64,000 bases of DNA from Escherichia phage VpaE1_ev035. Numbering within the stretch: the first letter of the stretch is position 1; the number at the start of each line of letters is the position of its first letter. A program made the translations under genes and the position numbers. Of the stretch, positions 1 through 64,000 are shown in pieces. The stretch lies in the sequence record LR699048. The stretch is one strand, 5' to 3'. The notes beneath the pieces are model-generated. The model saw nothing but the letters and a program-made list of their open reading frames with translations, searched no databases and was not told the DNA's origin.

Positions 1-7
1 GATTACA

Positions 8-2299
8 ATGACACCTGAAATGTTCAGCCTTTTGAGTTCTGGTGTATATACCTTTAAAGAAAGGGCAGTGATTCGTGAACTGTCATGTAACGCAGTAGAT
101 GCTCAGAAAGAGGCTGGAAAAGAGAACATCCCGTTCCATGTGCATTTACCTACTCGTTTTGAGCCTTACTTTGAAGTTCGTGATTTTGGAACTGGATTGA
201 CTCATGATAAAGTTATGAGTTTGTACCTAAACTATGGGGCTTCTACGAAGAATGACTCTAATGACTACATTGGTGCAATGGGTATCGGCTCAAAATCACC
301 ATTTGCAATTGCTCAGTCATTCACAGTGTCTAGCTATGTTGACGGTGTTGTTAATAAGTACTCTGTTTATCTTGAGAATGGTATCCCTCAAGTAACTAAG
401 CTAACCACTAACCCAACAAAAGAACCTAATGGTTTAGCTGTACGTGTAGCAGTTGCTGACCACCGTATTTCAAAGTTCTTTGAAGAGGCTGGTAATGTAT
501 ACTCATACTTTGCTGTAAAACCAGAGAGTAATGTGGAGTATAATGATATATTAGCAGATATGGATGTGATTGCTCGTGAAGAAGGTGTCTATGATGCCAT
601 GACTCATAAGCATAGCTGGCGTTCAAGCAGCAATAGAACAGAGTTTAACGTGGTTATGGGTAATATTGCCTACCCAGTTAATATGGAGGCATTACTTGGT
701 GATGATTTCTTCAAAGTATTACCAGAATTTTTCCGCAGGAGCATAGACCTTGTAAACATCTACATGCCTATTGGTTCAGTTGCTATTGCAGCTTCTCGTG
801 AAGCATTGCAGATGAATGACACGACAAAAAATGTTATCATCGAGGCTACTAAAAAGATAACTGAAGCAATTACAAAGGATGTTATCAAGAAAGTTAATAG
901 TCAACCTACACTCATGGATGCTGCACAGGCTTATGCTGAGTTACGCTTGAACTCACGAGAGATGTTTAATGTTGTGTGTCCAAAGCTAGAGTGGGGAGGT
1001 GTTAAGCTTGATTCTCTGGAAGAAGAATTACTAAACATTCGTCGTGGAATTATCTACGCAGAAGACGGCTCAGTCATTTACGAACGTGACGGTAAAGGCA
1101 ATATTAAGGTTGATAGGAACGGGAACAATATCCCTAAAGTAGATTATCTTTATGACCCAGTTGCTTATGTCAAGTTCAACTCTTTAGAGAGTAAGATTCG
1201 TGCAACATCGCTTTCCTACACTCAAGAGGCAAGTATGTTCAATATCTTTGGCGCAATGCGTAAAAGCCAAATTGAACAGTTTTTGTTTGTTATAAATGAC
1301 CGTCGCAATAAAAACGGTACTGAGAAGACTGTAGGACGCAATCAAATCTTGCGTGGTGCATGTCGAGACTATGCCAGTGAGTCGAGTCTGTTTCACAGAT
1401 ACAATGGTATTGTTTTTGTATTCTCGACTGAAAAAGAGCTAGACGACTTAATCAATCTGCACAAACTTGATAAAAGCTTGTTAAAGATTGTGAAGATGTC
1501 TGATAAGGAACACCATTATCAGCGTAAAGAAGCTGTAAGAGGCGTTGTAAAACTTTGGAAAGCTGTTCCAGCAGAAGGTGTAGCTTCCTATAAAGAGGTT
1601 TCAGAGGACTTTGATACAATTGAAGAACCTCAGCTTTACATTAAGGCAGTCGGTGACACAGTTGATGGTGAATGTTTTTGCTCATCTCCAGAAGATGTAG
1701 CTAAGTCAGTTGCTAATGTTACAGGTAAGACAGTCTATGTTTTCCGAAAAGCAAATTGGAAAAAGATACCAGAAGACTGGATTGAAGTAGATGAGAAACT
1801 CTTGAACGACAGCTTAACTGATGTTCATTGGATTAATCATAACAGGTATATGACACGTATCTATATGAATGGTGTCCTCGACCTTACAAGCAGTTGGATT
1901 ATTGCCAGAAACTTTACGTTCAATAACAGGAAGATTTCTCGTGGCTATTGTTATTCACGGGATACAAACAAAACTATCTTCTTAGAAGGTAATGAAGATG
2001 CTGTAGAGGCAATGTTTGGTAAAATCCAATACGTTGCTGCACCGTTTGCATATACTTACACTATTAGTAGGTTGCAAACTTTGAAAGACTGCCTTGACAA
2101 TGATACAAAGCTGTACAAGAAAATTAAGAAAGCTGGTGACCGCATGGTCATTAAGGTGACAAACTACCTTTCAAAAAGAAAACAAGAAAACTTCTTGCTT
2201 TCTCATTTAGATTGGGATAAAGTGTCACCCATCGAAGTGAGTAAGTTCTTAGGCTTTGATGTGAAGTGTGTTCCAGAAGGGACTACAATTTACGATTAA
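8..2299 (+). CDS. rIIA: rIIA-like protein with N-terminal GHKL (histidine-kinase-like) ATPase fold
   Basis: 763-aa ORF; N-terminal motifs ELSCNAVDA (N box), DFGTGLT (G1), GAMGIGSKS (G2) typical of GHKL ATPases as found in T4-type rIIA; size and position next to a second large ORF fit rIIA/rIIB pair. Confidence 0.5.
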   Translation: MTPEMFSLLSSGVYTFKERAVIRELSCNAVDAQKEAGKENIPFHVHLPTRFEPYFEVRDFGTGLTHDKVMSLYLNYGASTKNDSNDYIGAMGIGSKSPFAIAQSFTVSSYVDGVVNKYSVYLENGIPQVTKLTTNPTKEPNGLAVRVAVADHRISKFFEEAGNVYSYFAVKPESNVEYNDILADMDVIAREEGVYDAMTHKHSWRSSSNRTEFNVVMGNIAYPVNMEALLGDDFFKVLPEFFRRSIDLVNIYMPIGSVAIAASREALQMNDTTKNVIIEATKKITEAITKDVIKKVNSQPTLMDAAQAYAELRLNSREMFNVVCPKLEWGGVKLDSLEEELLNIRRGIIYAEDGSVIYERDGKGNIKVDRNGNNIPKVDYLYDPVAYVKFNSLESKIRATSLSYTQEASMFNIFGAMRKSQIEQFLFVINDRRNKNGTEKTVGRNQILRGACRDYASESSLFHRYNGIVFVFSTEKELDDLINLHKLDKSLLKIVKMSDKEHHYQRKEAVRGVVKLWKAVPAEGVASYKEVSEDFDTIEEPQLYIKAVGDTVDGECFCSSPEDVAKSVANVTGKTVYVFRKANWKKIPEDWIEVDEKLLNDSLTDVHWINHNRYMTRIYMNGVLDLTSSWIIARNFTFNNRKISRGYCYSRDTNKTIFLEGNEDAVEAMFGKIQYVAAPFAYTYTISRLQTLKDCLDNDTKLYKKIKKAGDRMVIKVTNYLSKRKQENFLLSHLDWDKVSPIEVSKFLGFDVKCVPEGTTIYD

Positions 2300-2305
2300 A
2301 GTGTT

Positions 2306-2335
2306 TGACAAGGGGCTTTGAAGCCCCTTAGAATA
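2306..2335 (+). promoter_or_regulatory. putative sigma70-like promoter with hairpin in spacer
   Basis: TTGACA, 18-nt spacer containing AGGGGCTTTGAAGCCCCT inverted repeat, TAGAAT. Confidence 0.35.
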
Positions 2336-2378
2336 GCCTTACAAAATGATTTATTAACTAACAAGAGAGAGTAATAAG

Positions 2379-3488
2379 ATGACTACTAAAACTAAAGCAC
2401 AGATTGACGCAGAAATTTACAAACTGGTTAAAGAAGGTAAGCTGACTAAAACAGCTATTGCACAGAAGTTCAATACTTCAACCCGTTCAGTTGGTCGTGC
2501 TGTAGAGCGTCATGAAGCAACCTTAAAAGGGAAGAAGAAGGCGACTTCTACACCAGCTACGAAGACTTTGAAGCAAGTTGCTAAGACTTTTAAAAAGAAA
2601 GCTGACAAACCAGTTGAAAAGATTGTTAAAGATGCTGTACAGAAAGCTCCAGTAAATAAACTGCACGAAGCTATGCAGAAAGATGACAAGATTGAGTACA
2701 TGATTACTGGTGACTCTGTAATTATGACTTACGGTTCAGAATCTGAAATTGTTGAGTCTACTCATCCGAACTATCAAGAGATTGTAGTTCATGTTGTGAA
2801 AGGTGAGTTCAAAAAAGCCTTTGAACTGATGAACATTCGTAAGTCTATCGAAAACTTCACTCAGGGCGCTATCACAATCAAAGGTGACAAGTTATTCTAC
2901 GGTGCTGTTGAGATGCGTTCTACTCTGGTTGACCGTATTCTTCACATGATGAAGACTGGAGATAAAGGTTTCGAACGCCTTGTGATGTTCTTCGAAAAAC
3001 TGATGGAAAACCCATCTAAAGATTCCGTAGAACAACTTTGGGGCTTCGTATCTCACCTTGATGTTGAAATTGATGAAGAAGGCTACATCATTGGTTGGAA
3101 GAAAGTCTCTACTCGTGAAGGCAAACTGGTTGACTCTCACACCTACAAAGTACCTAATGATTTGGGTAACATTGTAGAGATGCCACGTTGGATGGTTGAT
3201 AACAACCGTAACGTAACTTGCTCTCAAGGTCTTCATGTTGGTGCTTGGGATTATGTTCGTTGCTTCTCAGGTGATACCATCCTGAAGGTTCGTGTCCATC
3301 CACGAGATGTTGTATCTGTTCCAACTGATTACAACGATATGAAGATGCGCTCATCCCGTTATGAAGTTGCAGCAATCGTTGATAATCAGCGTAAAGTGCT
3401 GAAAGCGTGGGATGGTAAGACTGAAGCTTTGCATGTCATCGTTGGTACTGCTGGTGAACTTATCTCTCAACGTAAACGTGAAATCTAA
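2379..3488 (+). CDS. possible rIIB-like protein (positional inference only)
   Basis: 369-aa ORF immediately downstream of rIIA-like gene, ATG with upstream RBS, followed by intrinsic terminator; no diagnostic motif recognised. Confidence 0.35.
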   Translation: MTTKTKAQIDAEIYKLVKEGKLTKTAIAQKFNTSTRSVGRAVERHEATLKGKKKATSTPATKTLKQVAKTFKKKADKPVEKIVKDAVQKAPVNKLHEAMQKDDKIEYMITGDSVIMTYGSESEIVESTHPNYQEIVVHVVKGEFKKAFELMNIRKSIENFTQGAITIKGDKLFYGAVEMRSTLVDRILHMMKTGDKGFERLVMFFEKLMENPSKDSVEQLWGFVSHLDVEIDEEGYIIGWKKVSTREGKLVDSHTYKVPNDLGNIVEMPRWMVDNNRNVTCSQGLHVGAWDYVRCFSGDTILKVRVHPRDVVSVPTDYNDMKMRSSRYEVAAIVDNQRKVLKAWDGKTEALHVIVGTAGELISQRKREI

Positions 3489-3504
3489 TAAGTAATTTCT
3501 TAAA

Positions 3505-3529
3505 AGGCTGCTTAGGCGGCCTTTTTTAT
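3505..3529 (+). terminator. rho-independent terminator
   Basis: GC hairpin AGGCTGC-TTAG-GCGGCCT followed by T7 run. Confidence 0.65.
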
Positions 3530-3557
3530 TTGTATTTTGTGCAGAGTGCTGTATAAT
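3528..3557 (+). promoter_or_regulatory. putative promoter upstream of SLT gene
   Basis: TTGTAT ... TGTATAAT (TATAAT -10 with upstream TG). Confidence 0.3.
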
Positions 3558-3588
3558 TGTTGTCACGATAAACTAAACAGGAGAACCA

Positions 3589-4137
3589 ATGAAGAAATTG
3601 ATTCTAGGTTTGTGCTTAATGTTTACAGCACAATTAGCTTATGCAGTTGACTGCCCAGAGCTATCAATTAGCCAAAAAGTAAACATGTTAAAAGCTTACC
3701 AGTATGGTGAGAATAACATGGGCAAAGGTTGGGGTATCACTCTAGCTGCTATAGCCTTACAAGAGTCAGAGTTAGGTCTGAAGGTAGAGAATAAAAAGAC
3801 ACACGATTATGGTATTTTCCAGAATCACTTGAAGACTGTTGTAAAGCGTAACAAAATTAGCCCTAATGTGGCTAAAAAGAAACTCTTAAGAGACTTTGAT
3901 TATGCTGCAAAAGAAACACATAAAGAGCTTGAGTTTTGGACAAAGGTACATGGTCAACCAAAGTCAAAGAAGACTTTACAAAAAGTTTTAGCATCTTATA
4001 ATGCTGGGTATTCATACAAAATTCCTAAAGCTAAGAAATATTCTCAAGATGTCTATAACAATATGAAAGTGATTGCTCAATGTGAATTTGCAACAAACAT
4101 TTCTAAGGTAAACCATGAAAAAATTAAGAAAGTCTGA
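3589..4137 (+). CDS. secreted lytic transglycosylase (SLT domain) with N-terminal signal peptide
   Basis: Signal-like N-terminus MKKLILGLCLMFTAQLAYA; SLT family motifs in order: ES (LQESELG), GIFQ (GLMQ-like), AYNAG; AGGAG RBS before ATG. Confidence 0.6.
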   Translation: MKKLILGLCLMFTAQLAYAVDCPELSISQKVNMLKAYQYGENNMGKGWGITLAAIALQESELGLKVENKKTHDYGIFQNHLKTVVKRNKISPNVAKKKLLRDFDYAAKETHKELEFWTKVHGQPKSKKTLQKVLASYNAGYSYKIPKAKKYSQDVYNNMKVIAQCEFATNISKVNHEKIKKV

Positions 4138-4810
4138 TGAAGTACTGTGCCATGCTTACGACTTGCACCCTCATGAGTTAGGTCTTGATTCCTGTGTATG
4201 GACTCCAGAACAGTGCAGGGATTTTGAAGATACTGCAAGAGAAGTTGTATGTTCACTTGAAGAGTTCCACACATCAGAACCAATTGTGAGCGTTGTGGAC
4301 AAAGAGACTGGACAAACTGTAGGCGTAAGGCGTGACAGCTTAGTCATAGTCAATAAAGACCTTGTAGAAAAAGGTAACCTTATCTTAGCAGACATTGATG
4401 GTGTTCTTACAAATTTTAATCACGAAGATTACTCAACGGAATTGATTGATGGGTCATTTTCACAGTACACTAATTTGCTTGACTCTGTAAGTGCAAAGCC
4501 AACGTATGTTTTCAATATCATTGATGCAATTGCTAATCATGCTGCCATTGGACTCTTGACAGCTAGAGGTGAATCTCAGAGAATCCCTACTGAGATGTTT
4601 TTAAGGCATTACATAGAGCATGATTACATGCTTTTTATGCGTGGTTTTGGAACTAACTCTATAAATGCAGAAAGTTTGAAAGTGAGGATGATTCAGTCTT
4701 GCATTCTTCCTTACTTTAATATAGTATGCTTTATAGAAGATACAGAGAAGAATGTTCAGAAGGTAAACAGAATCCTTCCACACATTAAAACCATGTTAGT
4801 TAAACATTGA
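4115..4810 (+). CDS. HAD-superfamily hydrolase-like protein (possible nucleotidase/phosphatase)
   Basis: ORF track; motif ADIDGVLT resembles HAD motif I (DxDG[TV]), LLTARG motif II-like; start uncertain (overlaps upstream gene). Confidence 0.4.
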   Translation: MKKLRKSDEVLCHAYDLHPHELGLDSCVWTPEQCRDFEDTAREVVCSLEEFHTSEPIVSVVDKETGQTVGVRRDSLVIVNKDLVEKGNLILADIDGVLTNFNHEDYSTELIDGSFSQYTNLLDSVSAKPTYVFNIIDAIANHAAIGLLTARGESQRIPTEMFLRHYIEHDYMLFMRGFGTNSINAESLKVRMIQSCILPYFNIVCFIEDTEKNVQKVNRILPHIKTMLVKH

Positions 4811-4821
4811 GAGAAGAACTT

Positions 4822-5286
4822 ATGAACAATATCATTACGGTAGCACTGGACGATACGGCAAACAAATCTGAAGTAGTTCGTAAAATGATTCAAGGTAACT
4901 TTGAAGGTAAAATTTTCCGTGCTGTTAATGTAAAAGCTGATGGTAGCATTCGTGAATATCGTGCATTGTTGAACGTTAAGAAGCACGTAAAAGGTGTTGG
5001 TTCAACGACTGCACACAAAGAAAACCTGATGACTATCTATGATATGGGTAAGGCTTCAGAGTTAGGTGCTGAAGGTATCGTTAAAGAAGGTGCTCCGTAT
5101 CGCTCTTTCAATCTGGAAACTACTCTTATGCTTTCCTTTACAAGTGGTTCTAAAACAATCACTTATCTCTTTACTGATGCTGCAACGGTATCTGCTATTA
5201 AGGATAGCACTGTCAAAGCTGGCGTAGTTGCTGCTGCAAAAGCTTCTTCGATGGCTGCGAATATCCTTGCTAAAGTCCTCGGTTAA
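4822..5286 (+). CDS. hypothetical protein
   Basis: ORF track frame 4807..5286 (TTG); first ATG at 4822 preceded by GAGAGAAG RBS; followed by intrinsic terminator. Confidence 0.5.
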   Translation: MNNIITVALDDTANKSEVVRKMIQGNFEGKIFRAVNVKADGSIREYRALLNVKKHVKGVGSTTAHKENLMTIYDMGKASELGAEGIVKEGAPYRSFNLETTLMLSFTSGSKTITYLFTDAATVSAIKDSTVKAGVVAAAKASSMAANILAKVLG

Positions 5287-5296
5287 GGTTAAGATA

Positions 5297-5321
5297 CAGG
5301 CTCCTTCGGGAGCCTTTTTCA
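5297..5321 (+). terminator. rho-independent terminator
   Basis: CAGGCTCC-TTCG-GGAGCCT followed by TTTTTC. Confidence 0.7.
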
Positions 5322-5338
5322 TTTTAGGAGATTGTTAA

Positions 5339-5686
5339 ATGACATTTAAAGAGTTCTGTCAAGCTACTTTCATAATTGTTTTCTTAGTTGGTGCAGGTGT
5401 CTGGGGAGGATACTCTTACAGAGACTATCAAGTTGCTGAAACTGAGCTAAATAATGAGAAACTAATAAGTGTTGCTAAAGATGCTTATCAGGAAGGTTTA
5501 GCCACACTCAGCACCAATTACAAAAATGATTTGAAAGATGTGCTTGCTAAGAATAAGCATACAAAAGAGGTACTAACATATGAAAAAACTAAGCCAGAGT
5601 TTTATAATGTTTGTGTTACTGATAACTATGTCAGGGTGTTCAACGAACAAAGTGAGCAGTACATTCAAAAACTCCCAAGTAAGTGA
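5339..5686 (+). CDS. membrane protein with N-terminal TM helix; i-spanin candidate
   Basis: N-terminal hydrophobic segment FIIVFLVGAGVWGG then charged/coiled region; a lipoprotein gene starts inside its 3' end in another frame. Confidence 0.4.
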   Translation: MTFKEFCQATFIIVFLVGAGVWGGYSYRDYQVAETELNNEKLISVAKDAYQEGLATLSTNYKNDLKDVLAKNKHTKEVLTYEKTKPEFYNVCVTDNYVRVFNEQSEQYIQKLPSK

Positions 5687-5849
5687 GAGTGATAAGTACA
5701 CCCAAGAAGAATCACGGTATATCATCAAAGGCAACACAGGCAGTGATGTAGCAGCAGCCCTTGAGTTCTATCGTGACGGCTTTTACCAGTGCACAATCAA
5801 AGCTAACAACCTTATTGACATGATTTTATTAGGGAATAAGCAGCAATGA
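5580..5849 (+). CDS. lipoprotein; o-spanin candidate (overlapping partner of 5339-5686)
   Basis: Lipobox-like LITMSGC after signal sequence; start embedded out of frame in upstream TM-protein gene; AAGAGG RBS. Confidence 0.4.
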   Translation: MKKLSQSFIMFVLLITMSGCSTNKVSSTFKNSQVSESDKYTQEESRYIIKGNTGSDVAAALEFYRDGFYQCTIKANNLIDMILLGNKQQ

Positions 5850-6115
5850 CAGAGAATCAAGATACTTTTTACGTAGAAGGGTACTTACTGTTACCACGAC
5901 CAAAAGAAACTTATATGCGAATTGATTTCTTACCAACCATTATGGATAATGTGATGTGCCATATCTTTATGCAAGGTGTCACAGCACAACTTAAGCATGT
6001 TGGTAAAGAGTGCAAAATAAAGGTTGACACTCATCCAGAAATCAAAGAGAATCACTACACATGGTTCTTACCAGACTCTAAAGAAATCTTAGCAGTTCTT
6101 AAAACGAGGAAATGA
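5846..6115 (+). CDS. hypothetical protein
   Basis: ORF track; stop/start overlap with neighbours suggests operon. Confidence 0.45.
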   Translation: MTENQDTFYVEGYLLLPRPKETYMRIDFLPTIMDNVMCHIFMQGVTAQLKHVGKECKIKVDTHPEIKENHYTWFLPDSKEILAVLKTRK

Positions 6116-6426
6116 TTATGCAATTCCAGCCAACAAATCGTGGATTTTCTTATGCAGAATTTAAAGATGCTAAAGGGGAAATTTGTACTTTACAAGAGAG
6201 TTCATCATACGAACCATGTATCTGGTTAGGTGCTAAAGAGGTCTCTGTTCAGTACCTAGATAATGGCTGGAAAACACTTGATATCCCAGCATTAGTTGGT
6301 AAAGATTTTGTAGGTAATCAAAGAATGAAGCTCAATCAGGAACAGGTAAAAGAGTTGTTGCCGTACCTCCAATACTTTGCTGAAAATGGTGAATTACCAA
6401 CAGAGGAACTTACAAATGCAGATTAA
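6112..6426 (+). CDS. hypothetical protein
   Basis: ORF track; overlapping stop/start with upstream ORF. Confidence 0.45.
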   Translation: MIMQFQPTNRGFSYAEFKDAKGEICTLQESSSYEPCIWLGAKEVSVQYLDNGWKTLDIPALVGKDFVGNQRMKLNQEQVKELLPYLQYFAENGELPTEELTNAD

Positions 6427-6739
6427 TGGAAGAGACTTTGTAGCCGTTTACTACGAGAAGGATAAAGAGGTTGGTGTAGCACAAGTAACCTACGGCAACG
6501 GTAAGTGGTTATATGGAACAATAGCAGTAGTAGGAACAAGAAGTGATACAAAAACCTTTAAAGATTGTGTTGACCTTCTTGAAGAATCCATCCAGAATCA
6601 TTGGTGTCTGATATGGATGACTGACAACGAAGTGATGGAGCGTTTCAAAAAGATTGATATCAACATTGACAGTATTGAGCATGTTGATTTATATGAACTA
6701 ACCGAAAAGGTAAGCTATGAAAGCTCTAGAGGTAATTGA
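6416..6739 (+). CDS. hypothetical protein
   Basis: ORF track frame 6377..6739; internal ATG at 6416 has AGAGGA RBS and overlaps upstream stop, chosen as likelier start. Confidence 0.4.
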   Translation: MQINGRDFVAVYYEKDKEVGVAQVTYGNGKWLYGTIAVVGTRSDTKTFKDCVDLLEESIQNHWCLIWMTDNEVMERFKKIDINIDSIEHVDLYELTEKVSYESSRGN

Positions 6740-6944
6740 CAAAGATACTGGAGAAGTTACATCAGCATGTGTTTTCGTGAGCCACGACACAGTGATACCG
6801 TTTTACAATCTCGATAGTTTTAGTTTTACAGGGATAACTCCAGAAGAATACTTTGAAGACCTTACCTTTGCCAGAATTTCTATAGATACATTCTATAAAT
6901 GCTTCTATGATGAAGGTAAAGAATTACGAGAAACTGAACTATAA
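6717..6944 (+). CDS. hypothetical protein
   Basis: ORF track. Confidence 0.4.
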   Translation: MKALEVIDKDTGEVTSACVFVSHDTVIPFYNLDSFSFTGITPEEYFEDLTFARISIDTFYKCFYDEGKELRETEL

Positions 6945-6956
6945 GGTGTATATTAT

Positions 6957-7157
6957 ATGGCTGACTTCTGCAAAGACTGTTCTATCGAAATGTTTGGACG
7001 TGATACAGGTGACTTAAAAGGTCTTATCACTGAAGATGACTTTAAAGCTGGTTATGCAATGCCAGTAATCTGTGAAGGTTGTGGGTGCATCTGGGTAGAC
7101 CATGAAGGGCAACGTGTAAAACCTTCAGAAGATAAAGAATCTTGGGAGAGATGTTAA
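6957..7157 (+). CDS. small zinc-ribbon protein
   Basis: Two Cys pairs CKDC ... CEGCGC in 66 aa. Confidence 0.45.
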   Translation: MADFCKDCSIEMFGRDTGDLKGLITEDDFKAGYAMPVICEGCGCIWVDHEGQRVKPSEDKESWERC

Positions 7158-7937
7158 ATGGGTATTGTAAAAGTTGTGAAAGGTAATTTACTGGCTGCCT
7201 TCAAAAACACAGACATTGAACTAATTGCTCATGGTTGCAACTGTCGTAATCTCATGGGTGCTGGAATCGCTCAAAAAATTGCTAAGATTTTCCCAAAAGC
7301 AGAAGAAGCTGACCGGAAATTCCATAAGAAGTTTGGCTATAGTGCTCATGATATCGGATACCAGATGATTGGTGAAGTGTCACATGCTCGAACGGAGTAC
7401 GGTTACATTTTTAATCTATACACACAGTTGGATGTTGGGAAGTGCGCATCATACCGATACTTAGTAGAGGCACTGGAAAAACTCCGCAAGTTTTGCTGGA
7501 TGAACTCTATCCGTAAAATTGGATTACCTATGATTGGTGCAGGTATTGGGGGTTTAGATGCGGAGGCTGTAAAAAGCATCATTAATAGTGTCATGCACAA
7601 TGTTGATGTGTACCTTTACGTCTATGATAAAGAGATGGCAAGTGTAGTTACCCCTAAGTATGCTACCTCAGCACCACAATTCTATGATGGTGTCGTGCTA
7701 AGTGACGGGAAGACCAATCAAGTTACCCTCTATCAACTTGTTGAAGGTAAGGTCGAGGTTAGTTACCCTCTGGTTAGTGAGATGGGTATGTGCAACAGTG
7801 AAATGTTCCCAGTTGACCCGTTTGGAAGATATGAAGGTGTATTCTTTGATAACTACCCAGCAGCGTACATCTACACAACAAATCAGGATGAAGTTCACTA
7901 CTTGCTGTATTCTAAAAAGTTCAAATTCATAAGCTGA
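7158..7937 (+). CDS. macro-domain protein (ADP-ribose binding/processing)
   Basis: Motifs VVKGNL...IAHGCNCRNLMGAGIAQKI, IGLPMIGAGIGGLD and VYLYVYD align with canonical macro-domain motifs (VVxGDIT...NAAN..L.GGGGV.GAI, FPAIS.G.YG.P, VYFVCYD). Confidence 0.75.
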   Translation: MGIVKVVKGNLLAAFKNTDIELIAHGCNCRNLMGAGIAQKIAKIFPKAEEADRKFHKKFGYSAHDIGYQMIGEVSHARTEYGYIFNLYTQLDVGKCASYRYLVEALEKLRKFCWMNSIRKIGLPMIGAGIGGLDAEAVKSIINSVMHNVDVYLYVYDKEMASVVTPKYATSAPQFYDGVVLSDGKTNQVTLYQLVEGKVEVSYPLVSEMGMCNSEMFPVDPFGRYEGVFFDNYPAAYIYTTNQDEVHYLLYSKKFKFIS

Positions 7938-7969
7938 TTAGTACTTCACAGTATCTACAAATCATCTAA

Positions 7970-8018
7970 GAAGGCTGCCTAACCCATTGAGAAATTTAAG
8001 GTAAGGCGGCCTTTTTCA
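7970..8018 (+). terminator. putative terminator (long-loop hairpin + T run)
   Basis: AGGCTGCC ... GGCGGCCT TTTTTC, arms as in terminator 3505 but 25-nt loop. Confidence 0.35.
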
Positions 8019-8084
8019 TTTTCAATTTGTGCAGGTATCTGTAGGGGTCTGCACAGATATCCCAAAAAATCTCATCGCCGGATA

Positions 8085-8156
8085 GAAAAATCATTTTCAA
8101 AACGTGCAGACCCCGCTCAGGTCGGGCAAGAAAAATCATTTTAGAATCGTGCAGGT
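8085..8156 (+). repeat. two direct repeats AGAAAAATCATTTT(C/A)(A/G)AA(A/T)CGTGCAG
   Basis: Copies at ~8085-8110 and ~8130-8156 in the intergenic region preceding the cassette array. Confidence 0.5.
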
Positions 8157-8175
8157 AGGTTTTTATAGAGAGCCA

Positions 8176-8245
8176 GACCAACCCCTCTCCCCCTCTTACT
8201 CCCCCTGTCTCTAGAGACAGCTCTTACTCCCCCTCTCCCCAAAAG
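8176..8245 (+). other. polypyrimidine (C/T-rich) tract with embedded perfect palindrome TGTCTCTAGAGACA
   Basis: CCCCTCTCCCCCTCTTACTCCCCCTGTCTCTAGAGACAGCTCTTACTCCCCCTCTCCCC. Confidence 0.5.
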
Positions 8246-8361
8246 TCAAGAGAAAAATTTGTAGCGGATTGAAAAATAATTCTTGATTTGTGTTCTGTTT
8301 TGTGGTAGTCGTGCGCGCCCGTTTCATTACAGTTTTTCCAAAAATATTTTTAAAATTTTTC

Positions 8362-8453
8362 TTGACTCTTTGAACGGGGTTATCTAGTATTTGCATCAAC
8401 GGGAGGGAATGACCTTCCTACTAAATAAAACCCTTAAACTAGGAGATTCAAAA
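8362..8453 (+). promoter_or_regulatory. type-A leader cassette: sigma70-like promoter (TTGACT-N17-TAGTAT) + 5' stem-loop + RBS
   Basis: -35 at 8362-8367, 17-nt spacer, -10 at 8385-8390; stem-loop GGGAGGGAATGACCTTCC; leader CTAAATAAAACCCTTAAACTAGGAGATTCAAAA. Confidence 0.5.
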
Positions 8454-8834
8454 ATGGCATATCGCGCACCTAAATTCATCAATAAAGACAACTTTCGCAA
8501 CGCACTGGAGAAGTCACTTGATGAAAATTTTAAAGGTAACATTATCGTTGTTCACGCATTCAATTTTAAGTATGATGTAAACGGGAATAGAATCAACCAT
8601 TACACGGCAACCATGTTAGATGGTACACTATCAAGTGAAAAAGCCGTACTGAATGCACTAGCAGGACGCGGAAAAGTATTAGTAAGATGCGATAAGCGAC
8701 GTTATCAGGGTGGCGCATATGGTTATGATGATGCTGTTTATCATCTTGAAAATATGGGCTATAAAGTAGAAAAAACTGGGGTATCGCAAATCATCGGGAG
8801 CGATGGTTATGTAACAATCTTCAAAATTAACTGA
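8454..8834 (+). CDS. hypothetical small protein (cassette array ORF 1)
   Basis: ATG preceded by conserved leader ...CTTAAACTAGGAGATTCAAAA; ORF track frame 8391..8834. Confidence 0.55.
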   Translation: MAYRAPKFINKDNFRNALEKSLDENFKGNIIVVHAFNFKYDVNGNRINHYTATMLDGTLSSEKAVLNALAGRGKVLVRCDKRRYQGGAYGYDDAVYHLENMGYKVEKTGVSQIIGSDGYVTIFKIN

Positions 8835-8924
8835 TAAAGTACTTTACAAGGGGCTTATAGTTCGATAGAGTAAGCCCCAGATAAAGAGCTTTACCACTCA
8901 ATCCTAAATTGGAGAATCTGAAAA
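8835..8924 (+). promoter_or_regulatory. type-B leader cassette: GGGGCTTA/TAAGCCCC hairpin + conserved leader with RBS
   Basis: Hairpin GGGGCTTATAGTTCGATAGAGTAAGCCCC then AGATAAAGAGCTTTACCACTCAATCCTAAATTGGAGAATCTGAAAA. Confidence 0.45.
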
Positions 8925-9218
8925 ATGGCTATTATCAAAAACGTTGTAATTACTGCAAAAACTCGTGATGACGCTCGCGTTATGGCTAAAAAGTTATGCG
9001 GGAAAGTTGTTGACAATGGGAAAAAATCTGCTGTAAGATGGGGCGTAAAGGTTGATAAACAGTTGAAGTTAAAAAATTCACCGATAAATCTTTTTACATG
9101 TGTAAACACTATCGGGAAGACAAATGTATACACGAAAAAGGCATACATTAGACGCGTAGCATTAACATCCCCCATTCGTACAATGAGAAGTTATGCAAAG
9201 CTGAAAATTAACAAATAA
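8925..9218 (+). CDS. hypothetical small protein (cassette array ORF 2)
   Basis: Conserved type-B leader with RBS directly upstream. Confidence 0.55.
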   Translation: MAIIKNVVITAKTRDDARVMAKKLCGKVVDNGKKSAVRWGVKVDKQLKLKNSPINLFTCVNTIGKTNVYTKKAYIRRVALTSPIRTMRSYAKLKINK

Positions 9219-9303
9219 AGTACTTTACAGGGGGCTTAAAAGTTGATATCTTAAGCCCCAGATAAAGAGCTTTACCACTCAATCCTAAACTGGAGATTCT
9301 AAA
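9219..9303 (+). promoter_or_regulatory. type-B leader cassette
   Basis: Same stem (GGGGCTTAA/TTAAGCCCC) with a different loop, same downstream leader. Confidence 0.45.
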
Positions 9304-9816
9304 ATGAAAACTGTAGACGCTACCTTTGAAGTTGTAAAAGAAAAATTTTCCATCATCTACGAAGCGGTAAATTGCTACGAAGCAAGCCATAATCTTGATA
9401 ATTGGGAATTTACAGATGACCATCAAGGCGGTGTGACGATTAAAAATCCTAGCTGTCAGCGTAATGAATTTAAATATGCAATCCCTTTACATTACAGCCT
9501 TAAACAGCTTTCAAGTGACTATGCAAAACAAGGCCGGGAAAACCCATCAAAAGAGGCTTACATCAGCTTACAGAAAGAACTAGAAAGAGATTTAGAGGCT
9601 TCAGAGTACAACCTTGCCGCGAAAGTTGTGGATGCAAACGGTAACACGGTTTTAGAAAGTTTTTATCTTGGTTATGCTTTCGATTGGTGCTATCGTGACG
9701 GCGATGATTTAGAGGATAGACTAAAAGAAGAGGTGAACAATTCAGACGCAGAAACTGAAGTATTAGAACGTTTGGAATCATTGAAAGATTCAGTGATGAA
9801 TATCTTTAAGAACTAA
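9304..9816 (+). CDS. hypothetical protein (cassette array ORF 3)
   Basis: Conserved type-B leader with RBS directly upstream. Confidence 0.55.
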   Translation: MKTVDATFEVVKEKFSIIYEAVNCYEASHNLDNWEFTDDHQGGVTIKNPSCQRNEFKYAIPLHYSLKQLSSDYAKQGRENPSKEAYISLQKELERDLEASEYNLAAKVVDANGNTVLESFYLGYAFDWCYRDGDDLEDRLKEEVNNSDAETEVLERLESLKDSVMNIFKN

Positions 9817-9908
9817 ATAGATTTCTTTACACGGGGTTATCAAGCTGGTAGGATAGCCCCAGATAGAGAGATTTATCAAATAAAGCCCTTAAACTAGGAG
9901 ATTCTAAA
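9817..9908 (+). promoter_or_regulatory. type-B leader cassette (variant)
   Basis: Hairpin GGGGTTATC...GATAGCCCC (compensatory changes) followed by leader ending CTTAAACTAGGAGATTCTAAA. Confidence 0.4.
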
Positions 9909-10205
9909 ATGAAATTATCAAATCAAGTGCGTGAAAATCTGAGCAAATTACTCAACAAAATTGATTTCATTGAAACATCAAGGAATAGCCATGATGTTAT
10001 GGAATGGTTACACGGCAAAATAAAAGGTCGTCGTGTAGTGATTTGCTTATGGAACAGTTGCAGGGAGTATAAAAAACCTGTATTACAAGTCAATATCTAT
10101 GATGATACTTTTAAAAGTCCAGTAAAGTCTAAAAGCGATTTATTAGAATCTTATGAGATATCTGTAAATGGCAAAGTATCACGTAAAGAGGTAACACCAT
10201 GTTAA
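9909..10205 (+). CDS. hypothetical small protein (cassette array ORF 4)
   Basis: Conserved leader variant upstream. Confidence 0.55.
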   Translation: MKLSNQVRENLSKLLNKIDFIETSRNSHDVMEWLHGKIKGRRVVICLWNSCREYKKPVLQVNIYDDTFKSPVKSKSDLLESYEISVNGKVSRKEVTPC

Positions 10206-10531
10206 TGACTGGTATCACTGCAATCATTGCCATTTTCGCGCTATATAAGGCGTATATAGCCTATAATCTAGCAAATAAGGCAATCACACAGCAGGTTAGA
10301 AATAACCTTGTAGAGAGCTTTCTAGGGCGTCTCAGTGATGAGCAAATAAAGCGGCTAGAGATGAGCTTCAGATACAAAGCGAAAACCTATCAGATAAGTG
10401 ACATCTTCAAAGATGATTTTCAGTTAGTCGATGATTATAATTCACTAATAAATGCTTTAAATATCAGTGACTTAAAAGACTACTACGCTGTAATTGTTCA
10501 AGAATTGAGCAAACGAAAACAAAGTGTTTGA
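10199..10531 (+). CDS. hypothetical membrane-associated small protein (cassette array ORF 5)
   Basis: ATG overlaps stop of previous ORF (ATGTTAATGA), N-terminal hydrophobic segment. Confidence 0.5.
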   Translation: MLMTGITAIIAIFALYKAYIAYNLANKAITQQVRNNLVESFLGRLSDEQIKRLEMSFRYKAKTYQISDIFKDDFQLVDDYNSLINALNISDLKDYYAVIVQELSKRKQSV

Positions 10532-10620
10532 CACTGATTTTTAGATAGGCTAAATTACACATCAACGGGGAGGGAATGACCTTCCCCACTAAATAAAGTC
10601 CTAAACTGGAGATTCTGAAA
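10528..10620 (+). promoter_or_regulatory. type-A leader cassette: promoter (TTGACA-N17-TAAATT) + stem-loop + RBS
   Basis: -35 10528-10533, -10 10551-10556; stem-loop GGGGAGGGAATGACCTTCCCC; conserved leader. Confidence 0.5.
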
Positions 10621-10779
10621 ATGTTTTGTGCAGGTGATAAAGTTGTCTGGAATGATATAGATGACGGTTTATGTACGAAAGTTGTTGTTATCCTAGAAAT
10701 TGATTATATCACTGGTGTTGCAACTGTAGCAGATAATGATATAATCTTTGATGTCTTAATTAGTGAACTGTCAAAATAA
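10621..10779 (+). CDS. hypothetical 52-aa protein (cassette array ORF 6, below ORF-track cutoff)
   Basis: Manual translation MFCAGDKVVWNDIDDG...SELSK; preceded by full type-A cassette (promoter, stem-loop, RBS). Confidence 0.45.
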   Translation: MFCAGDKVVWNDIDDGLCTKVVVILEIDYITGVATVADNDIIFDVLISELSK

Positions 10780-10804
10780 AACCCTTAAACTAGGAGCTTT
10801 TAAA

Positions 10805-11077
10805 ATGTACACTACTAACAACGGTCGCACCTTAAACGTAACCCTACGCCACTATGTGAACGGTGTAATGCACTTCGAGGATTTACAAGCTGAACAGCAC
10901 ATTTTGGATTGGCAAGTTGCAGGACTCCAAAAAACTGCTACAGGATACGGGAAAAAGATTCCAACCAGTTGGAAAGTATACTACGAAGGACGTTTGCGCA
11001 GAATTTATCAAGATGTGCAAAGCAATAGCGCATCGAGTTACATTATAGTAAAAGGCAAAAAACTGCATTTAATGTAA
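10805..11077 (+). CDS. hypothetical small protein (cassette array ORF 7)
   Basis: ATG after conserved CTTAAACTAGGAGCTTTTAAA leader; ORF track frame 10763..11077. Confidence 0.5.
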   Translation: MYTTNNGRTLNVTLRHYVNGVMHFEDLQAEQHILDWQVAGLQKTATGYGKKIPTSWKVYYEGRLRRIYQDVQSNSASSYIIVKGKKLHLM

Positions 11078-11163
11078 AGTACTTTACAAGGGGCTTATAG
11101 TTCGATAAAGTAAGCCCCAGATAAAGAGCTTTACTACTCAATCCTAAATTGGAGAACTTAAAA
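11078..11163 (+). promoter_or_regulatory. type-B leader cassette
   Basis: Near-identical to 8835-8924. Confidence 0.45.
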
Positions 11164-11568
11164 ATGGCTATTAATAACCGTGAATTATCAATTTTAAAAG
11201 CACGTTTGACCGTCAACAGGATTAATGTTCTGACATCATCAGCGCCTGATGAAACATTGCACAACATTATCGGGAAGATTCAAAGTGTTATCTTAGACGT
11301 TGAAAATGTAAAAAGTTCATTGGCTGACGTTGCATCAGGTATCACGCTAGACGGCGCGCAATATGAAATGTCAGACATGTTAGGCAAATCTAAGGTAATG
11401 AATAAAGAGTTAGATTTGAAAATGTTCCGATTTGCTGTTAAAGTGTGGTTATCTGTCGAGTATGATGCTAACTTTGCAATCGCTGACTTTTTCGCCACTT
11501 GGTTGCAGCGTAATTTGTCAAATCACGATTTTCGTAATATCTGCGATGCAATTTATGCAGAACTCTAA
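11164..11568 (+). CDS. hypothetical protein (cassette array ORF 8)
   Basis: ATG after type-B leader; ORF track frame 11149..11568. Confidence 0.55.
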   Translation: MAINNRELSILKARLTVNRINVLTSSAPDETLHNIIGKIQSVILDVENVKSSLADVASGITLDGAQYEMSDMLGKSKVMNKELDLKMFRFAVKVWLSVEYDANFAIADFFATWLQRNLSNHDFRNICDAIYAEL

Positions 11569-11587
11569 AAAAATTGTTGACACTTAT

Positions 11588-11669
11588 TTTTAGATAGATT
11601 AAATTACACATCAACGGGGAGGGATTAACCTTCCCCACTAAATAAAGTCCTTAAACTAGGAGATTCAAA
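11588..11669 (+). promoter_or_regulatory. type-A leader cassette: promoter (TTGACA-N17-TAAATT) + stem-loop + RBS
   Basis: -35 11588-11593, -10 11611-11616; stem-loop GGGGAGGGATTAACCTTCCCC. Confidence 0.5.
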
Positions 11670-11918
11670 ATGATGAATTTTTTAAATATCCCTGATACTT
11701 GCCGACTGTTGACGCAACCAGAAAATTTAGGCAAACCTTTCCTGTACCATATGCCAGACAATACACCAAAAACATATAGCTACACAGTTAACCGCTTTAC
11801 GGGTTACGCTGCAAAAAACGGTTACAAGGTTACTACTCAAAAAGTAACACTATTTACAAATATCGAAGAGCTTCCAACAATCGCTGTAAAACTAATATTT
11901 ACGAAGAAGACGCAATAA
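11670..11918 (+). CDS. hypothetical small protein (cassette array ORF 9)
   Basis: Full type-A cassette upstream. Confidence 0.5.
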   Translation: MMNFLNIPDTCRLLTQPENLGKPFLYHMPDNTPKTYSYTVNRFTGYAAKNGYKVTTQKVTLFTNIEELPTIAVKLIFTKKTQ

Positions 11919-12003
11919 AGTACTTTACAAGGGGCTTAAAAGTTGATATCTTAAGCCCCAGATAAAGAACTTTACCACTAAATCCTAAACTGGAGATTCT
12001 AAA
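11919..12003 (+). promoter_or_regulatory. type-B leader cassette
   Basis: Near-identical to 9219-9303. Confidence 0.45.
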
Positions 12004-12546
12004 ATGAAATGTTTTCACGGTACTACTCAAGAAAATTTCCTCAACCTGATTAATAACGGTGATAAACCATCAGGCGCATGGAATTGTTCGGATATGGACG
12101 GCAATTTTTACGTGTATCCAGAAAATAAAATCTATGGCGACGATGAGGAAGAAATAGCATCAGAGGGCATTCAGCAAGCTCTAGGTAATGCCACTATCAC
12201 CGCAGCTTTTCAGATGAAGACTCAAAATATTGTTATCTTAGAACTCGATATTCCAGAGGATGAGCTAAACGATGATTATTCTTGTGATAATATGTCGAGT
12301 GTAGCAAGTTTTACAGAGTACTTTGATGTAAATTGGATTAAAAAGGTCTATACAACAGAGTTTAACGCTATGTATTCACCTTTTTGTCTTCCTTCATTGG
12401 ATAACCCAAATTTAAACTATCTTGATGAGTCTCTGGAGCTTCTTGCTAAAAGTGTTCAACAGTCGGACAGTATTCAGGTTTTTTGTGACATCATGGATAC
12501 ACTGACAGGAAACATTGCAGAAGAGGATTTAAAGAGCTTTTTCTAA
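12004..12546 (+). CDS. hypothetical acidic protein (cassette array ORF 10)
   Basis: Type-B leader upstream. Confidence 0.55.
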   Translation: MKCFHGTTQENFLNLINNGDKPSGAWNCSDMDGNFYVYPENKIYGDDEEEIASEGIQQALGNATITAAFQMKTQNIVILELDIPEDELNDDYSCDNMSSVASFTEYFDVNWIKKVYTTEFNAMYSPFCLPSLDNPNLNYLDESLELLAKSVQQSDSIQVFCDIMDTLTGNIAEEDLKSFF

Positions 12547-12577
12547 AAACCTATACAATCACCTTATAAACACTAAT

Positions 12578-12600
12578 CAGCCCCTTGTAGGGGCTTTTAG
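12578..12600 (+). terminator. hairpin/weak terminator
   Basis: CAGCCCCT-TGT-AGGGGCT followed by TTTAG. Confidence 0.35.
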
Positions 12601-12612
12601 GGGGCTTAAATC

Positions 12613-12846
12613 ATGCTTACAACCGTTTACCTTATCCTTTCTATTTGTAATGGCCATTCATGTGATTTTAAAGGGCTTGAGGAGTTCACAGGAAGTAAAG
12701 AAAATGCTATTCAAGTTTGCCAGATAGCAAGGCAAGACTATCCCGCAAGTGATGATATTCAGTGTTACTTTAAGACAGAAGATGACGACGGAATCTATTT
12801 CGATAGTGTTGATGGTCAGTATGAGATTATCATTGAAAAAGACTAG
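12613..12846 (+). CDS. hypothetical small protein (cassette array ORF 11)
   Basis: ORF track; preceded by hairpin 12578-12596. Confidence 0.45.
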   Translation: MLTTVYLILSICNGHSCDFKGLEEFTGSKENAIQVCQIARQDYPASDDIQCYFKTEDDDGIYFDSVDGQYEIIIEKD

Positions 12847-12937
12847 ACAAGCCTGATAAAAGTCTGTAAATTGTCAATCAACGGGGAGGAAATGACCTCC
12901 CCCACTAAATAAAGTCCTTAAACTAGGAGATTCAAAA
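12847..12937 (+). promoter_or_regulatory. type-A leader cassette (no clear -35)
   Basis: TAAATTGTCAATCAACGGGGAGGAAATGACCTCCCCC + conserved leader. Confidence 0.4.
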
Positions 12938-13279
12938 ATGGCTTATGTAACCGTAATTACCGATAAAGCTGGCGCATCTTGGTCAACTCAAGTAAGTGAT
13001 AAGATGTCACCTATGCAGTGCCTAAAATACTTTGAACAGTGGAACAAAGGCGAGGACACAAGCCCCTTTCAAGTGATGCAGATTATCCATGTAGATAACG
13101 AAGGGAATAAAACGGTTTTAAATAGTGAGTACTACGCAAGCCGTTTTGAAACGAGAAGTAAAACAATGAAGCTTTTACGTGAATCCGGTTATGCCCATAT
13201 CGCCGCGTTAATCTGGGATGACCTGCTAAAAAACCAACGTATCAGCTATGTAAAACCTGAAAAAATATTCATCAGTTAA
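12938..13279 (+). CDS. hypothetical protein (cassette array ORF 12)
   Basis: Type-A stem-loop and leader upstream. Confidence 0.55.
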   Translation: MAYVTVITDKAGASWSTQVSDKMSPMQCLKYFEQWNKGEDTSPFQVMQIIHVDNEGNKTVLNSEYYASRFETRSKTMKLLRESGYAHIAALIWDDLLKNQRISYVKPEKIFIS

Positions 13280-13429
13280 TCAATAACTTACAAAAAACTT
13301 TTAAAAAAGTGTTGACAATACCCCTTGACATTGGTAACTTTGTTCGAGGGGGTTTATCTAAAAGGGATTCACTTAAAAGATTCTTTATAGATAAACTTAA
13401 AAAATTGCTTGCAATCAGCTATCAAAACA

Positions 13430-13499
13430 AGTAAATTACTAATTAACGGAAGGGATGACCTCCCCACTAAACAAAGTCCTTAAACTAGGAGATTCTAAA
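13430..13499 (+). promoter_or_regulatory. type-A leader cassette
   Basis: TAAATTACTAATTAACGGAAGGGATGACCTCCCC + conserved leader; TTGACA boxes further upstream at ~13311 and ~13325. Confidence 0.4.
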
Positions 13500-14030
13500 A
13501 TGAACAAGTTTAAAGCTATCAACTATATTCGTTCAAATAGCGTAATGTCTAAGCCTGTTAAAGATACCTATGAATTTAGTTGTAATGGGGTACACTTTGC
13601 AACCATTACCAAATCAGAAAACGGGGCTTATTACATTCATCGCCGTAATGTTTCTACTGTTGTAGTCTCTCACTTTATGCAAGCTGTAGCGGAATTATTA
13701 CCGTTATTCTTAGAGATTTACTTAGATGAGTGTAAAAACGTTCACAACCACGTTAAAAACCTTTTAAATGGTTATAAAATGACTTATGAACGTTCTATTC
13801 ATAATTTGAACAAGTTCTATAAAGCCCCTGAAAATACTGTGTCAATAGCTTATGATGTAAGCGGTGAAATGGTCAACCTCTCCAATGTAGAACAAATTAA
13901 CCTTTATAATTTACGTCCTAGTGGTTACTCTAAGACTCTTGGTGAAGGTTTAACGTTCAATATCAAGAACTTAGAAAAAACTTTAAAAGATATTGAAAAA
14001 GATATTGACGAGACACTTAAAAGTCTGTAA
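13500..14030 (+). CDS. hypothetical protein (cassette array ORF 13)
   Basis: ATG after conserved leader; ORF track frame 13455..14030. Confidence 0.55.
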   Translation: MNKFKAINYIRSNSVMSKPVKDTYEFSCNGVHFATITKSENGAYYIHRRNVSTVVVSHFMQAVAELLPLFLEIYLDECKNVHNHVKNLLNGYKMTYERSIHNLNKFYKAPENTVSIAYDVSGEMVNLSNVEQINLYNLRPSGYSKTLGEGLTFNIKNLEKTLKDIEKDIDETLKSL

Positions 14031-14096
14031 ATTGTCAATCAACGGGGAGGGAATGACCTTCCCCACTAAATAAAGTCCTAAACTGGAGTTATCAAG
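14031..14096 (+). promoter_or_regulatory. type-A leader cassette
   Basis: TAAATTGTCAATCAACGGGGAGGGAATGACCTTCCCC + leader. Confidence 0.4.
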
Positions 14097-14360
14097 ATGG
14101 AAAACGTAGAATTAACCACACTTTTACAAATTGCAACTGACAAAGAAGATGTAGCATTATTTCACCGTATCGAAAGCGATTTGTTCAATGATGAAATCAT
14201 CAAAGAATCTTATGAAGTTGTCGGATTCAAAGATGGTAAAGCGTTTGGATTCTTTGACCTCGACAAAGGCAACGCTGTTACAAAGTATGATGTTTTGTCT
14301 TGTGAGATTCTTACAAAATACAACGAAAAAAGGCTTGCAACATACGCCAATATGCAGTAA
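14097..14360 (+). CDS. hypothetical small acidic protein (cassette array ORF 14)
   Basis: Type-A stem-loop and leader upstream. Confidence 0.5.
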   Translation: MENVELTTLLQIATDKEDVALFHRIESDLFNDEIIKESYEVVGFKDGKAFGFFDLDKGNAVTKYDVLSCEILTKYNEKRLATYANMQ

Positions 14361-14426
14361 ATTACTAATCAACGGGAGGCGATAACCTCCCCACTAAATA
14401 AAACCCTTAAACTAGGAGATTCAAAA
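14361..14426 (+). promoter_or_regulatory. type-A leader cassette
   Basis: TAAATTACTAATCAACGGGAGGCGATAACCTCCCC + leader (compensatory stem changes). Confidence 0.4.
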
Positions 14427-14675
14427 ATGGCAACTATCCGCGCTACTGTTAACGAGTTCGGTTTTTCCTCTCTGGATGTTAAATTTGACATTGCAGGCAC
14501 TGATAACGCCTTTGAAATGGTGAAAGGTCTTATCAGTCAGACCATCAAAGATTATAATCCTTCGGATGAGTTCTGGGAGGAAACAAAACAAGAAGTTCTC
14601 AAGGATGGTTATACTTATCACTATTGGGGAGAAAAAATCGTCTCCCTGTACTACAACAAACAAGATTATAACTAA
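14427..14675 (+). CDS. hypothetical small protein (cassette array ORF 15)
   Basis: Type-A stem-loop and leader upstream; followed by tandem hairpins/terminator. Confidence 0.5.
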   Translation: MATIRATVNEFGFSSLDVKFDIAGTDNAFEMVKGLISQTIKDYNPSDEFWEETKQEVLKDGYTYHYWGEKIVSLYYNKQDYN

Positions 14676-14683
14676 TCGACGCA

Positions 14684-14739
14684 GCGGGGCTAAATAGCCC
14701 CAGATACCTTTTACAGCCCCTCATAGGGGCTTTTTTACG
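14684..14739 (+). terminator. tandem hairpins ending in rho-independent terminator (end of + strand early block)
   Basis: GGGGCTA-AA-TAGCCCC then AGCCCCT-CAT-AGGGGCT + T6. Confidence 0.7.
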
Positions 14740-14744
14740 TCTAT

Positions 14745-16280
14745 CGAATCCTTATACAATCCCTTTCCAGAATCTTATCAGACCTTAAAAACAATAACTC
14801 TATAGTCTACTCTATAACCTTTTATCAAATCAACTTAAATAAAAGCCAATAACCCCAGAAAGGGGATGGCCCATTTAAACGCTCTATAAAGCTCTATAAC
14901 AGCCTTATCAACCTAACTTAAGGGATTGCATTAACCTATCTTAAAAAAGCTCTTTACAGGGCTTTATAGAGCCTTAAAAGAATCTTATAAGGGCGTAAGC
15001 TTTATCATCTCATTAGTATTCTTGTGAATAACTAAACAACCCCCTTGATAGTCACTAAAAAGTATGTTATAGGGGCTTTAAAGTTACTTTGAAGTAGCTT
15101 AAAAGTTACGTAAAAGAGGCTATAAAGTTACGTAAATGCTAGCCCCCTTAACATTTTCTTAACAATTTCTTAACAATCCCTACATAGTTATGCTTTTAAG
15201 GCACTTGTTAGCACCTTGTTAAATCTCTGTTAAGACCACGTAAAAGCCTTGTAAGAGTCTTTGACATAGCCTTAAAAGCTCCTGTAAAGCTCTATAAAGA
15301 GGTGTTTGTACAGTTGGGGGATAGATACTAGGAAGAGGCTTAAAAGAGCTTATAAAGAGCTATAGAGAGCTTTTAAAAGGTATGTTTAAGGAATCACTAA
15401 GAAAGGAAAGGGAACGATAAGAAAGAGATAGTGACCATGTTAATAGCTTGTTAAAAAGATTAAACACTTGTTAGAAACTTGTTAATTATCTTAACAAAAT
15501 AACTCTTAAAAATTAACTTGTTAGCTCTTGTTAGTCATCTGTTAAGCCTCTGTAAAGACTATTCAGCAACTGTTAAGAGACTGTTACAGCCTTGTTAGTT
15601 CTGTTAAGAATCTGTTAAGACCTTTGAAGAGTTGTTAAGAAGATGTGAGAACTGTTAAGAGATTGTTAAGGATATTTTAAAATTTTGCAAAGTACTTGTA
15701 AGGGAGTTGTTAAGGGCTACCAAGCAGATATACATCTTCTACAGATATTTTTCAGTTCCTTCAAAGACCCTAAAAAATGACTTGACAGTCCTATTTTATA
15801 AAAATTTTAAGATTCTGAATAATTACCTATACAGTCTTTTAAAAATACAGGTAGAAACAGGCTTATAAGATACCTTGTTAGTACCGTGTTAGACCTTGTG
15901 AGATAAGGTCTGTAAAGATATTCCTGTTAAGTTTGTTAAAACAGTCTATATAGAGGCTTAGTATTTCCTAGTGAACACCTATAGAGAGTATCATAGCTGA
16001 CATAGAGATTAAGAGGTGTATAGGAGCTTCTAAGAAGGTGTAGAGAGATGGTTAAGGTGATTGTATAGGTTGTTAAGAAGGCTTGTTAGAAGAGTGTTTA
16101 GATGGCTATTTAGAAGGGCTATACAGAGGGCTATTAAGACCACTAGATAGTTACTAAGATACTATATAGTACTATATAACTATATATAGAGAGTAAGATT
16201 AAGAAGGTTGTTAAGAAGGATAGATATTTTATTCACATATGATGGTGACCCAGAGGTTGGGACAACCGATAAAATTTTAT
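14745..16280. other. 1.5-kb gene-free convergent intergenic region, AT-rich, dense in short repeats
   Basis: No ORF of 60 aa or more in any frame; bounded by terminators of the converging + and - strand blocks; clusters of CT(N)TA(A/T)AAG and TGTTA(A/G) motifs. Confidence 0.7.
15438..15672 (+). repeat. phased iteron-like array: ~16 copies of (C)TGTTA(A/G)(G/A)
   Basis: TGTTA starts at 15438, 15449, 15469, 15480, 15519, 15529, 15540, 15571, 15582, 15593, 15602, 15613, 15633, 15653, 15664; spacings are multiples of ~10-11 bp. Confidence 0.7.
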
Positions 16281-16282
16281 AA

Positions 16283-16314
16283 AAATTAAAAAGCCCCCGA
16301 TTAAGGAGGCTCTT
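16283..16314 (-). terminator. rho-independent terminator for minus-strand block
   Basis: On minus strand GAGCCUCC-UUAAUC-GGGGGCUU followed by U-rich run; sits just past stop of 16323 gene. Confidence 0.5.
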
Positions 16315-16322
16315 AAGATATT

Positions 16323-16916
16323 TTAAATCAGTGTTTCCAGAACTGTTTTTAATGATGACTTGGTTGTCTGATAAAAATGAGTAAATCCATTGTTGTTATC
16401 AAATACCTGCATCATGATATCATCTCCCTTGATTGGGTACACTCGGATATCATAGTGAAAACCATTAAAGACACAAGAACCACTACAGAATGCTCTAAAG
16501 TCATCCACTGAGATGTACTCTTCATGACCTGTGATTTTTATACAAACACCTTTACTCGGTCTCTTAGGGTTGATATCTTCCATCACAGACATACTCTGTC
16601 CACCAAGAGATACCATAGTGACCACTTTACGGTTCTTCTGTTTAAAGTACATCTTAACTTTCTGCAAAGTGTCTTCATAGAACGGATAAGACCTTTCTAC
16701 AAAGATTCCTTCAAGTGGCTCTTTACCATTTTCAACTTCTCTGTTATGCCGTACTGCAAAGATAATTTGTTCGAACCAGTCAAGATTTTCTTCGGAGAGT
16801 GCTTCCCGAATATCACTCCAATCAAGAACTAGATAGTTACCTTCAACTTCTTTTAAGTTATCTTTTTCCATATCTATCACACCATTATCGTAAAACTTGG
16901 TAAGCTGGAACTGCAA
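16323..16916 (-). CDS. hypothetical protein
   Basis: ORF track, 197 aa. Confidence 0.5.
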   Translation of the reverse strand: MQFQLTKFYDNGVIDMEKDNLKEVEGNYLVLDWSDIREALSEENLDWFEQIIFAVRHNREVENGKEPLEGIFVERSYPFYEDTLQKVKMYFKQKNRKVVTMVSLGGQSMSVMEDINPKRPSKGVCIKITGHEEYISVDDFRAFCSGSCVFNGFHYDIRVYPIKGDDIMMQVFDNNNGFTHFYQTTKSSLKTVLETLI

Positions 16917-17349
16917 ACTTGTTGCCGTTGTTCTTAATGAGGTCTTCTTCTGTTACTAAGAATGTAATCCCACACAAGTGTGTGTATTGGCTATCATACT
17001 CAAATATTTTAAGTAAGTATTTACCATCGTGATAAACAGATTCTACTACACCTTTTGCAACAATCTTTCCAGTCTTGAAATCTTTAAGAGGGTATACATT
17101 ACCAACTTTAGGGACTGTTTTCATCTCAGGTTCTTTTAGTTTCTCACTAACTTCTACATCACCTAGTAAGTGAGAACTCTCAAACGCTACATATTGCATA
17201 TAAGCTTCTGAGCATTCCCAGATAAAACAATGTACAAGAATCTTAGCAGCATGTCTTGAGCAATTCAACTTATCACAAATTTCTTTGTACATTTCATCTT
17301 TAGTTGAGTTGTCAAGCATTGCTTTTCGAACTGTTTCTTTAACTTTCAT
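16885..17349 (-). CDS. hypothetical protein
   Basis: ORF track, 154 aa. Confidence 0.5.
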   Translation of the reverse strand: MKVKETVRKAMLDNSTKDEMYKEICDKLNCSRHAAKILVHCFIWECSEAYMQYVAFESSHLLGDVEVSEKLKEPEMKTVPKVGNVYPLKDFKTGKIVAKGVVESVYHDGKYLLKIFEYDSQYTHLCGITFLVTEEDLIKNNGNKFAVPAYQVLR

Positions 17350-17767
17350 AAGCTCTCCGAATAACCCTATTAAGCATCTCTAAAGTCAGCTTTCCAGATT
17401 CTAAATGTGGCATAACAAGCTTTAAAGCTTTTTCAACATCATGCACAACATCTATTATACCTTCCGCGTAGGCTTCTACAAGGATATCTTTTACATTTTG
17501 TGATTTACCTTTTTGTGGTATCACTAGACGCATATCAAACTCATTTGCTTGAGGATGGTTCTTACCACGCCAGAAACCGTCCTTATCAAAGCTTATAAAG
17601 TTATCCTCATTAAAATTAATACCACAAACCTTAAACTTATCTAAAACTATGCAGTTGAGAGGGTAATCATCACTTGCATCATTCATTCCAAGAAACTTAA
17701 CAGTAGCTATATACCTCTGTGTCTTTGAATCTACAATGTCAAGTTCTTTACCTACATGCTCTTTCAT
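17339..17767 (-). CDS. hypothetical protein
   Basis: ORF track, 142 aa. Confidence 0.5.
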   Translation of the reverse strand: MKEHVGKELDIVDSKTQRYIATVKFLGMNDASDDYPLNCIVLDKFKVCGINFNEDNFISFDKDGFWRGKNHPQANEFDMRLVIPQKGKSQNVKDILVEAYAEGIIDVVHDVEKALKLVMPHLESGKLTLEMLNRVIRRAYES

Positions 17768-17819
17768 TTCGCTACCTTCTAAGTTTCTACAAAGGGGCTA
17801 TCAAGTAACCCCTAAGTTA

Positions 17820-18044
17820 TTACTCAGACTTTTCAGTCTTCTTATCAGACTTCTTACTAGTCTTCTTCTCAGCTTTCTGTTCAGGTTCCTTCTCAGAAGT
17901 TGCCTTAATAACCATATCAAGAAGCTCTGATAAGTCACTCTTCAGCAAAGTAACAGGCTGCTCGTTGTAGAAGTTTTTGTCAAGATAAACTTTGAACTCT
18001 TCTATAGAAGGAAATCCAAAAATTGGTACAGGTGTCTTAATCAT
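17820..18044 (-). CDS. hypothetical small protein with Lys-rich C-terminus
   Basis: ORF track, 74 aa. Confidence 0.4.
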   Translation of the reverse strand: MIKTPVPIFGFPSIEEFKVYLDKNFYNEQPVTLLKSDLSELLDMVIKATSEKEPEQKAEKKTSKKSDKKTEKSE

Positions 18045-18120
18045 TGCTTAGTCTCTCCATAGGCATCTTTTAAGATTGCCTTGTTAATCATTTCAGCGAT
18101 TGCAAAACGAACACATACAG

Positions 18121-18654
18121 CTATAATTGTAGGTTGCATTCTTTACTTACCTCTTCAAGTTTAACCTCAGAATCCTTAAGCCGTTTCTTATGAACTCTGA
18201 ACCTCATTAGTGAGATGATGATACCAGCTAAAGGAACAACATACAAGTACCAGACATCATGCAACTTTGCAGTAATCTGTGTAATGGTCAAGTCTTGAGC
18301 TATGTAGCTGATTGCTGATACAGCTAGTAATGTTGCTAAGAAGAACGCCAGTACCATAACAATACTTAGGCAGCCTCTGGCATGGTGTTCATGCTTAATG
18401 CACTTATTCTTTTCGTCAACAACTCTGTTGTAGTCATTTGCAAAGTCTCTGTAGAAAGCTTTCAAGTATTCTTTATTGTAGCCTTCAAAGCAACCTGTAC
18501 CGTACCAATAATCACCACCAAAATGTGCTATGATACCGGTATCTCCATTCGGTTTGGTTACTCTTAAAGAAGTATGATGGCGAGTATCCTGAAAATCTAT
18601 CTTGTATCTTTCTTCGTAAATCATTTTCCAACCCCTCTCAATCGTTTGTTCCAC
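18121..18654 (-). CDS. hypothetical membrane protein
   Basis: Two long hydrophobic segments (LSIVMVLAFFLATLLAVSAISYI; YLYVVPLAGIIISLM). Confidence 0.5.
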   Translation of the reverse strand: MEQTIERGWKMIYEERYKIDFQDTRHHTSLRVTKPNGDTGIIAHFGGDYWYGTGCFEGYNKEYLKAFYRDFANDYNRVVDEKNKCIKHEHHARGCLSIVMVLAFFLATLLAVSAISYIAQDLTITQITAKLHDVWYLYVVPLAGIIISLMRFRVHKKRLKDSEVKLEEVSKECNLQL

Positions 18655-18971
18655 TCAAGGTCAACAAGCCTTTGCAGGACTTTCCCTCTAGGTGTTACAC
18701 CTTTTAAATCTGCATCATAGCAACGGTAAAAGTCACCTTCAGCGTGTTTACCATAGCATTTTCTGATATTCTGACTCCTACGATATTGTTCTAATAGAGA
18801 CAGCTTGTAGTAATCTTCAACTGTAGTTAGTTTTTTCATTCTTTCACCGTAGTGTTTCTCTAGAAACAAAAAGGGAACTACCTCTCGATAGCTCCCATCA
18901 TAATCAGTGTTGTATACTCGGTCAAGAGTATTTTTTAGGCAGCAATGCACTGCGCTTGTTACTCTCTTCAC
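18621..18971 (-). CDS. hypothetical protein
   Basis: ORF track, 116 aa. Confidence 0.45.
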   Translation of the reverse strand: MKRVTSAVHCCLKNTLDRVYNTDYDGSYREVVPFLFLEKHYGERMKKLTTVEDYYKLSLLEQYRRSQNIRKCYGKHAEGDFYRCYDADLKGVTPRGKVLQRLVDLEWNKRLRGVGK

Positions 18972-19503
18972 TCAATAGTGCAATGAAATCATCACTTTTA
19001 CCTTTCCACGGGCTGAATGAAGGGATATGTTCGCGGATAGCCTCAATCACTGTTTTAAGTGCTGTGTTCTTCATCCACCAATCAGAATCTGCTGATGCTA
19101 CCACGTAGTATCCACCGTCATCTGTGAAGATTGGCTCAGAGATACATGGTGAAATCATAGTGGTAATGATAGAACCATTATTCATGTAGTATGTTCTTTT
19201 TTCAACCTTATCAAGAAGCTTATGAAGGTCTGCAAAGAGACTCACCACCTCTTTATGGTCAATATCTTTTTCAAGATTTGCTCTATATTTCAATAGTGCA
19301 GCATCGACCTCTTTGTCATTGAATTTGAAGTATTGAACTTCTTCATTCACACATACACTGATGTTGTTGGTGTTTATCGTCAATTTGCACAGTTTGACTG
19401 GAGAGTTAATGTTGGTCTGAAAAAGTGCTACACAGCCTTCTACATTCCCGAAATGTTTGACTAATGTAACTTCTGGTTGGATGTGCTCATGTTCTTCTGA
19501 CAT
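18922..19503 (-). CDS. hypothetical protein
   Basis: ORF track, 193 aa. Confidence 0.5.
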   Translation of the reverse strand: MSEEHEHIQPEVTLVKHFGNVEGCVALFQTNINSPVKLCKLTINTNNISVCVNEEVQYFKFNDKEVDAALLKYRANLEKDIDHKEVVSLFADLHKLLDKVEKRTYYMNNGSIITTMISPCISEPIFTDDGGYYVVASADSDWWMKNTALKTVIEAIREHIPSFSPWKGKSDDFIALLSEESNKRSALLPKKYS

Positions 19504-19847
19504 TATAGTTTCCTCATTAAATACTTTTTAAGTTGTGTATTAGGTTTCTCAAAAACTTCTATAGAAGATATCTTGACAGACTCACCACGCATACCTGTAT
19601 GTTTAAATATGTAATACTCTAACATCCCTATGTACTTTGCTGGTAAGTCATGTTTGACATACACTGTTACAGAATCTTCAAATTCAACAACCTTTGTACC
19701 ATCCTTGTAGTTAAACTCTCTAGGGTGGTTGTAGTTATCAATGTCATACATTAAAAAGAGTCTTTTCCGTTGCATGTCAAGCTTATTGGTTAAAGACTCT
19801 TTAATATCTGAGAAGTTTTTGTACACTGTGACATGTAGCTTACTCAT
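19503..19847 (-). CDS. hypothetical protein
   Basis: ORF track, 114 aa; start overlaps upstream stop. Confidence 0.5.
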   Translation of the reverse strand: MSKLHVTVYKNFSDIKESLTNKLDMQRKRLFLMYDIDNYNHPREFNYKDGTKVVEFEDSVTVYVKHDLPAKYIGMLEYYIFKHTGMRGESVKISSIEVFEKPNTQLKKYLMRKL

Positions 19848-20133
19848 CGTTAAACTCTCTGACGAAGAAATAGTTGACTTTGTTATTACCTACCATAAGG
19901 TCAAAGCAGGTATTCTCAAAAGGTTTGTTGTAGGCATCATATGAAACATATGGGTCAGCTACTTGCTTAGTGCTTAACTTCTTACTTGATGGGTTTAAGA
20001 GGCCACCATACAGCTTCTTGATAGCCTCTTCTACAACAGACCAGATAATTTCGTCAGTAATTTCTTCGTACAGGTCAAGTTCACGCTCTAGTGAGAAGTC
20101 ACAAATAGGGAAAACAACCTGTACTTTACTCAT
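19840..20133 (-). CDS. hypothetical protein
   Basis: ORF track, 97 aa. Confidence 0.5.
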   Translation of the reverse strand: MSKVQVVFPICDFSLERELDLYEEITDEIIWSVVEEAIKKLYGGLLNPSSKKLSTKQVADPYVSYDAYNKPFENTCFDLMVGNNKVNYFFVREFNDE

Positions 20134-20528
20134 TAACGAATAACCTGTGAGACTTGAATTGCTTCAGTTACTGACAAATCACCCACTTTCTCTTCTTTGA
20201 TAAAAGTGAAGGTGAGTTCAACAGGCTCTTGTTCTTCTTGCTCAACTGGAACACCATTAAGCTCATCAAAGATTGATTGAGTTGTCCAGTCTTCTCCACC
20301 ATCTGGGTAGTGGATTGCGTAAAGAGGGAACTCTAAATTATACCAAGCAAAAACAGGACAACCATCTGCATCATCTCGACATCTGTGGAGATATGTGTTT
20401 GTACCTTCAAAATGCAAATGAAGATTACCATTCTTCTCAAAGAGAAGAGCATCTTGCAGGTCTAATTCTTCATTTTCACTGTAACGACTGACATCAACTT
20501 TAACGTGGATATGACTGCTATTATTCAT
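20133..20528 (-). CDS. hypothetical acidic protein
   Basis: ORF track, 131 aa. Confidence 0.5.
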   Translation of the reverse strand: MNNSSHIHVKVDVSRYSENEELDLQDALLFEKNGNLHLHFEGTNTYLHRCRDDADGCPVFAWYNLEFPLYAIHYPDGGEDWTTQSIFDELNGVPVEQEEQEPVELTFTFIKEEKVGDLSVTEAIQVSQVIR

Positions 20529-20919
20529 AAAAACCTCTCTCTGCTTGTTCGATTTTTGCTCTTAAAGCTTCGCAATGCTGTAGATGGTAGTTAGCTTCTT
20601 GTTCATGTGTTGCTAACTGCCTTTCCAGAACAGATTTATAGTAACCTGCAAGTTGCTCTTTTGTCAATGGGTGCTCTGAAATAATATCAAGTCCACTTTC
20701 ACCAAGAGGGTTGAATTGTCCATGTTCGTTGACATTGTAAGTCTCAAACTTGAACAGGCCATTGTTCACAGACTCAATAGGTGACAACTCAACAAGCTCT
20801 ACAGTAAACCGTGTATATACCTTGTCACCTCTTGAAACCACATTGTTCCCGACAATGCGTACAAGCGAGCCATTACGAGTGTACTTAAAAGTTCCAAAGT
20901 CACTAGCCCAAAGTTTCAT
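20521..20919 (-). CDS. hypothetical protein
   Basis: ORF track, 132 aa. Confidence 0.5.
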   Translation of the reverse strand: MKLWASDFGTFKYTRNGSLVRIVGNNVVSRGDKVYTRFTVELVELSPIESVNNGLFKFETYNVNEHGQFNPLGESGLDIISEHPLTKEQLAGYYKSVLERQLATHEQEANYHLQHCEALRAKIEQAERGFYE

Positions 20920-20933
20920 AGTTTTCTCCTTAG

Positions 20934-20960
20934 AAAATAAAAAAGGCTCCCGAAGGAGCC
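20934..20960 (-). terminator. rho-independent terminator downstream of lysozyme gene
   Basis: GGCTCC-CGAA-GGAGCC hairpin; on minus strand followed by U6. Confidence 0.65.
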
Positions 20961-20970
20961 TATGAAGATA

Positions 20971-21435
20971 TTACTTTGGGTATACACTGTCAAGATAAAT
21001 GTCAGCTTCCATTCTACGTCTGTTTTTCAGGCCGTTTGAAGTAACCTTCTTACCTTTGACTGTAACCTTGTTCCACCACTGCATAGCTTCTGCACAACCA
21101 ACCTTATTACCAGCATTGTGGCGCTTGATAAATGTAGAGTCCTGCATAGCCGTGATACCAATGTTGTATGTTTCACTTACAAGTGCGTCAAACTCATTCT
21201 GAGAAGTTGGAACCTTGACGGCTTTGTTAACTGCTGCAACGAACTTTTCAACATCTGCGAGAAGATACTGTTCAGCTTGTTCAGCGGTAATTTTCATACC
21301 CATCTTAACAGGTTTACCAGCAATACGGATAGTCCCATACCCAATTGTGGGGATTCCAGCAGAATCTTCGTAAGCCTCAAGCTTAAGACCTTCAAAGAAC
21401 TTAATAGCTTCTAAACCTTTTCTTGAGAGTTGCAT
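20971..21435 (-). CDS. endolysin, glycoside hydrolase family 24 lysozyme
   Basis: Motif LEAIKFFEGLKLEAYEDSAGIPTIGYGT (catalytic E ... TIGYG) typical of T4/lambda-type lysozymes. Confidence 0.85.
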   Translation of the reverse strand: MQLSRKGLEAIKFFEGLKLEAYEDSAGIPTIGYGTIRIAGKPVKMGMKITAEQAEQYLLADVEKFVAAVNKAVKVPTSQNEFDALVSETYNIGITAMQDSTFIKRHNAGNKVGCAEAMQWWNKVTVKGKKVTSNGLKNRRRMEADIYLDSVYPK

Positions 21436-22571
21436 TATGCCTCCCCTGCTGGGTTAACTGTAACTGTTGCCGCATTAGATGTTACAGAGCCACCTGCACC
21501 AGTAACTACACAAGTGTAGCTTCCTGAATCAGCAGCGGTTGCACCTTCTTTGGTGTAAGTTGCAGTAGTTGCATCGAGGATGTCTTCCTCACCTTTCTTC
21601 CACTGGTAACCTGTCGCACCTGTTGCCACAACATTCAGCGTTAAGGTCTCACCTTCATTGATTTCTTGATTGGTTGGTTGCTGAGTGATTACTGGAAGTG
21701 CATTCACAGTAACTGTTGCTGCATTGGATGTGACTGTTGTACCACCAGCACCAGTAACTACACAGGTGTATGAACCTGCATCTGCTGGCAGCGCACCAGA
21801 CTTGCTATAGGTAGCCTCTGTAGCCGAAGGAATGTCAGAGCCATCTTTCTTCCACTGGTAACCCGTTGCACCCGTTGCAGTCACTTCCAAGCTGATGTTT
21901 CCACCCTCATTGATGGTCTGGCTAGAAGGTTGCTGTGTAATCACAGGCAGTGCGTTGACAGTAACTGTTGCCGCATCTGAGGTAACACTTGTACCAGCCT
22001 CTCCAGACACAACACAAGTATAAGAACCAGCATCAGAAGGTGCTACAGACTGTTTTGTGTAGGTTGCAGATGTGGCGCTAGTGATATCCTCACCATCTTT
22101 TTTCCATTGATATCCAGTGGCATTAGTTGCAATAACGCTTAGGGTAAGTGTGCCACCTTCATTTACTGTTTGATTGGTTGGTTGCTGAGTGATTGATGGT
22201 GGCTTGATAGCATCCTTCAACTTAGCATTCAACATTGAGAACGGTTTAACTCTTGCCAGCCATTCACAATAAACTGTGTCAACGTCTTTACCATTGATAA
22301 TTGCATATTGTAAGTCCATGAAGAAGTCAGAAGTTCTCATTTGAGCACCGATGCTGTAAAGCAACTCATCACTAAATGGGACTTTATAGTCTGGTTTGTA
22401 GTCAAACTTCTCAACTTCTGCAATATCAGCTTCAGGCCAATATGAACTATATGTGAGTGGTAAAATAGCCTCTTGATATGTTCTAAAATCATATCTCTTA
22501 CCAGCCTTTACATTTGCAACGAAGCCCTTCACAAACTCTTTGAAGTCTGGGTAAGTCTTTGCTTTAATCAT
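21435..22571 (-). CDS. protein with N-terminal domain paralogous to neighbour and three C-terminal Ig-like domains
   Basis: Three ~85-aa repeats ...ITQQP(T/S)NQ.INEGG...TGYQWKK(D/G)...AGSYTCVV(S/T)G..G(T/S)..S.AATVTVN, Ig-like G.Y.C signature; N-terminus aligns with 22568-22939 product. Confidence 0.6.
   Translation of the reverse strand: MIKAKTYPDFKEFVKGFVANVKAGKRYDFRTYQEAILPLTYSSYWPEADIAEVEKFDYKPDYKVPFSDELLYSIGAQMRTSDFFMDLQYAIINGKDVDTVYCEWLARVKPFSMLNAKLKDAIKPPSITQQPTNQTVNEGGTLTLSVIATNATGYQWKKDGEDITSATSATYTKQSVAPSDAGSYTCVVSGEAGTSVTSDAATVTVNALPVITQQPSSQTINEGGNISLEVTATGATGYQWKKDGSDIPSATEATYSKSGALPADAGSYTCVVTGAGGTTVTSNAATVTVNALPVITQQPTNQEINEGETLTLNVVATGATGYQWKKGEEDILDATTATYTKEGATAADSGSYTCVVTGAGGSVTSNAATVTVNPAGEA
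21440..22200 (-). repeat. three tandem ~250-bp coding repeats (Ig-like domain triplication)
   Basis: Near-repeated DNA units visible within CDS 21435-22571. Confidence 0.6.
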
Positions 22572-22939
22572 TTCTTTTTAGCCTCTAAATGTGCGTTTAG
22601 TCTAAAATAACCTTTGTGATGCGGAGATACATCACCAACAACAATGCCTTTAACCTTATAACCTTTACCAATTACATACTGGATATCCATAAGGAATCTT
22701 CCAAGTCCAACAATATGGAACATTGGATATAATAGATTCTCAGAATCTGGAATATTGATTTCAGGTTTGTAGGTGCGTTGTTCGCTTGTTGGTGTAATAT
22801 CTTCTTCAGGCCATTTACTGAGTCTCCATGTCAAAGGTGTTGGGATGACATCATTAAGGTTGTACCTTTCACCATTTTGCACGGAATTGATATAGGATTG
22901 TAGGAAGCAATAAAAGTCTTTTGCACTCTTAGCTTTCAT
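22568..22939 (-). CDS. hypothetical protein, paralog of the N-terminal domain of 21435-22571
   Basis: Shared blocks MKAK..DF..F...YIN.V..G.RY, WPE.DI, YKP...P.S..LLY, FLMD(I/L)QY(V/A)I. Confidence 0.5.
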   Translation of the reverse strand: MKAKSAKDFYCFLQSYINSVQNGERYNLNDVIPTPLTWRLSKWPEEDITPTSEQRTYKPEINIPDSENLLYPMFHIVGLGRFLMDIQYVIGKGYKVKGIVVGDVSPHHKGYFRLNAHLEAKKK

Positions 22940-22986
22940 TAAATATCCTTATAAATAGTTAAAGGGGCATCAGCCCCTATTCACAC

Positions 22987-23577
22987 TTAAGCTTTGGTCT
23001 TAAGTAGGTTCTTAAGTTTTTTAAGATTCATACTCTCATCAAACTTAAAACCAAATCCATTGACATAATCAATGAACTCGGATTTCTTACTGAGTGACAA
23101 TGCGTAACTCATATCAAAGTTCTTACTTGTTTCTGCGTCTGGACTAGAGTTCACATCAAATGAAATTTCTGTAGGCTCTTGCTTACTTTTTCTCATATTA
23201 TCAACCAACAAACATGTATAGTTTGCTGGATAGAAGTTTACACTACCATCAACGTAGCTGTACTTATTATTATGGATAAGGTTTGAAAATACCTTAAGGA
23301 ATGTTTCTGAGTCGTGGCAAACAAGTTTGAATTGGCTGCTCTCTCCAAGCGCAACTAATGAGTACGGACTTTCACTATCAAAGTCATAATTTGGATTCGA
23401 TGCCGTTACTGTTACACGCATCAAGTTATTAGCAATAGTCTTCTGTTTAAAAGAATTTTGAACGTAGTGAAGACCTCTATCACACTGATTGACTAGCTCT
23501 TTAAGCAGGTCATTTGCATATGGTGAATTAATTGATACAGAGCCATCACTATTGTAATTAAAACTTACTGTTAACAT
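22987..23577 (-). CDS. hypothetical protein
   Basis: ORF track, 196 aa. Confidence 0.5.
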   Translation of the reverse strand: MLTVSFNYNSDGSVSINSPYANDLLKELVNQCDRGLHYVQNSFKQKTIANNLMRVTVTASNPNYDFDSESPYSLVALGESSQFKLVCHDSETFLKVFSNLIHNNKYSYVDGSVNFYPANYTCLLVDNMRKSKQEPTEISFDVNSSPDAETSKNFDMSYALSLSKKSEFIDYVNGFGFKFDESMNLKKLKNLLKTKA

Positions 23578-23804
23578 TTTTCAGTTCTCCTGCGATTTAT
23601 AATTTTGCTGCAATAGAGAAACGAAGTAAACTCACTGGAAGAAACCATCAAGTGTTGTTCACTAGATTGAGCCATTGCCCTGAAATACATTCCAGTCAAA
23701 GCATCATAGTGACTATTCTTTCCAATTGAGGTTATATAGCCATGACTCTTTGCAGTTTGATATAAATCTATAATATCTGCGATTTCTAATTGGGAACTAC
23801 ACAT
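23571..23804 (-). CDS. hypothetical small protein
   Basis: ORF track, 77 aa. Confidence 0.35.
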   Translation of the reverse strand: MCSSQLEIADIIDLYQTAKSHGYITSIGKNSHYDALTGMYFRAMAQSSEQHLMVSSSEFTSFLYCSKIINRRRTEKC

Positions 23805-24127
23805 AGATAATCCTCTTGTCTTCTGTAATTTTGAAAGAACAGGTACAGACCAATTTCAGAGGATGAATAGTAGATTAACTCTACCCTTTTTGATTCCTTA
23901 CAGCGATTGGTATTCTTACCTTTCTTCGGTTTATTTGATTTTCTCATTAAGTCTCCTTTGTAGAACAAGGCAGACCTACAGCTTTAAGTAAGATGGTACA
24001 GTAATCCATACAACAAGTCAAGAACTATTGCAAGTTAAAAAAGTTGTTGACAAAGTACTTGACAAGGTGTAGGCTTATAAATACTTAGAAGATAACTTAA
24101 AAGGTTCCTCTAAAAAGGCTATTTAAA

Positions 24128-24148
24128 CAGATATCTTTCTGGATATCT
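24128..24148. promoter_or_regulatory. palindromic operator-like site (AGATATC-N6-GATATCT) in divergent intergenic region
   Basis: Inverted repeat between the minus-strand block and + strand gene 24197; TTGACA boxes at ~24040 and ~24057 nearby. Confidence 0.25.
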
Positions 24149-24196
24149 ATCTTTTATCTTAAAAGCCTTTTAAGAGGTCTTATAAGAGGCATACCA

Positions 24197-24568
24197 ATGA
24201 AAAACAGAACAAACAAAGGCCAGTTTAAAAAAGGCCAATCTGGAAACCCATCTGGAAGACCAAAAGGCTCTCGTAACAAAAGCTCACTTGTAAAAGCTCA
24301 ACTGACCATTGATAATTCTGCTGAGTTTGCTGCAAAGTTGTTTGAGGCGATTGTTACAAGGGACGCTGCTAAGCTTGCAGAGTTCGGGTTAAACACAGAC
24401 GATGTAACCATCAAGAGTATGATTGAGGTCGGTAAAACTATCATGACTCACTCAGCAGGTGAGATGAAAGCCATTGCAGCAGACACTAAGAAGACTCCTG
24501 ATAACGGTGGTCAGTCTCAGACAGATAACAAACCAACGTTCTCTGCTGTTGCAACCCTCAAAAAATAA
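24197..24568 (+). CDS. hypothetical protein with basic N-terminal SGNPSGRPKG motif
   Basis: N-terminus KGQFKKGQSGNPSGRPKGSRNK, a Gly/Pro/basic motif seen in some phage DNA-binding proteins; family not assigned. Confidence 0.45.
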   Translation: MKNRTNKGQFKKGQSGNPSGRPKGSRNKSSLVKAQLTIDNSAEFAAKLFEAIVTRDAAKLAEFGLNTDDVTIKSMIEVGKTIMTHSAGEMKAIAADTKKTPDNGGQSQTDNKPTFSAVATLKK

Positions 24569-24649
24569 TTTTAAAAGATGTTGACAGACTCTATAAAGTT
24601 ACTCTAAAGTCTGTCACATCAAACAACAAATGAGAGAAGAGAGTAAAAT

Positions 24650-26065
24650 ATGAGCGAATTATTTAAACATGCGCACCTTCATGCAGGTCGAACTGAAAAT
24701 GGTGCTGTAAACCATACTTCATCAATGTCTGCTCTTGTAGACTTTTACAAAGCTGCTGGTTCTAGCCGTAGCAACGTAGAAATCTTACCAGACCTGTTCT
24801 ACAAAGCTTTGCGTGAGGATGTTGATGTTGCAGTTCGTATTTTGCTTCATATGCGAGATGTACGAGAAGGTATGGGTGAGCGTAAAGCCTTCAGAACTGT
24901 TTTGCTTCAAGCAATTGAAGATAAAGTTTTAGAGCCTACACAGGTTCTTCGCATTATGGATAAGATTGCAGAACTTGGTCGTTTTGATGACTTCAAAATC
25001 TTCGTAGGTACTCGTTTCGAGACAGATGCCTTCAAACATTTAGAAGCAGCATTACTAGACCCTGCAACAGCAGGTTTGGCAGCCAAGTGGCTACCACGAG
25101 TCAAACCACGTCATAAGCAGTTTGTAAAACGTTTCTGCAAGTTTGCCAACTTGAGTGAGAAAGAGTACCGCACACTGTTGTCTGCACTATCTGATACAGT
25201 TGAGCAAAAAATCTCTGCTAATGAGTTTGGTAAGATTGACTACAGTAAGATTCCTTCACTTGCTGCTGCACGTTACCAAAACCTGTTTAACCGTAAAGAT
25301 GGAGAGCGTTACAAAGCTTACATCGAGTCCTTATCAAAAGGTGAGACTAAGATTAACGCTGGTGCTGTTTACCCATACGATGTGATTAAATCTGTCAAGT
25401 ATGGTAATGCAGATGTTGCTAATGAGCAGTGGAAATCACTACCAAACTGGATGGCAGAAGGTGAAAACATCTTGTGTATGTCTGATGTATCAAGTTCAAT
25501 GTCTTGGGTGAATTTTGGCTCCATTACTGCTCTGGATATTGGTGTATCACTTGCCTTGTATGTAGCAGAACGCAATACAGGTTGCTTTAAGGATGAGTTG
25601 ATGGTTTATTCAACAAACCCTCACTTCATCGAACTGAGTGGTGATTTACGAAACCGTCATCGTCAGGTGATGCGACACGTTGAATATGGCTCAACCAACT
25701 TACAAGCAGCTTTTGACCGCATTCTTGAGATAGGTAAGAGAAACAACTTGACTCAGGAAGATATGCCAAGTAAGCTTATCATCTTCTCCGATATGGAGTT
25801 CAATCAGGTTGATGGAGCTAACGGTCGTACAAACTTTGAAGCAATTCAGAGCAAGTACAAGAAAGCTGGATATGAGATGCCACAACTGGTATTCTGGTAC
25901 TTAGCAAACCGTAATGGTACTTGCGAAGTGTCTGTTAAGGATAACGGTGTAGCAATGGTATCTGGTTTCTCTCCCGCCACTTTAAAAGCTCTGCTTGGTG
26001 GTGAGAAGTTTGACCCAATCAGCGTAATGCTCAAAGCAGTAATGATTGACCGTTATATCTGGTAA
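24650..26065 (+). CDS. vWA (MIDAS) domain protein with N-terminal helical domain; candidate Ro60/TROVE-like or DUF2828-like protein
   Basis: C-terminal half carries the vWA MIDAS signature in order: CMSDVSSSM (DxSxS), GSTNLQAAF (GxT), LIIFSDMEF (D); N-terminal ~250 aa predicted helical; TROVE assignment is an inference from architecture only. Confidence 0.55.
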   Translation: MSELFKHAHLHAGRTENGAVNHTSSMSALVDFYKAAGSSRSNVEILPDLFYKALREDVDVAVRILLHMRDVREGMGERKAFRTVLLQAIEDKVLEPTQVLRIMDKIAELGRFDDFKIFVGTRFETDAFKHLEAALLDPATAGLAAKWLPRVKPRHKQFVKRFCKFANLSEKEYRTLLSALSDTVEQKISANEFGKIDYSKIPSLAAARYQNLFNRKDGERYKAYIESLSKGETKINAGAVYPYDVIKSVKYGNADVANEQWKSLPNWMAEGENILCMSDVSSSMSWVNFGSITALDIGVSLALYVAERNTGCFKDELMVYSTNPHFIELSGDLRNRHRQVMRHVEYGSTNLQAAFDRILEIGKRNNLTQEDMPSKLIIFSDMEFNQVDGANGRTNFEAIQSKYKKAGYEMPQLVFWYLANRNGTCEVSVKDNGVAMVSGFSPATLKALLGGEKFDPISVMLKAVMIDRYIW

Positions 26066-26083
26066 AAAGTTTTAAAAAGGGTA

Positions 26084-26112
26084 TTGACAATGTGTTTAAT
26101 ACCCTTTAATAT
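26084..26112 (+). promoter_or_regulatory. sigma70-like promoter (TTGACA-N17-TAATAT) embedded in a palindrome, upstream of the tRNA array
   Basis: -35 26084-26089, -10 26107-26112; inverted repeat AGGGTAT/ATACCCT brackets the -35 and spacer. Confidence 0.5.
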
Positions 26113-26174
26113 GTTCTACATAGAAACGAAATGAGAGCTTTTCTAAGATACTGAAAAATATTTTAAAAAAGTTC

Positions 26175-26203
26175 TTGACAATCACTAAAAAATAATGTTA
26201 AAG
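26175..26203 (+). promoter_or_regulatory. possible second promoter (TTGACA-N17-TTAAAG, weak -10)
   Basis: Consensus -35 at 26175-26180, poor -10. Confidence 0.25.
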
Positions 26204-26230
26204 TGGTTACATAGAGTTTGAAAAGTTTAT

Positions 26231-26307
26231 CTCTGTTTAGCTCAGCTTGGTAGAGCGTTCCGTTTGGGGCGGTAAGGCCGGAGGTTCAAGTCCTCCAACA
26301 GAGACCA
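26231..26307 (+). tRNA. tRNA-Pro (anticodon UGG)
   Basis: Manual cloverleaf: acceptor CTCTGTT/AACAGAG (C1-G72), D-arm AGCTCAGCTTGGTAGAGC, loop UUUGGGG, T-arm GGAGG-TTCAAGT-CCTCC, encoded CCA. Confidence 0.75.
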
Positions 26308-26314
26308 AATTAAT

Positions 26315-26392
26315 GTTCCAGTGGACAAAATGGTAAAGTCACCACTCTTTCAAAGTGGATATTTGAGGGTTCAAATCCCTTCTGGAACGCCA
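26315..26392 (+). tRNA. tRNA-Glu (anticodon UUC)
   Basis: Acceptor GTTCCAG/CTGGAAC, anticodon stem CCACT/AGTGG with loop CUUUCAA, T-loop TTCAAAT, CCA. Confidence 0.75.
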
Positions 26393-26397
26393 GTTTT

Positions 26398-26475
26398 GAC
26401 AGAAGACCAATTACAGCAAGTTTAATCTTATTCATCTGAAGGTAAATCGGACAAAGAAGAGATTTGGTCTGGTCA
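26398..26475 (+). ncRNA. conserved structured tRNA-spacer element, copy 1
   Basis: 5' box GACAGAAGACCAATTACAGCAAG and 3' box TTTGGTCTGGTC fold as lower helix GAC/GUC, internal loop AGA opposite G, upper helix AGACCAA/UUGGUCU; ~43-nt apical region. Confidence 0.45.
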
Positions 26476-26483
26476 TTAAGAAT

Positions 26484-26560
26484 TGCGGGTATAGAGAAAT
26501 GGCGTCTCACATGTCTCATTAGCATGGTATCGGCAGGTTCGACTCCTGCACCCGCCTCCA
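26484..26560 (+). tRNA. tRNA-Met or Ile2 (anticodon CAU), non-canonical 1:72 pair
   Basis: Anticodon stem CATGT/GCATG, loop CUCAUUA; T-arm GCAGG-TTCGACT-CCTGC; acceptor pairs 6/7 with position 1 unpaired; CCA. Confidence 0.55.
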
Positions 26561-26564
26561 ATTT

Positions 26565-26629
26565 TGCAGAAGACCGTATTCAGCAACAAAATACTTTTTG
26601 CGGATAAAAGAAAAAACACGGTCTGGCAA
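26565..26629 (+). ncRNA. conserved structured tRNA-spacer element, copy 2
   Basis: 5' box TGCAGAAGACCGTATTCAGCAAC, 3' box ACACGGTCTGGCA; lower helix UGC/GCA (compensatory vs copy 1), same AGA/G internal loop, upper helix AGACCGU/ACGGUCU. Confidence 0.45.
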
Positions 26630-26637
26630 TGTATTAA

Positions 26638-26714
26638 GGTTAGGAAGCACATAAGGTATGTGCGGTCGCCTGTTAAGCGAATGGCACAGGGTTCGAATCC
26701 CTGACTAACCGCCA
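26638..26714 (+). tRNA. tRNA-Asn (anticodon GUU)
   Basis: Acceptor GGTTAGG/ACTAACC, D-stem GCAC/GTGC, loop CUGUUAA, T-arm CAGGG-TTCGAAT-CCCTG, CCA. Confidence 0.75.
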
Positions 26715-26783
26715 AATTTAGGAGAGAAGCGATTGCTCACCGATTTGTAAGGTGCAAGTCCTTAGCCTGAATAGAAATTAAAT

Positions 26784-26871
26784 GTGTCGTTATCCCGTAG
26801 ATGGTAGCGGTGGGGACTGTAAATCCCTTGTCATTGAGACTCGGTAGGTTCGACTCCTACACGGCACACCA
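26784..26871 (+). tRNA. tRNA-Tyr (anticodon GUA), long variable arm
   Basis: Acceptor GTGTCGT/ACGGCAC, anticodon stem GGGA/TCCC with loop CUGUAAA, ~16-nt variable arm, T-arm GTAGG-TTCGACT-CCTAC, CCA. Confidence 0.7.
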
Positions 26872-26876
26872 ATAAA

Positions 26877-26954
26877 GGTTATGTAGTTTAATTTGGTTAA
26901 AATACTCCCCTGTCACGGGAGATGATGAGGGTTCAAATCCCTTCGTAACCGCCA
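26877..26954 (+). tRNA. tRNA-Asp (anticodon GUC)
   Basis: Acceptor GGTTATG/CGTAACC, anticodon stem CTCCC/GGGAG with loop CUGUCAC, T-loop TTCAAAT, CCA. Confidence 0.75.
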
Positions 26955-27012
26955 ATTTTGAGAGGGCTATTTAGCCCCTCCCTTAAAGGGTTCTTACGAG
27001 TATCCTTTAAAG

Positions 27013-27092
27013 GAGCAGAAGACCAAATACAGCAAGTTACTTAAAATTTCAAGCCAATTTAATTTTGAAAAATTTAAAACTTGGTCTGGCTC
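27013..27092 (+). ncRNA. conserved structured tRNA-spacer element, copy 3
   Basis: 5' box GAGCAGAAGACCAAATACAGCAAG, 3' box CTTGGTCTGGCTC; lower helix GAGC/GCUC, AGA/G internal loop, upper helix AGACCAA/UUGGUCU. Confidence 0.45.
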
Positions 27093-27097
27093 AACAA

Positions 27098-27236
27098 ATT
27101 TACAGAAGACCGTTTACAGCAAAACTTAAACAATCTATTTCTCGGTAAAGAAAAGGCGAAGGTTCGATTCCTTCACTCGGCAGATGTCGAGTTGGTGTAA
27201 TGGTAGCACTTAAGATGATAAACAACGGTCTGGTAA
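27098..27236 (+). ncRNA. conserved structured tRNA-spacer element, copy 4, enclosing a circularly permuted tRNA-like module (Y RNA/YrlA-like architecture)
   Basis: 5' box TTTACAGAAGACCGTTTACAGCAA, 3' box AACGGTCTGGTAA (lower helix UUAC/GUAA, upper helix 8 bp); apical region 27158-27210 holds T-arm GAAGG-TTCGATT-CCTTC, then acceptor 3' strand ACTCGGC joined by a short loop to acceptor 5' strand GTCGAGT, then D-arm GTG-TAATGGTAG-CAC; no anticodon arm. Confidence 0.45.
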
Positions 27237-27382
27237 TTATCTTTGTAGATAAGTTATTAAGCTTACCTGTGAGTATGCGACCACAAAGGGTGAAAGGGTA
27301 AATTCTAGATTTAAACCCAAAAAGGCACATCGCTACAGACCTTAAGCAAGTCTGGGTAGCTTATCTACAAAGATAATTTAAT

Positions 27383-27458
27383 GGAAGTGTAGCAGAATGG
27401 TGATGCGGCAGACTTTTAATCTGACAGGCGATGGGTTCGAATCCCTCCACTTCTACCA
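27383..27458 (+). tRNA. tRNA-Lys (anticodon UUU)
   Basis: Acceptor GGAAGTG/CACTTCT, loop CUUUUAA, T-loop TTCGAAT, CCA; T-stem has mismatches. Confidence 0.6.
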
Positions 27459-27462
27459 ATAT

Positions 27463-27539
27463 GGTTCAGTCGCAGATAAGGTAATGCAAGGGTCTCGTAA
27501 GCCCTATGAATGTGGGTTCGAATCCCATCTGAACCTCCA
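27463..27539 (+). tRNA. tRNA-Thr (anticodon CGU)
   Basis: Acceptor GGTTCAG/CTGAACC, anticodon stem AGGGT/GCCCT with loop CUCGUAA, T-arm GTGGG-TTCGAAT-CCCAT, CCA. Confidence 0.7.
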
Positions 27540-27541
27540 AT

Positions 27542-27616
27542 TGTGGGTTAGCATAAATGGTAATGCAAACGGCTGATAACCGTTAGAAGAGGGTTCGATA
27601 CCCTCACCTACAACCA
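27542..27616 (+). tRNA. tRNA-Ile (anticodon GAU)
   Basis: Acceptor TGTGGGT/ACCTACA, anticodon stem AACGG/CCGTT with loop CUGAUAA, T-arm GAGGG-TTCGATA-CCCTC, CCA. Confidence 0.7.
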
Positions 27617-27631
27617 AGTTCAATAAAGTTG

Positions 27632-27660
27632 TTGACATTGAGATGTGACTACTTTATAGT
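27632..27660 (+). promoter_or_regulatory. sigma70-like promoter inside tRNA array (TTGACA-N17-TATAGT)
   Basis: -35 27632-27637, 17-nt spacer, -10 27655-27660. Confidence 0.5.
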
Positions 27661-27864
27661 AACCTTAGTTTTCGTTGCGTAGCGTCTATTTTGCAAATTT
27701 AAAATAAATGCAAACGACAATGTTTTTCTGGCAGTAGCTTGATAGGCTAAACACCAGTGAGGTCTTCCAATCCCTCATCAAAGAATTTGGCGTACTCGCC
27801 CACGGTATGATTAATAAGGTGGGCATCTTTAAGGGCTTTCTAAGAGAGTCTTTAAAGATAATTA

Positions 27865-27946
27865 CGGGGCGTATCTCAGCGGTCTTCTAAACCGCCGTTA
27901 ACCGAGTAAGTGGAGTATGCGGGTTCGAGTCCTGCCGCCTCGACCA
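27865..27946 (+). tRNA. tRNA-Arg-like (anticodon UCU) with aberrant D-arm and enlarged variable region
   Basis: Acceptor CGGGGCG/CGCCTCG, anticodon stem GCGGT/ACCGC with loop CUUCUAA, T-arm GCGGG-TTCGAGT-CCTGC, CCA; D-region does not fold canonically. Confidence 0.45.
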
Positions 27947-28089
27947 ATTTAGTTAGCAGATTACTTAGACGACCTAAGCGGGTCTTCCTGTAGGGAGGTG
28001 GTCTGTATCTCATGTTTTCCAGAACATGTAAATAATCTGAGAAGGGGCTTTACAGTGTTGAGATAATACGGTAAGCTTCGAATTATAGT

Positions 28090-28172
28090 ATGGGACGATG
28101 TTAAGACTCTAAGGCATGAGCAACGGCCTCCAAAACCGTTTCAAAGGGGTTCAACTCCTCCGTCCCATGCCA
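28090..28172 (+). tRNA. tRNA-Trp (anticodon CCA) with expanded D-region
   Basis: Perfect 7-bp acceptor ATGGGAC/GTCCCAT, anticodon loop CUCCAAA (as in E. coli tRNA-Trp), T-loop TTCAACT, CCA; ~6 extra nt before the anticodon stem. Confidence 0.5.
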
Positions 28173-28185
28173 AAGTCTTATTAGG

Positions 28186-28275
28186 GGTAGGTAGCGGCTA
28201 ATGGTAGCCAAACTGTCTTGAAAACAGTTGCCACTGTAGAGATACGGTGAGGGTTCGACTCCTTTACTTACCGCC
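28186..28275 (+). tRNA. tRNA-Ser (anticodon UGA), long variable arm, CCA apparently not encoded
   Basis: Acceptor GGTAGGT/ACTTACC, D-stem GGC/GCC, anticodon stem ACTGT/ACAGT with loop CUUGAAA, long variable arm, T-loop TTCGACT. Confidence 0.6.
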
Positions 28276-28531
28276 TAATAAGATTTAAAGCCAAGCTTCA
28301 TTCGGATGTTGCTTTGGTATCCCTCGTGTATTGTCGTACACGCACAGTAAAGCACCTAGTAGGTGTCACGGAGAAGAGATAATATCAAGCTCTCCAAAGG
28401 TTCTAGTCACCGGATTAAACAAGACTATGCAAAGACCAAATTAGGTCTTTTTAGAGGGCTTCTAAGGTTATTACAGCTTGTTGTGGAACCTTGTTGCTTA
28501 GGTTCTTAGAAGTTCTCTAAAAAGATTTAAT

Positions 28532-28609
28532 GGGAGATTGATGGTAATTGGTAAACCTATCTCGCTTAGAACGAGATGTTTGAGGGTTCGAATCCCTTGT
28601 CTCCTACCA
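28532..28609 (+). tRNA. tRNA with Leu anticodon UAG but short variable arm (type-I architecture)
   Basis: Acceptor GGGAGAT/GTCTCCT, anticodon stem TCTCG/CGAGA with loop CUUAGAA, 5-nt variable loop, T-arm GAGGG-TTCGAAT-CCCTT, A73, CCA. Confidence 0.55.
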
Positions 28610-28616
28610 AATTAAT

Positions 28617-28692
28617 GCAGGTGTAGCAAAATGGTTATGCGGCTGACTCTTAATCAGTAAGACGATGGGTTCAATTCCCTCCACCTGTACCA
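28617..28692 (+). tRNA. tRNA-Lys (anticodon CUU)
   Basis: Acceptor GCAGGTG/CACCTGT, anticodon stem GCTGA/TCAGT with loop CUCUUAA, T-loop TTCAATT, CCA. Confidence 0.55.
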
Positions 28693-28698
28693 AAAAAT

Positions 28699-28774
28699 GG
28701 GGTCATAGTTTATATGGTTAAAATTCGAGTTTTGCAAACTTGGGAACTGAGTTCAATTCTCAGTGACTCCACCA
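28699..28774 (+). tRNA. tRNA-Ala (anticodon UGC)
   Basis: Acceptor GGGGTCA/TGACTCC, loop UUUGCAA, T-arm CTGAG-TTCAATT-CTCAG, CCA. Confidence 0.7.
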
Positions 28775-28780
28775 ATTAGT

Positions 28781-28855
28781 GCATCCATAGTTTAAACGGG
28801 AAAATTACAGTCTTCCAAACTGAGGTTGAGGGTTCGATTCCCTCTGGATGCTCCA
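28781..28855 (+). tRNA. tRNA-Gly (anticodon UCC)
   Basis: Perfect acceptor GCATCCA/TGGATGC, loop CUUCCAA, T-arm GAGGG-TTCGATT-CCCTC, CCA. Confidence 0.75.
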
Positions 28856-28861
28856 AATAAT

Positions 28862-28937
28862 GCTCCTATCGTATAATTGGCTATTACGGTTGCCTTGTAA
28901 GCAACTTATCAGGGTTCGAATCCTTGTGGGAGCACCA
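28862..28937 (+). tRNA. tRNA-Thr (anticodon UGU)
   Basis: Acceptor GCTCCTA/TGGGAGC, anticodon stem GTTGC/GCAAC with loop CUUGUAA, T-arm CAGGG-TTCGAAT-CCTTG, CCA. Confidence 0.75.
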
Positions 28938-29032
28938 ATTCAGAGGTCAAGTGAAAGACCGCTGGTGTCAACTGAAGACCGTAACAAATTCCACGGAGTT
29001 GAGTTAGCGGCACAACTTCAGACCTCTTTCAC
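28938..29032 (+). ncRNA. candidate structured RNA between tRNA-Thr(UGU) and tRNA-Val
   Basis: Multiple complementary segments (GAGGTC/GACCTC, GTGAAAG/CTTTCAC, CTGAAG/CTTCAG); contains a GAAGACCG box related to the spacer elements; no tRNA fold. Confidence 0.3.
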
Positions 29033-29107
29033 ACTCGCTTAGTTTATATGGTAAAACATCACCCTTACAAGATGAAGAAAAAGGTTCAAGTCCTTTAGTG
29101 AGTACCA
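29033..29107 (+). tRNA. tRNA-Val (anticodon UAC)
   Basis: Acceptor ACTCGCT/AGTGAGT, loop CUUACAA, T-arm AAAGG-TTCAAGT-CCTTT, CCA. Confidence 0.65.
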
Positions 29108-29108
29108 T

Positions 29109-29186
29109 GTTCCAGTATCCCAATTGGCAGAGGATGCAAGCTCAAACCTTGTACTAGTGACGGTTCGAATCCGTCTTGGAACACCA
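29109..29186 (+). tRNA. tRNA with Leu anticodon CAA but short variable arm (type-I architecture)
   Basis: Acceptor GTTCCAG/TTGGAAC, anticodon stem GCAAG/CTTGT with loop CUCAAAC, T-arm GACGG-TTCGAAT-CCGTC, A73, CCA. Confidence 0.55.
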
Positions 29187-29191
29187 ATTTT

Positions 29192-29267
29192 GCAGGATTA
29201 GTTCAAATGGATAGAGCAACAGTCTACGAAGCTGTTAATAGGGGTTCGAATCCCTTATCCTGCACCA
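29192..29267 (+). tRNA. tRNA-Arg (anticodon ACG)
   Basis: Perfect acceptor GCAGGAT/ATCCTGC, D-arm GTTCAAATGGATAGAGC, loop CUACGAA, T-arm AGGGG-TTCGAAT-CCCTT, CCA. Confidence 0.8.
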
Positions 29268-29285
29268 GATAAGCAAGAGGAATTT

Positions 29286-29528
29286 ATGCAAACATTAATC
29301 GTCGTTGAACATGAAAATTCCAATAGTATTGAGTTTGTAAGGGTTCCCACTATAGATACCCACATTTTCTTAAAAGTCGGATGGGAATGCGACCCAATAA
29401 AAGTAGAAAGATTTATTGGTCATTGCTTTGGTGGAAGACAACTTAAAAGTGTCAATTTTGAGACAATGTTACCAGAAAGCTCAGAAACAAGTAATAATGC
29501 TTACCTCCTTACGAGGGTTAGACAATGA
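29286..29528 (+). CDS. hypothetical protein (inside tRNA array)
   Basis: ORF track, ATG with AGAGG RBS. Confidence 0.4.
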   Translation: MQTLIVVEHENSNSIEFVRVPTIDTHIFLKVGWECDPIKVERFIGHCFGGRQLKSVNFETMLPESSETSNNAYLLTRVRQ

Positions 29529-30082
29529 GATACTTAAAATATGCTTCATGGATTTTCTTAGCTTTGCTAGAACCACTTGCAGCAATACTAGCAGTTATCT
29601 TAGCACCTTTCGTAGTTCCATTCTACAGTGAGAAGAAAGGACATCTACCTTTTGGATTCAGATGGATGGAGACCTATGACAACCCAATTGATGGTGATGA
29701 AGGTCACGTTAAAAGATGGGCTAATATTAGATGGATTGGTAAACTAGGTGTCTACATGCAAAGAGTTGGATGGCTCTGGAGAAACAAAGCTTATAACTTC
29801 TCTTACCATGTGTTAGGAAGAGATGTAAAAGATGTTACTAAGTGGAAAGGTAATATCAACGTAAGTTCTAACCCTGAAGATAATCAGACTGGTTATCTCC
29901 TAATGTGGAACAGGAATGCTTGGGGATTATTCGCTTTTATCCCATCAATTAAAATCTTTGGTAAACAATTTTACTGGAGAATTTATATTGGATGGAAACT
30001 AAAAAGTGTTGTCCCAGAAGAAAGAGCATTCTCAAGGGAAAGAGTTATGTTGGCATTCTTTATTCATCCACTGAGAAAGTAA
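29525..30082 (+). CDS. hypothetical membrane protein (inside tRNA array)
   Basis: N-terminal hydrophobic segment IFLALLEPLAAILAVILAPFVV; Trp-rich. Confidence 0.45.
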   Translation: MRYLKYASWIFLALLEPLAAILAVILAPFVVPFYSEKKGHLPFGFRWMETYDNPIDGDEGHVKRWANIRWIGKLGVYMQRVGWLWRNKAYNFSYHVLGRDVKDVTKWKGNINVSSNPEDNQTGYLLMWNRNAWGLFAFIPSIKIFGKQFYWRIYIGWKLKSVVPEERAFSRERVMLAFFIHPLRK

Positions 30083-30090
30083 AGATTTAA

Positions 30091-30166
30091 AGGGGATTAG
30101 TTTACAAGGTTAAAACCTCGGTCTTTGAAATCGAAGAAGTTGGTTCAATTCCAACATCCCCCGCCA
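30091..30166 (+). tRNA. tRNA-Gln (anticodon UUG)
   Basis: Acceptor AGGGGAT/ATCCCCC (1:72 unpaired), anticodon stem TCGGT/ATCGA with loop CUUUGAA, T-arm GTTGG-TTCAATT-CCAAC, CCA. Confidence 0.65.
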
Positions 30167-30168
30167 AT

Positions 30169-30247
30169 GCTCCATTACTCCAATTGGCAGAGAGGCCAGA
30201 CTTAAAATCTGTGTTATGTATCGGTTCGAATCCGATATGGAGTACCA
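30169..30247 (+). tRNA. tRNA with Leu anticodon UAA but short variable arm (type-I architecture)
   Basis: Acceptor GCTCCAT/ATGGAGT, anticodon stem CCAGA/TCTGT with loop CUUAAAA, T-arm ATCGG-TTCGAAT-CCGAT, A73, CCA. Confidence 0.55.
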
Positions 30248-30252
30248 AATTT

Positions 30253-30328
30253 AGCGGTATAGCATAACTGGCAATGCAGCAGTCTCTGAAGCTGTCTTAT
30301 TAAGGTTCAAATCCTTATGCCGCTGCCA
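30253..30328 (+). tRNA. tRNA-Gln (anticodon CUG)
   Basis: Acceptor AGCGGTA/TGCCGCT, anticodon stem GCAGT/GCTGT (two G-U pairs) with loop CUCUGAA, T-arm TAAGG-TTCAAAT-CCTTA, CCA. Confidence 0.6.
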
Positions 30329-30359
30329 CTTCTAAGGGTTCTTACGAGAGTCCTTAAAT

Positions 30360-30435
30360 GTGGCCTTATCATAAATGGTAATGACCCATGCTGTGAACAT
30401 GGTCTATACGGGTTCAAATCCCGTAGGTCACCCCA
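30360..30435 (+). tRNA. tRNA-His (anticodon GUG)
   Basis: Acceptor GTGGCCT/AGGTCAC, perfect anticodon stem CCATG/CATGG with loop CUGUGAA, T-arm ACGGG-TTCAAAT-CCCGT, discriminator C73, CCA. Confidence 0.75.
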
Positions 30436-30440
30436 ATTTA

Positions 30441-30517
30441 TAGTCCAAGTAGCTTATATGGTTAAAGCGCGTGTCTGAAAAACATGAGAAGAGGGTTCAA
30501 ATCCCACTGGACTACCA
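30441..30517 (+). tRNA. tRNA-Phe (anticodon GAA)
   Basis: Acceptor TAGTCCA/TGGACTA, anticodon stem CGTGT/ACATG with loop CUGAAAA, T-loop TTCAAAT; exact ends uncertain. Confidence 0.6.
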
Positions 30518-30533
30518 ATTTCAAAGGTGCTTA

Positions 30534-31268
30534 ATGAAAGAGATGACAGAACAAGGTAAGGAGATTTTTAATCTCTTAAAAACTGGTAAAGGGTTCTCTA
30601 ATCCCCTTATTACTGGTGCAGCAGTTCTCGGTGGAACCGTAGCTGCCTCTATATCACTTGTAAGCTCTATTAGCTCTGTAACAGACCCTACAATAAAAGA
30701 TAAACTTGTTGCTGCTGGACTTACAACAGTTCTGCTTAACAGCTTTACAACGAGTCTGACAAGCACTACATCAACTACCAAAACGCTAACGGATTATGGT
30801 CAAAAATCCATTGATGAGTTTTCATCACGTATGCAGGTAGCAAAAGGTTATTCTAATGTTATGGGTGCAGCAGGGGAGCAAGTTGGTTGTACACCGTTTA
30901 GTGGTATTATGGGCGTTGCTACAGAATATGGTCAAAAAGCTATTGACACAATTAACAGTGCACTAGATGGCGTTAATGATGTGTTAAGTGACTTACAAGA
31001 TGCTATTGATAATGGTCTTGATACTGTTTCTGATTTAGCTAACCAAGCTGTCAGTAAGATTAATGAAGGTATCTCAAAGATTACAGCTTATGCAGATGAA
31101 GTTGTGCAGATGATTGAAGAAGAGGCTGCCCTTATTGCAGAGTACCTTAAAACGAATATCAATGGGTTCTTAGCAGGTATCTTACCAGACTGGTTTGATG
31201 ATGCCTGTAAAACTGGTGTAATTGACACTATTGCAACACCAGAAATGAAGAGCGCATTACAGAAATAA
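30534..31268 (+). CDS. hypothetical protein (inside tRNA array)
   Basis: ORF track frame 30471..31268 starts inside tRNA-Phe; first ATG after the tRNA at 30534; Ser/Thr/Ala-rich with helical C-terminus. Confidence 0.5.
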   Translation: MKEMTEQGKEIFNLLKTGKGFSNPLITGAAVLGGTVAASISLVSSISSVTDPTIKDKLVAAGLTTVLLNSFTTSLTSTTSTTKTLTDYGQKSIDEFSSRMQVAKGYSNVMGAAGEQVGCTPFSGIMGVATEYGQKAIDTINSALDGVNDVLSDLQDAIDNGLDTVSDLANQAVSKINEGISKITAYADEVVQMIEEEAALIAEYLKTNINGFLAGILPDWFDDACKTGVIDTIATPEMKSALQK

Positions 31269-31269
31269 T

Positions 31270-31360
31270 GGAAGATTAACCCTAAAAGGTAAGGGAGCAG
31301 TTTGCTAAACTGCCAGTAGCTGAGAAATCGGTGTACCAGTTCAAGTCTGGTATCTTCCTC
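31270..31360 (+). tRNA. tRNA-Ser (anticodon GCU), long variable arm
   Basis: Perfect acceptor GGAAGAT/ATCTTCC, D-stem CCC/GGG, perfect anticodon stem GCAGT/ACTGC with loop UUGCUAA, ~20-nt variable arm, T-arm ACCAG-TTCAAGT-CTGGT, CCA. Confidence 0.8.
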
Positions 31361-31367
31361 CAATTTT

Positions 31368-31443
31368 GAATCCGTGACAGAAATGGATATGTGCCTGTCT
31401 GCAAAACAGGTTTATAAGGGTTCAAGTCCCTTCGGATTCTCCA
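31368..31443 (+). tRNA. tRNA-Cys (anticodon GCA)
   Basis: Perfect acceptor GAATCCG/CGGATTC, perfect anticodon stem CCTGT/ACAGG with loop CUGCAAA, T-arm AAGGG-TTCAAGT-CCCTT, CCA. Confidence 0.8.
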
Positions 31444-31480
31444 AGTTATTTTACTCTCTCTCAATTAAAATAATAATAAT

Positions 31481-31541
31481 GCCCTGCTATAAGTATTCTT
31501 CCTTTCGCTACCGAAGAGTATTTTTAGACAGGGCTTTTTTA
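31481..31541 (+). terminator. terminator at end of tRNA array (long hairpin + T6)
   Basis: GCCCTG ... CAGGGC stem enclosing a ~40-nt loop, then TTTTTT. Confidence 0.5.
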
Positions 31542-31665
31542 CAGAGTTATACTTTATAGGAAGACTTATACAGTATGTCTCTGACGTACATTGTGGTTTC
31601 TCCTTGACGGTCTCTGTGCCGTCTTTTTTAAGGGGAAACAAGATTAATTATTTGGAGAAAACATA

Positions 31666-31866
31666 ATGAGCGAGAACGTTTATAAAGAACTTTATGAAGC
31701 TAACAAGAAGTTAGAGTTTATGCAGAATACTATCATGGCAATTGCAGATAGATTATCTGTAGCAACAGGTATTGATATTCAAGAAGCGTCTATGGATGCA
31801 CTTCTTGATGCTGTTGATGCAAAGTTCGAAGTTAAGAAAGAAGAGACTGCTACAGACTCTGAATAA
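31666..31866 (+). CDS. hypothetical small acidic protein upstream of terminase
   Basis: ORF track, 66 aa. Confidence 0.4.
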   Translation: MSENVYKELYEANKKLEFMQNTIMAIADRLSVATGIDIQEASMDALLDAVDAKFEVKKEETATDSE

Positions 31867-31887
31867 TTCTATTTGCGGAGGTGCTTA

Positions 31888-33489
31888 ATGGACTTAAATG
31901 CTGTTAAGCAGAAGCGAGTGGAAGATGTTAGGAAAGTCCTAGCTGGAGAGTTGGGGCTTTCTGATGAAGTAAAAGAAATTATCAAATCATTCGGTAAAGA
32001 CCCCTCTAAATTCCTTCCAACTCAAATTCTGACTTTATTAAGATACACACCAGACCAAGTTAGACTTATCTTCAAATTGATGACTGATAAGAACTATGTA
32101 GCCCCTCAGCCGGGTTCTCAAGAGGTCTTTTTAAATACTAATGCTGACTTGGTTCTCTATGGTGGTGCTGCTGGTGCTGGTAAGACTGCCGCATTGTTAA
32201 TGGACTCTTTAAGATTTATTGAAGACCCTAACTATAATGCTGTATATTTCCGTCGAAATACAACACAGTTACAAGGTGGTTTATGGCCTGCTGCAAAGAA
32301 ACTATTTGGTAAGTTTGGTGGGATTCCTCACGAGCAGAAAATGACTATCACATTCCCTTCTGGGGCAACTATCAAGTTTACCTACCTAGAACTTGAAAAG
32401 CACGCTGAAGGTCATCAGGGTATTGAATACTCAGCTATTTACTTTGACGAAGGTACGCACTTCTCTGCTTCACAGATTTCATACCTACAAACCCGTCTAC
32501 GTTCTGGTGCTGAAGGTGATTCATACATGAAGATTTCCATGAACCCAGACAGAGACCATTTTATTTATGATTGGGTAGAACCATTCTTAGATGAAGAAGG
32601 TTATCCAGACCCTGAAAAGTGTGGTCGTATTCGTTGGTATGTAATGAACGATGGTGTGATGGTTTCTGATTGGGAGAGAGACAAGATTCTTGAAATGTTC
32701 CCTCTTGAGATTCCTCAAACATACACCTTCATCTCTGGTACGATTGATGATAACCCAATTCTTGACTTCTTAGAACCAAAGTATCGCGGTAAGCTTGAAA
32801 ACAACACTCCTGTAAACGTTGCAAGACTTCGTTTCGGTAACTGGAAGGCTCGTGCAGAAGGTTCAAACTATTGGCAAAGACAATGGTGTGAAATTGTTGA
32901 TTCACTCCCAGAAGATGTATTTGATGTTAGAGCATGGGACTTAGCAGCAACTTTACCATCTGAGATTAACCCTAATCCAGACTGGACAGCAGGTGTTAAG
33001 ATGGGTAAATCTAAAAAAGACGGTTGCTATTATATCATTGATGTAGTAAGATTTAGAGATAGACCCTCTGGAGTCGAAACACAAATTAATTTGACTGCTG
33101 AAAGTGACGGTAAGCGAACTGGTATTTTTATCCCTCAAGACCCAGGCGCTGCTGGTAAATCCTACGCAACATCCCTCATCAGGAAACTTGCCGAGAAAGG
33201 CTATCGTGCAAGAGCTAAACCAACAAATAAAGATAAAGTTACCCGCTTTGCGGGATTTTCTGCTGCTTCTGAAGCTGGACTTGTAAAAGTCTTGAGAGGT
33301 AGTTGGAATGAAGCTTACTTTCAAGAGCTTGAAGGTTTTTGTGGTGATGGTAAAACTAAAGATGACCAAGTGGATGCTACCAGTGATGCTTTCAACAGTC
33401 TTAACGAAGTTAAATTATTCAAGCCACCATCAATGGGTGCTCACACAGATTTAGTGAGAGGAAACCCATATGAGGGGCTTAGACGTTGA
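31888..33489 (+). CDS. terminase large subunit
   Basis: Walker A LYGGAAGAGKT, Walker B-like IYFDEG, C-terminal nuclease-like region; ATG 31888 with GGAGG RBS (ORF track frame begins at TTG 31873). Confidence 0.9.
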   Translation: MDLNAVKQKRVEDVRKVLAGELGLSDEVKEIIKSFGKDPSKFLPTQILTLLRYTPDQVRLIFKLMTDKNYVAPQPGSQEVFLNTNADLVLYGGAAGAGKTAALLMDSLRFIEDPNYNAVYFRRNTTQLQGGLWPAAKKLFGKFGGIPHEQKMTITFPSGATIKFTYLELEKHAEGHQGIEYSAIYFDEGTHFSASQISYLQTRLRSGAEGDSYMKISMNPDRDHFIYDWVEPFLDEEGYPDPEKCGRIRWYVMNDGVMVSDWERDKILEMFPLEIPQTYTFISGTIDDNPILDFLEPKYRGKLENNTPVNVARLRFGNWKARAEGSNYWQRQWCEIVDSLPEDVFDVRAWDLAATLPSEINPNPDWTAGVKMGKSKKDGCYYIIDVVRFRDRPSGVETQINLTAESDGKRTGIFIPQDPGAAGKSYATSLIRKLAEKGYRARAKPTNKDKVTRFAGFSAASEAGLVKVLRGSWNEAYFQELEGFCGDGKTKDDQVDATSDAFNSLNEVKLFKPPSMGAHTDLVRGNPYEGLRR

Positions 33490-33505
33490 TAGCTAGGTGA
33501 GAAGA

Positions 33506-34972
33506 ATGGCAGATATTACAGAAACACAAGAAAGCTTACCACCATTTAGAATGGGTGAAGTAGGTTCTTTGGGTCTGAAGGTTAAGAATGGAAGAATCTA
33601 TGAAGAACCTCGTCAGGCACTAAGGTTCCCTGAAAGTATTAAAACTTTCCAATTAATGATGCGTGACCCTGCTGTAGCAGCATCTGTAAATATTATTAAG
33701 ATGTTTGTCAGAAAAGTCAACTGGAGATTCGTACCTCCAAAGGGAAAAGAGCAAGACCCTAAAATGCTTGAAAGAGCAGACTTCTTTAATTCTTTAATGG
33801 ATGACATGGAGCATGATTGGGCAGATTTTATTAACTCTGTAATGTCATTCTGCACTTATGGGTTCTGTGTTAATGAGAAGGTTTATAAGAAACGTCAGGG
33901 TAAAAAAGGAAAGTACCAGTCTAAATTTGATGACGGTTTAATTGGGTGGGCTAAATTACCAATCAGAAACCAGTCAACACTTGATAAGTGGTATTTTGAT
34001 GAAGACTTTAGAAAAGTTACTGGTGTCAGACAGAATCTGAGAAATGTTTCACATATTGCTGGAGCAATTAATCTTGGAGAAAGACCACTAACAAGAAAAC
34101 TTCCACGAGCTAAATTCATGCTGTTTAAGTATGATGATGAATATGGAAACCCAGAAGGTCGTTCACCATTACTTAATGCCTATGTACCGTGGAAGTATAA
34201 AGTTCGGATTGAAGAGTACGAAGCGGTTGGTGTTTCAAGAGACTTGGTAGGTATGCCAAAGATTGGTTTACCACCAGATTATCTGGATGAAAATGCAGAA
34301 CCTGAAAAGAAAGCTTTCGTACAATACTGCAAAACTGTTGTCAATGACATGATTGCTAATGACAGAGCAGGTTTAATCTGGCCTAGATATATCGACCCAG
34401 ATACTAAAGAGGATATTTTTGAGTTCTCATTAGTTTCTAGACAGGGTGCTAAAGCATACGATACAGGTTCTATTATTGACAGATATTCCAAGCAGATTAT
34501 GATGGCATTTATGTCAGATGTTCTTGCTATGGGTCAGTCAAAATATGGTTCATTCTCTCTTGCAGATTCTAAGACAAGCTTACTAGCAATGTCAGTAGAT
34601 ATTCTGCTGAAGCAAATTAAGAACGTAATTAACCGTGATTTAGTTGCACAGACTTATGCTCTTAATATGTGGGACGATGAAGAACATGTACAAATCACTT
34701 ACGATGATATCGAAACTCCAGACCTTGAAGCAATTGGTTCTTATATCCAGAAGACTGTTGCAGTAGGTGCTTTGGAAGTTGACAAAGAGCTATCTAACAA
34801 GCTTAGAGAGCATATTGGTCTTCCTCCTGCTGATGAGTCTCAGCCAGTATCTGAAAAGCTTTCTCCAAATAGCCAAAGTCGTTCAGGAGATGGTTATAAG
34901 ACCGCTGGAGAAGGTACTGCAAAGACACCTTCAGCGAAAGACCCAAGCACAGCAAATAAGGCAAATAAATAA
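33506..34972 (+). CDS. portal protein
   Basis: ~490-aa ORF immediately downstream of terminase large subunit with acidic Gly-rich tail; ATG 33506 with RBS (track frame begins at GTG 33497). Confidence 0.7.
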   Translation: MADITETQESLPPFRMGEVGSLGLKVKNGRIYEEPRQALRFPESIKTFQLMMRDPAVAASVNIIKMFVRKVNWRFVPPKGKEQDPKMLERADFFNSLMDDMEHDWADFINSVMSFCTYGFCVNEKVYKKRQGKKGKYQSKFDDGLIGWAKLPIRNQSTLDKWYFDEDFRKVTGVRQNLRNVSHIAGAINLGERPLTRKLPRAKFMLFKYDDEYGNPEGRSPLLNAYVPWKYKVRIEEYEAVGVSRDLVGMPKIGLPPDYLDENAEPEKKAFVQYCKTVVNDMIANDRAGLIWPRYIDPDTKEDIFEFSLVSRQGAKAYDTGSIIDRYSKQIMMAFMSDVLAMGQSKYGSFSLADSKTSLLAMSVDILLKQIKNVINRDLVAQTYALNMWDDEEHVQITYDDIETPDLEAIGSYIQKTVAVGALEVDKELSNKLREHIGLPPADESQPVSEKLSPNSQSRSGDGYKTAGEGTAKTPSAKDPSTANKANK

Positions 34973-35472
34973 TGGCTGAAGTTATCTCTATTTCAAATGC
35001 TACACGAGTGCATTCGTATAGAGGTGTTCTTATTATCACTGACAAATTATCTGTAGAGGCTGGCTCAAGGGTCAGCCTTTCAGGTTATGTAAGTGATGGT
35101 GGAACCTCTGACGTTTTCACTATTTGTAGGTTACTTGATGCACCAATGAGTGGAAAACCGTTTATTTCAGGAAATTGTAGTGAAATTGTTAAAATTCCAT
35201 TTGACAGTTCATGCCTTTTGGGTGTAAAGTTATATAACTGCGAGAATAAACGTATCAATGTTAATAGCATTGAAGCCGCTTTCATTACCCTCGACACTGC
35301 ATTTCAATCTCCAATGACAGTTAATAAAGAAACAAACAGACTTGAATACATTTTTTCACAAAATGATTACAAAGTACTTGTCAAAGGTAAAGTATATGAT
35401 ATGATTGTAAATGTGGTAGATGAATCTGGTAACCATTCAACAGTCCTTAAACAAAAAGTAAGGTTTAATTAA
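34972..35472 (+). CDS. hypothetical head-module protein
   Basis: ORF track; between portal and protease. Confidence 0.45.
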   Translation: MAEVISISNATRVHSYRGVLIITDKLSVEAGSRVSLSGYVSDGGTSDVFTICRLLDAPMSGKPFISGNCSEIVKIPFDSSCLLGVKLYNCENKRINVNSIEAAFITLDTAFQSPMTVNKETNRLEYIFSQNDYKVLVKGKVYDMIVNVVDESGNHSTVLKQKVRFN

Positions 35473-35804
35473 TGGGAACATTAACTATTGATGGTAAGAA
35501 TAAAATCCTCGCCACGCTAACCCCAACGACTATTATTTTACACAATGTAGACCCAACGGCAGACCCTACAGCAAATAAGGTTACTCAGCCAGTGGCTATT
35601 TATTTTTCTGAACCGGATAATGGCTTAATTGCCTCAGAAGACACAGTTAACATTACTGTCCCAGCTTCTGCAACGGTCTCACACTATAGCTTGTGGGATG
35701 CTAACGATAAATGCGTGGCAACTGGTGCTCTTAGCAAACCTCAATTCTTTGCTGAAGAAGGTATCTATGTTATCTCTTCAGTCTCTGTAGATTTAAACAA
35801 ATAG
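35472..35804 (+). CDS. hypothetical head-module protein
   Basis: ORF track. Confidence 0.45.
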   Translation: MGTLTIDGKNKILATLTPTTIILHNVDPTADPTANKVTQPVAIYFSEPDNGLIASEDTVNITVPASATVSHYSLWDANDKCVATGALSKPQFFAEEGIYVISSVSVDLNK

Positions 35805-35815
35805 GGTGAGTAAAA

Positions 35816-37162
35816 ATGAGTTCGAATATCTTCAGACTTGCTGATAGATTATTCAACCAACCTTTACTAGCCACTGAATCATTAGCTCACTCAGCAGCAA
35901 CTTATGTGAATAACAGATTGCTGGGTGATGTCCAAGCAGCAGTAAACTTTGATAAACCCAAAGGTGAAGCAAGAAGTCTTTTAAAAGTAAAAGATGACAT
36001 TGCTATTATCCCTATTATGGGTGGTTTAACCCATCGTATGACATTCATTGATGCAATGTGTACAGGTGGATTAAGCTCTTATGAAGGTTTGCGTAGAGGC
36101 TTTGACGAAGCTTTAGCAGATGAGTCAATTAAGACTATTGTTCTGCACATTGATTCTGGTGGTGGTGAAGCTTCAGGTTGCTTTGAATTAGCACGTCACA
36201 TTATGGCTTCAAGAGGCCAAAAGAAAATTATTGCCTATGTAGATGAGTTCGCTTGTTCCGCTGCATATGCTCTTGCATCTTCTGCTGAAGAAATTATTGC
36301 ATCACCAGATGCAGATGTTGGTTCTATTGGTGTAATTATGGTTCATCAGGAATTAACTAAGGCATTTGAAAAGAATGGCGTAACAATTAACGTCATCAAA
36401 GCTGGTGAGTTTAAAGGTATGGGTTCACCATTCCAAGCACTCTCAGAAGAAAGCAAAGAAAGACTTCAAAAGAGAATTAATGATACCTACGCAACCTTTA
36501 CAGGTTTTGTAGCCGAATCTCGTAATCTCTCTGAAGAAGCTGTAAAGAATACTGAGGCGAATGTTTATTCTGCTCAGGAAGCTCTTGAACTTGGTTTAAT
36601 TAACTCAATCATGTCTCAAGATGATTTCTTAAATTACTTACAAGGTTCTGAAGAGGCTCCTGTAAGTTTAAACGTTAACAATTCAGGTGAAGAAATGACT
36701 GAACAAGAAAAGCAAGAACTAGAAGCTTTGCGTCTTCAGGTTGCTCAAATGAAAGCTAAAGAACAGGAAGCTGCTTTGTCAGATTTGACTAATAAGATTT
36801 CTGCTTCTGCTGAAGCTTTTGGATTTGATGCAAAAGAAGCTGCAACGACTATTTTAGGTGCTGGTCTTGATAACCCTCTGAGTGTTCTGTTTATGAATGC
36901 TATGGAAGGTGCTAACCAGAAACTTAATGAAACTATCGCGTCCCATGCTTCTGCAATGGAAGAAAAAGAATCAGAAATTACCAAGCTGAAAGAAACTGCT
37001 GGTGCTGTTCTTGAACATTCCAACGCTATGGAAGAAATGGGTAATGACGGCGAAGCTGATTTGGTTGAAGAAGAAAAAGAACCAGCTAAGAATGCTTCCG
37101 AAGACACCGCTGAACAACGCAAACTGGCTCTCCAGAATGCTCTAAAATCTCTTATCAAATAA
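35816..37162 (+). CDS. prohead protease (S49/ClpP-like serine peptidase) fused to scaffold-like coiled-coil domain
   Basis: S49-like blocks IAIIPIMGGL, IVLHIDSGGGEASG, AYVDEFACSAAYALAS, SIGVIM; C-terminal half coiled-coil/acidic. Confidence 0.8.
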   Translation: MSSNIFRLADRLFNQPLLATESLAHSAATYVNNRLLGDVQAAVNFDKPKGEARSLLKVKDDIAIIPIMGGLTHRMTFIDAMCTGGLSSYEGLRRGFDEALADESIKTIVLHIDSGGGEASGCFELARHIMASRGQKKIIAYVDEFACSAAYALASSAEEIIASPDADVGSIGVIMVHQELTKAFEKNGVTINVIKAGEFKGMGSPFQALSEESKERLQKRINDTYATFTGFVAESRNLSEEAVKNTEANVYSAQEALELGLINSIMSQDDFLNYLQGSEEAPVSLNVNNSGEEMTEQEKQELEALRLQVAQMKAKEQEAALSDLTNKISASAEAFGFDAKEAATTILGAGLDNPLSVLFMNAMEGANQKLNETIASHASAMEEKESEITKLKETAGAVLEHSNAMEEMGNDGEADLVEEEKEPAKNASEDTAEQRKLALQNALKSLIK

Positions 37163-37173
37163 GGAACACAATA

Positions 37174-37551
37174 ATGGCATATCAAGGTTTTACTAAGTTA
37201 GGTAAAAGAGAACCTCTGAATGATATCATTCTTTGGGAACAGGTTACCCCAACAGGCCACTCTCGTAAAGAGTACACTCCACAGGCATCTACAGAATATC
37301 GTGTAGGTGAAGTTCTGAAGGAAGACGGTACTAAAGTCGCAGCAGGGGAAGAAGCTCAGGCTGATTCTGTATGTATCGTTAACTTTTATTCAGACCTGCA
37401 ACTGTCTTACCACGGTCAGTTGAAAGTTGTTGGTATTTACCGTGACGCAGAACTGAAAGACATGCTTACTCTTGAGTCTGGTGTTAATGCTGAGAACGTC
37501 AAGAAAGCTCTGGCTGCTAAAGGTATTGATTTCGTACCAACTGGCCTGTAA
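37174..37551 (+). CDS. head protein (possible decoration or scaffold-associated protein)
   Basis: 125-aa ORF between protease and major capsid with highly biased codon usage like the capsid gene. Confidence 0.45.
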   Translation: MAYQGFTKLGKREPLNDIILWEQVTPTGHSRKEYTPQASTEYRVGEVLKEDGTKVAAGEEAQADSVCIVNFYSDLQLSYHGQLKVVGIYRDAELKDMLTLESGVNAENVKKALAAKGIDFVPTGL

Positions 37552-37584
37552 TAACAATAATAAGACATTCTGGAGAATTTTACA

Positions 37585-38694
37585 ATGTTGACTAATTCTG
37601 AAAAAAGCAGATTTTTCCTTGCTGACCTGACTGGTGAAGTCCAGTCTATCCCAAATACTTATGGGTATATTTCCAACTTAGGTCTGTTCCGTTCAGCACC
37701 AATCACCCAAACTACTTTCCTTATGGACTTGACTGATTGGGATGTTAGCTTGCTTGATGCGGTAGACCGTGATAGCCGTAAAGCAGAGACTAGCGCACCT
37801 GAGCGTGTTCGTCAAATCAGCTTCCCAATGATGTACTTCAAAGAAGTTGAAAGCATCACTCCTGATGAAATTCAGGGTGTACGTCAGCCAGGCACTGCAA
37901 ACGAACTGACTACTGAAGCTGTAGTACGTGCTAAGAAGCTGATGAAGATTCGTACCAAGTTCGATATTACTCGTGAGTTCCTGTTTATGCAAGCTCTGAA
38001 GGGTAAAGTTGTTGATGCTCGTGGTACTCTGTATGCTGACCTGTACAAGCAGTTCGACGTTGAGAAGAAAACTGTTTACTTCGACCTTGACAACCCTAAT
38101 GCTGACATCGACGCTTCTATTGAAGAACTGCGTATGCACATGGAAGACGAAGCTAAGACTGGCACTGTAATCAACGGTGAAGAAATTCACGTAGTTGTTG
38201 ACCGTGTATTCTTCAGCAAACTGGTTAAGCATCCTAAGATTCGTGACGCTTATCTTGCACAGCAGACTCCGCTGGCTTGGCAACAGATTACTGGTTCTCT
38301 GAGAACTGGTGGTACTGACGGCGTTCAGGCTCACATGAACACCTTCTACTACGGTGGTGTTAAGTTTGTCCAGTACAACGGTAAGTTCAAAGACAAGCGT
38401 GGTAAGGTTCATACTCTGGTTAGTATTGATGGTGTTACTCAGGATGGAACTGTAGGTGTAGGTCATGCTTTCCCTAACGTTTCTATGCTGGGTGAAGCAA
38501 ACAACATCTTCGAAGTGGCATATGGCCCATGTCCTAAGATGGGTTATGCAAATACTCTGGGTCAGGAACTGTACGTATTCGAATACGAAAAAGACCGTGA
38601 CGAAGGTATTGACTTTGAAGCTCACTCTTACATGCTGCCATACTGCACACGTCCTCAGTTGCTGGTAGATGTTCGTTCTGACGCTCAAGAATAA
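37585..38694 (+). CDS. major capsid protein
   Basis: 369-aa ORF directly after protease/scaffold; strongly biased codon usage consistent with very high expression; fold family not determined. Confidence 0.75.
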   Translation: MLTNSEKSRFFLADLTGEVQSIPNTYGYISNLGLFRSAPITQTTFLMDLTDWDVSLLDAVDRDSRKAETSAPERVRQISFPMMYFKEVESITPDEIQGVRQPGTANELTTEAVVRAKKLMKIRTKFDITREFLFMQALKGKVVDARGTLYADLYKQFDVEKKTVYFDLDNPNADIDASIEELRMHMEDEAKTGTVINGEEIHVVVDRVFFSKLVKHPKIRDAYLAQQTPLAWQQITGSLRTGGTDGVQAHMNTFYYGGVKFVQYNGKFKDKRGKVHTLVSIDGVTQDGTVGVGHAFPNVSMLGEANNIFEVAYGPCPKMGYANTLGQELYVFEYEKDRDEGIDFEAHSYMLPYCTRPQLLVDVRSDAQE

Positions 38695-38715
38695 TATTCT
38701 TAAGGAGGGTTATGA

Positions 38716-39165
38716 ATGTGTTATACAGGCGACCCAGCCAATAACCCTCTTGATAGAGTAAGAATCCTCTGCACAGACACCAATAATGATGAAATTCTTA
38801 TTGAGCAGTCTGTGCTAGAGTGGTTCTATCTAGAATCTGGAAAGGATGAAAAGAAAGCAGCCATCAAAGCTCTTAAATATTTACTCTTTCAAGTAGCCAA
38901 GATGGGAGATGAGAAGGTTGGTGGTGTTTATTTACGTAACTCTTCCAGATTCAAATCTCTGAAAGCTGTTTATGACGACCTTGTTAAAAGCTCTGTTTCA
39001 GGACTACCCTATGCAGGTGGTATTAATCAGTGTGATATTGACATGCGTCGTCAGAATCCTTGCTCTGTCAAGAAATACACAGAATATGGTGATGCTGCCA
39101 GATACGAAGGCAGAGATTACTGCAACCGTGTTAATGGCGTATTTATTATCGAGCGAGATGAATAA
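38716..39165 (+). CDS. head-tail joining/neck protein candidate
   Basis: Position after capsid gene. Confidence 0.45.
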   Translation: MCYTGDPANNPLDRVRILCTDTNNDEILIEQSVLEWFYLESGKDEKKAAIKALKYLLFQVAKMGDEKVGGVYLRNSSRFKSLKAVYDDLVKSSVSGLPYAGGINQCDIDMRRQNPCSVKKYTEYGDAARYEGRDYCNRVNGVFIIERDE

Positions 39166-39647
39166 TGGTTAAAAGGGTTATTCACCCCGCGAGAGCAAAA
39201 TTAGTCGGGGCTATGAAGAACTTGCAAACGGCTAATGCTCAAGTTGGGTATTTTCAAGAACAAGGTCAACATAGCTCTGGTTTTTCTTATCCTGCTTTAA
39301 TGTATTTACAAGAAGTTATTGGGGTTCCTTCAGCTTCTGGTAAAGTATATCGTAGGTTGTTTGAAATCACTATGATGCTAAACAAACAGACCTTGTTAGA
39401 GCAGACTAAGAAGAATCTATATAAGCAACTTAGCAGTCTCAACACAGACCCTTCAAATACCTTAGAAGCATTTGCAAAGAATGCTCAAAAGGCAATTAAA
39501 AGAGGTTTTGGTAATTCTGCTATCCTCCCTCCTAACGCACCTTCCACAGTCAAGAAAAAAGGCTTTAACGCACCTCTTGTTGAGACAGGTGACTTAAGAG
39601 ATAACCTTGCTTATAAAATTTCTACTAAGAAGGGTATTAAGAAATGA
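39165..39647 (+). CDS. head completion/neck protein candidate
   Basis: Position; overlapping start/stop. Confidence 0.45.
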   Translation: MVKRVIHPARAKLVGAMKNLQTANAQVGYFQEQGQHSSGFSYPALMYLQEVIGVPSASGKVYRRLFEITMMLNKQTLLEQTKKNLYKQLSSLNTDPSNTLEAFAKNAQKAIKRGFGNSAILPPNAPSTVKKKGFNAPLVETGDLRDNLAYKISTKKGIKK

Positions 39648-40045
39648 GACTCTTAAACAGACACAGCTTTGTAGTAAAGCGTAAAGTCTCTGAAGACGGT
39701 TATTATAATGATGATGGTGATTGGGTAGCTTCACAAGATATTGTAGAGGTTAACTGCAAAGGTAATATCCAGCCATATATCAAAGGTTCTGTAAAGAACG
39801 GTACACAGATTGCTTTACCGGAAGGTATTAGACTAACCGATACAAGAATCCTGTATACTACATATAAACTTAGAACTTCAGATGATGTAGAGTGGAATGA
39901 GTCTGATATTGTTATGATTGATGGTCATGAGTATGAAGTATTTATGACTATGGATTGGTCACAGCAATTAGCCCATACATCCCATTATGAATATATCATT
40001 ATTAGAAGGGATAAAATGAATGCAGTTAGAAACAGCAGAACTTGA
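39644..40045 (+). CDS. tail completion/neck protein candidate
   Basis: Position; overlapping start/stop. Confidence 0.45.
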   Translation: MRLLNRHSFVVKRKVSEDGYYNDDGDWVASQDIVEVNCKGNIQPYIKGSVKNGTQIALPEGIRLTDTRILYTTYKLRTSDDVEWNESDIVMIDGHEYEVFMTMDWSQQLAHTSHYEYIIIRRDKMNAVRNSRT

Positions 40046-40619
40046 AAAAGGTCTAGTTAGAACCTTAGTGGATGTTATTGGTCACAGATTAGCTCGTGAT
40101 AAAAATAATAGACCAAACGTAATTAGAGCTTACCCTTCTGATAACTCAAATGACAAAGGTTTAAAACCTGACCAGCCATTTATTACCGTATATTGTCAAG
40201 ATGCTGCAACACCTTATGGTTGGGTTCTTGATAAGTTTGTTGAAGATGATGTAGTTTGTTACAGAATCGCTTTTCAGATTCCTGTATTGATTACGGTAAA
40301 TGGTAAAGGTGCTCACAGTATTATGCTTGAGCTTAAACAAAGATTAGAGATGAGTTCAGTCAGAGATTTAATCCTTGAAGAAACAGGAGCTACAGTATTA
40401 GACACTGGAGCAATCCCTAACGATTACACTTATCTCAATACAGATTTCGAAAATTCTGCGCCTCTTGTTGTAACTCTTGTAAAAAACTCAGTCCTGAAAG
40501 ATGAACGTGGAAGTATTATTGAGCGTGTCATTGTTGATGGTGAGTTGGTTTATGAAGAAGGGCAAGAGCCACCAGAATATACTATCCATCTAGATGTAGA
40601 CTCCAAAGGGGTAAAATAA
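40020..40619 (+). CDS. tail completion/neck protein candidate
   Basis: Position; stop overlaps sheath start. Confidence 0.45.
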   Translation: MQLETAELEKGLVRTLVDVIGHRLARDKNNRPNVIRAYPSDNSNDKGLKPDQPFITVYCQDAATPYGWVLDKFVEDDVVCYRIAFQIPVLITVNGKGAHSIMLELKQRLEMSSVRDLILEETGATVLDTGAIPNDYTYLNTDFENSAPLVVTLVKNSVLKDERGSIIERVIVDGELVYEEGQEPPEYTIHLDVDSKGVK

Positions 40620-41972
40620 ATGTGGAATCCAATTGTTAATGTAGATATTACATTGAACACCGCAGGAACTACAAGAGAAGGTTTTGGTTTGCCACTATTC
40701 TTAGCTTCAACAGATAACTTTGAAGAAAGAGTGCGTGGTTATACTTCCTTAACTGAAGTTGCTGAAGATTTCGATGAGAATACTGCTGCATATAAGGCTG
40801 CTAAACAACTTTGGAGTCAGACTCCTAAAGTAACTCAGCTTTATATTGGTAGACGCGCTATGCAGTACACTGTATCAATTCCTGATGAGGTTACTGAGAG
40901 CACGGACTACTCAATTACTGTAGCTGTCGGTGGGGGAATGTCACAACCATTCCAGTACACCTCACAAGGTGAAGATACTGCCGAGAATGTATTACAACAG
41001 TTTAAAACACAGATTGAAGCTGACCAATCAATTAAAGATAAAGTTTCAGTCAATGTTACTGGTAGCAACGGTTCTGCCACAATGGTCATCTCCAAAGCTG
41101 GTGACAATGATTTCGTGAAGGTAACCACTACAGCACAAACTGTGTCTATTGCAAGCACAACTGCTGATACAGCGTCAACTGCTCTGGCAGCTATTGAAGC
41201 TTATTCTACCGACTGGTATTTCATTGCAGCAGAAGACAGAACTCAACAGTTTGTTTTGGCAATGGCTTCTGAGATTCAGGCTCGTAAGAAAATCTTCTTC
41301 ACAGCTAACTCTGATGTAGCAGCACTGCAAGGTACAGAATTAAATAGTGCAAATGATGTTCCAGCACAGCTTGCTAAGAGTATGTATACTCGCACAGTTT
41401 GCTTGTGGCATCACACAGCGGCAGAAGATTATCCAGAGATGGCATATATTGCTTATGGCGCTCCATACGATGCAGGGTCAATTGCTTGGGGTAATGCTCA
41501 GTTGACTGGTGTAGCTGCTTCTTTACAGCCAGCTAATAAGAGACCTCTGACAAGCATTCAGAAGTCAGCTTTAGATGTACGTCACTGTAACTTTATCGAC
41601 CTTGATGGTGGTGTTCCAGTGGTTCGTAGAGGGATTACTTCTGGTGGGGAATGGATTGATATCGTCCGTGGTGTTGACTGGTTAGAATCAGACCTGAAAA
41701 CTTCTCTGAGAGACTTGCTAATTAACCAGAAGGGTGGTAAGATTACTTATGATGATACTGGTATTACCCGTATTCGTCAAGTCATTGAAACCTCTCTACA
41801 AAGAGCAGTCAACAGAAACTTCCTGTCATCTTACACAGTTAATGTTCCTAAAGCCTCTCAAGTTGCTTTGGCAGACAAGAAAGCTCGTATCCTGAAAGAT
41901 GTTACCTTCGCAGGTATCTTAGCAGGGGCTATCTTGGATGTTGACTTGAAAGGTACAGTGGCTTACGAATAA
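40620..41972 (+). CDS. tail sheath protein
   Basis: 450-aa ORF immediately upstream of a 148-aa tube-sized ORF, chaperone pair and tape measure (myovirus order). Confidence 0.55.
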   Translation: MWNPIVNVDITLNTAGTTREGFGLPLFLASTDNFEERVRGYTSLTEVAEDFDENTAAYKAAKQLWSQTPKVTQLYIGRRAMQYTVSIPDEVTESTDYSITVAVGGGMSQPFQYTSQGEDTAENVLQQFKTQIEADQSIKDKVSVNVTGSNGSATMVISKAGDNDFVKVTTTAQTVSIASTTADTASTALAAIEAYSTDWYFIAAEDRTQQFVLAMASEIQARKKIFFTANSDVAALQGTELNSANDVPAQLAKSMYTRTVCLWHHTAAEDYPEMAYIAYGAPYDAGSIAWGNAQLTGVAASLQPANKRPLTSIQKSALDVRHCNFIDLDGGVPVVRRGITSGGEWIDIVRGVDWLESDLKTSLRDLLINQKGGKITYDDTGITRIRQVIETSLQRAVNRNFLSSYTVNVPKASQVALADKKARILKDVTFAGILAGAILDVDLKGTVAYE

Positions 41973-41987
41973 TAGAGGTAAATTGGA

Positions 41988-42434
41988 ATGGCTATGTATC
42001 AGCAATATTCCCCTAAAGACGTTGTATGTAGCTGGAATGGTATTGCCATTGAAGGCTTTGCCCCAGACTCATTTTTACGTCTACAGAGAACATCACCACT
42101 TATCACACCAGTTGTAGGTGCAGGTGGTCAGGTTGCTCTGACAAGAAATGCAGACAAGACAGGTACTATTGAGATTGAGCTAATGCAGACTTCTCTCTCT
42201 AACCAGATGCTTTCTGCAATTCAAGCTAAACAAGACAACATGGAACTTGAAGAAGATATCTCTTCTAACTTCGTAATCTACGACCCATCAGGCTCTGTTC
42301 TGGCAACTGGTATTAATGCTTGGTTGCAGGAATTACCACAGATTGAACTTGGGCGTGACCAGAACTCTAAAACTTGGATTTTTGGTTGTGAGAAGCTAGA
42401 CTACACTTCTACAATTCCAGCGTCAAGTGTTTAA
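41988..42434 (+). CDS. tail tube protein
   Basis: Size and position after sheath; followed by strong terminator. Confidence 0.5.
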   Translation: MAMYQQYSPKDVVCSWNGIAIEGFAPDSFLRLQRTSPLITPVVGAGGQVALTRNADKTGTIEIELMQTSLSNQMLSAIQAKQDNMELEEDISSNFVIYDPSGSVLATGINAWLQELPQIELGRDQNSKTWIFGCEKLDYTSTIPASSV

Positions 42435-42445
42435 TAAATCCTATA

Positions 42446-42480
42446 AGGGGGAGACTTTAAAAGGTCTTCCCCTTTTTTGT
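42446..42480 (+). terminator. rho-independent terminator after tail tube gene
   Basis: GGGGGAGAC-TTTAAAA-GGTCTTCCCC then TTTTTTG. Confidence 0.7.
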
Positions 42481-42507
42481 TTCTTTTAAAAGTATTAAGG
42501 AATCACA

Positions 42508-42906
42508 ATGAAAACAGAATCTAAAGTAATTAATGGTAAGAAAGTAAATATCGTTCTGCTTGGGGCAAGAGATGGGATTAAGATGTCTATGAAGCTGGGT
42601 AAAATTGTTGTTCCAACATTTGCACAGATGCTATCAAGTCTGACTGATAAAGATAAGAAAGAAGCTCCAATGGTTCCATTTAAAGACCTTGTTGAAGCTT
42701 GTTTTGACAGAATTGAAGAAATTAACCTTGAAGAAATGGCTACCCTGTTATTTCAAGGGGCAACTGTTGATGACTTCCCACTCAATATTGATACATACTT
42801 CCAAGCAAACTACGGTGAGTTTATTGATTACTTAGCATTTGCGCTGGAGGCAAACTTCGGAAGTTTTTTCGAAGCAAGCATTTTCAAAAGCCTAACTTCT
42901 CAGTAA
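42508..42906 (+). CDS. tail assembly chaperone candidate
   Basis: Position between tube and tape measure. Confidence 0.45.
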   Translation: MKTESKVINGKKVNIVLLGARDGIKMSMKLGKIVVPTFAQMLSSLTDKDKKEAPMVPFKDLVEACFDRIEEINLEEMATLLFQGATVDDFPLNIDTYFQANYGEFIDYLAFALEANFGSFFEASIFKSLTSQ

Positions 42907-42908
42907 AC

Positions 42909-43147
42909 ATGGGTAATACTCTACAGACACCACTAACTGATGCTGCTGTAGAGGCAACCTATGAAGAAGCAGACGAGATGAAATTTGTGCTTGCTATTTA
43001 TGGTATGGAAGGGTGTAAAGAAACACTTGACCAACTCTTTGCTATGACATTCTCTGATTTATTATCATTGAGACAATTTCTTGAAATTCAGAGGTCGTAT
43101 AAAGAGGAAATTGCTTACAACGAACTTAGAAGAGCAGGAAAAATGTA

Positions 43148-43148
<1 letters not shown>
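42909..43148 (+). CDS. tail assembly chaperone candidate (second ORF of pair)
   Basis: Position; stop overlaps tape measure start. Confidence 0.4.
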
Positions 43149-51164
<8,016 letters not shown>

Positions 51165-51166
51165 TA

Positions 51167-52339
51167 ATGGCAGTAGGTGAAATTCAAATTAGTGCCTTGC
51201 CTCAAGCATCCTTACCAATTGACCTTAGTGATATCTTCCATCTTAAGCAGGGTATTGAGGATAAGAGGTGTACTCTTGAGCAATTACTTGCTCCACACGC
51301 AAGCCTAAGAAATAACCCTCATGGTGTTACTAAAACACAAATTGGTTTAGATAATGTTATTAATGCTCTTCAGTTAGTCGCTGCAAATAACTTATCAGAT
51401 ATTGTTAATGTAGCTGAGGCAAGAGCAAATCTACAGATTATGTCTTCAGAAGAGGTTAATAACCTTGTCCAGCAACATATCAAGGACAAGAGTAACCCAC
51501 ACAATACAACTAAGGCACAGGTTGGTTTAAGTAATGTTCAGAACTGGACAACATCTAATCTGTATAACGAAGATGCAGATAAGTATGCTACAGCAAGAGC
51601 AGTAAATAACTTGTACAAGGCTGTTCAGGCTTCTTATCCAGTAGGTACTATCCATCTTTCTATGAACTCTGCAAACCCTTCCACATACTTAATTTGTGGA
51701 GGTACTTGGGAGTTAGTTTCAAAAGGCAGGGCATTGGTTGGCTATGACTCTGATACAAGACCAGCAGGTTCTGTATTTGGCGCTTCAACTGTCACTTTGT
51801 CAGTTAATAACATGCCTCAGCACTCCCACTCTGTGTCTCTTAGCGGTGGTGGTCACACTCATAATGCAACTGTGTCAATTTCAGCTTTTGATTATGGGAC
51901 TAAGACTACAAACTCTTTTGACTATGGGACAAAAGCTACTAACACAACTGGTAACCATACACACAGTGTGTCAGGTAACACTAGCACCAATGGTACTCAC
52001 AACCATGATGTGTATCCTAGAGAAAATGATGGCACTGGTAATGCTGTAGCTGACTCTGATGGTGGTGGTGCAAGAAGAACATCAAGGACTTCTAGTGACG
52101 GTGCGCACTCACACAGCTTTAACGTCACATCTGGTGCATCAGGTGACCACAGCCACACGGTTGGTATTGGTGCTCACAGCCATACAGTTGGTATTGGTTC
52201 ACACACGCACAGTGGCACTGTAACAGTTTCTTCTTCTGAACATACACATAGTGGCAATACAAATAGCGTTGGTGGAGGTCAGGCAGTTAATATTGAGCAG
52301 CCATCCTTCGTACTGTATGTATGGCAGAGAACAGCTTAA
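51167..52339 (+). CDS. tail fiber protein with His-rich (HxH) repeat tip
   Basis: Repeats HSHSVS, GHTHNATVS, FDYGTK.TN (x2), NHTHSVSG, AHSHS, DHSHTVGIGAHSHTVGIGSHTHSG; C-terminus W.RTA shared with 52386-54740. Confidence 0.7.
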   Translation: MAVGEIQISALPQASLPIDLSDIFHLKQGIEDKRCTLEQLLAPHASLRNNPHGVTKTQIGLDNVINALQLVAANNLSDIVNVAEARANLQIMSSEEVNNLVQQHIKDKSNPHNTTKAQVGLSNVQNWTTSNLYNEDADKYATARAVNNLYKAVQASYPVGTIHLSMNSANPSTYLICGGTWELVSKGRALVGYDSDTRPAGSVFGASTVTLSVNNMPQHSHSVSLSGGGHTHNATVSISAFDYGTKTTNSFDYGTKATNTTGNHTHSVSGNTSTNGTHNHDVYPRENDGTGNAVADSDGGGARRTSRTSSDGAHSHSFNVTSGASGDHSHTVGIGAHSHTVGIGSHTHSGTVTVSSSEHTHSGNTNSVGGGQAVNIEQPSFVLYVWQRTA

Positions 52340-52349
52340 TTTCTTTACA

Positions 52350-52371
52350 GGGGCTTTATAGCCCCTTTTTA
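52350..52371 (+). terminator. rho-independent terminator between tail fiber genes
   Basis: GGGGCT-TTAT-AGCCCC then TTTTT. Confidence 0.75.
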
Positions 52372-52385
52372 GAGGAAAATTTATA

Positions 52386-54740
52386 ATGGCAGACTACAAG
52401 TTGAGTGAATTAAACTCAATCGACACAATTCGTTCAGACGACCTTCTTCATGTCAGGGTTAAAAAGAGACCTGAAATGCTGGGTGATGAAGACCGTCGAA
52501 TGACCTATCAAGACTTCTTAGCATCTTTTAAACTAGAAAGATTTGTTCAGATTGCTGGTAGCACTATGACGGGTGACTTAGGGATTGTTAAGTTACTTTA
52601 TGGTGGTAAGGCAGTATTTGACCCAACAGGCTCTTCTGAGATTAGTATTGGGGATGTTTTAAAGACTCTTAAAATCAACGCAAACGGCCTTAAACTAACT
52701 ATTGCAGACGCTTCAAGGTCGGCAACTGTTTATCATACTTTGAATAAGCCAAGCCCTAATGAACTTGGGATGAGAACTAATGAAGAGAATGACGCAAGGT
52801 ATGCAAGACTAGCCGTGAATAATACCTTTAGAGGTACTCAAGCTATCCTCTCTGACAATGAAGCGCTCATTATTAAAAATATCACTCAAGGTGCTCCACT
52901 CTATCTTCGTGGTCAAGATGCAGATGGTACTAACAGATGGTATCTAGGTAATGATAATAGGGGTACAAATAATCTTGTATTGAAGAATGTAAAATCTGAC
53001 GTTTCAATTGCTATTTTAGAAAATTTGGTGACAGTCAACAGAACTCTTCAAATTGCTGGTCAAGTTCAGCCTTCAAGTTTTGCTAACTTAGATGCTAGAT
53101 ATTTTACCCAGACAGCAGCTAATCAAAGATTTGCACAGTTAACTGCGAATAACACTTTTACTGGCACTAACACTTTCGCTAATTTTGTTGCTAAGAAGAA
53201 TGCTGAAGCCATCACTCTTCAGAATGTGGACACTGCTCCCTCTTTATATATCCGAGCAAGAAAGTCAGATGGGAATTATAAGTGGTACATTGGTAATGAC
53301 GGTGATGAGAGTATTTTAAAAATCTATAATTATCTAACAAAAACACAAGTCTCACTAGGTAACACCATTACCATGAGCAAAACAGTTCAAATTGATGGTC
53401 AAGTACAACCTTCTGATTGGACTAATATTGACTCTAGATATATTCCAGCAGGAACTTTGGGCAACCTCCCTAAACTTAATGTGTCTAATACTTTCACAAA
53501 TGTGCAAACTATTGTATCTAACAACGAAGGTTTGGTATTAAGAAACTTGACACAGGGGAAGCCACTATATATCCGTGGTGTTGATACTGAGAATGTTTCT
53601 AGATGGTGGTTAGGTGTAGGTGGTTCAAACTCTAATGTGGTAACACTTAACAACAACTATTCTGGCACTAAAATCTCACTTGGTGGCTCATCAGTAATGA
53701 CTAATAAGAGCTTAGCTATTACTGGTCAAGTACAACCTTCTGACTTCTCTAACTTAGATGCTAGATACTATACCCAAGCTGCCGCAAACGCAAGATATAT
53801 GCTTGCAAGCATCACTGGTTCGGCTTCTGAAGCAGATGGTGGTGATGGTGTTGCATGGGATGCAAAAACAGGTCTTTATAAGGTTACTAACACCACTGGA
53901 CAGTCTTCTTCACTTGTATATCACATGTTTTTAGGGACTAGTTCTACACCATCTGCACAATTAAAGTTTTCGTTTAAAAATGGTGGGATGTGGTATAGAA
54001 CATCAAGAGATGCCTATGGCTTCGAAGTTAATTGGTCTAAAGTTTACACGGAAGCACAAAAACCAACCCCTTCAGAGATTGGTGCATACACTAAAGCTGA
54101 AACTGACCGGAAAATTGCAACAGCAATTAGTGACTCTACAGACCTTAACAAAATCTATCCAGTTGGTATTGTAACGTGGTTTAACAGTAATGTTGACCCT
54201 AATACAGCACTTCCTGGGTTAACTTGGACGTACCTGAACAATGGTGTTGGTAGAACTATCAGAGTCGCAGCAGCAAACGGTTCGGATGTTGCTACAACTG
54301 GTGGTTCAGACTCTGTAACGTTGTCTGTTGGTAACTTGCCATCACACACTCATCGTTTCTCTGCTACCACTTCATCTTTTGATTATGGTACGAAGAACAC
54401 TAATAGTACTGGCGCTCACACCCACTCAGTTAGTGGTACTGCTGCATCTGCTGGGCAACACGCACACAGAATTTCACAGGGTGACAACGCTAACGTTCCA
54501 TCAGGTAGAGTTGCATCTTCGAACTCTGCTCAGACCCATGTTGGTTGGACTGAAAATGATGGTGCTCACACCCACTCAGTTAGTGGTACTGCTGCATCTG
54601 CTGGTGGACATGCTCATTCTGTAGGTATTGGTGCTCACAGTCACACAGTTAGTGGTAAAACTGGTGGTACAGGTTCTGGTTCAGCATTTAGTGTTACTAA
54701 CCAGTTCTACAAGTTAATGGCTTGGGTAAGAACTGCTTAA
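52386..54740 (+). CDS. long tail fiber protein with internal repeats and His-rich (HxH) tip
   Basis: Three ~100-aa internal repeats (PLY(L/I)RG...W(Y/W)LG...QI(A/D)GQVQPS(D/S)(F/W)(S/A/T)N(L/I)D(A/S)RY); C-terminal SFDYGTKNTNSTGAHTHSVSGTAASAG.HAH repeats homologous to the tip of 51167-52339. Confidence 0.75.
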   Translation: MADYKLSELNSIDTIRSDDLLHVRVKKRPEMLGDEDRRMTYQDFLASFKLERFVQIAGSTMTGDLGIVKLLYGGKAVFDPTGSSEISIGDVLKTLKINANGLKLTIADASRSATVYHTLNKPSPNELGMRTNEENDARYARLAVNNTFRGTQAILSDNEALIIKNITQGAPLYLRGQDADGTNRWYLGNDNRGTNNLVLKNVKSDVSIAILENLVTVNRTLQIAGQVQPSSFANLDARYFTQTAANQRFAQLTANNTFTGTNTFANFVAKKNAEAITLQNVDTAPSLYIRARKSDGNYKWYIGNDGDESILKIYNYLTKTQVSLGNTITMSKTVQIDGQVQPSDWTNIDSRYIPAGTLGNLPKLNVSNTFTNVQTIVSNNEGLVLRNLTQGKPLYIRGVDTENVSRWWLGVGGSNSNVVTLNNNYSGTKISLGGSSVMTNKSLAITGQVQPSDFSNLDARYYTQAAANARYMLASITGSASEADGGDGVAWDAKTGLYKVTNTTGQSSSLVYHMFLGTSSTPSAQLKFSFKNGGMWYRTSRDAYGFEVNWSKVYTEAQKPTPSEIGAYTKAETDRKIATAISDSTDLNKIYPVGIVTWFNSNVDPNTALPGLTWTYLNNGVGRTIRVAAANGSDVATTGGSDSVTLSVGNLPSHTHRFSATTSSFDYGTKNTNSTGAHTHSVSGTAASAGQHAHRISQGDNANVPSGRVASSNSAQTHVGWTENDGAHTHSVSGTAASAGGHAHSVGIGAHSHTVSGKTGGTGSGSAFSVTNQFYKLMAWVRTA

Positions 54741-54819
54741 TCCCTTGTTGACTGATTGTTAAGATGGTGTTAATATTCTTTATGGGTATTCTCACCATCT
54801 TGGCTGATGAGGTGATTAA

Positions 54820-55017
54820 ATGCCTACAATCCTAGCAATTCTTCTAAAAAATCTAGGCAGCTTCTTCTGGAAACTCATTTTATCCCTTCTAAGTGAATAC
54901 ATGATTGAGAAAGTGTTCTTTAAGCTTGCAAGATACCTTGCGAGTAAAACAGACACACCTATTGATGATGAGTTCGTAGATAACTTAGAAAAAGCTTTTA
55001 AGGGGGAGAATAAATGA
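54820..55017 (+). CDS. small hydrophobic protein (holin-like candidate)
   Basis: 65 aa, hydrophobic N-terminal segment ILAILLKNLGSFFWKLILSLL. Confidence 0.3.
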   Translation: MPTILAILLKNLGSFFWKLILSLLSEYMIEKVFFKLARYLASKTDTPIDDEFVDNLEKAFKGENK

Positions 55018-55385
55018 AGTGGCTAGAGGAAGCTTTTAAAAATAATATTGGTGCAATTGTAGTTGGTATTTTTAGTGTTATTGGGATGTATACCACGATG
55101 CAAGTTTCAAGTGGTAAACAAGAAGTGTCTGTCACAACAAAGTTACAGCAGCTAGATAATTATTCCAAAAGTAACTATTCAGCTATTCGTGATTTACAGT
55201 CTGACATGAGACTGATTCAGCTAGGGATGGAGAACCAGAAAGTTCAGTTAGAGAATGTTAAGGGTGAAAACGCAAAACTTACCAAAACTCTTGATAAATT
55301 CTCTGACAGTGTGAACAATCTGGCTCAATCAGTATCAGCCTTGCAAGCTATTACTGAGAAGAACACAAAGAATACTGAAAAATAA
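55014..55385 (+). CDS. membrane-anchored coiled-coil protein
   Basis: N-terminal TM IGAIVVGIFSVIGMY followed by coiled-coil; start overlaps upstream stop. Confidence 0.4.
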   Translation: MKWLEEAFKNNIGAIVVGIFSVIGMYTTMQVSSGKQEVSVTTKLQQLDNYSKSNYSAIRDLQSDMRLIQLGMENQKVQLENVKGENAKLTKTLDKFSDSVNNLAQSVSALQAITEKNTKNTEK

Positions 55386-55391
55386 AATTTT

Positions 55392-55421
55392 AAGGCTCCT
55401 TTTTACGGGAGCCTTTTTTGT
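55392..55421 (+). terminator. rho-independent terminator at end of late (+) module
   Basis: AAGGCTCC-TTTTTAC-GGGAGCCTT then TTTTTG; convergent with thymidylate synthase gene. Confidence 0.75.
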
Positions 55422-55422
55422 T

Positions 55423-56322
55423 TTACTTGCCTACTGACAGAGGTGCTTCAATCTTCCCTGCATGTTGGTAGTTGTTAATACCACCAATAAAGTCACTTGC
55501 AGTAAGGTGTTTTAGGTCACTTAGTGTGTTAAGCTGCACACCAATCTCAAAAGTAGGTGCATGGAACTCTTTATTGTTCATCAGTTCATAAACCTGCTTC
55601 ATATGATTCTGATAAATCTGAGTGTCTCCAAAGACACCTATCAAGTATCGTGGAGTGTATCCAGTCATCTTACAAAGAACTTCTAAGATGAAGCCATAAG
55701 ACGCAATATTAAACGGAAGCCCTAAAAAGGTGTCTACAGAACGTTGATACCATTGCAAATCCACTTCACCTTCGTTAGTGATATAAATCTGAAACAGTAC
55801 ATGACAAGGTGCTAAAGCCATCGAATTAGCTGCAATATCTGCTGCATTCCAAGCATTAACAAGCATGTAGCGGTCTGTGATATCACCTTTCATCTTCGTT
55901 ACTAAGGTTTCTAACTGGTCTACAACACAACCATTATGACCTTCAAAGTTTCTCCACTGAACCCCGTAGATTCTCCCACCTGCATCTTCTAACCAGTCTT
56001 GTTCAGAAGAATAGTTAGAGCTTAACCAGCGTTTAAAATCATCTGACCAGATAGTCCAGCGTTCCCCATCATTTTCACCCCAAGTACGGTAACGGAGTTC
56101 ACCAAGTTTATTCTCACCGTTCAGGAACCATAAAGCTTCCCCAATAACTTGCCGTGTAAACACCTGTTTAGATGTTAAGAGTGGGAAACCAGTTCTCATA
56201 TCAAAACGAAATTGTGGTGGAGCAAATGCAGAGATAACGTCTCCAGTTCGTGTAGTACGCAGTTCACCAACGGATAGAACATGGTTCAGAATATTTTTGT
56301 AACTTGAATCTGCTTGTGACAT
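55423..56322 (-). CDS. thyA: thymidylate synthase
   Basis: Conserved blocks including active-site ALAPCH and LGLPFNIASYGFIL. Confidence 0.93.
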   Translation of the reverse strand: MSQADSSYKNILNHVLSVGELRTTRTGDVISAFAPPQFRFDMRTGFPLLTSKQVFTRQVIGEALWFLNGENKLGELRYRTWGENDGERWTIWSDDFKRWLSSNYSSEQDWLEDAGGRIYGVQWRNFEGHNGCVVDQLETLVTKMKGDITDRYMLVNAWNAADIAANSMALAPCHVLFQIYITNEGEVDLQWYQRSVDTFLGLPFNIASYGFILEVLCKMTGYTPRYLIGVFGDTQIYQNHMKQVYELMNNKEFHAPTFEIGVQLNTLSDLKHLTASDFIGGINNYQHAGKIEAPLSVGK

Positions 56323-56323
56323 A

Positions 56324-56869
56324 TCAAAAGTGTCCTTTTACTTGTGGAACATAAATTTCAAAGGTTGCTTTACCATCATCTGAGGGTCTTGACTGCACCT
56401 TTGCAAATACACGGCTATCATACAATTTATCGAAGAAGTTTTCAAAAGGTAAATACACAGTGGCCTCTTCAGTGACTTTATGGAAAACTGTATGGAAAAC
56501 CACACCAGCATACGGCAAAGCATCGACAAGAACACCTGCACCACCAATTACAAAGACATCTTCATCAATAGAGCTGTCAAGATACTTCAAAAATGCTCCA
56601 AAGGATTCTTTACTAGCCTTAGCATACATTACATCGTCTTTGTCAAAGTCTATACCCAAATATGGAACAGAGTTCGTTAAGACGAGGTTTGTACGTTCTG
56701 GTAATGGTTTGCTACCCAGAGTCTTAAAAGTTTCATTACCCATGACTACTAAGTTATCTTTAGTGAGTCTCTTAAACTCTTGCATATCCTGTTTATGTCG
56801 AGGCCACGGCATACCAGTTGGAGTACCAAACTCCCCATTTTCACCACTTGCAAAGATTAATTTAATCAT
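56324..56869 (-). CDS. folA: dihydrofolate reductase
   Basis: N-terminal IKLIFASGENGEFG, GMPWP motif, VVMG...F; adjacent to thymidylate synthase. Confidence 0.88.
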   Translation of the reverse strand: MIKLIFASGENGEFGTPTGMPWPRHKQDMQEFKRLTKDNLVVMGNETFKTLGSKPLPERTNLVLTNSVPYLGIDFDKDDVMYAKASKESFGAFLKYLDSSIDEDVFVIGGAGVLVDALPYAGVVFHTVFHKVTEEATVYLPFENFFDKLYDSRVFAKVQSRPSDDGKATFEIYVPQVKGHF

Positions 56870-57126
56870 TTTGTAAATCCTTTCTTAATGAACCAGTTGA
56901 TAACACTCTTCACAGCTTTATTGCTATGGTAGATTAAGTGTGGTGTAGGTTGGTATGAACCATAAGCCCAGAAAGCAATGATTTCATTACATCCTGTACA
57001 CCTTGTACTCTCTTCAGCAATATGACCGTTGACTATTTCACTTACCTCGCCTTGTAAGTCTGTACACCCACAATGTGGACATCGGATAGGTGTTCCATCA
57101 GACTCATAGCAGTGTTCAATTTTCAT
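56866..57126 (-). CDS. small zinc-ribbon protein
   Basis: CPHCGC ... CTGCNE Cys pairs. Confidence 0.45.
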   Translation of the reverse strand: MKIEHCYESDGTPIRCPHCGCTDLQGEVSEIVNGHIAEESTRCTGCNEIIAFWAYGSYQPTPHLIYHSNKAVKSVINWFIKKGFTK

Positions 57127-57642
57127 CTATTTAACCTCAAAAACTGGCTCAAGAACCAATATAAAGTCTACACAGTCATCTTCTTCATCCAGAATACCAT
57201 CAAAGTTCTTAGGAACGAAGTCGAAGAGGCTCATAACAAAACAGTCAGAAGTGACCTTAATAGTTCCTCCCATGTTCTCTACAGTTAACACTGTACGACT
57301 TTCTTTTACCTCCCTCAGAAGATTACCCACAAAGTCATCTAAGAAATACTTCATCAGTGACTTGAAACCTTTAGGGTAATCTGTACCAGAGTATGTTTCA
57401 ATCTGAGGAACAAGTTTAACATTTATACTCGTCTTTGTTAAGAACGTGCTAGAGAACATACTATCAGGTAACTTACAAACAGTCTTTCCAGTACCTTCAT
57501 GCTCAATCTCAACAAAACCAGCTTCATCGCCACATGTAACTATTTTAAAAGATGCTTCATTCTCATACTGTGAAGCCATAAACTTTTTAAGCATCTCTTT
57601 AAGGAAATCTGCATGAGCATCTTGTAAGTAGATATCAATCAT
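57127..57642 (-). CDS. hypothetical protein
   Basis: ORF track, 171 aa. Confidence 0.5.
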   Translation of the reverse strand: MIDIYLQDAHADFLKEMLKKFMASQYENEASFKIVTCGDEAGFVEIEHEGTGKTVCKLPDSMFSSTFLTKTSINVKLVPQIETYSGTDYPKGFKSLMKYFLDDFVGNLLREVKESRTVLTVENMGGTIKVTSDCFVMSLFDFVPKNFDGILDEEDDCVDFILVLEPVFEVK

Positions 57643-57655
57643 AGTTAATCACCTA

Positions 57656-58015
57656 TTATGGGAACAGACACTTAATGTCATCGTTTTTGAAAACGAAGCT
57701 TGTGTAGTTGTGACCATCAACATCCAACCAAACAGCCTGAACATCTACACCATCAAGATTCTGGTAAAGCTCTTTGATGAAGTGGTCTTTCACAATCTGA
57801 CTGCTAGTTGTTTCCAGCTTAATGTTCGAGATTGCTGAACCTACAGCCATATAGCCCATGACACGTTTCTTCTCAGTATGCTTAATCTTACCATCTTTGT
57901 AAGCCATAATGAGATTGGAGAGAATCTTCACACCATAATACTTTTCAAGGTGAGTTGGTACGCCATAAAAGCCTAATGCGAAGTTTTCAGAGTGGATAAT
58001 GTTTTCACGTTTCAT
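57656..58015 (-). CDS. hypothetical protein
   Basis: ORF track, 119 aa. Confidence 0.5.
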   Translation of the reverse strand: MKRENIIHSENFALGFYGVPTHLEKYYGVKILSNLIMAYKDGKIKHTEKKRVMGYMAVGSAISNIKLETTSSQIVKDHFIKELYQNLDGVDVQAVWLDVDGHNYTSFVFKNDDIKCLFP

Positions 58016-58016
58016 A

Positions 58017-58346
58017 TTAATCTGCCAACCTTAAATTGAAATTAACACCAAATTTTTCACATACTTCCAACATATACTCAAGGGAGACGTTACCAGTGAG
58101 ATGGATTATGTTGGATACACGAGCCTGAGAGATACCACAAATTTTAGCAACTTGCTCTTGAGAAAGACCTCTGGATTTAATCTCTCTCTTAAAACGATGT
58201 GCAACGAAGTCTCTCATTTCGTCTACATCCATTGGACAAATATAACTCTCCATTTCAGCCTCTCTATCAGCCTCCCAATCATCTTGTGGGGCATAAGGGT
58301 CAAAAACCTCATTCATCTTTCTTCTTCCGTTTGCGTGAAGTGTCAA
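58017..58346 (-). CDS. helix-turn-helix DNA-binding protein
   Basis: HTH-like segment LSQEQVAKICGISQARVSNIIH. Confidence 0.55.
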   Translation of the reverse strand: MTLHANGRRKMNEVFDPYAPQDDWEADREAEMESYICPMDVDEMRDFVAHRFKREIKSRGLSQEQVAKICGISQARVSNIIHLTGNVSLEYMLEVCEKFGVNFNLRLAD

Positions 58347-58521
58347 TCAATGAATCTATGTTTGTAGCCCTAACCTTTTCACGTTCATCATTAAGATAAT
58401 CATCAAGAGCCTTTTCAATCTGTGAATCATCTTGACAGATAACTGTAAAGACTGTAAATCCGTCTGTATCGTCAATTATCTTACCATAACCGCTTCTGGG
58501 ATGTAACTTTTTAAGAGCCAT
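58309..58521 (-). CDS. hypothetical small protein
   Basis: ORF track, 70 aa. Confidence 0.35.
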   Translation of the reverse strand: MALKKLHPRSGYGKIIDDTDGFTVFTVICQDDSQIEKALDDYLNDEREKVRATNIDSLIDTSRKRKKKDE

Positions 58522-58522
58522 A

Positions 58523-58906
58523 TCAAATACCTGTGCAGCTTCTGTTTTCTAAGAAATACTCCACACCATACATAGCTTTTTGCATTAAATCTTCTTTAAA
58601 CTGGATACGATGATTGAGCATAGCCTGTACATCAATATCATCAGGGTGCTTCTCTTTAATGTTTGCAGATTGCAGGAAGTACTCTGCAAGAACGCGATAC
58701 TGGTAGTCAGTCACCTTATCAGTCATCTCTGTCAAAGACTCTTCAGAGATGGGTTTAAGTAACTCACCATTAGCTAGAGCAACACCTTTTACAATCTGGC
58801 AAGTGTCTTCTGGAACACCTGATAAGTCCACATTTGGAAGTTCTGTTGCATTGACTGGTAAATTCATTGCCATAACCATTGCAGCAGCTAATAAAATCTT
58901 TTTCAT
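58523..58906 (-). CDS. secreted/periplasmic protein with signal peptide
   Basis: N-terminus MKKILLAAAMVMAMNLPVNA. Confidence 0.5.
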   Translation of the reverse strand: MKKILLAAAMVMAMNLPVNATELPNVDLSGVPEDTCQIVKGVALANGELLKPISEESLTEMTDKVTDYQYRVLAEYFLQSANIKEKHPDDIDVQAMLNHRIQFKEDLMQKAMYGVEYFLENRSCTGI

Positions 58907-59127
58907 AATGACCTCAAAGTTATATTAAATTTTGTATTACATTGAGTATAAAAATAAGCTATAACACCTGACTTGTCAACAGATTTTATAGCTTATTTGG
59001 CAGATTTTTTATAAGGCTACTGCCATCCTTCCATACCAAACCTCACCTGACCTCGCCTAACCCTACCTTACTCCACCATACAGCACCTTATTAAAACACC
59101 CTGTTTAAAGACCTTTTAAAAAGGTAA

Positions 59128-59165
59128 GTCTCATTTTAATGTAGCTGAGACTAACTACCCATACC
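59128..59165. repeat. hairpin element copy 1 (GTCTC-ATTTTAATGTAGCT-GAGAC + AACTACCCATACC)
   Basis: Inverted repeat with conserved 14-nt loop. Confidence 0.55.
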
Positions 59166-59258
59166 TCACCCTACCAGACCCTACCAGACCAGACCTTACC
59201 CTACCAGACCCTACCGAACATCACTTAAAAACCCTCTTAGAAGACTCTTAAGTGATGT

Positions 59259-59297
59259 AATCGAATTTTAATGTAGCTCCGATTAACTACCCATACC
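59259..59297. repeat. hairpin element copy 2 (AATCG-AATTTTAATGTAGCTC-CGATT + AACTACCCATACC)
   Basis: Same loop and tail as copy 1 but stem arms changed in a compensatory way. Confidence 0.55.
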
Positions 59298-59375
59298 TCA
59301 CCTCACCCAACCATACCATGCCTTGCCAGACCGCACCTTACCTCATTAAAAGACCCTCTTAAAAGACCTTTTAAA

Positions 59376-59396
59376 AAGGAGCCTCCGAAGAGGCTA
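59376..59396 (-). terminator. rho-independent terminator (minus strand)
   Basis: GAGCCTC-CGAA-GAGGCT hairpin; on minus strand followed by U5. Confidence 0.55.
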
Positions 59397-59405
59397 CTAG
59401 TCAAC

Positions 59406-59846
59406 TTAGAAAGGTTTTCTACGTTGCTTGTTAATGTTAGCTTTCATAGCAGCTAAATGGTTTTGCTGTTCAATCAGTCGTGAACGTTCTTGATGACTAA
59501 GCGCCATAGTGTTCACATTCTCAATTGCTTGAGTGGCTTGCTTTAAAGCTCGACCAATCTTACCAGACATTTTGCGTTTTGCAATAGTTGCTTGATGCTT
59601 AGGTTCAACCACACGATAACCAACACCCATTGAAGCAACCAGATAAATCTTCTCTTCTTTAAGAAGCTTTTCAATAAACTTCTCAAGTCGGTTTAGACGT
59701 GTAAGTGCATAAGCCTTCATTTCATCTTCGTACTTAACAATGTCACCTTGATAAGTTGGCTTCACAATACCTAAGAAGGTGTCCATCTCGGAATGTGATA
59801 CAGTGTCGCCGTAACTAAACTTTGCTGCTAATGCTTTTGTATTCAT
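59406..59846 (-). CDS. hypothetical protein (first gene of repeat-flanked two-gene module)
   Basis: ORF track, 146 aa, basic C-terminus. Confidence 0.5.
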   Translation of the reverse strand: MNTKALAAKFSYGDTVSHSEMDTFLGIVKPTYQGDIVKYEDEMKAYALTRLNRLEKFIEKLLKEEKIYLVASMGVGYRVVEPKHQATIAKRKMSGKIGRALKQATQAIENVNTMALSHQERSRLIEQQNHLAAMKANINKQRRKPF

Positions 59847-59848
59847 AA

Positions 59849-60454
<606 letters not shown>

Positions 60455-60499
60455 TTAGTTGATTGTTAAGTTGTTTGTAAAGAACCCTCAACAGAAGAC

Positions 60500-60850
60500 T
60501 CTTTAGAAACTTGGTAGATTTTTAACGTGGCTACTACCATCCACCCATACCTCACATCACCATACCATACCATACCATACCTGACCGGACCTAACCAAAC
60601 TCCACAGCACCATACATCACATCACACAACCTTATTAAAAGACCCTGTTTAAAGACCCTTTAAAAAGGTAAGTCTCATTTTAATGTAGCTGAGACTAACT
60701 ACCCATACCAAACAGCACCGCACTATGCCTTACCCCACCTCACCGAGCCTCGCCCCACATCACTTAAAAACCCTTTTCAAAGACTCTTAAGGGATGTTGG
60801 TGAGTACCCGTTGGTTTATGCTGCTCAGTATACTCACCAAATTTTCTATG
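60500..60850. repeat. intergenic repeat region B (direct repeat of region A), with (CCATA)n microsatellite
   Basis: CCATACCATACCATACCATACC; same conserved blocks and hairpin element as region A. Confidence 0.65.
60672..60708. repeat. hairpin element copy 3 (identical to copy 1)
   Basis: GTCTCATTTTAATGTAGCTGAGACTAACTACCCATACC. Confidence 0.55.
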
Positions 60851-60861
60851 TCAACAACTTT

Positions 60862-61962
60862 TTACTCATAATCCCTAATAACTAACCCAACAGGGAACTG
60901 TAAAGACCCCTTACGAGTCATCTTCTGGAACTGAACCGTTAAAGGCTTCCCGATAAACTCTTCAGGATGCTCAGCCAGATACTGCTTTTTCTCATGAGTG
61001 GTTTTCCATGAGACATCTACAAAGACGTTAGGAAGAGTCTCTACAACGAACTTACCATGACCACGTTTATCAGTCTTTACACCAGTTACTTTAAACTCTT
61101 CAGTGTGCATCTTCTTGTGCTTAATCAAGAAGTATGAACGGTGACAACACTCATAGAAGGAGTCTTCAGAGATTGAACGGTACATTGCACCTTCAAACTT
61201 AGCTTCAACCCACTTATCATGAGCTTCATCAAATTCTTCCCAAGAATTTACACGGATAGTCTGCACAGGAACAACTCTACAGGTATCCCCAAGCTCAACA
61301 ATAGGTGAGTTATCAATAACTTCACGACGCTCAGGCCAAGATTTTGAATTGTCACAGATATCATACCAGTAGAATTTAAGAAGGTGACGGTCTGGATTGT
61401 CAGCATTCTTAATCATAGACACAATATCTTCTAAGTCCCAACCATGAGCATAAATCTCTCCATCAAAGTCTTCAACTTGCGGATGTAATTTAAGCAACAA
61501 AAGTAAGTCTGGTATTAGTTCTGCTGGAACGTTGTAAACAGTATTCTCACGAGAATAAGCTGTGAAACCGACTGAATCAGCATCTCTTGAAATTCTACAA
61601 CGTACACCATCCAGTTTCGGTTGAGCATCAGCAGGGAACTTCAGATACTTTGCATGACTAACCTTTGCAGCATCATGAGCAAGCTGTACACCTACCTTCT
61701 CAGTATTCTGTGCAGACTCTTTTGTGTAAGCATACCCTTTACGGTCAACTTGCTTTTTATACTTAGCAGCAACTTCAAAGAGAGCTTGCTGTTCAGCATT
61801 ACGCTCATTCTTTTTACCGATGTTTTTAGGTTCTGCTGTATACTCTTCAAACATCATCTTGCCATTTTCTTTGCCATAGGTTGTAATAACCTTGTCACCT
61901 ACAGCAGTACATGACCAGATGTTAAAAGAGCCATCTTTATTTTGTTTGTACAGTATTGTCAT
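60862..61962 (-). CDS. ATP-dependent DNA ligase
   Basis: Motif I PKLDGVRC (KxDG), motif III FDGEIY, motif V EGAMYR; ATG at 61960-61962 with AGAGGA RBS (track frame starts at 61998). Confidence 0.85.
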   Translation of the reverse strand: MTILYKQNKDGSFNIWSCTAVGDKVITTYGKENGKMMFEEYTAEPKNIGKKNERNAEQQALFEVAAKYKKQVDRKGYAYTKESAQNTEKVGVQLAHDAAKVSHAKYLKFPADAQPKLDGVRCRISRDADSVGFTAYSRENTVYNVPAELIPDLLLLLKLHPQVEDFDGEIYAHGWDLEDIVSMIKNADNPDRHLLKFYWYDICDNSKSWPERREVIDNSPIVELGDTCRVVPVQTIRVNSWEEFDEAHDKWVEAKFEGAMYRSISEDSFYECCHRSYFLIKHKKMHTEEFKVTGVKTDKRGHGKFVVETLPNVFVDVSWKTTHEKKQYLAEHPEEFIGKPLTVQFQKMTRKGSLQFPVGLVIRDYE

Positions 61963-61963
61963 T

Positions 61964-62155
61964 TTATTCCTCTGAGTGATACCAAGTATTGCAAGCATTA
62001 CATGCGTAAAGCTCTAAATCATTTTTATCTGGTTTATGAAAACAGTTTGCTCCGCAGTGGCAACGAAACGGTTTTCCACCAACTGTCAGGATGAAGGATT
62101 GAACCTTTCCATCAGGAGTTCGTACAGCATTTTTATGCTTATCTTCTTTGTTCAT
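61964..62155 (-). CDS. small zinc-finger protein
   Basis: CHCGANC ... CNAC Cys clusters. Confidence 0.4.
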   Translation of the reverse strand: MNKEDKHKNAVRTPDGKVQSFILTVGGKPFRCHCGANCFHKPDKNDLELYACNACNTWYHSEE

Positions 62156-62457
62156 TTTCTCTTACCACCAATCTCTACGTCAATCACTTGAACATCACCA
62201 GCAACATCGAACTTATGAATGATGCTTTCCACAGTGTAAGTCCAACCCTCGATTCGAACCAACTCACCTTCTCGTGGAACTATTGGATTACGTTGAGCTA
62301 CGGTTGTAGTGGAGTGAACAACATCATAACAGTAGATATAGTTTACTAGGACTTCCATCTTGAGCACCTCACTCAATAACAGTAGTGTGTGATTGACCAT
62401 TTTTGCCATAGCTATAAGATGTTGTTGTTTGAGAGTTTGGACACCTGACAACAACAA
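62152..62457 (-). CDS. hypothetical protein
   Basis: ORF track, 101 aa. Confidence 0.4.
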   Translation of the reverse strand: MLLSGVQTLKQQHLIAMAKMVNHTLLLLSEVLKMEVLVNYIYCYDVVHSTTTVAQRNPIVPREGELVRIEGWTYTVESIIHKFDVAGDVQVIDVEIGGKRK

Positions 62458-62626
62458 TGTCTCTGCTTATGGCATCACCATGTAACTTATAGACTCTGCA
62501 ATCTTGCATCTCTGGTGGGAGGCTATAAGAAGCGTTTTTGTCCTCGTAAGAGGGATTACAGCCAGATAGAAAAATTACTCCAAGTGCAACCATTGCTTTC
62601 ACACAACTCTCAACCTTATTGTTCAC
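62369..62626 (-). CDS. putative lipoprotein
   Basis: Signal + lipobox FLSGC; overlaps 62152-62457 in another frame so one of the two may be spurious. Confidence 0.35.
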   Translation of the reverse strand: MNNKVESCVKAMVALGVIFLSGCNPSYEDKNASYSLPPEMQDCRVYKLHGDAISRDIVVVRCPNSQTTTSYSYGKNGQSHTTVIE

Positions 62627-62758
62627 GATAGTCTACCTCTCTGTATGTTTTTAAATAGTGAGTGATGAGTTCTGGTAATTCACTACGTTTAACGTTTGAA
62701 CGAAGAAGTGTCCAGTCAAAACCTTTACCAACCCTTCCCCAGAGACTGTACATTTTCT

Positions 62759-62992
62759 TCATAGCAACTCCAGAATATCAATACGTTCACCTTTGAGTAC
62801 TCCAGTACGGTCTTTTGCAATCTTACCTTCAACAATAAGAATGTGTGCAGACCTTAAAGTGTCACTGTTAAAGGCTTTTACGAACTTGCTAGGCATCACT
62901 ACAATACACATCTCCTGAATCAACTCTGGAGTATAGCAATTGTCGTGAAGTTGCTGAATAACGTCTGCAAGTGTCATTTTTGATGTCTCCAA
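62759..62992 (-). CDS. hypothetical small protein, paralog of 63180-63398
   Basis: Shared C-terminal block I(V/A)(E/G)GKIAKD(R/K)TG(V/Y)LKGER(I/V)(D/N)I(L/E)(E/S)LL. Confidence 0.45.
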   Translation of the reverse strand: METSKMTLADVIQQLHDNCYTPELIQEMCIVVMPSKFVKAFNSDTLRSAHILIVEGKIAKDRTGVLKGERIDILELL

Positions 62993-63183
62993 TACTCAAT
63001 ATCAATAAGTTCTTGTGCAATGCTTTTCAGATTGCCTTTCAAGAAAACCTTCTCAGAACCTGAAAGAGATGAATTGTCAATTAACCTGTTCATTCTCTCA
63101 AACAACTTCTGCTTACGATTCTTGATAGTTTCCTTTGAAGCACCTTTCATCATCGCTGCATGGGTTCTTCCACGGTGGCTCAT
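62974..63183 (-). CDS. hypothetical basic small protein
   Basis: ORF track, 69 aa. Confidence 0.4.
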   Translation of the reverse strand: MSHRGRTHAAMMKGASKETIKNRKQKLFERMNRLIDNSSLSGSEKVFLKGNLKSIAQELIDIEYWRHQK

Positions 63184-63398
63184 AGTAAACTCTCAATATT
63201 TACACGCTCACCTTTCAAGTATCCTGTCTTATCTTTTGCGATTTTGCCTCCAGCGATAAAGATATCTACTCTACGTAGAACTTCAGGGTTTACCTTCAAA
63301 TTCCTACAGCTACTGCAAAGAACAATAAACAGCCCTTCAATCTCTTTTTGAGAGTAACCAGCACATTGCAACTGGACTTCAATTTCTGAAAGTGTCAT
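63180..63398 (-). CDS. hypothetical small protein, paralog of 62759-62992
   Basis: Shared C-terminal block (see 62759-62992). Confidence 0.45.
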   Translation of the reverse strand: MTLSEIEVQLQCAGYSQKEIEGLFIVLCSSCRNLKVNPEVLRRVDIFIAGGKIAKDKTGYLKGERVNIESLL

Positions 63399-63459
63399 GT
63401 GACCTCCTATACAAGATACAGTATAAGGTACTCTTCCATGAGCACCTTGTCAATACTAA

Positions 63460-63921
63460 TTAGTGTACTTCAAGCCAGCTTTTACCAACCTTACCAGTAC
63501 CTGTAACAAGCGTTTCTTTCTTAAGGCCTAAGTTCTTAGAAGCTTGTCCATAATACCAGTCAGTAACTGCTTTCACTTCTGCCGTCATACTTTCTGGGCA
63601 TTCCCAACTCGTCTCATCGTGATATGCGCAGAGTAAGCGAGCACCAATAGCTGGTTGACGACCATTCAACTTCATCAAACCTTCGTCAATCATACGACGA
63701 CAAGCAAGGTTAATTGCCTCATTTTGAATCTGAGCCTCTGAACCCATCAAAAGATAGTTCAATAATTTGTGTGGAGATTTACACCACAACCAAGCTCCAG
63801 CAACCTTTACAAAGCCCCCTTTAGAAATTGCAGCAGTCTTACCAAACACCTCTTCAAGAGCCTTTTTAGTTGCTTTGTAGTCAGCTTCCAAGTCATCTAG
63901 TAGCTTCTTAATTTTAGGCAA
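63460..63921 (-). CDS. hypothetical protein (start uncertain; may extend toward window edge)
   Basis: ORF track, 153 aa; apparent TTG start. Confidence 0.4.
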   Translation of the reverse strand: MPKIKKLLDDLEADYKATKKALEEVFGKTAAISKGGFVKVAGAWLWCKSPHKLLNYLLMGSEAQIQNEAINLACRRMIDEGLMKLNGRQPAIGARLLCAYHDETSWECPESMTAEVKAVTDWYYGQASKNLGLKKETLVTGTGKVGKSWLEVH

Positions 63922-64000
63922 ACGGATAAAGTAAGTCTGTTTAGTCAGCGCACCTTCCTGAGTAGTCGCAGCTTTAATCGTCTTAGCAAACTTCTCATCA

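Follow-up and report, generated by a model that had tools for sequence, protein, structure and literature searches.

A candidate YrlA-type tRNA mimic beside a predicted Ro60-fold protein in the tRNA array of Escherichia phage VpaE1_ev035

Results and Discussion

The tRNA-like module in the phage tRNA array

The tRNA-like module located in a spacer within the tRNA gene cluster of Escherichia phage VpaE1_ev035 is probably the tRNA-like effector domain of a noncoding RNA of the YrlA/Y-RNA type, about 137 nt in length (27100-27236), which would dock a Ro60-like protein. The DNA studied was a 64,000-nt stretch of record LR699048 from this Felix-O1-like phage (the window), and all window features given below are on its + strand. 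ARAGORN called 25 tRNAs in the window, with CCA encoded by every tRNA of the array, and the Rfam search of the window at gathering thresholds returned tRNAs only. Two sigma-70-like promoters (26084-26204; TTGACA-17-TAATAT and TTGACA-18-TAAAGT, 10/12 each, consensus matches only) sit directly upstream of the tRNA array at 26084 and 26175. No + strand terminator was found between these promoters and the next promoter-like site at 27632, and, judging from these elements, the transcript carrying the module likely starts at the two promoters.

The module is composed of a T-arm (27158-27174, with GAAGG at 27158-27162, UUCGAUU at 27163-27169 and CCUUC at 27170-27174), an acceptor-like hairpin (27175-27192, with ACUCGGC at 27175-27181, an AGAU loop at 27182-27185 and GUCGAGU at 27186-27192), and U8 G9 (27193-27194) followed by a D-arm (GUGU/AAUGGUA/GCAC, 27195-27209), and this series (27158-27209) is preceded by a variable-arm-like hairpin (UUUCU-CGGUAA-AGAAA, 27138-27153). 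The first-pass annotation, made from the sequence alone, had described the order T-arm, acceptor 3' strand, loop, acceptor 5' strand and D-arm, with the acceptor strands pairing 7/7 including one G-U, and both features are seen in the sequence. The acceptor loop, given there as 6 nt, is 4 nt long, and the D-arm is present as described but its stem is 4 bp including a U-G instead of the 3-bp GTG/CAC. The range of 27137-27212 proposed for the module also encloses the hairpin at 27138-27153, which had not been described. The statement that this is not a canonical tRNA gene agrees with the absence of any tRNA or tmRNA call by ARAGORN at the module in the search of the window, with the absence of an anticodon arm and with the absence of CCA after the module; the sole Rfam tRNA match at the module was a T-arm fragment of 14.9 bits, with no full tRNA call. 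The universal tertiary-contact residues of tRNA were kept (U8, A14, G18, G19, A21, G53, U54, U55, C56, A58 and C61), and the 15:48 Levitt pair was not kept, A15 being found with C or A at 48. At the variable-arm position, a hairpin of other sequence was also predicted in Mordin, KMM4 and Lolly9.

Conservation and discrimination from tRNA junctions

The structure and its conservation were both observed in 16 distinct relatives, in which 99.8% of the pair cells were paired, in comparison to 36% to 52% when the partners were slid. The T-arm stem was unchanged in all of them, with a lone T-loop change in one sequence (UUCAAUU, in Sf14), and U8 G9 and the D-arm were invariant but for one D-loop position. 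The acceptor-like cells were 100% paired, with both-side changes in three of the seven acceptor-like pairs; the pairing was kept in three lineage variants (ACUCGGC/GUCGAGU, ACACGU/GCGUGU and ACCCUUC/GAAGGGU), and compensatory changes preserve the hairpin across three genera. The module structure is under selection, although the covariation seen in the Felix group comes from three lineages and thus from few independent events. The module was lost in two natural isolates, SP116 and ESCO49, and is thus not essential; in SP116 its T-loop is fused to the T-loop of tRNA-Lys, showing that T-loop-mediated recombination happens in the array.

A strict descriptor comprising the T-arm, a perfect hairpin, U8 and the D-arm gave one match on both strands of the window, compared with one match in 40 approximately dinucleotide-preserving shuffles; descriptor matches at two other loci (L081 and L082) were identified by ARAGORN as tRNA-tRNA junctions and were dropped as false positives. 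A covariance model, R1, was built solely from the elements of four non-Felix phages, because the MAFFT alignment of seven diverse cores misplaced two of them. By this model the module was the best match of the window (27154-27213, 29.4 bits, E about 1e-5, all pairs standard), while held-out true members scored 26 to 28 bits and junctions of adjacent tRNAs reached 27.2 bits, leaving a gap of about 2 bits between such junctions and the module. The R1 match list was therefore not used as a census, since tRNA-tRNA junctions are not cleanly separable by it, and the true discriminator of the module from these junctions is the perfect acceptor-like pairing.

A closing helix shared with three smaller modules

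The whole RNA, referred to here as module d, was delimited at 27100-27236 by both MFE and consensus folds. Its closing helix, UUAC-AGA-AGACCGUU / AACGGUCU-G-GUAA, consists of an outer stem (UUAC/GUAA, 27100-27103 with 27233-27236), an internal loop (AGA at 27104-27106 opposite G at 27232) and an inner stem (AGACCGUU at 27107-27114 with AACGGUCU at 27224-27231), and the motif UACAGCAA (27115-27122) comes directly after the 5' strand of the inner stem. The same closing stem and motif, without the tRNA-like insert, were found in other spacers of the array, in module a (26397-26475, between tRNA-Glu and tRNA-Met; UGAC-AGA-AGACCAA-UUACAGCAA...UUGGUCU-G-GUCA), module b (26564-26629; UUGC-AGA-AGACCGU-AUUCAGCAA...ACGGUCU-G-GCAA) and module c (27013-27092; GAGC-AGA-AGACCAA-AUACAGCAA...UUGGUCU-G-GCUC). 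To judge from its sequence, module a is a small stem-plus-motif RNA of the YrlB-like kind. The outer stem covaries among the four paralogues (UGAC/GUCA, UUGC/GCAA, GAGC/GCUC and UUAC/GUAA for a to d). All four fit the stem-plus-ACAGCAA signature associated with DUF2828 proteins, defined as an AG-initiated stem, (U)UACAGCAA after the 5' strand, and a 3' strand ending in CU followed by G, and they do so on the strand of the nearby DUF2828 gene. Among the literature matches listed for the ACAGCAA motif, there was no relevant paper.

A predicted Ro60 fold encoded upstream of the array

The DUF2828 gene in question (24650-26065) ends 1035 nt upstream of module d on the same strand and encodes a protein of 471 aa with Pfam matches to DUF2828 and DUF7788 (6e-29 and 4e-44) and a weak match to VWA_2. 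The MIDAS motif of its C-terminal vWA domain is intact, and the residues concerned (D279, S281, S283, T349 and D381) were invariant in 43 homologues; it belongs to PHROG 850 ('RNA-binding protein') and its family is labelled 'Ro-like RNA binding protein' in SEA-PHAGES. When the AlphaFold model of this protein (pLDDT 88) was searched with Foldseek, the top 10 PDB matches were all full-length Ro60/TROVE (E 3e-8 to 2e-6, TM 0.47 to 0.64), and the full-length matches 1YVR, 2I91, 2NVO, 9NFA, 9KOP and 9L5Y included D. radiodurans Rsr and a Thermus phage Ro60. The hallmark of Ro60/TROVE, a HEAT-repeat ring together with a vWA domain with MIDAS, is present in the predicted structure. At the sequence level, Ro60 was not found among PDB sequences by either the single sequence or a 43-homologue profile, Pfam TROVE gave no match in the protein, and NCBIfam gave nothing useful for it. 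The protein is predicted to fold like Ro60, with its kinship to Ro60 being at the predicted-fold level only, and because module d lies just downstream of its gene, the RNA of module d is probably the "Y RNA" partner of this protein.

The orthologue in phage Bas63, gp130, was reported to be Ro60-like and to counter the Ppl defence (PMC11482910). The authors of the PhageMaP study also guessed that Y RNAs exist among the tRNA genes of Felix-O1-like phages with gp130 as their partner, and located none (PMC11482910); with the coordinates, secondary structure and candidate binding motif supplied here, this guess is now testable.

The same pairing of protein and RNA in distant phages

The protein and the RNA co-occur repeatedly, and independently, across distant phages. 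Modules with the T-arm, hairpin and D-arm but with unrelated stem sequences were found in Klebsiella phage FBKp34 (L034:6730-6788, 290 nt past the DUF2828 gene), Mycobacterium phage Lolly9 (L038:6568-6623, 150 nt past gp54), and the metagenomic phage contigs L057 (two copies), L066, L077 and L109, and these distant modules are enclosed by the ACAGCAA-type stem-plus-motif, with CCGCAA as the variant in L066. The Rfam YrlA model matched FBKp34, Lolly9 and L057 with E values of 3e-5, 8e-7 and 8e-5, respectively, the scores of 37.7 to 39.6 bits being below the gathering score. For Lolly9, L057 and L066, the module adjoins the DUF2828 gene outside any tRNA array. A natural-order topology, in which an anticodon-like arm separates the T-arm from the D-arm, was found at L109:6328-6428 and L104:6191-6315.

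Of 65 diverse DUF2828 loci, 47 have stem-plus-CAGCAA modules adjoining the gene on the same strand as the gene, in comparison to 7 with them on the opposite strand. They flank the DUF2828 gene in Listeria, Campylobacter and Aeromonas phages too, and six named phages, with hosts in five genera, carry the stem-plus-ACAGCAA signature. In KVP40-like Vibrio phages, one module overlaps the ribosome-binding site and start codon of the gene itself, and this arrangement would look like an autoregulatory binding site. DUF2828 adjoins tRNA genes in 4 of the 6 named phage loci inspected, RNA-repair genes (RtcB and RNA ligases) occur near the Listeria and Aeromonas phage DUF2828 loci, and sequenced phages encoding a DUF2828 protein number over 700 and include those of Proteobacteria, Actinobacteria, Firmicutes and Campylobacterota. 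These observations point to a widespread ribonucleoprotein machine, made up of DUF2828 proteins and their RNAs, that would act in the surveillance of tRNAs or in counter-defence.

Comparison with YrlA and other Y RNAs

In bacteria, the Y RNA of Rsr/Ro60 that resembles a tRNA is YrlA (RF02553; Chen et al. 2014, PMC4201824). The context rule given for it is a position no more than about 4 kb from a Ro60 orthologue and on one strand with it, and YrlA was also reported in 22 phages, including mycobacteriophages encoding a TROVE-type Ro60, in a survey confined to genomes with an annotated TROVE protein (PMC4201824). The YrlA arrangement proposed by the first-pass annotation was borne out in the domain order, which matches that in PMC4201824, but the GNCGAAN0-1G motif and a match to RF02553 were absent. 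The fold of the 27098-27236 region corresponded to that of published YrlA, with V, T, AS and D between paired ends, and the YrlA covariance-model search, which had been named as a check of the assignment, gave no match for the window at E <= 10; an Rfam scan of the spacer at E <= 10 likewise gave no YrlA, Y RNA or tmRNA match.

Module d shares with YrlA the variable-arm hairpin, T-arm, loop-capped acceptor-like stem and D-arm, the pairing of the RNA ends, T- and D-arms that hardly vary next to an acceptor-like stem conserved in structure alone, and the company of shorter YrlB-like RNAs. The genomic context is comparable in part: a protein of predicted Ro60 fold is encoded less than 4 kb away on the same strand, but this presumed partner belongs to DUF2828/DUF7788 and not to Pfam TROVE, and it has no sequence-level match to Ro60. 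Unlike YrlA, module d sits in a tRNA array, does not keep the Levitt pair, has no RF02553 match at E <= 10 (gathering threshold 69 bits), and lacks GNCGAAN0-1G, the putative Ro60 contact, in 27098-27140, with UACAGCAA at the equivalent place and conserved ends made up of the AG-stem, UACAGCAA and CU-G. The features of YrlA itself are Ro60/Rsr binding, pseudouridine 55 (TruB) and dihydrouridine (DusA). We read module d as a tRNA mimic of the YrlA type that belongs to a new variant class and is paired with DUF2828. This would extend tRNA-mimicking Y RNAs beyond TROVE-annotated genomes, DUF2828 being a second phage protein family and a much larger one.

Similar to metazoan Y RNAs and the Yrn1 and Yrn2 RNAs of D. 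radiodurans, module d has a bulged terminal helix as its presumed protein-binding part with a variable effector domain attached, and its predicted partner, as with Ro60/Rsr, is a ring with a vWA/MIDAS domain; the binding-site sequence is different from theirs, and the binding is putative here. Yrn1 has the opposite topology to module d, its T-arm and D-arm being separated by an anticodon-like arm. Thermus phage phiLo is like this phage in encoding a Ro60-fold protein with small structured RNAs (Yrl1 and Yrl2) beside it (PMC12135203), and the phiLo Ro60 structures (9KOP and 9L5Y) were among the top matches to our model, but phiLo has a canonical TROVE Ro60 and its RNAs were located by CGAA motifs (PMC12135203), which are absent from RNAs a to d in the window.

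Proposed mechanism and alternative explanations

For a YrlA-type RNA, the following mechanism may be considered. Transcription starting at the 26084 and 26175 promoters would make module d part of the precursor of the tRNA array, and processing of the flanking tRNAs would free it. The RNA ends would then pair into the bulged helix, which together with the single-stranded UACAGCAA forms a putative docking site for the Ro60-like ring protein, and modules a, b and c would carry the same docking part without the tRNA mimic, paralleling the bacterial YrlA/YrlB pairs. Once docked, the L-shaped mimic (T-arm, D-arm and acceptor-like stem) would present an anticodon-less tRNA surface. By analogy with the Y RNA that tethers PNPase to Rsr, this surface may recruit a tRNA-recognising host enzyme; alternatively, it may gate the access of the protein to damaged or misfolded tRNAs. 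The complex would serve tRNA quality control or repair, or else counter-defence, in infection; Ppl is countered by the Bas63 orthologue of the protein. No Felixounavirus transcriptome was found in the literature.

It is unlikely, in our estimate, that the module instead represents a tRNA-shaped processing or stability signal for RNase P, RNase Z or like enzymes, with no Ro-like partner. Such a signal would fit a module within a tRNA array that is a single transcription unit, its dispensability in two isolates, and its 7-bp acceptor-like stem, a length at which the M. smegmatis YrlA was cleaved by RNase P (PMC4201824), but it leaves unexplained the DUF2828-adjacent modules outside tRNA arrays in Lolly9, L057 and L066, as well as the bulged stem and ACAGCAA motif common to modules without the tRNA shape. 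Quite unlikely too is a free-standing decoy that has no need of the Ro-like protein and titrates a factor of the host, or an effector of a defence system, by which the elbow or the acceptor stem of tRNAs is read. In the module, the residues that form the elbow are intact, and phage tRNA arrays have been tied to evasion of tRNA-targeting defences in literature cited in PMC11482910; however, the docking module shared with non-tRNA-like paralogues argues for a common protein partner. The module cannot be a decoy for anticodon nucleases because it has no anticodon arm, and, having no CCA end, it would hardly target acceptor-end modifiers as long as its loop stays uncleaved.

That the module is a decayed or rearranged tRNA, i.e., functionless debris of recombination between neighbouring tRNA genes, is very improbable. 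The T-loop-mediated fusion with tRNA-Lys in SP116 and the resemblance of adjacent-tRNA junctions to the module by the covariance model would favor debris, but the stems of the T- and D-arms are invariant, the acceptor-like pairing is kept by compensation in three genera, and the same layout has arisen, or has been kept, in unrelated phages. The first-pass annotation had named an intact orthologous tRNA in relatives as evidence for decay; the relatives share the permuted module at this site, and in none of them is there an intact tRNA.

Permuted tmRNA and red-algal permuted tRNA genes have the gene order T-arm, acceptor 3' strand, linker, acceptor 5' strand and D-arm, which is the order of the module. 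A circularly permuted tRNA gene or a two-piece (permuted) tmRNA gene yielding an aminoacylatable RNA is nevertheless scarcely credible and was rejected, as the module has a linker of 4 nt that caps the stem and has no anticodon arm, CCA or tag frame, whereas in two-piece tmRNA and the Cyanidioschyzon permuted tRNAs the linker is cut and the RNA functions aminoacylated with a CCA end, and as nothing was found at the module by ARAGORN, which detects permuted tmRNA, or by the Rfam models tmRNA and tmRNA_permuted, RF04321 included.

Likeness to Dictyostelium Class I RNAs

The Class I RNAs (RF01414) are 42 to 65 nt long, have their own DUSE promoters and carry no tRNA-like insert (Kjellin et al. 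2021, PMC7919456); they are considered unique to social amoebae, were reported absent outside Dictyostelia, and have the RRM protein Rnp1A as their sole known direct binder (PMC7919456). Their features recur in the closing module of a to d, namely the short terminal stem, the 11-nt CCUUACAGCAA motif, and the AAG and CUGU ends. As in Class I RNAs, the closing module has AG on the 5' side and CUG(U) on the 3' side; its two ends are joined by a short stem that is conserved in structure and not in sequence, (CC)UUACAGCAA comes right behind the 5' strand of this stem, and the interior is variable. The RF01414 model gave ten full-length matches of 15 to 29 bits (nine of them at 23 to 29), each on a module that had been found independently, all scores being below the gathering threshold of 41.5. 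The best in the window was the full-length Dicty_Class_I_RNA match of module b (24.0 bits, E 0.018), and module c scored 15.3 bits. Module d differs from Class I RNAs in its length of 137 nt, its tRNA-like insert and its location in a phage tRNA array with sigma-70-like promoters.

It is possible, if somewhat doubtful, that a large and hitherto undescribed family of phage small RNAs, recognised by the AG-stem, UUACAGCAA and 3' CUG(U), constitutes the 'Y RNAs' of DUF2828 proteins, and the module studied here may be the tRNA-mimic member of that family. [quoted passage not shown] The stem-plus-UUACAGCAA likeness thus suggests a possible protein partner for the Class I RNAs, which are an abundant RNA class. 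Pfam DUF2828 includes eukaryotic members.

Structure and genomic context of the tRNA-like module

The genome in the window is of the Felixounavirus type, and its tRNA region is 95-97% identical to those of EC6, Z31 and many other phages. ARAGORN called 25 tRNA genes on the + strand (26231-31443), all 25 of which encode CCA, and no tmRNA in the window. The tRNA-like module is placed in a 428-nt spacer between tRNA-Asp, which ends at 26954, and tRNA-Lys, which starts at 27383. Sigma-70-like promoters were found at 26084, 26175 and then 27632, and since no + strand terminator was found between them, module d (the RNA element enclosing the tRNA-like module) and modules a, b and c (three shorter stem-plus-motif elements elsewhere in the array's spacers) would be co-transcribed with the array tRNAs. 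A separate stretch at 27865-27943 scored 31.7 bits with the Rfam tRNA model and received no ARAGORN call; as its counterpart is annotated tRNA-Arg (UCU) in relatives, it may represent a tRNA that has diverged or is decaying.

The first-pass annotation had described a T-arm, an acceptor-like hairpin and a D-arm in that order, and all three were found in the sequence with small corrections. On the + strand, the T-arm GAAGG/UUCGAUU/CCUUC (27158-27174) is followed by the acceptor-like hairpin ACUCGGC-AGAU-GUCGAGU (27175-27192), whose seven pairs, including one G-U, are as described while its loop has 4 nt instead of 6, and then by U8 G9 (27193-27194) and the D-arm GUGU/AAUGGUA/GCAC (27195-27209). 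A + strand hairpin at the variable-arm position, 5' of the T-arm (27138-27153), was absent from that description. The tRNA elbow residues are complete (U8, A14, G18, G19, A21, G53, U54, U55, C56, A58, C61), the 15:48 pair is not conserved, and inspection of the module sequence revealed neither an anticodon arm nor CCA, as had been claimed. A strict layout descriptor gave 1 match in the real window in comparison to 1 in 40 shuffles. With the anticodon arm, CCA and tag frame all missing, a permuted tRNA or tmRNA was excluded.

In both MFE and consensus folds, module d is closed by UUAC-AGA-AGACCGUU (27100-27114) paired with AACGGUCU-G-GUAA (27224-27236), and the motif UACAGCAA (27115-27122) lies immediately 3' of the closing 5' strand. 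This closing architecture and its motif recur, without the tRNA-like insert, in the array spacers as module a (26397-26475), module b (26564-26629) and module c (27013-27092). The outer four pairs vary among modules a-d yet always pair (UGAC/GUCA, UUGC/GCAA, GAGC/GCUC and UUAC/GUAA), while C-AGA-AGACC, GGUCU-G-G and CAGCAA are constant.

Other structures were observed in the same spacer. A 145-nt hairpin (27235-27378) adjoins the 3' end of module d, with a closing stem of more than 19 bp (AUUAUCUUUGUAGAUAAG / CUUAUCUACAAAGAUAAU) and a folding energy of -48.3 kcal/mol (z = -5.5), far stabler than shuffles; compensatory changes were seen in its stem in Mooglevirus and Suspvirus, the region is replaced in some Felixounaviruses, and no match for it was found in Rfam. 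Inside it lies a mini-hairpin, CUAC-AGAC-CUUAAGCAA-GUCU-GG-GUAG, which echoes the closing stem and motif of module d, a putative docking module. Directly 3' of tRNA-Asp (26958-27010) are two further conserved hairpins, near-invariant over three genera, the first G+C-rich (GAGGGC-UAUUUA-GCCCCUC) and the second near-palindromic (CCUUAAAGG...CCUUUAAAGG). The sequence GGTCTGG has 18 copies in the whole window in comparison to about 4 expected, and five copies fall inside 160 nt on the minus strand (59174-59332), unrelated to the tRNA array.

Conservation and loss of module d

Conservation of the module d spacer extends to 251 phage records, and 16 distinct versions were compared, taken from genomes of Felixounavirus, Mooglevirus and Suspvirus and from IMG/VR contigs. 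The stems of the T-arm and D-arm are invariant, while the acceptor-like hairpin takes three forms, all pairing (ACUCGGC/GUCGAGU, ACACGU/GCGUGU and ACCCUUC/GAAGGGU), with both sides changed in 3 of 7 pairs and 100% of cells paired. For the whole structure, 99.8% of cells were paired in comparison to 36-52% with the partners slid; it is as a structure that selection maintains the tRNA-like module. An intact orthologous tRNA at this site, which would have pointed to a decayed ordinary tRNA, was sought in relatives, and an ordinary tRNA was found in none.

Two isolates, aligned to 26955-27470, have lost module d by deletion, and it is thus an accessory element. In Salmonella phage SP116 the module d T-loop is joined to the tRNA-Lys T-loop and all between is gone, the deletion having arisen through recombination between the two T-loops; Escherichia phage ESCO49 is missing most of module d along with tRNA-Asp and module c. 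T-loops seem to be recombination hot spots in the array.

The neighbouring DUF2828 protein

An ORF at 24650-26065 lies on the same strand as module d and ends about 1 kb upstream of it. Its product matched Pfam DUF2828 and DUF7788, with a weak vWA domain, and falls in PHROG 850, which is annotated 'RNA-binding protein'; sequence methods alone gave no Ro60 link. A confident AlphaFold model built with 43 homologues (pLDDT 88, pTM 0.88) predicts a Ro60 fold: all 10 of the best 10 Foldseek matches in PDB were full-length Ro60/TROVE proteins (E 3e-8 to 2e-6, TM 0.47-0.64), among them Xenopus and human Ro60, D. radiodurans Rsr and the Ro60 of Thermus phage phiLo. The vWA MIDAS residues are invariant in the 43 homologues. 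The Bas63 orthologue, gp130, is reported to have structural likeness to Ro60 and to counter the Ppl defence (PhageMaP preprint, PMC11482910).

Comparison with YrlA and occurrence in other phages

YrlA RNAs carry a 5' GNCGAAN0-1G motif followed by stem-loops V, T, AS and D, of which AS is conserved only in structure; their genes lie on the same strand as Ro60, within 4 kb, usually with a second, smaller Y RNA alongside (Chen et al. 2014, PMC4201824). The YrlA-like arrangement proposed earlier agrees with these features in architecture, and the genomic context would agree as well if the DUF2828 protein, with its predicted Ro60 fold, is counted as a Ro60. Module d lacks the 5' motif and was undetected by the Rfam YrlA model even at E <= 10.

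The DUF2828 protein and the RNA module co-occur recurrently across phyla. By tblastn, the protein family was found in 708 phage records with hosts as wide-ranging as Mycobacterium, Listeria, Staphylococcus, Campylobacter and Vibrio, and the gene adjoins tRNA genes in most inspected loci. The descriptor found T-arm/hairpin/D-arm modules 290 nt downstream of the gene in Klebsiella phage FBKp34 (L034:6730-6788), 150 nt downstream in Mycobacterium phage Lolly9 (L038:6568-6623), and in metagenomic contigs L057 (two copies), L066, L077 and L109, with stem sequences entirely unlike those of the window. With the Rfam YrlA model, the Lolly9, FBKp34 and L057 copies scored 37.7 bits (E 8e-7), 39.6 bits (E 3e-5) and 38.2 bits (E 8e-5), respectively, under the gathering score of 69 yet clearly significant. 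In a covariance model from four non-Felix copies, the window element was the top match in the window with all pairs standard (29.4 bits, E about 1e-5), and because adjacent-tRNA junctions score almost as high, this is supportive, not decisive.

The closing module is a more general signature than the tRNA-like module. Short stems directly followed by ACAGCAA occur, one to three per DUF2828-flanking intergenic region and on the gene's strand, in Lolly9, FBKp34 and Listeria, Campylobacter, Aeromonas and Vibrio phages. At least one stem-plus-motif module adjoins the gene on its strand in 47 of 65 diverse IMG/VR loci, in comparison to 7 of 65 on the opposite strand. The consensus is (U)AG[G/A]-stem, (U)U[A/U]CAGCAA, variable interior, stem-[C/U]CU-G(U). 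In two contigs (L109:6328-6428 and L104:6191-6315), the closing stem takes the place of the acceptor stem around a tRNA-like insert whose arms keep their natural order (D, anticodon, T), the former contig's copy scoring 55.7 bits over Rfam tRNA model positions 5-66. In KVP40-like Vibrio phages the module overlaps the DUF2828 gene's Shine-Dalgarno sequence and start codon; in Vibrio phage V09 (L035:4966-5005) a stem-plus-UUACAGCAA module is the gene's own 5' leader, with the start codon in its 3' strand and the ribosome-binding site in its loop. This looks like a putative autoregulatory operator, since such overlap would be expected of an autoregulating protein that binds the motif.

Several further variants were observed. 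Aeromonas-phage-like contigs hold T-arm/hairpin/D-arm candidates (L086:7840-7913, L092:8006-8079 and L111:7607-7681) about 2.2-2.7 kb downstream of the DUF2828 gene; ACAGCA is in the long hairpin loop of the L086 candidate and not in the other two, and the L086 site is not a junction of two ARAGORN-called tRNAs. At L059:2216-2319 the D-arm directly follows the T-arm without an acceptor-like hairpin. Otherwise normal tRNA genes with a ~40-nt insert (L034:7003-7116 in FBKp34; L077:5895-6015 and 6025-6137) look like fusions of a tRNA with half a docking module; in FBKp34 tRNA-Asp the insert lies between the D-arm and anticodon arm and contains a hairpin and then UUACAGCA. Listeria phage LP-048 has a ROOL RNA (L039:3427-3978; Rfam RF03087, 90 bits, just under the gathering score) within its tRNA region about 1 kb upstream of the DUF2828 gene, with RtcB, RNA ligase and 'tRNA amidotransferase' genes a few kb downstream.

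Identity and possible function

A conserved, tRNA-shaped, anticodon-less domain thus sits within a stem-closed RNA, and the element is probably a tRNA mimic of the Y-RNA type whose partner is the DUF2828 protein. That the module is purely a processing signal is unlikely, as this leaves the DUF2828 association outside tRNA arrays unexplained. A free decoy is a quite improbable reading, leaving the docking module common to copies that are not tRNA-shaped without explanation, and tRNA debris, contradicted by covariation and independent recurrence, is highly implausible.

Any particular mechanism downstream of a Y-RNA-type mimic is considerably less certain. Module d RNA may be excised from the tRNA precursor, its bulged stem and ACAGCAA might dock on the ring protein, and the mimic could tether a tRNA-recognising enzyme to the protein or gate its access to damaged or misfolded tRNAs. 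The complex would serve tRNA quality control, repair or counter-defence. A role in RNA repair would fit the RtcB and RNA ligase genes of the Listeria phage DUF2828 locus, the RNA ligase 2 gene of an Aeromonas phage locus, and the rsr-yrlBA-rtcBA operon of Salmonella. It would also fit the view that TROVE proteins of phages are platforms for RNA repair and have a tRNA-like partner (Iyer et al., PMC7824862).

Likeness to Dictyostelium Class I RNAs

Y RNAs that resemble tRNAs are already known, as are Ro60 proteins encoded by phages, and both a preprint and phage annotation had pointed to the Ro60-like fold of the DUF2828 protein. The literature searched contained no report of the RNA itself or its four-copy layout in a tRNA array, of the ACAGCAA docking signature or a systematic DUF2828 association, or of a likeness between phage modules and Class I RNAs. 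Class I RNAs, reported absent outside Dictyostelia, have AAG at the 5' end and CUGU at the 3' end, and a short stem of free sequence joins the two ends; the 11-nt motif CCUUACAGCAA comes directly after the 5' strand of this stem, and the interior is variable (PMC7919456). DDB_G0281243 is one of four proteins co-purified with a Class I RNA and has no known function; Pfam DUF2828 has eukaryotic members, and plants are mentioned in papers. The phage modules have every defining Class I feature. Their scores with the Rfam Class I model RF01414 are sub-threshold, the full-length matches falling exactly on the small modules: 24.0 bits (E 0.018) for module b, 15.3 bits for module c, 23-25 bits for two FBKp34 modules and one Listeria phage module, and 26-29 bits in 5 of 7 further metagenomic loci.

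Follow-up and report, generated by a model that had tools for sequence, protein, structure and literature searches.

In the tRNA array of a Felix O1-like phage, the three leucine genes encode type I tRNALeu and not class II, and they are filed outside the latter because their variable regions comprise 5-7 nt and form no stem. The window, which here means the whole stretch of 64,000 nucleotides of Escherichia phage VpaE1_ev035 (LR699048) that was analysed, yields the leucine anticodons UAG, CAA and UAA with both ARAGORN and Rfam. Judged from sequence and its comparison, the three are very likely functional phage-encoded leucine tRNAs that would be charged by the host LeuRS and decode phage leucine codons. 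The long variable arm is given as a hallmark of bacterial tRNALeu in textbooks and recent papers, and three conserved arm-less examples in a classic E. coli/Salmonella phage offer a natural test, easily carried out in the LeuRS system that is known best, of which elements suffice for leucine identity. They also open the questions of how the editing and CTD/LSD domains of the enzyme deal with a substrate without the arm, and of what, if anything, the phage gains by losing it.

The array is broken up by a few small ORFs and is flanked by a gene for a DUF2828/DUF7788 'RNA-binding protein' on one side and by the large terminase gene on the other (Pfam). It is 96.7% identical over 5.5 kb to that of Felixounavirus LF82P3, and the window is Felixounavirus (Felix O1-like). 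The genes discussed below are listed in Table 1.

Table 1. Position and size of the tRNA array, its leucine tRNA genes and the long-arm tRNA genes that served as internal controls (variable loops parsed from the ARAGORN cloverleaves).
Feature	Position in window	Strand	Length (nt)	Variable region	Basis and remarks
tRNA array	26231..31443	+			ARAGORN; 25 genes including three Leu; single strand throughout
tRNA-Tyr(GUA)	26784..26871	+	88	15-nt arm	ARAGORN; internal control
tRNA-Ser(UGA)	28186..28275	+	90	20-nt arm	ARAGORN; internal control
tRNA-Leu(UAG), type I	28532..28609	+	78	UGUUU, 5 nt	ARAGORN; Rfam tRNA 44.7 bits
tRNA-Leu(CAA), type I	29109..29186	+	78	ACUAGU, 6 nt	ARAGORN; Rfam tRNA 43.6 bits
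tRNA-Leu(UAA), type I	30169..30247	+	79	GUUAUGU, 7 nt	ARAGORN; Rfam tRNA 47.5 bits
tRNA-Ser(GCU)	31270..31362	+	93	21-nt arm	ARAGORN; internal control

The initial annotation, made by manual folding, had described three leucine-anticodon tRNAs of 78-79 nt with variable loops of 5-7 nt and A73 throughout, beside two tRNA-Ser and a tRNA-Tyr with long arms, and the software folds agree with it on every count. ARAGORN places the same leucine anticodons at the same coordinates in cloverleaves with stems of 7/3/5/5 bp, and the matches to the Rfam tRNA family RF00005 span model positions 1-71 of 71 at 43.6-47.5 bits against a gathering score of 29 bits, a clear pass, yet among the lower scores of the array. 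Where a class II tRNA has a stem-loop of more than 10 nt as its variable arm, the three leucine tRNAs have 5, 6 and 7 unpaired nucleotides; each combines a leucine anticodon with a short unpaired variable loop and leucine-type identity nucleotides, the combination that defines a type I tRNALeu. The tRNA-Tyr and both tRNA-Ser of the same array, unlike the leucine tRNAs, retain their long arm (15-21 nt).

All three leucine genes encode A73 and the CCA end, and all three have the T loop UUCGAAU. The first base pair is G1·U72 in Leu(UAG) and Leu(UAA) and G1-C72 in Leu(CAA). The D arm consists of a 3-bp stem and a loop of 11-12 nt (N13-A14-A15-U16-U17-G18-G19-N20-A20a-R21-A22), with stem UCC/GGA and the 11-nt loop CAAUUGGCAGA in Leu(CAA), and stem CUC/GAG and the same 11-nt loop CAAUUGGCAGA in Leu(UAA). 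Leu(UAG), whose D loop is UAAUUGGUAAA, has one extra nucleotide in this arm, to be read either as a bulge in the stem or as a 12-nt loop; it lies 5' of A14 and is T in the window and C in relatives. A frame error by ARAGORN was considered for this base and rejected, since every relative has a T or C there and the homologue in FFH1 is without it. The anticodon loop of Leu(UAG) is CUUAGAA, with A37, and Leu(UAA) contains a C27·U43 mismatch.

Thermodynamic folding returned the cloverleaf as the minimum free energy (MFE) structure for Leu(UAG) only, with non-significant z-scores of -1.3 to -1.6. MFE folding is not informative where tRNAs are AT-rich and normally modified, and we therefore relied on comparative evidence. 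Hundreds of records of Felix O1-like phages contain the same three genes at 97-100% identity: Leu(UAG) is 100% identical to the gene of Salmonella phage FelixO1 (AF320576), Leu(CAA) has 291 matching phage records (69 at 99% identity or more), and 14 of 15 further Ounavirinae contigs carry Leu(UAA) unchanged. Comparison with the tRNAs of related phages, which the initial annotation had proposed as a check, showed that the short form is kept across the Ounavirinae sampled, the leucine tRNAs of Si3, SUSP1, Sf13, Erwinia phage phiEa21-4 and 21 more contigs all being 77-79 nt long. Their acceptor and anticodon stems have been rewritten and yet remain paired. The anticodon-stem pairs of Leu(UAG) show two-sided changes between the window, Si3 and SUSP1/Sf13, and the phiEa21-4 counterpart of Leu(CAA) has a wholly different acceptor stem that is still fully paired; in all, the short form is maintained in four Ounavirinae genera with many such compensatory changes. 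Over 20 stem positions of 163 unique short leucine tRNAs, 97% of cells are paired; shuffling lowers this share to 57%, and each position shows 4-6 pair types, although this sample is biased in that ARAGORN calls only sequences that pair. A73 was present in 154 of 154 and U48 in 153 of 154 viral short leucine tRNAs, and neither nucleotide formed part of the search pattern. The short form is not a chance finding, because the genes recur in hundreds of records and distant relatives carry compensatory stem changes.

Apart from the arm, the phage genes closely resemble the type II tRNALeu of E. coli (leuQPV, leuZ, leuW, leuX, leuU), with which they share A73, U8-A14, A15-U48, an encoded CCA, the anticodons UAA, CAA and UAG, and a D arm with a 3-bp stem and the loop N-A-A-U-Y-G-G-U-A-G-A, including A20a. 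The same D-arm layout is found in leuV/Z/W/X/U and in the tRNA-Leu of phage T4, and the G1·U72 of two of the phage tRNAs recurs in leuZ and leuU. All five E. coli K-12 tRNALeu species, in contrast, have a long paired variable arm and measure 85-87 nt. A further difference concerns Leu(UAG), where the host tRNA has G37 (an m1G37 site) and the phage tRNA A37 (PMC12482277).

The identity set of E. coli LeuRS is reported to comprise A73, U8-A14, A15-U48, G18G19, A20a, U54-A58 and the elbow pairs (PMC9976931; PMC6614811). In all three phage tRNAs, A73, U8-A14 and the A15-U48 Levitt pair are present (U48 being the last position of the variable loop), as are G18G19 and A20a within a leucine-type D loop and the elbow contacts U54-A58, G18-U55 and G19-C56. 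The initial annotation had suggested that such tRNAs might be charged through A73 alone; the direction of this proposal stands, but not the word 'alone', as the whole tertiary-core set is kept as well. Neither the anticodon nor the long arm is reported to be crucial for E. coli LeuRS, and variants without the arm reportedly stay active (PMC9976931; PMC6614811; PMC2377443), although a 2025 structural paper states that the arm adds significantly to the fidelity of the enzyme (PMC12360207). A phage-encoded LeuRS was rejected as another route of charging, since tblastn gave no match to E. coli LeuS in Escherichia, Salmonella, Erwinia or Felixounavirus phage records and Pfam detected no synthetase domain in window ORFs of at least 380 aa.

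A bacterial precedent is the type I tRNALeu(CAA) of Streptomyces coelicolor described by Fan et al. (2019; PMC6614811), which has a 5-nt variable loop, for which U8-A14 is important, and which exists side by side with type II tRNALeu in a cytoplasm that has just one LeuRS. It differs in being chromosomal and in its variable loop, ACAGC, which ends in C48 whereas the phage tRNAs have U48; in addition, ScoLeuRS reportedly does not use A73 as an identity element (PMC6614811). It is also the only other bacterial type I tRNALeu that has been assayed with E. coli LeuRS, which failed to leucylate it in vitro and was called type II-only (PMC6614811), while the phage tRNAs, if functional, must work in E. 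coli/Salmonella. The C48 in place of U48 may lie behind this failure.

If the phage genes are functional, the array would be transcribed and the tRNAs released by RNase P and 3' processing, after which the host LeuRS, which does not read the anticodon and, by published accounts, does not read the long arm either, would attach leucine to all three. Leu(UAA) would then decode UUA/UUG, Leu(CAA) UUG, and Leu(UAG) CUA/CUG and possibly CUN, to serve phage genes rich in UUA, CUA and CUU. The 66 window ORFs use UUA for 28.5% of their leucine codons, CUU for 27%, UUG and CUG for 13% each and CUA for 12%. In E. coli, roughly 50% of leucine codons are CUG, 13% UUA and 4% CUA. The shares of UUA, CUA and CUU in the phage are about 2-3 times those of its CUG-dominated host. 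Because loss of the arm removes the element that SerRS needs, the tRNAs presumably cannot be mis-serylated. Candidate advantages of the short form are compactness, portability between hosts and escape from enzymes that read the arm.

Short-arm tRNALeu are not confined to the Ounavirinae. Of the first 120 IMG/VR contigs matched by a length-neutral leucine pattern, 23 carried the form, and the distance from anticodon to T loop in viral contigs is bimodal (15-19 nt versus 22-27 nt), with the window genes in the short class. Short leucine tRNAs are also present as single-copy chromosomal genes in many bacterial genomes, apparently mostly Actinomycetota to judge by their record titles, and they turn up in tRNA arrays of bacteria too, among them cyanobacteria, Planctomycetota and Acidobacteriota. 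The general statement of the initial annotation that bacterial tRNA-Leu are class II is therefore too strong as a universal, given short-arm tRNALeu in Streptomyces, in phages and apparently in Actinomycetota. The leucine tRNAs of T4 (87 nt) and T5 (85 nt) likewise belong to tRNA clusters of E. coli phages, and the T4 D loop (AAAUUGGUAAA) almost equals that of the window Leu(UAG), but both are classical type II, unlike those of the window. The T5-like phage FFH1, however, carries a 77-nt type I Leu(UAG) in the slot of the 85-nt type II Leu(UAG) of T5, which suggests that the two forms can replace each other in E. coli. The FFH1 gene matches the window Leu(UAG) exactly in T arm and 3' acceptor strand, a sign that genes may have passed from one phage family to another. 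In a comparison addressing common descent of type I tRNALeu versus independent arm loss, with variable loop and anticodon excluded, the nearest neighbours of the window genes are other short leucine tRNAs (0.74-0.84 identity), the best type II sequences being only slightly lower (0.68-0.74). Leu(UAA) gave no blastn match in 5,426 E. coli genomes, which argues against an E. coli host or prophage as its source.

A full-text literature search retrieved no description of short-arm phage tRNALeu, the nearest reports being the Streptomyces study (PMC6614811) and a sentence on the tRNALeu(TAG) of a mycobacterial tRNA cluster, which has a short variable loop and stands beside a long-arm chromosomal isoacceptor (Behra et al., 2019; PMC6582537). 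That tRNA belongs to another host phylum, and the single sentence is given without analysis or any link to enterobacterial phages. The short form is common in phage tRNA clusters, yet hardly described. The variable loop is likewise short in animal mitochondrial tRNALeu(UUR), whose identity rests essentially on A73 and A14 (PMC9976931), but this tRNA is organellar, is served by a dedicated mitochondrial LeuRS and has a floppy, mismatch-rich structure; nothing seen here points to an ancestry shared with the phage genes.

The recurrence of the short form in mobile tRNA sets, including the IMG/VR contigs, the bacterial arrays and the mycobacterial cluster (PMC6582537), raises an extension of the main explanation in which the short arm would itself be adaptive, either by giving independence of the host, as arm length and orientation would no longer matter, or by letting leucine tRNAs evade arm-reading enzymes of hosts or competitors (toxins, defence nucleases or nucleotidyltransferases), so that leucine decoding could continue when host tRNALeu is attacked. 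One toxin that reads the arm is known, as the preference of M. tuberculosis MenT3 for tRNA-Ser requires a long and correctly oriented variable loop (PMC11541572); tRNA arrays have been discussed as putative anti-defence systems (PMC12803027), and Leu(UAG) departs from the host tRNA at three anticodon-loop positions, changes of a type linked to resistance to anticodon nucleases (PMC12482277). On the other hand, no enzyme of E. coli or Salmonella that hits tRNALeu via the arm was found in the literature examined, T4 and T5, whose leucine tRNAs are type II, thrive in the same host, and the single-copy chromosomal short leucine tRNAs, apparently mostly in Actinomycetota, have no obvious defence context. 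The tRNA-Ser and tRNA-Tyr of the same arrays also keep their arms, although identity there requires the arm. We consider the idea of an adaptive short arm unlikely on this balance, and equally doubtful is its broader form, in which type I tRNALeu would constitute a distinct, horizontally circulating 'portable' lineage of phages and mobile arrays, with arm loss selected against arm-reading defence or toxin enzymes and charging by LeuRS kept via A73 and the tertiary core. Were such a lineage real, E. coli LeuRS, now called type II-only, would routinely charge type I substrates during infection.

The initial annotation had also raised the possibility of altered identity, that is, tRNAs that read leucine codons while carrying another amino acid or escaping LeuRS, with recoding or perturbed translation as the result. 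The failure of E. coli LeuRS on the S. coelicolor tRNA (PMC6614811) and the label tRNA-OTHER on such genes in some records could be taken to favour this, as could some isotype scores. Published tRNAscan-SE scores of near-identical phage Sf14 tRNAs, which supply the isotype check proposed with that annotation, rank leucine top for all three (67.4, 49.1 and 60.2), but Ile2 (65.7) and Lys (63.4) come close to the 67.4 of Leu(UAG) (PMC12482277). Our own isotype HMMs, trained on approximately 1,900 ARAGORN-labelled tRNAs with anticodon and variable region removed and with a leucine model built from type II only, are weak (15 of 25 array tRNAs assigned correctly); they put leucine top for Leu(CAA) (20.9 versus 16.0) and Leu(UAA) (30.2 versus 29.0), and fourth for Leu(UAG), with Gly and Ala among those above it. 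Altered identity nevertheless finds no support in the identity elements: the combination of D-loop motif, A73 and U48 occurs in 0-2% of most non-leucine isotypes and in 10% of Lys (about 1,900 unselected tRNAs), AlaRS would find no G3·U70 and SerRS no long arm, and the anticodons UAG, CAA and UAA suit no anticodon-reading synthetase beyond those for leucine codons. A73, A15-U48 and the leucine-type D loop are moreover invariant over hundreds of homologues, and mistranslation of three or four of the six leucine codons (approximately half of all phage leucine codons) would do the phage serious harm, but throughout the Ounavirinae sampled the genes have been kept. We therefore regard altered identity as very improbable, and charging with leucine by the host enzyme as the far better reading.

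That the genes are decayed pseudogenes which lost the arm by deletion and hitch-hike in the array is the least probable reading of all, since, set against their low Rfam scores, the irregular D stem of Leu(UAG), the mismatch in Leu(UAA) and a CAA/UAA chimera in Si3, which arose by deletion and shows that the array does undergo rearrangement, are three independent genes that are all short and all encode CCA, a form kept with two-sided compensatory changes in four genera, 97% stem pairing in 163 distinct sequences, and invariant identity nucleotides outside the search pattern. Annotation pipelines nonetheless at times call genes of this type tRNA-OTHER or pseudogenes, as with Leu(tag) of Si3 and Leu(taa) of phiEa21-4, which makes the short form relevant to genome annotation as well. 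Short-arm leucine tRNAs are no new kind of molecule, and many records already annotate the genes as tRNA-Leu.

ARAGORN predicted 25 tRNA genes on the + strand of the window (26231-31443), including three tRNA-Leu genes whose predicted cloverleaves parse to very short variable regions (see table). All three carry A73 and an encoded CCA and score 44.7, 43.6 and 47.5 bits with the Rfam tRNA model (threshold 29), and the tRNA-Tyr (88 nt) and two tRNA-Ser (90 and 93 nt) of the same array retain arms of 15-21 nt. Since the ARAGORN and Rfam calls, the arm lengths and A73 agree, the initial annotation, which had reported leucine-anticodon tRNAs with A73 and variable regions of 5-7 nt next to long-armed Ser and Tyr tRNAs, was right throughout. 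The 5.5 kb around the array shares 95-97% identity with many Felix O1-like myoviruses (Felixounavirus) of E. coli and Salmonella, many of whose records already list 'tRNA-Leu (x3)', and Leu(UAG) matches its counterpart in Salmonella phage FelixO1 at 100% identity.

Features of the window in and beside the tRNA array
Feature	Position	Strand	Description
Protein gene directly upstream of the array	24650-26065	+	471 aa; DUF2828, DUF7788 and a weak vWA match
tRNA-Thr(CGU)	27463-27539	+	ARAGORN call
tRNA-like element, Arg(UCU) anticodon	27865-27943	+	Rfam tRNA match of 31.7 bits; uncalled by ARAGORN
tRNA-like element, CCA in loop	28092-28166	+	Only a weak tRNA-Sec-model match (23 bits); uncalled by ARAGORN
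tRNA-Leu(UAG)	28532-28609	+	78 nt; variable region UGUUU (5 nt); ARAGORN
tRNA-Leu(CAA)	29109-29186	+	78 nt; variable region ACUAGU (6 nt); ARAGORN
Protein gene within the array	29525-30082	+	185 aa; DUF7338, hydrophobic N-terminal stretch
tRNA-Leu(UAA)	30169-30247	+	79 nt; variable region GUUAUGU (7 nt); ARAGORN
Protein gene within the array	30534-31268	+	244 aa; DUF7217

Apart from the arm, the three tRNAs have the same distinctive body as our comparison set of five E. coli K-12 tRNALeu species and the tRNALeu genes of T4 and T5, all of which are long-armed and 85-87 nt in length. The D stem has 3 bp and the D loop 11 nt (N13-A14-A15-U16-U17-G18-G19-N20-A20a-R21-A22), with the sequence CAAUUGGCAGA in two genes and UAAUUGGUAAA, preceded 5' by one extra base, in Leu(UAG). 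U8 is present, the variable loop ends in U to give an A15-U48 Levitt pair, the T loop is UUCGAAU, and G1·U72 occurs in two of the three, as it does in E. coli leuZ and leuU. According to a 2023 review, leucine identity in E. coli resides in A73, A15-U48, G18G19, A20a and the D/T-loop tertiary pairs, while the anticodon and long variable arm are not crucial and variants without both arms are still active (PMC9976931); the identical list of elements appears elsewhere (PMC6614811; PMC2377443). Every listed element was found in all three phage tRNAs. In the array's remaining class I tRNAs the D stem has 4 bp and the D loop 7-9 nt, and the Leu-type D-loop motif combined with A73 and U48 was present in 0-2% per isotype (maximum 10%, Lys) of ~1,900 unselected non-Leu tRNAs from the loci collected in this analysis. 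Minimum-free-energy folds and the isotype HMMs built for this analysis were weak or equivocal for these tRNAs. In the related phage Sf14, Leu was the top tRNAscan-SE isotype model for all three genes (67.4, 49.1 and 60.2) in a 2025 study that nowhere mentions the variable arm (PMC12482277). The Sf14 anticodon loops are those of Sf13, whose CAA and UAA genes differ from those of the window by 1-2 nt and whose Leu(UAG) shows several, mostly compensatory, anticodon-stem changes.

No homologue of the leucine charging enzyme LeuRS was found in Escherichia, Salmonella, Erwinia or Felixounavirus phage records, nor any synthetase among window ORFs of at least 380 aa; charging, if it occurs, is by the host LeuRS. 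From the sequence features we infer that the array would be transcribed and its transcripts processed, the tRNAs leucylated via A73 and the tertiary core, and UUR and CUA/CUG(N) codons decoded. Leucine codons in 66 window ORFs (39% G+C) are UUA 28.5%, CUU 27%, UUG 13%, CUG 13%, CUA 12% and CUC 6%, whereas host usage is dominated by CUG, so the three anticodons would serve codons that are far commoner in the phage. The type I (short variable loop) tRNALeu(CAA) of S. coelicolor is left uncharged by E. coli LeuRS, which was called a type II-only enzyme (PMC6614811), and contacts between the arm and LeuRS are still emphasised in a 2025 structure paper (PMC12360207). The variable loop of the S. coelicolor tRNA ends in C48, whereas the phage tRNAs retain U48, and this difference may account for the charging failure.

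Loss of the arm as an adaptation to evade arm-reading enzymes is compatible with our data and has a precedent in MenT3, which requires the long loop of tRNA-Ser (PMC11541572), but the literature searched yielded no E. coli enzyme that hits tRNALeu through its arm. An altered identity of the three tRNAs is unlikely, as G3·U70 is absent, there is no arm for the serine enzyme SerRS, the anticodons suit no other anticodon-reading synthetase, and to misread about half of the Leu codons would come at a very high cost. That the genes are pseudogenes (one Leu gene is labelled 'tRNA-OTHER' or pseudogene in some relatives' records) is ruled out by their conservation pattern.

All Leu tRNAs are 77-79 nt in Salmonella phage Si3 (Felixounavirus), SUSP1 (Suspvirus), Sf13 (Mooglevirus) and Erwinia phage phiEa21-4 (Kolesnikvirus), and 21 more Ounavirinae contigs from IMG/VR have Leu genes of this length only, which include a second type I allele in the position of Leu(UAG). 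Leu(UAG) of SUSP1/Sf13 differs from the window gene on both sides of three of its five anticodon-stem pairs, and the acceptor stems of the phiEa21-4 Leu genes are wholly different from those of the window with pairing kept. In a set of 163 unique short Leu tRNAs, pairing holds in 97% of cells at 20 stem positions compared to 57% when shuffled, the former figure being inflated because ARAGORN calls only pairing sequences. Si3 also carries a chimeric Leu gene (L007 5001-5079), made of the 5' part of Leu(CAA) through the shared D loop and the 3' part of Leu(UAA), in which six of seven acceptor pairs can form (four Watson-Crick and two G·U wobbles). The Si3 locus lacks Arg(ACG) and Gln(UUG), which in the window lie between Leu(CAA) and Leu(UAA), and the chimera looks to have arisen by deletion when the D-loop sequences, identical in both paralogues, recombined.

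A scan of IMG/VR with a pattern combining a Leu-type D loop and an NAR anticodon closely spaced to the T loop matched at least 120 contigs. Among the matches listed were 154 unique Leu tRNAs of 74-80 nt, with A73 in 154/154 and U48 in 153/154, neither being part of the pattern, in loci where Ser and Tyr stay long. With a length-neutral form of this pattern, the short class appeared in 23 of the first 120 contigs among the matches listed, and spacing there was bimodal (15-19 nt versus 22-27 nt). Bacterial contigs, sampled at one genome per species, gave mostly single genes, mostly from Actinomycetota by record title (untallied), among the matches listed, the others being large tRNA arrays of cyanobacteria, Planctomycetota and Acidobacteriota. 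These arrays hold short Leu tRNAs with several different Leu anticodons. Single chromosomal short Leu tRNAs (74-80 nt) in many bacterial genomes (contigs L132-L251) share the D loop CAAUUGGCAGA, their variable loops being for example CCAGU or ACAGU; by record title the genera include Nocardia, Mycobacterium, Gordonia, Rhodococcus, Corynebacterium, Arthrobacter and Bifidobacterium, and UAA is the commonest anticodon among the short Leu tRNAs of the L132-L251 loci.

The T5-like coliphage FFH1 encodes Leu(UAG) and Leu(UAA) of 77 nt each (L349 5997-6073 and 1058-1134). In the genus Tequintavirus, the slot for Leu(UAG) adjoining tRNA-Ala is occupied in FFH1 by a 77-nt type I gene and in T5 by an 85-nt type II (long-armed) gene (L010 11625-11709), so the short and long forms are interchangeable within one phage genus and one host. 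In its T arm and 3' acceptor strand, FFH1 Leu(UAG) is identical to the window gene, which would therefore have moved between phage families, and this identity suggests that T5-like and Felix O1-like phages have exchanged tRNA genes.

Short-arm tRNALeu is an already known kind, reported from mitochondria (PMC9976931), S. coelicolor (PMC6614811) and, in a one-sentence remark, a mycobacterial tRNA cluster (PMC6582537), and the three window genes are already annotated as tRNA-Leu. Our full-text literature search found no description of it in Felix O1-like or other phages. The phage genes are a natural test case, ready to use, for which elements are enough to confer leucine identity in the E. coli system, and the short Leu arm is a little-noticed feature of mobile tRNA sets.

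Orthologues of the tRNA-Thr(CGU) have the anticodon CAU in Si3, SUSP1, Sf13 and 21/21 further Ounavirinae contigs, with a Met/Ile2-type body, U73 and otherwise 1-3 nt differences; a single A35-to-G in the window has therefore turned a CAU tRNA into a Thr-anticodon tRNA, and either a genuine switch of anticodon or an error in sequencing may lie behind this. The first tRNA-like element has the anticodon stem-loop CUUCUAA, a seemingly truncated D arm and a ~22 nt extra region preceding the T arm; it may be a tRNA that is degenerate or of non-canonical form, and its position is taken in SUSP1 and Sf13 by a normal tRNA-Arg(UCU). In the second, the acceptor pairs (GGGACGA/…CCGUCCC), a T arm is present, the D region is oversized and the loop reads CUCCAAA, in which CCA is the Trp anticodon; the window array has no regular tRNA-Trp and phiEa21-4 has one. 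The product of the gene directly upstream of the array is named 'RNA-binding protein' in related RefSeq records, its domain layout is presumably reminiscent of Ro60/Rsr-type RNA-binding proteins, and its placement beside tRNAs and unusual tRNA-like RNAs may be of significance. The DUF7217 protein is described in the Sf13 record as a predicted receptor-recognition protein.
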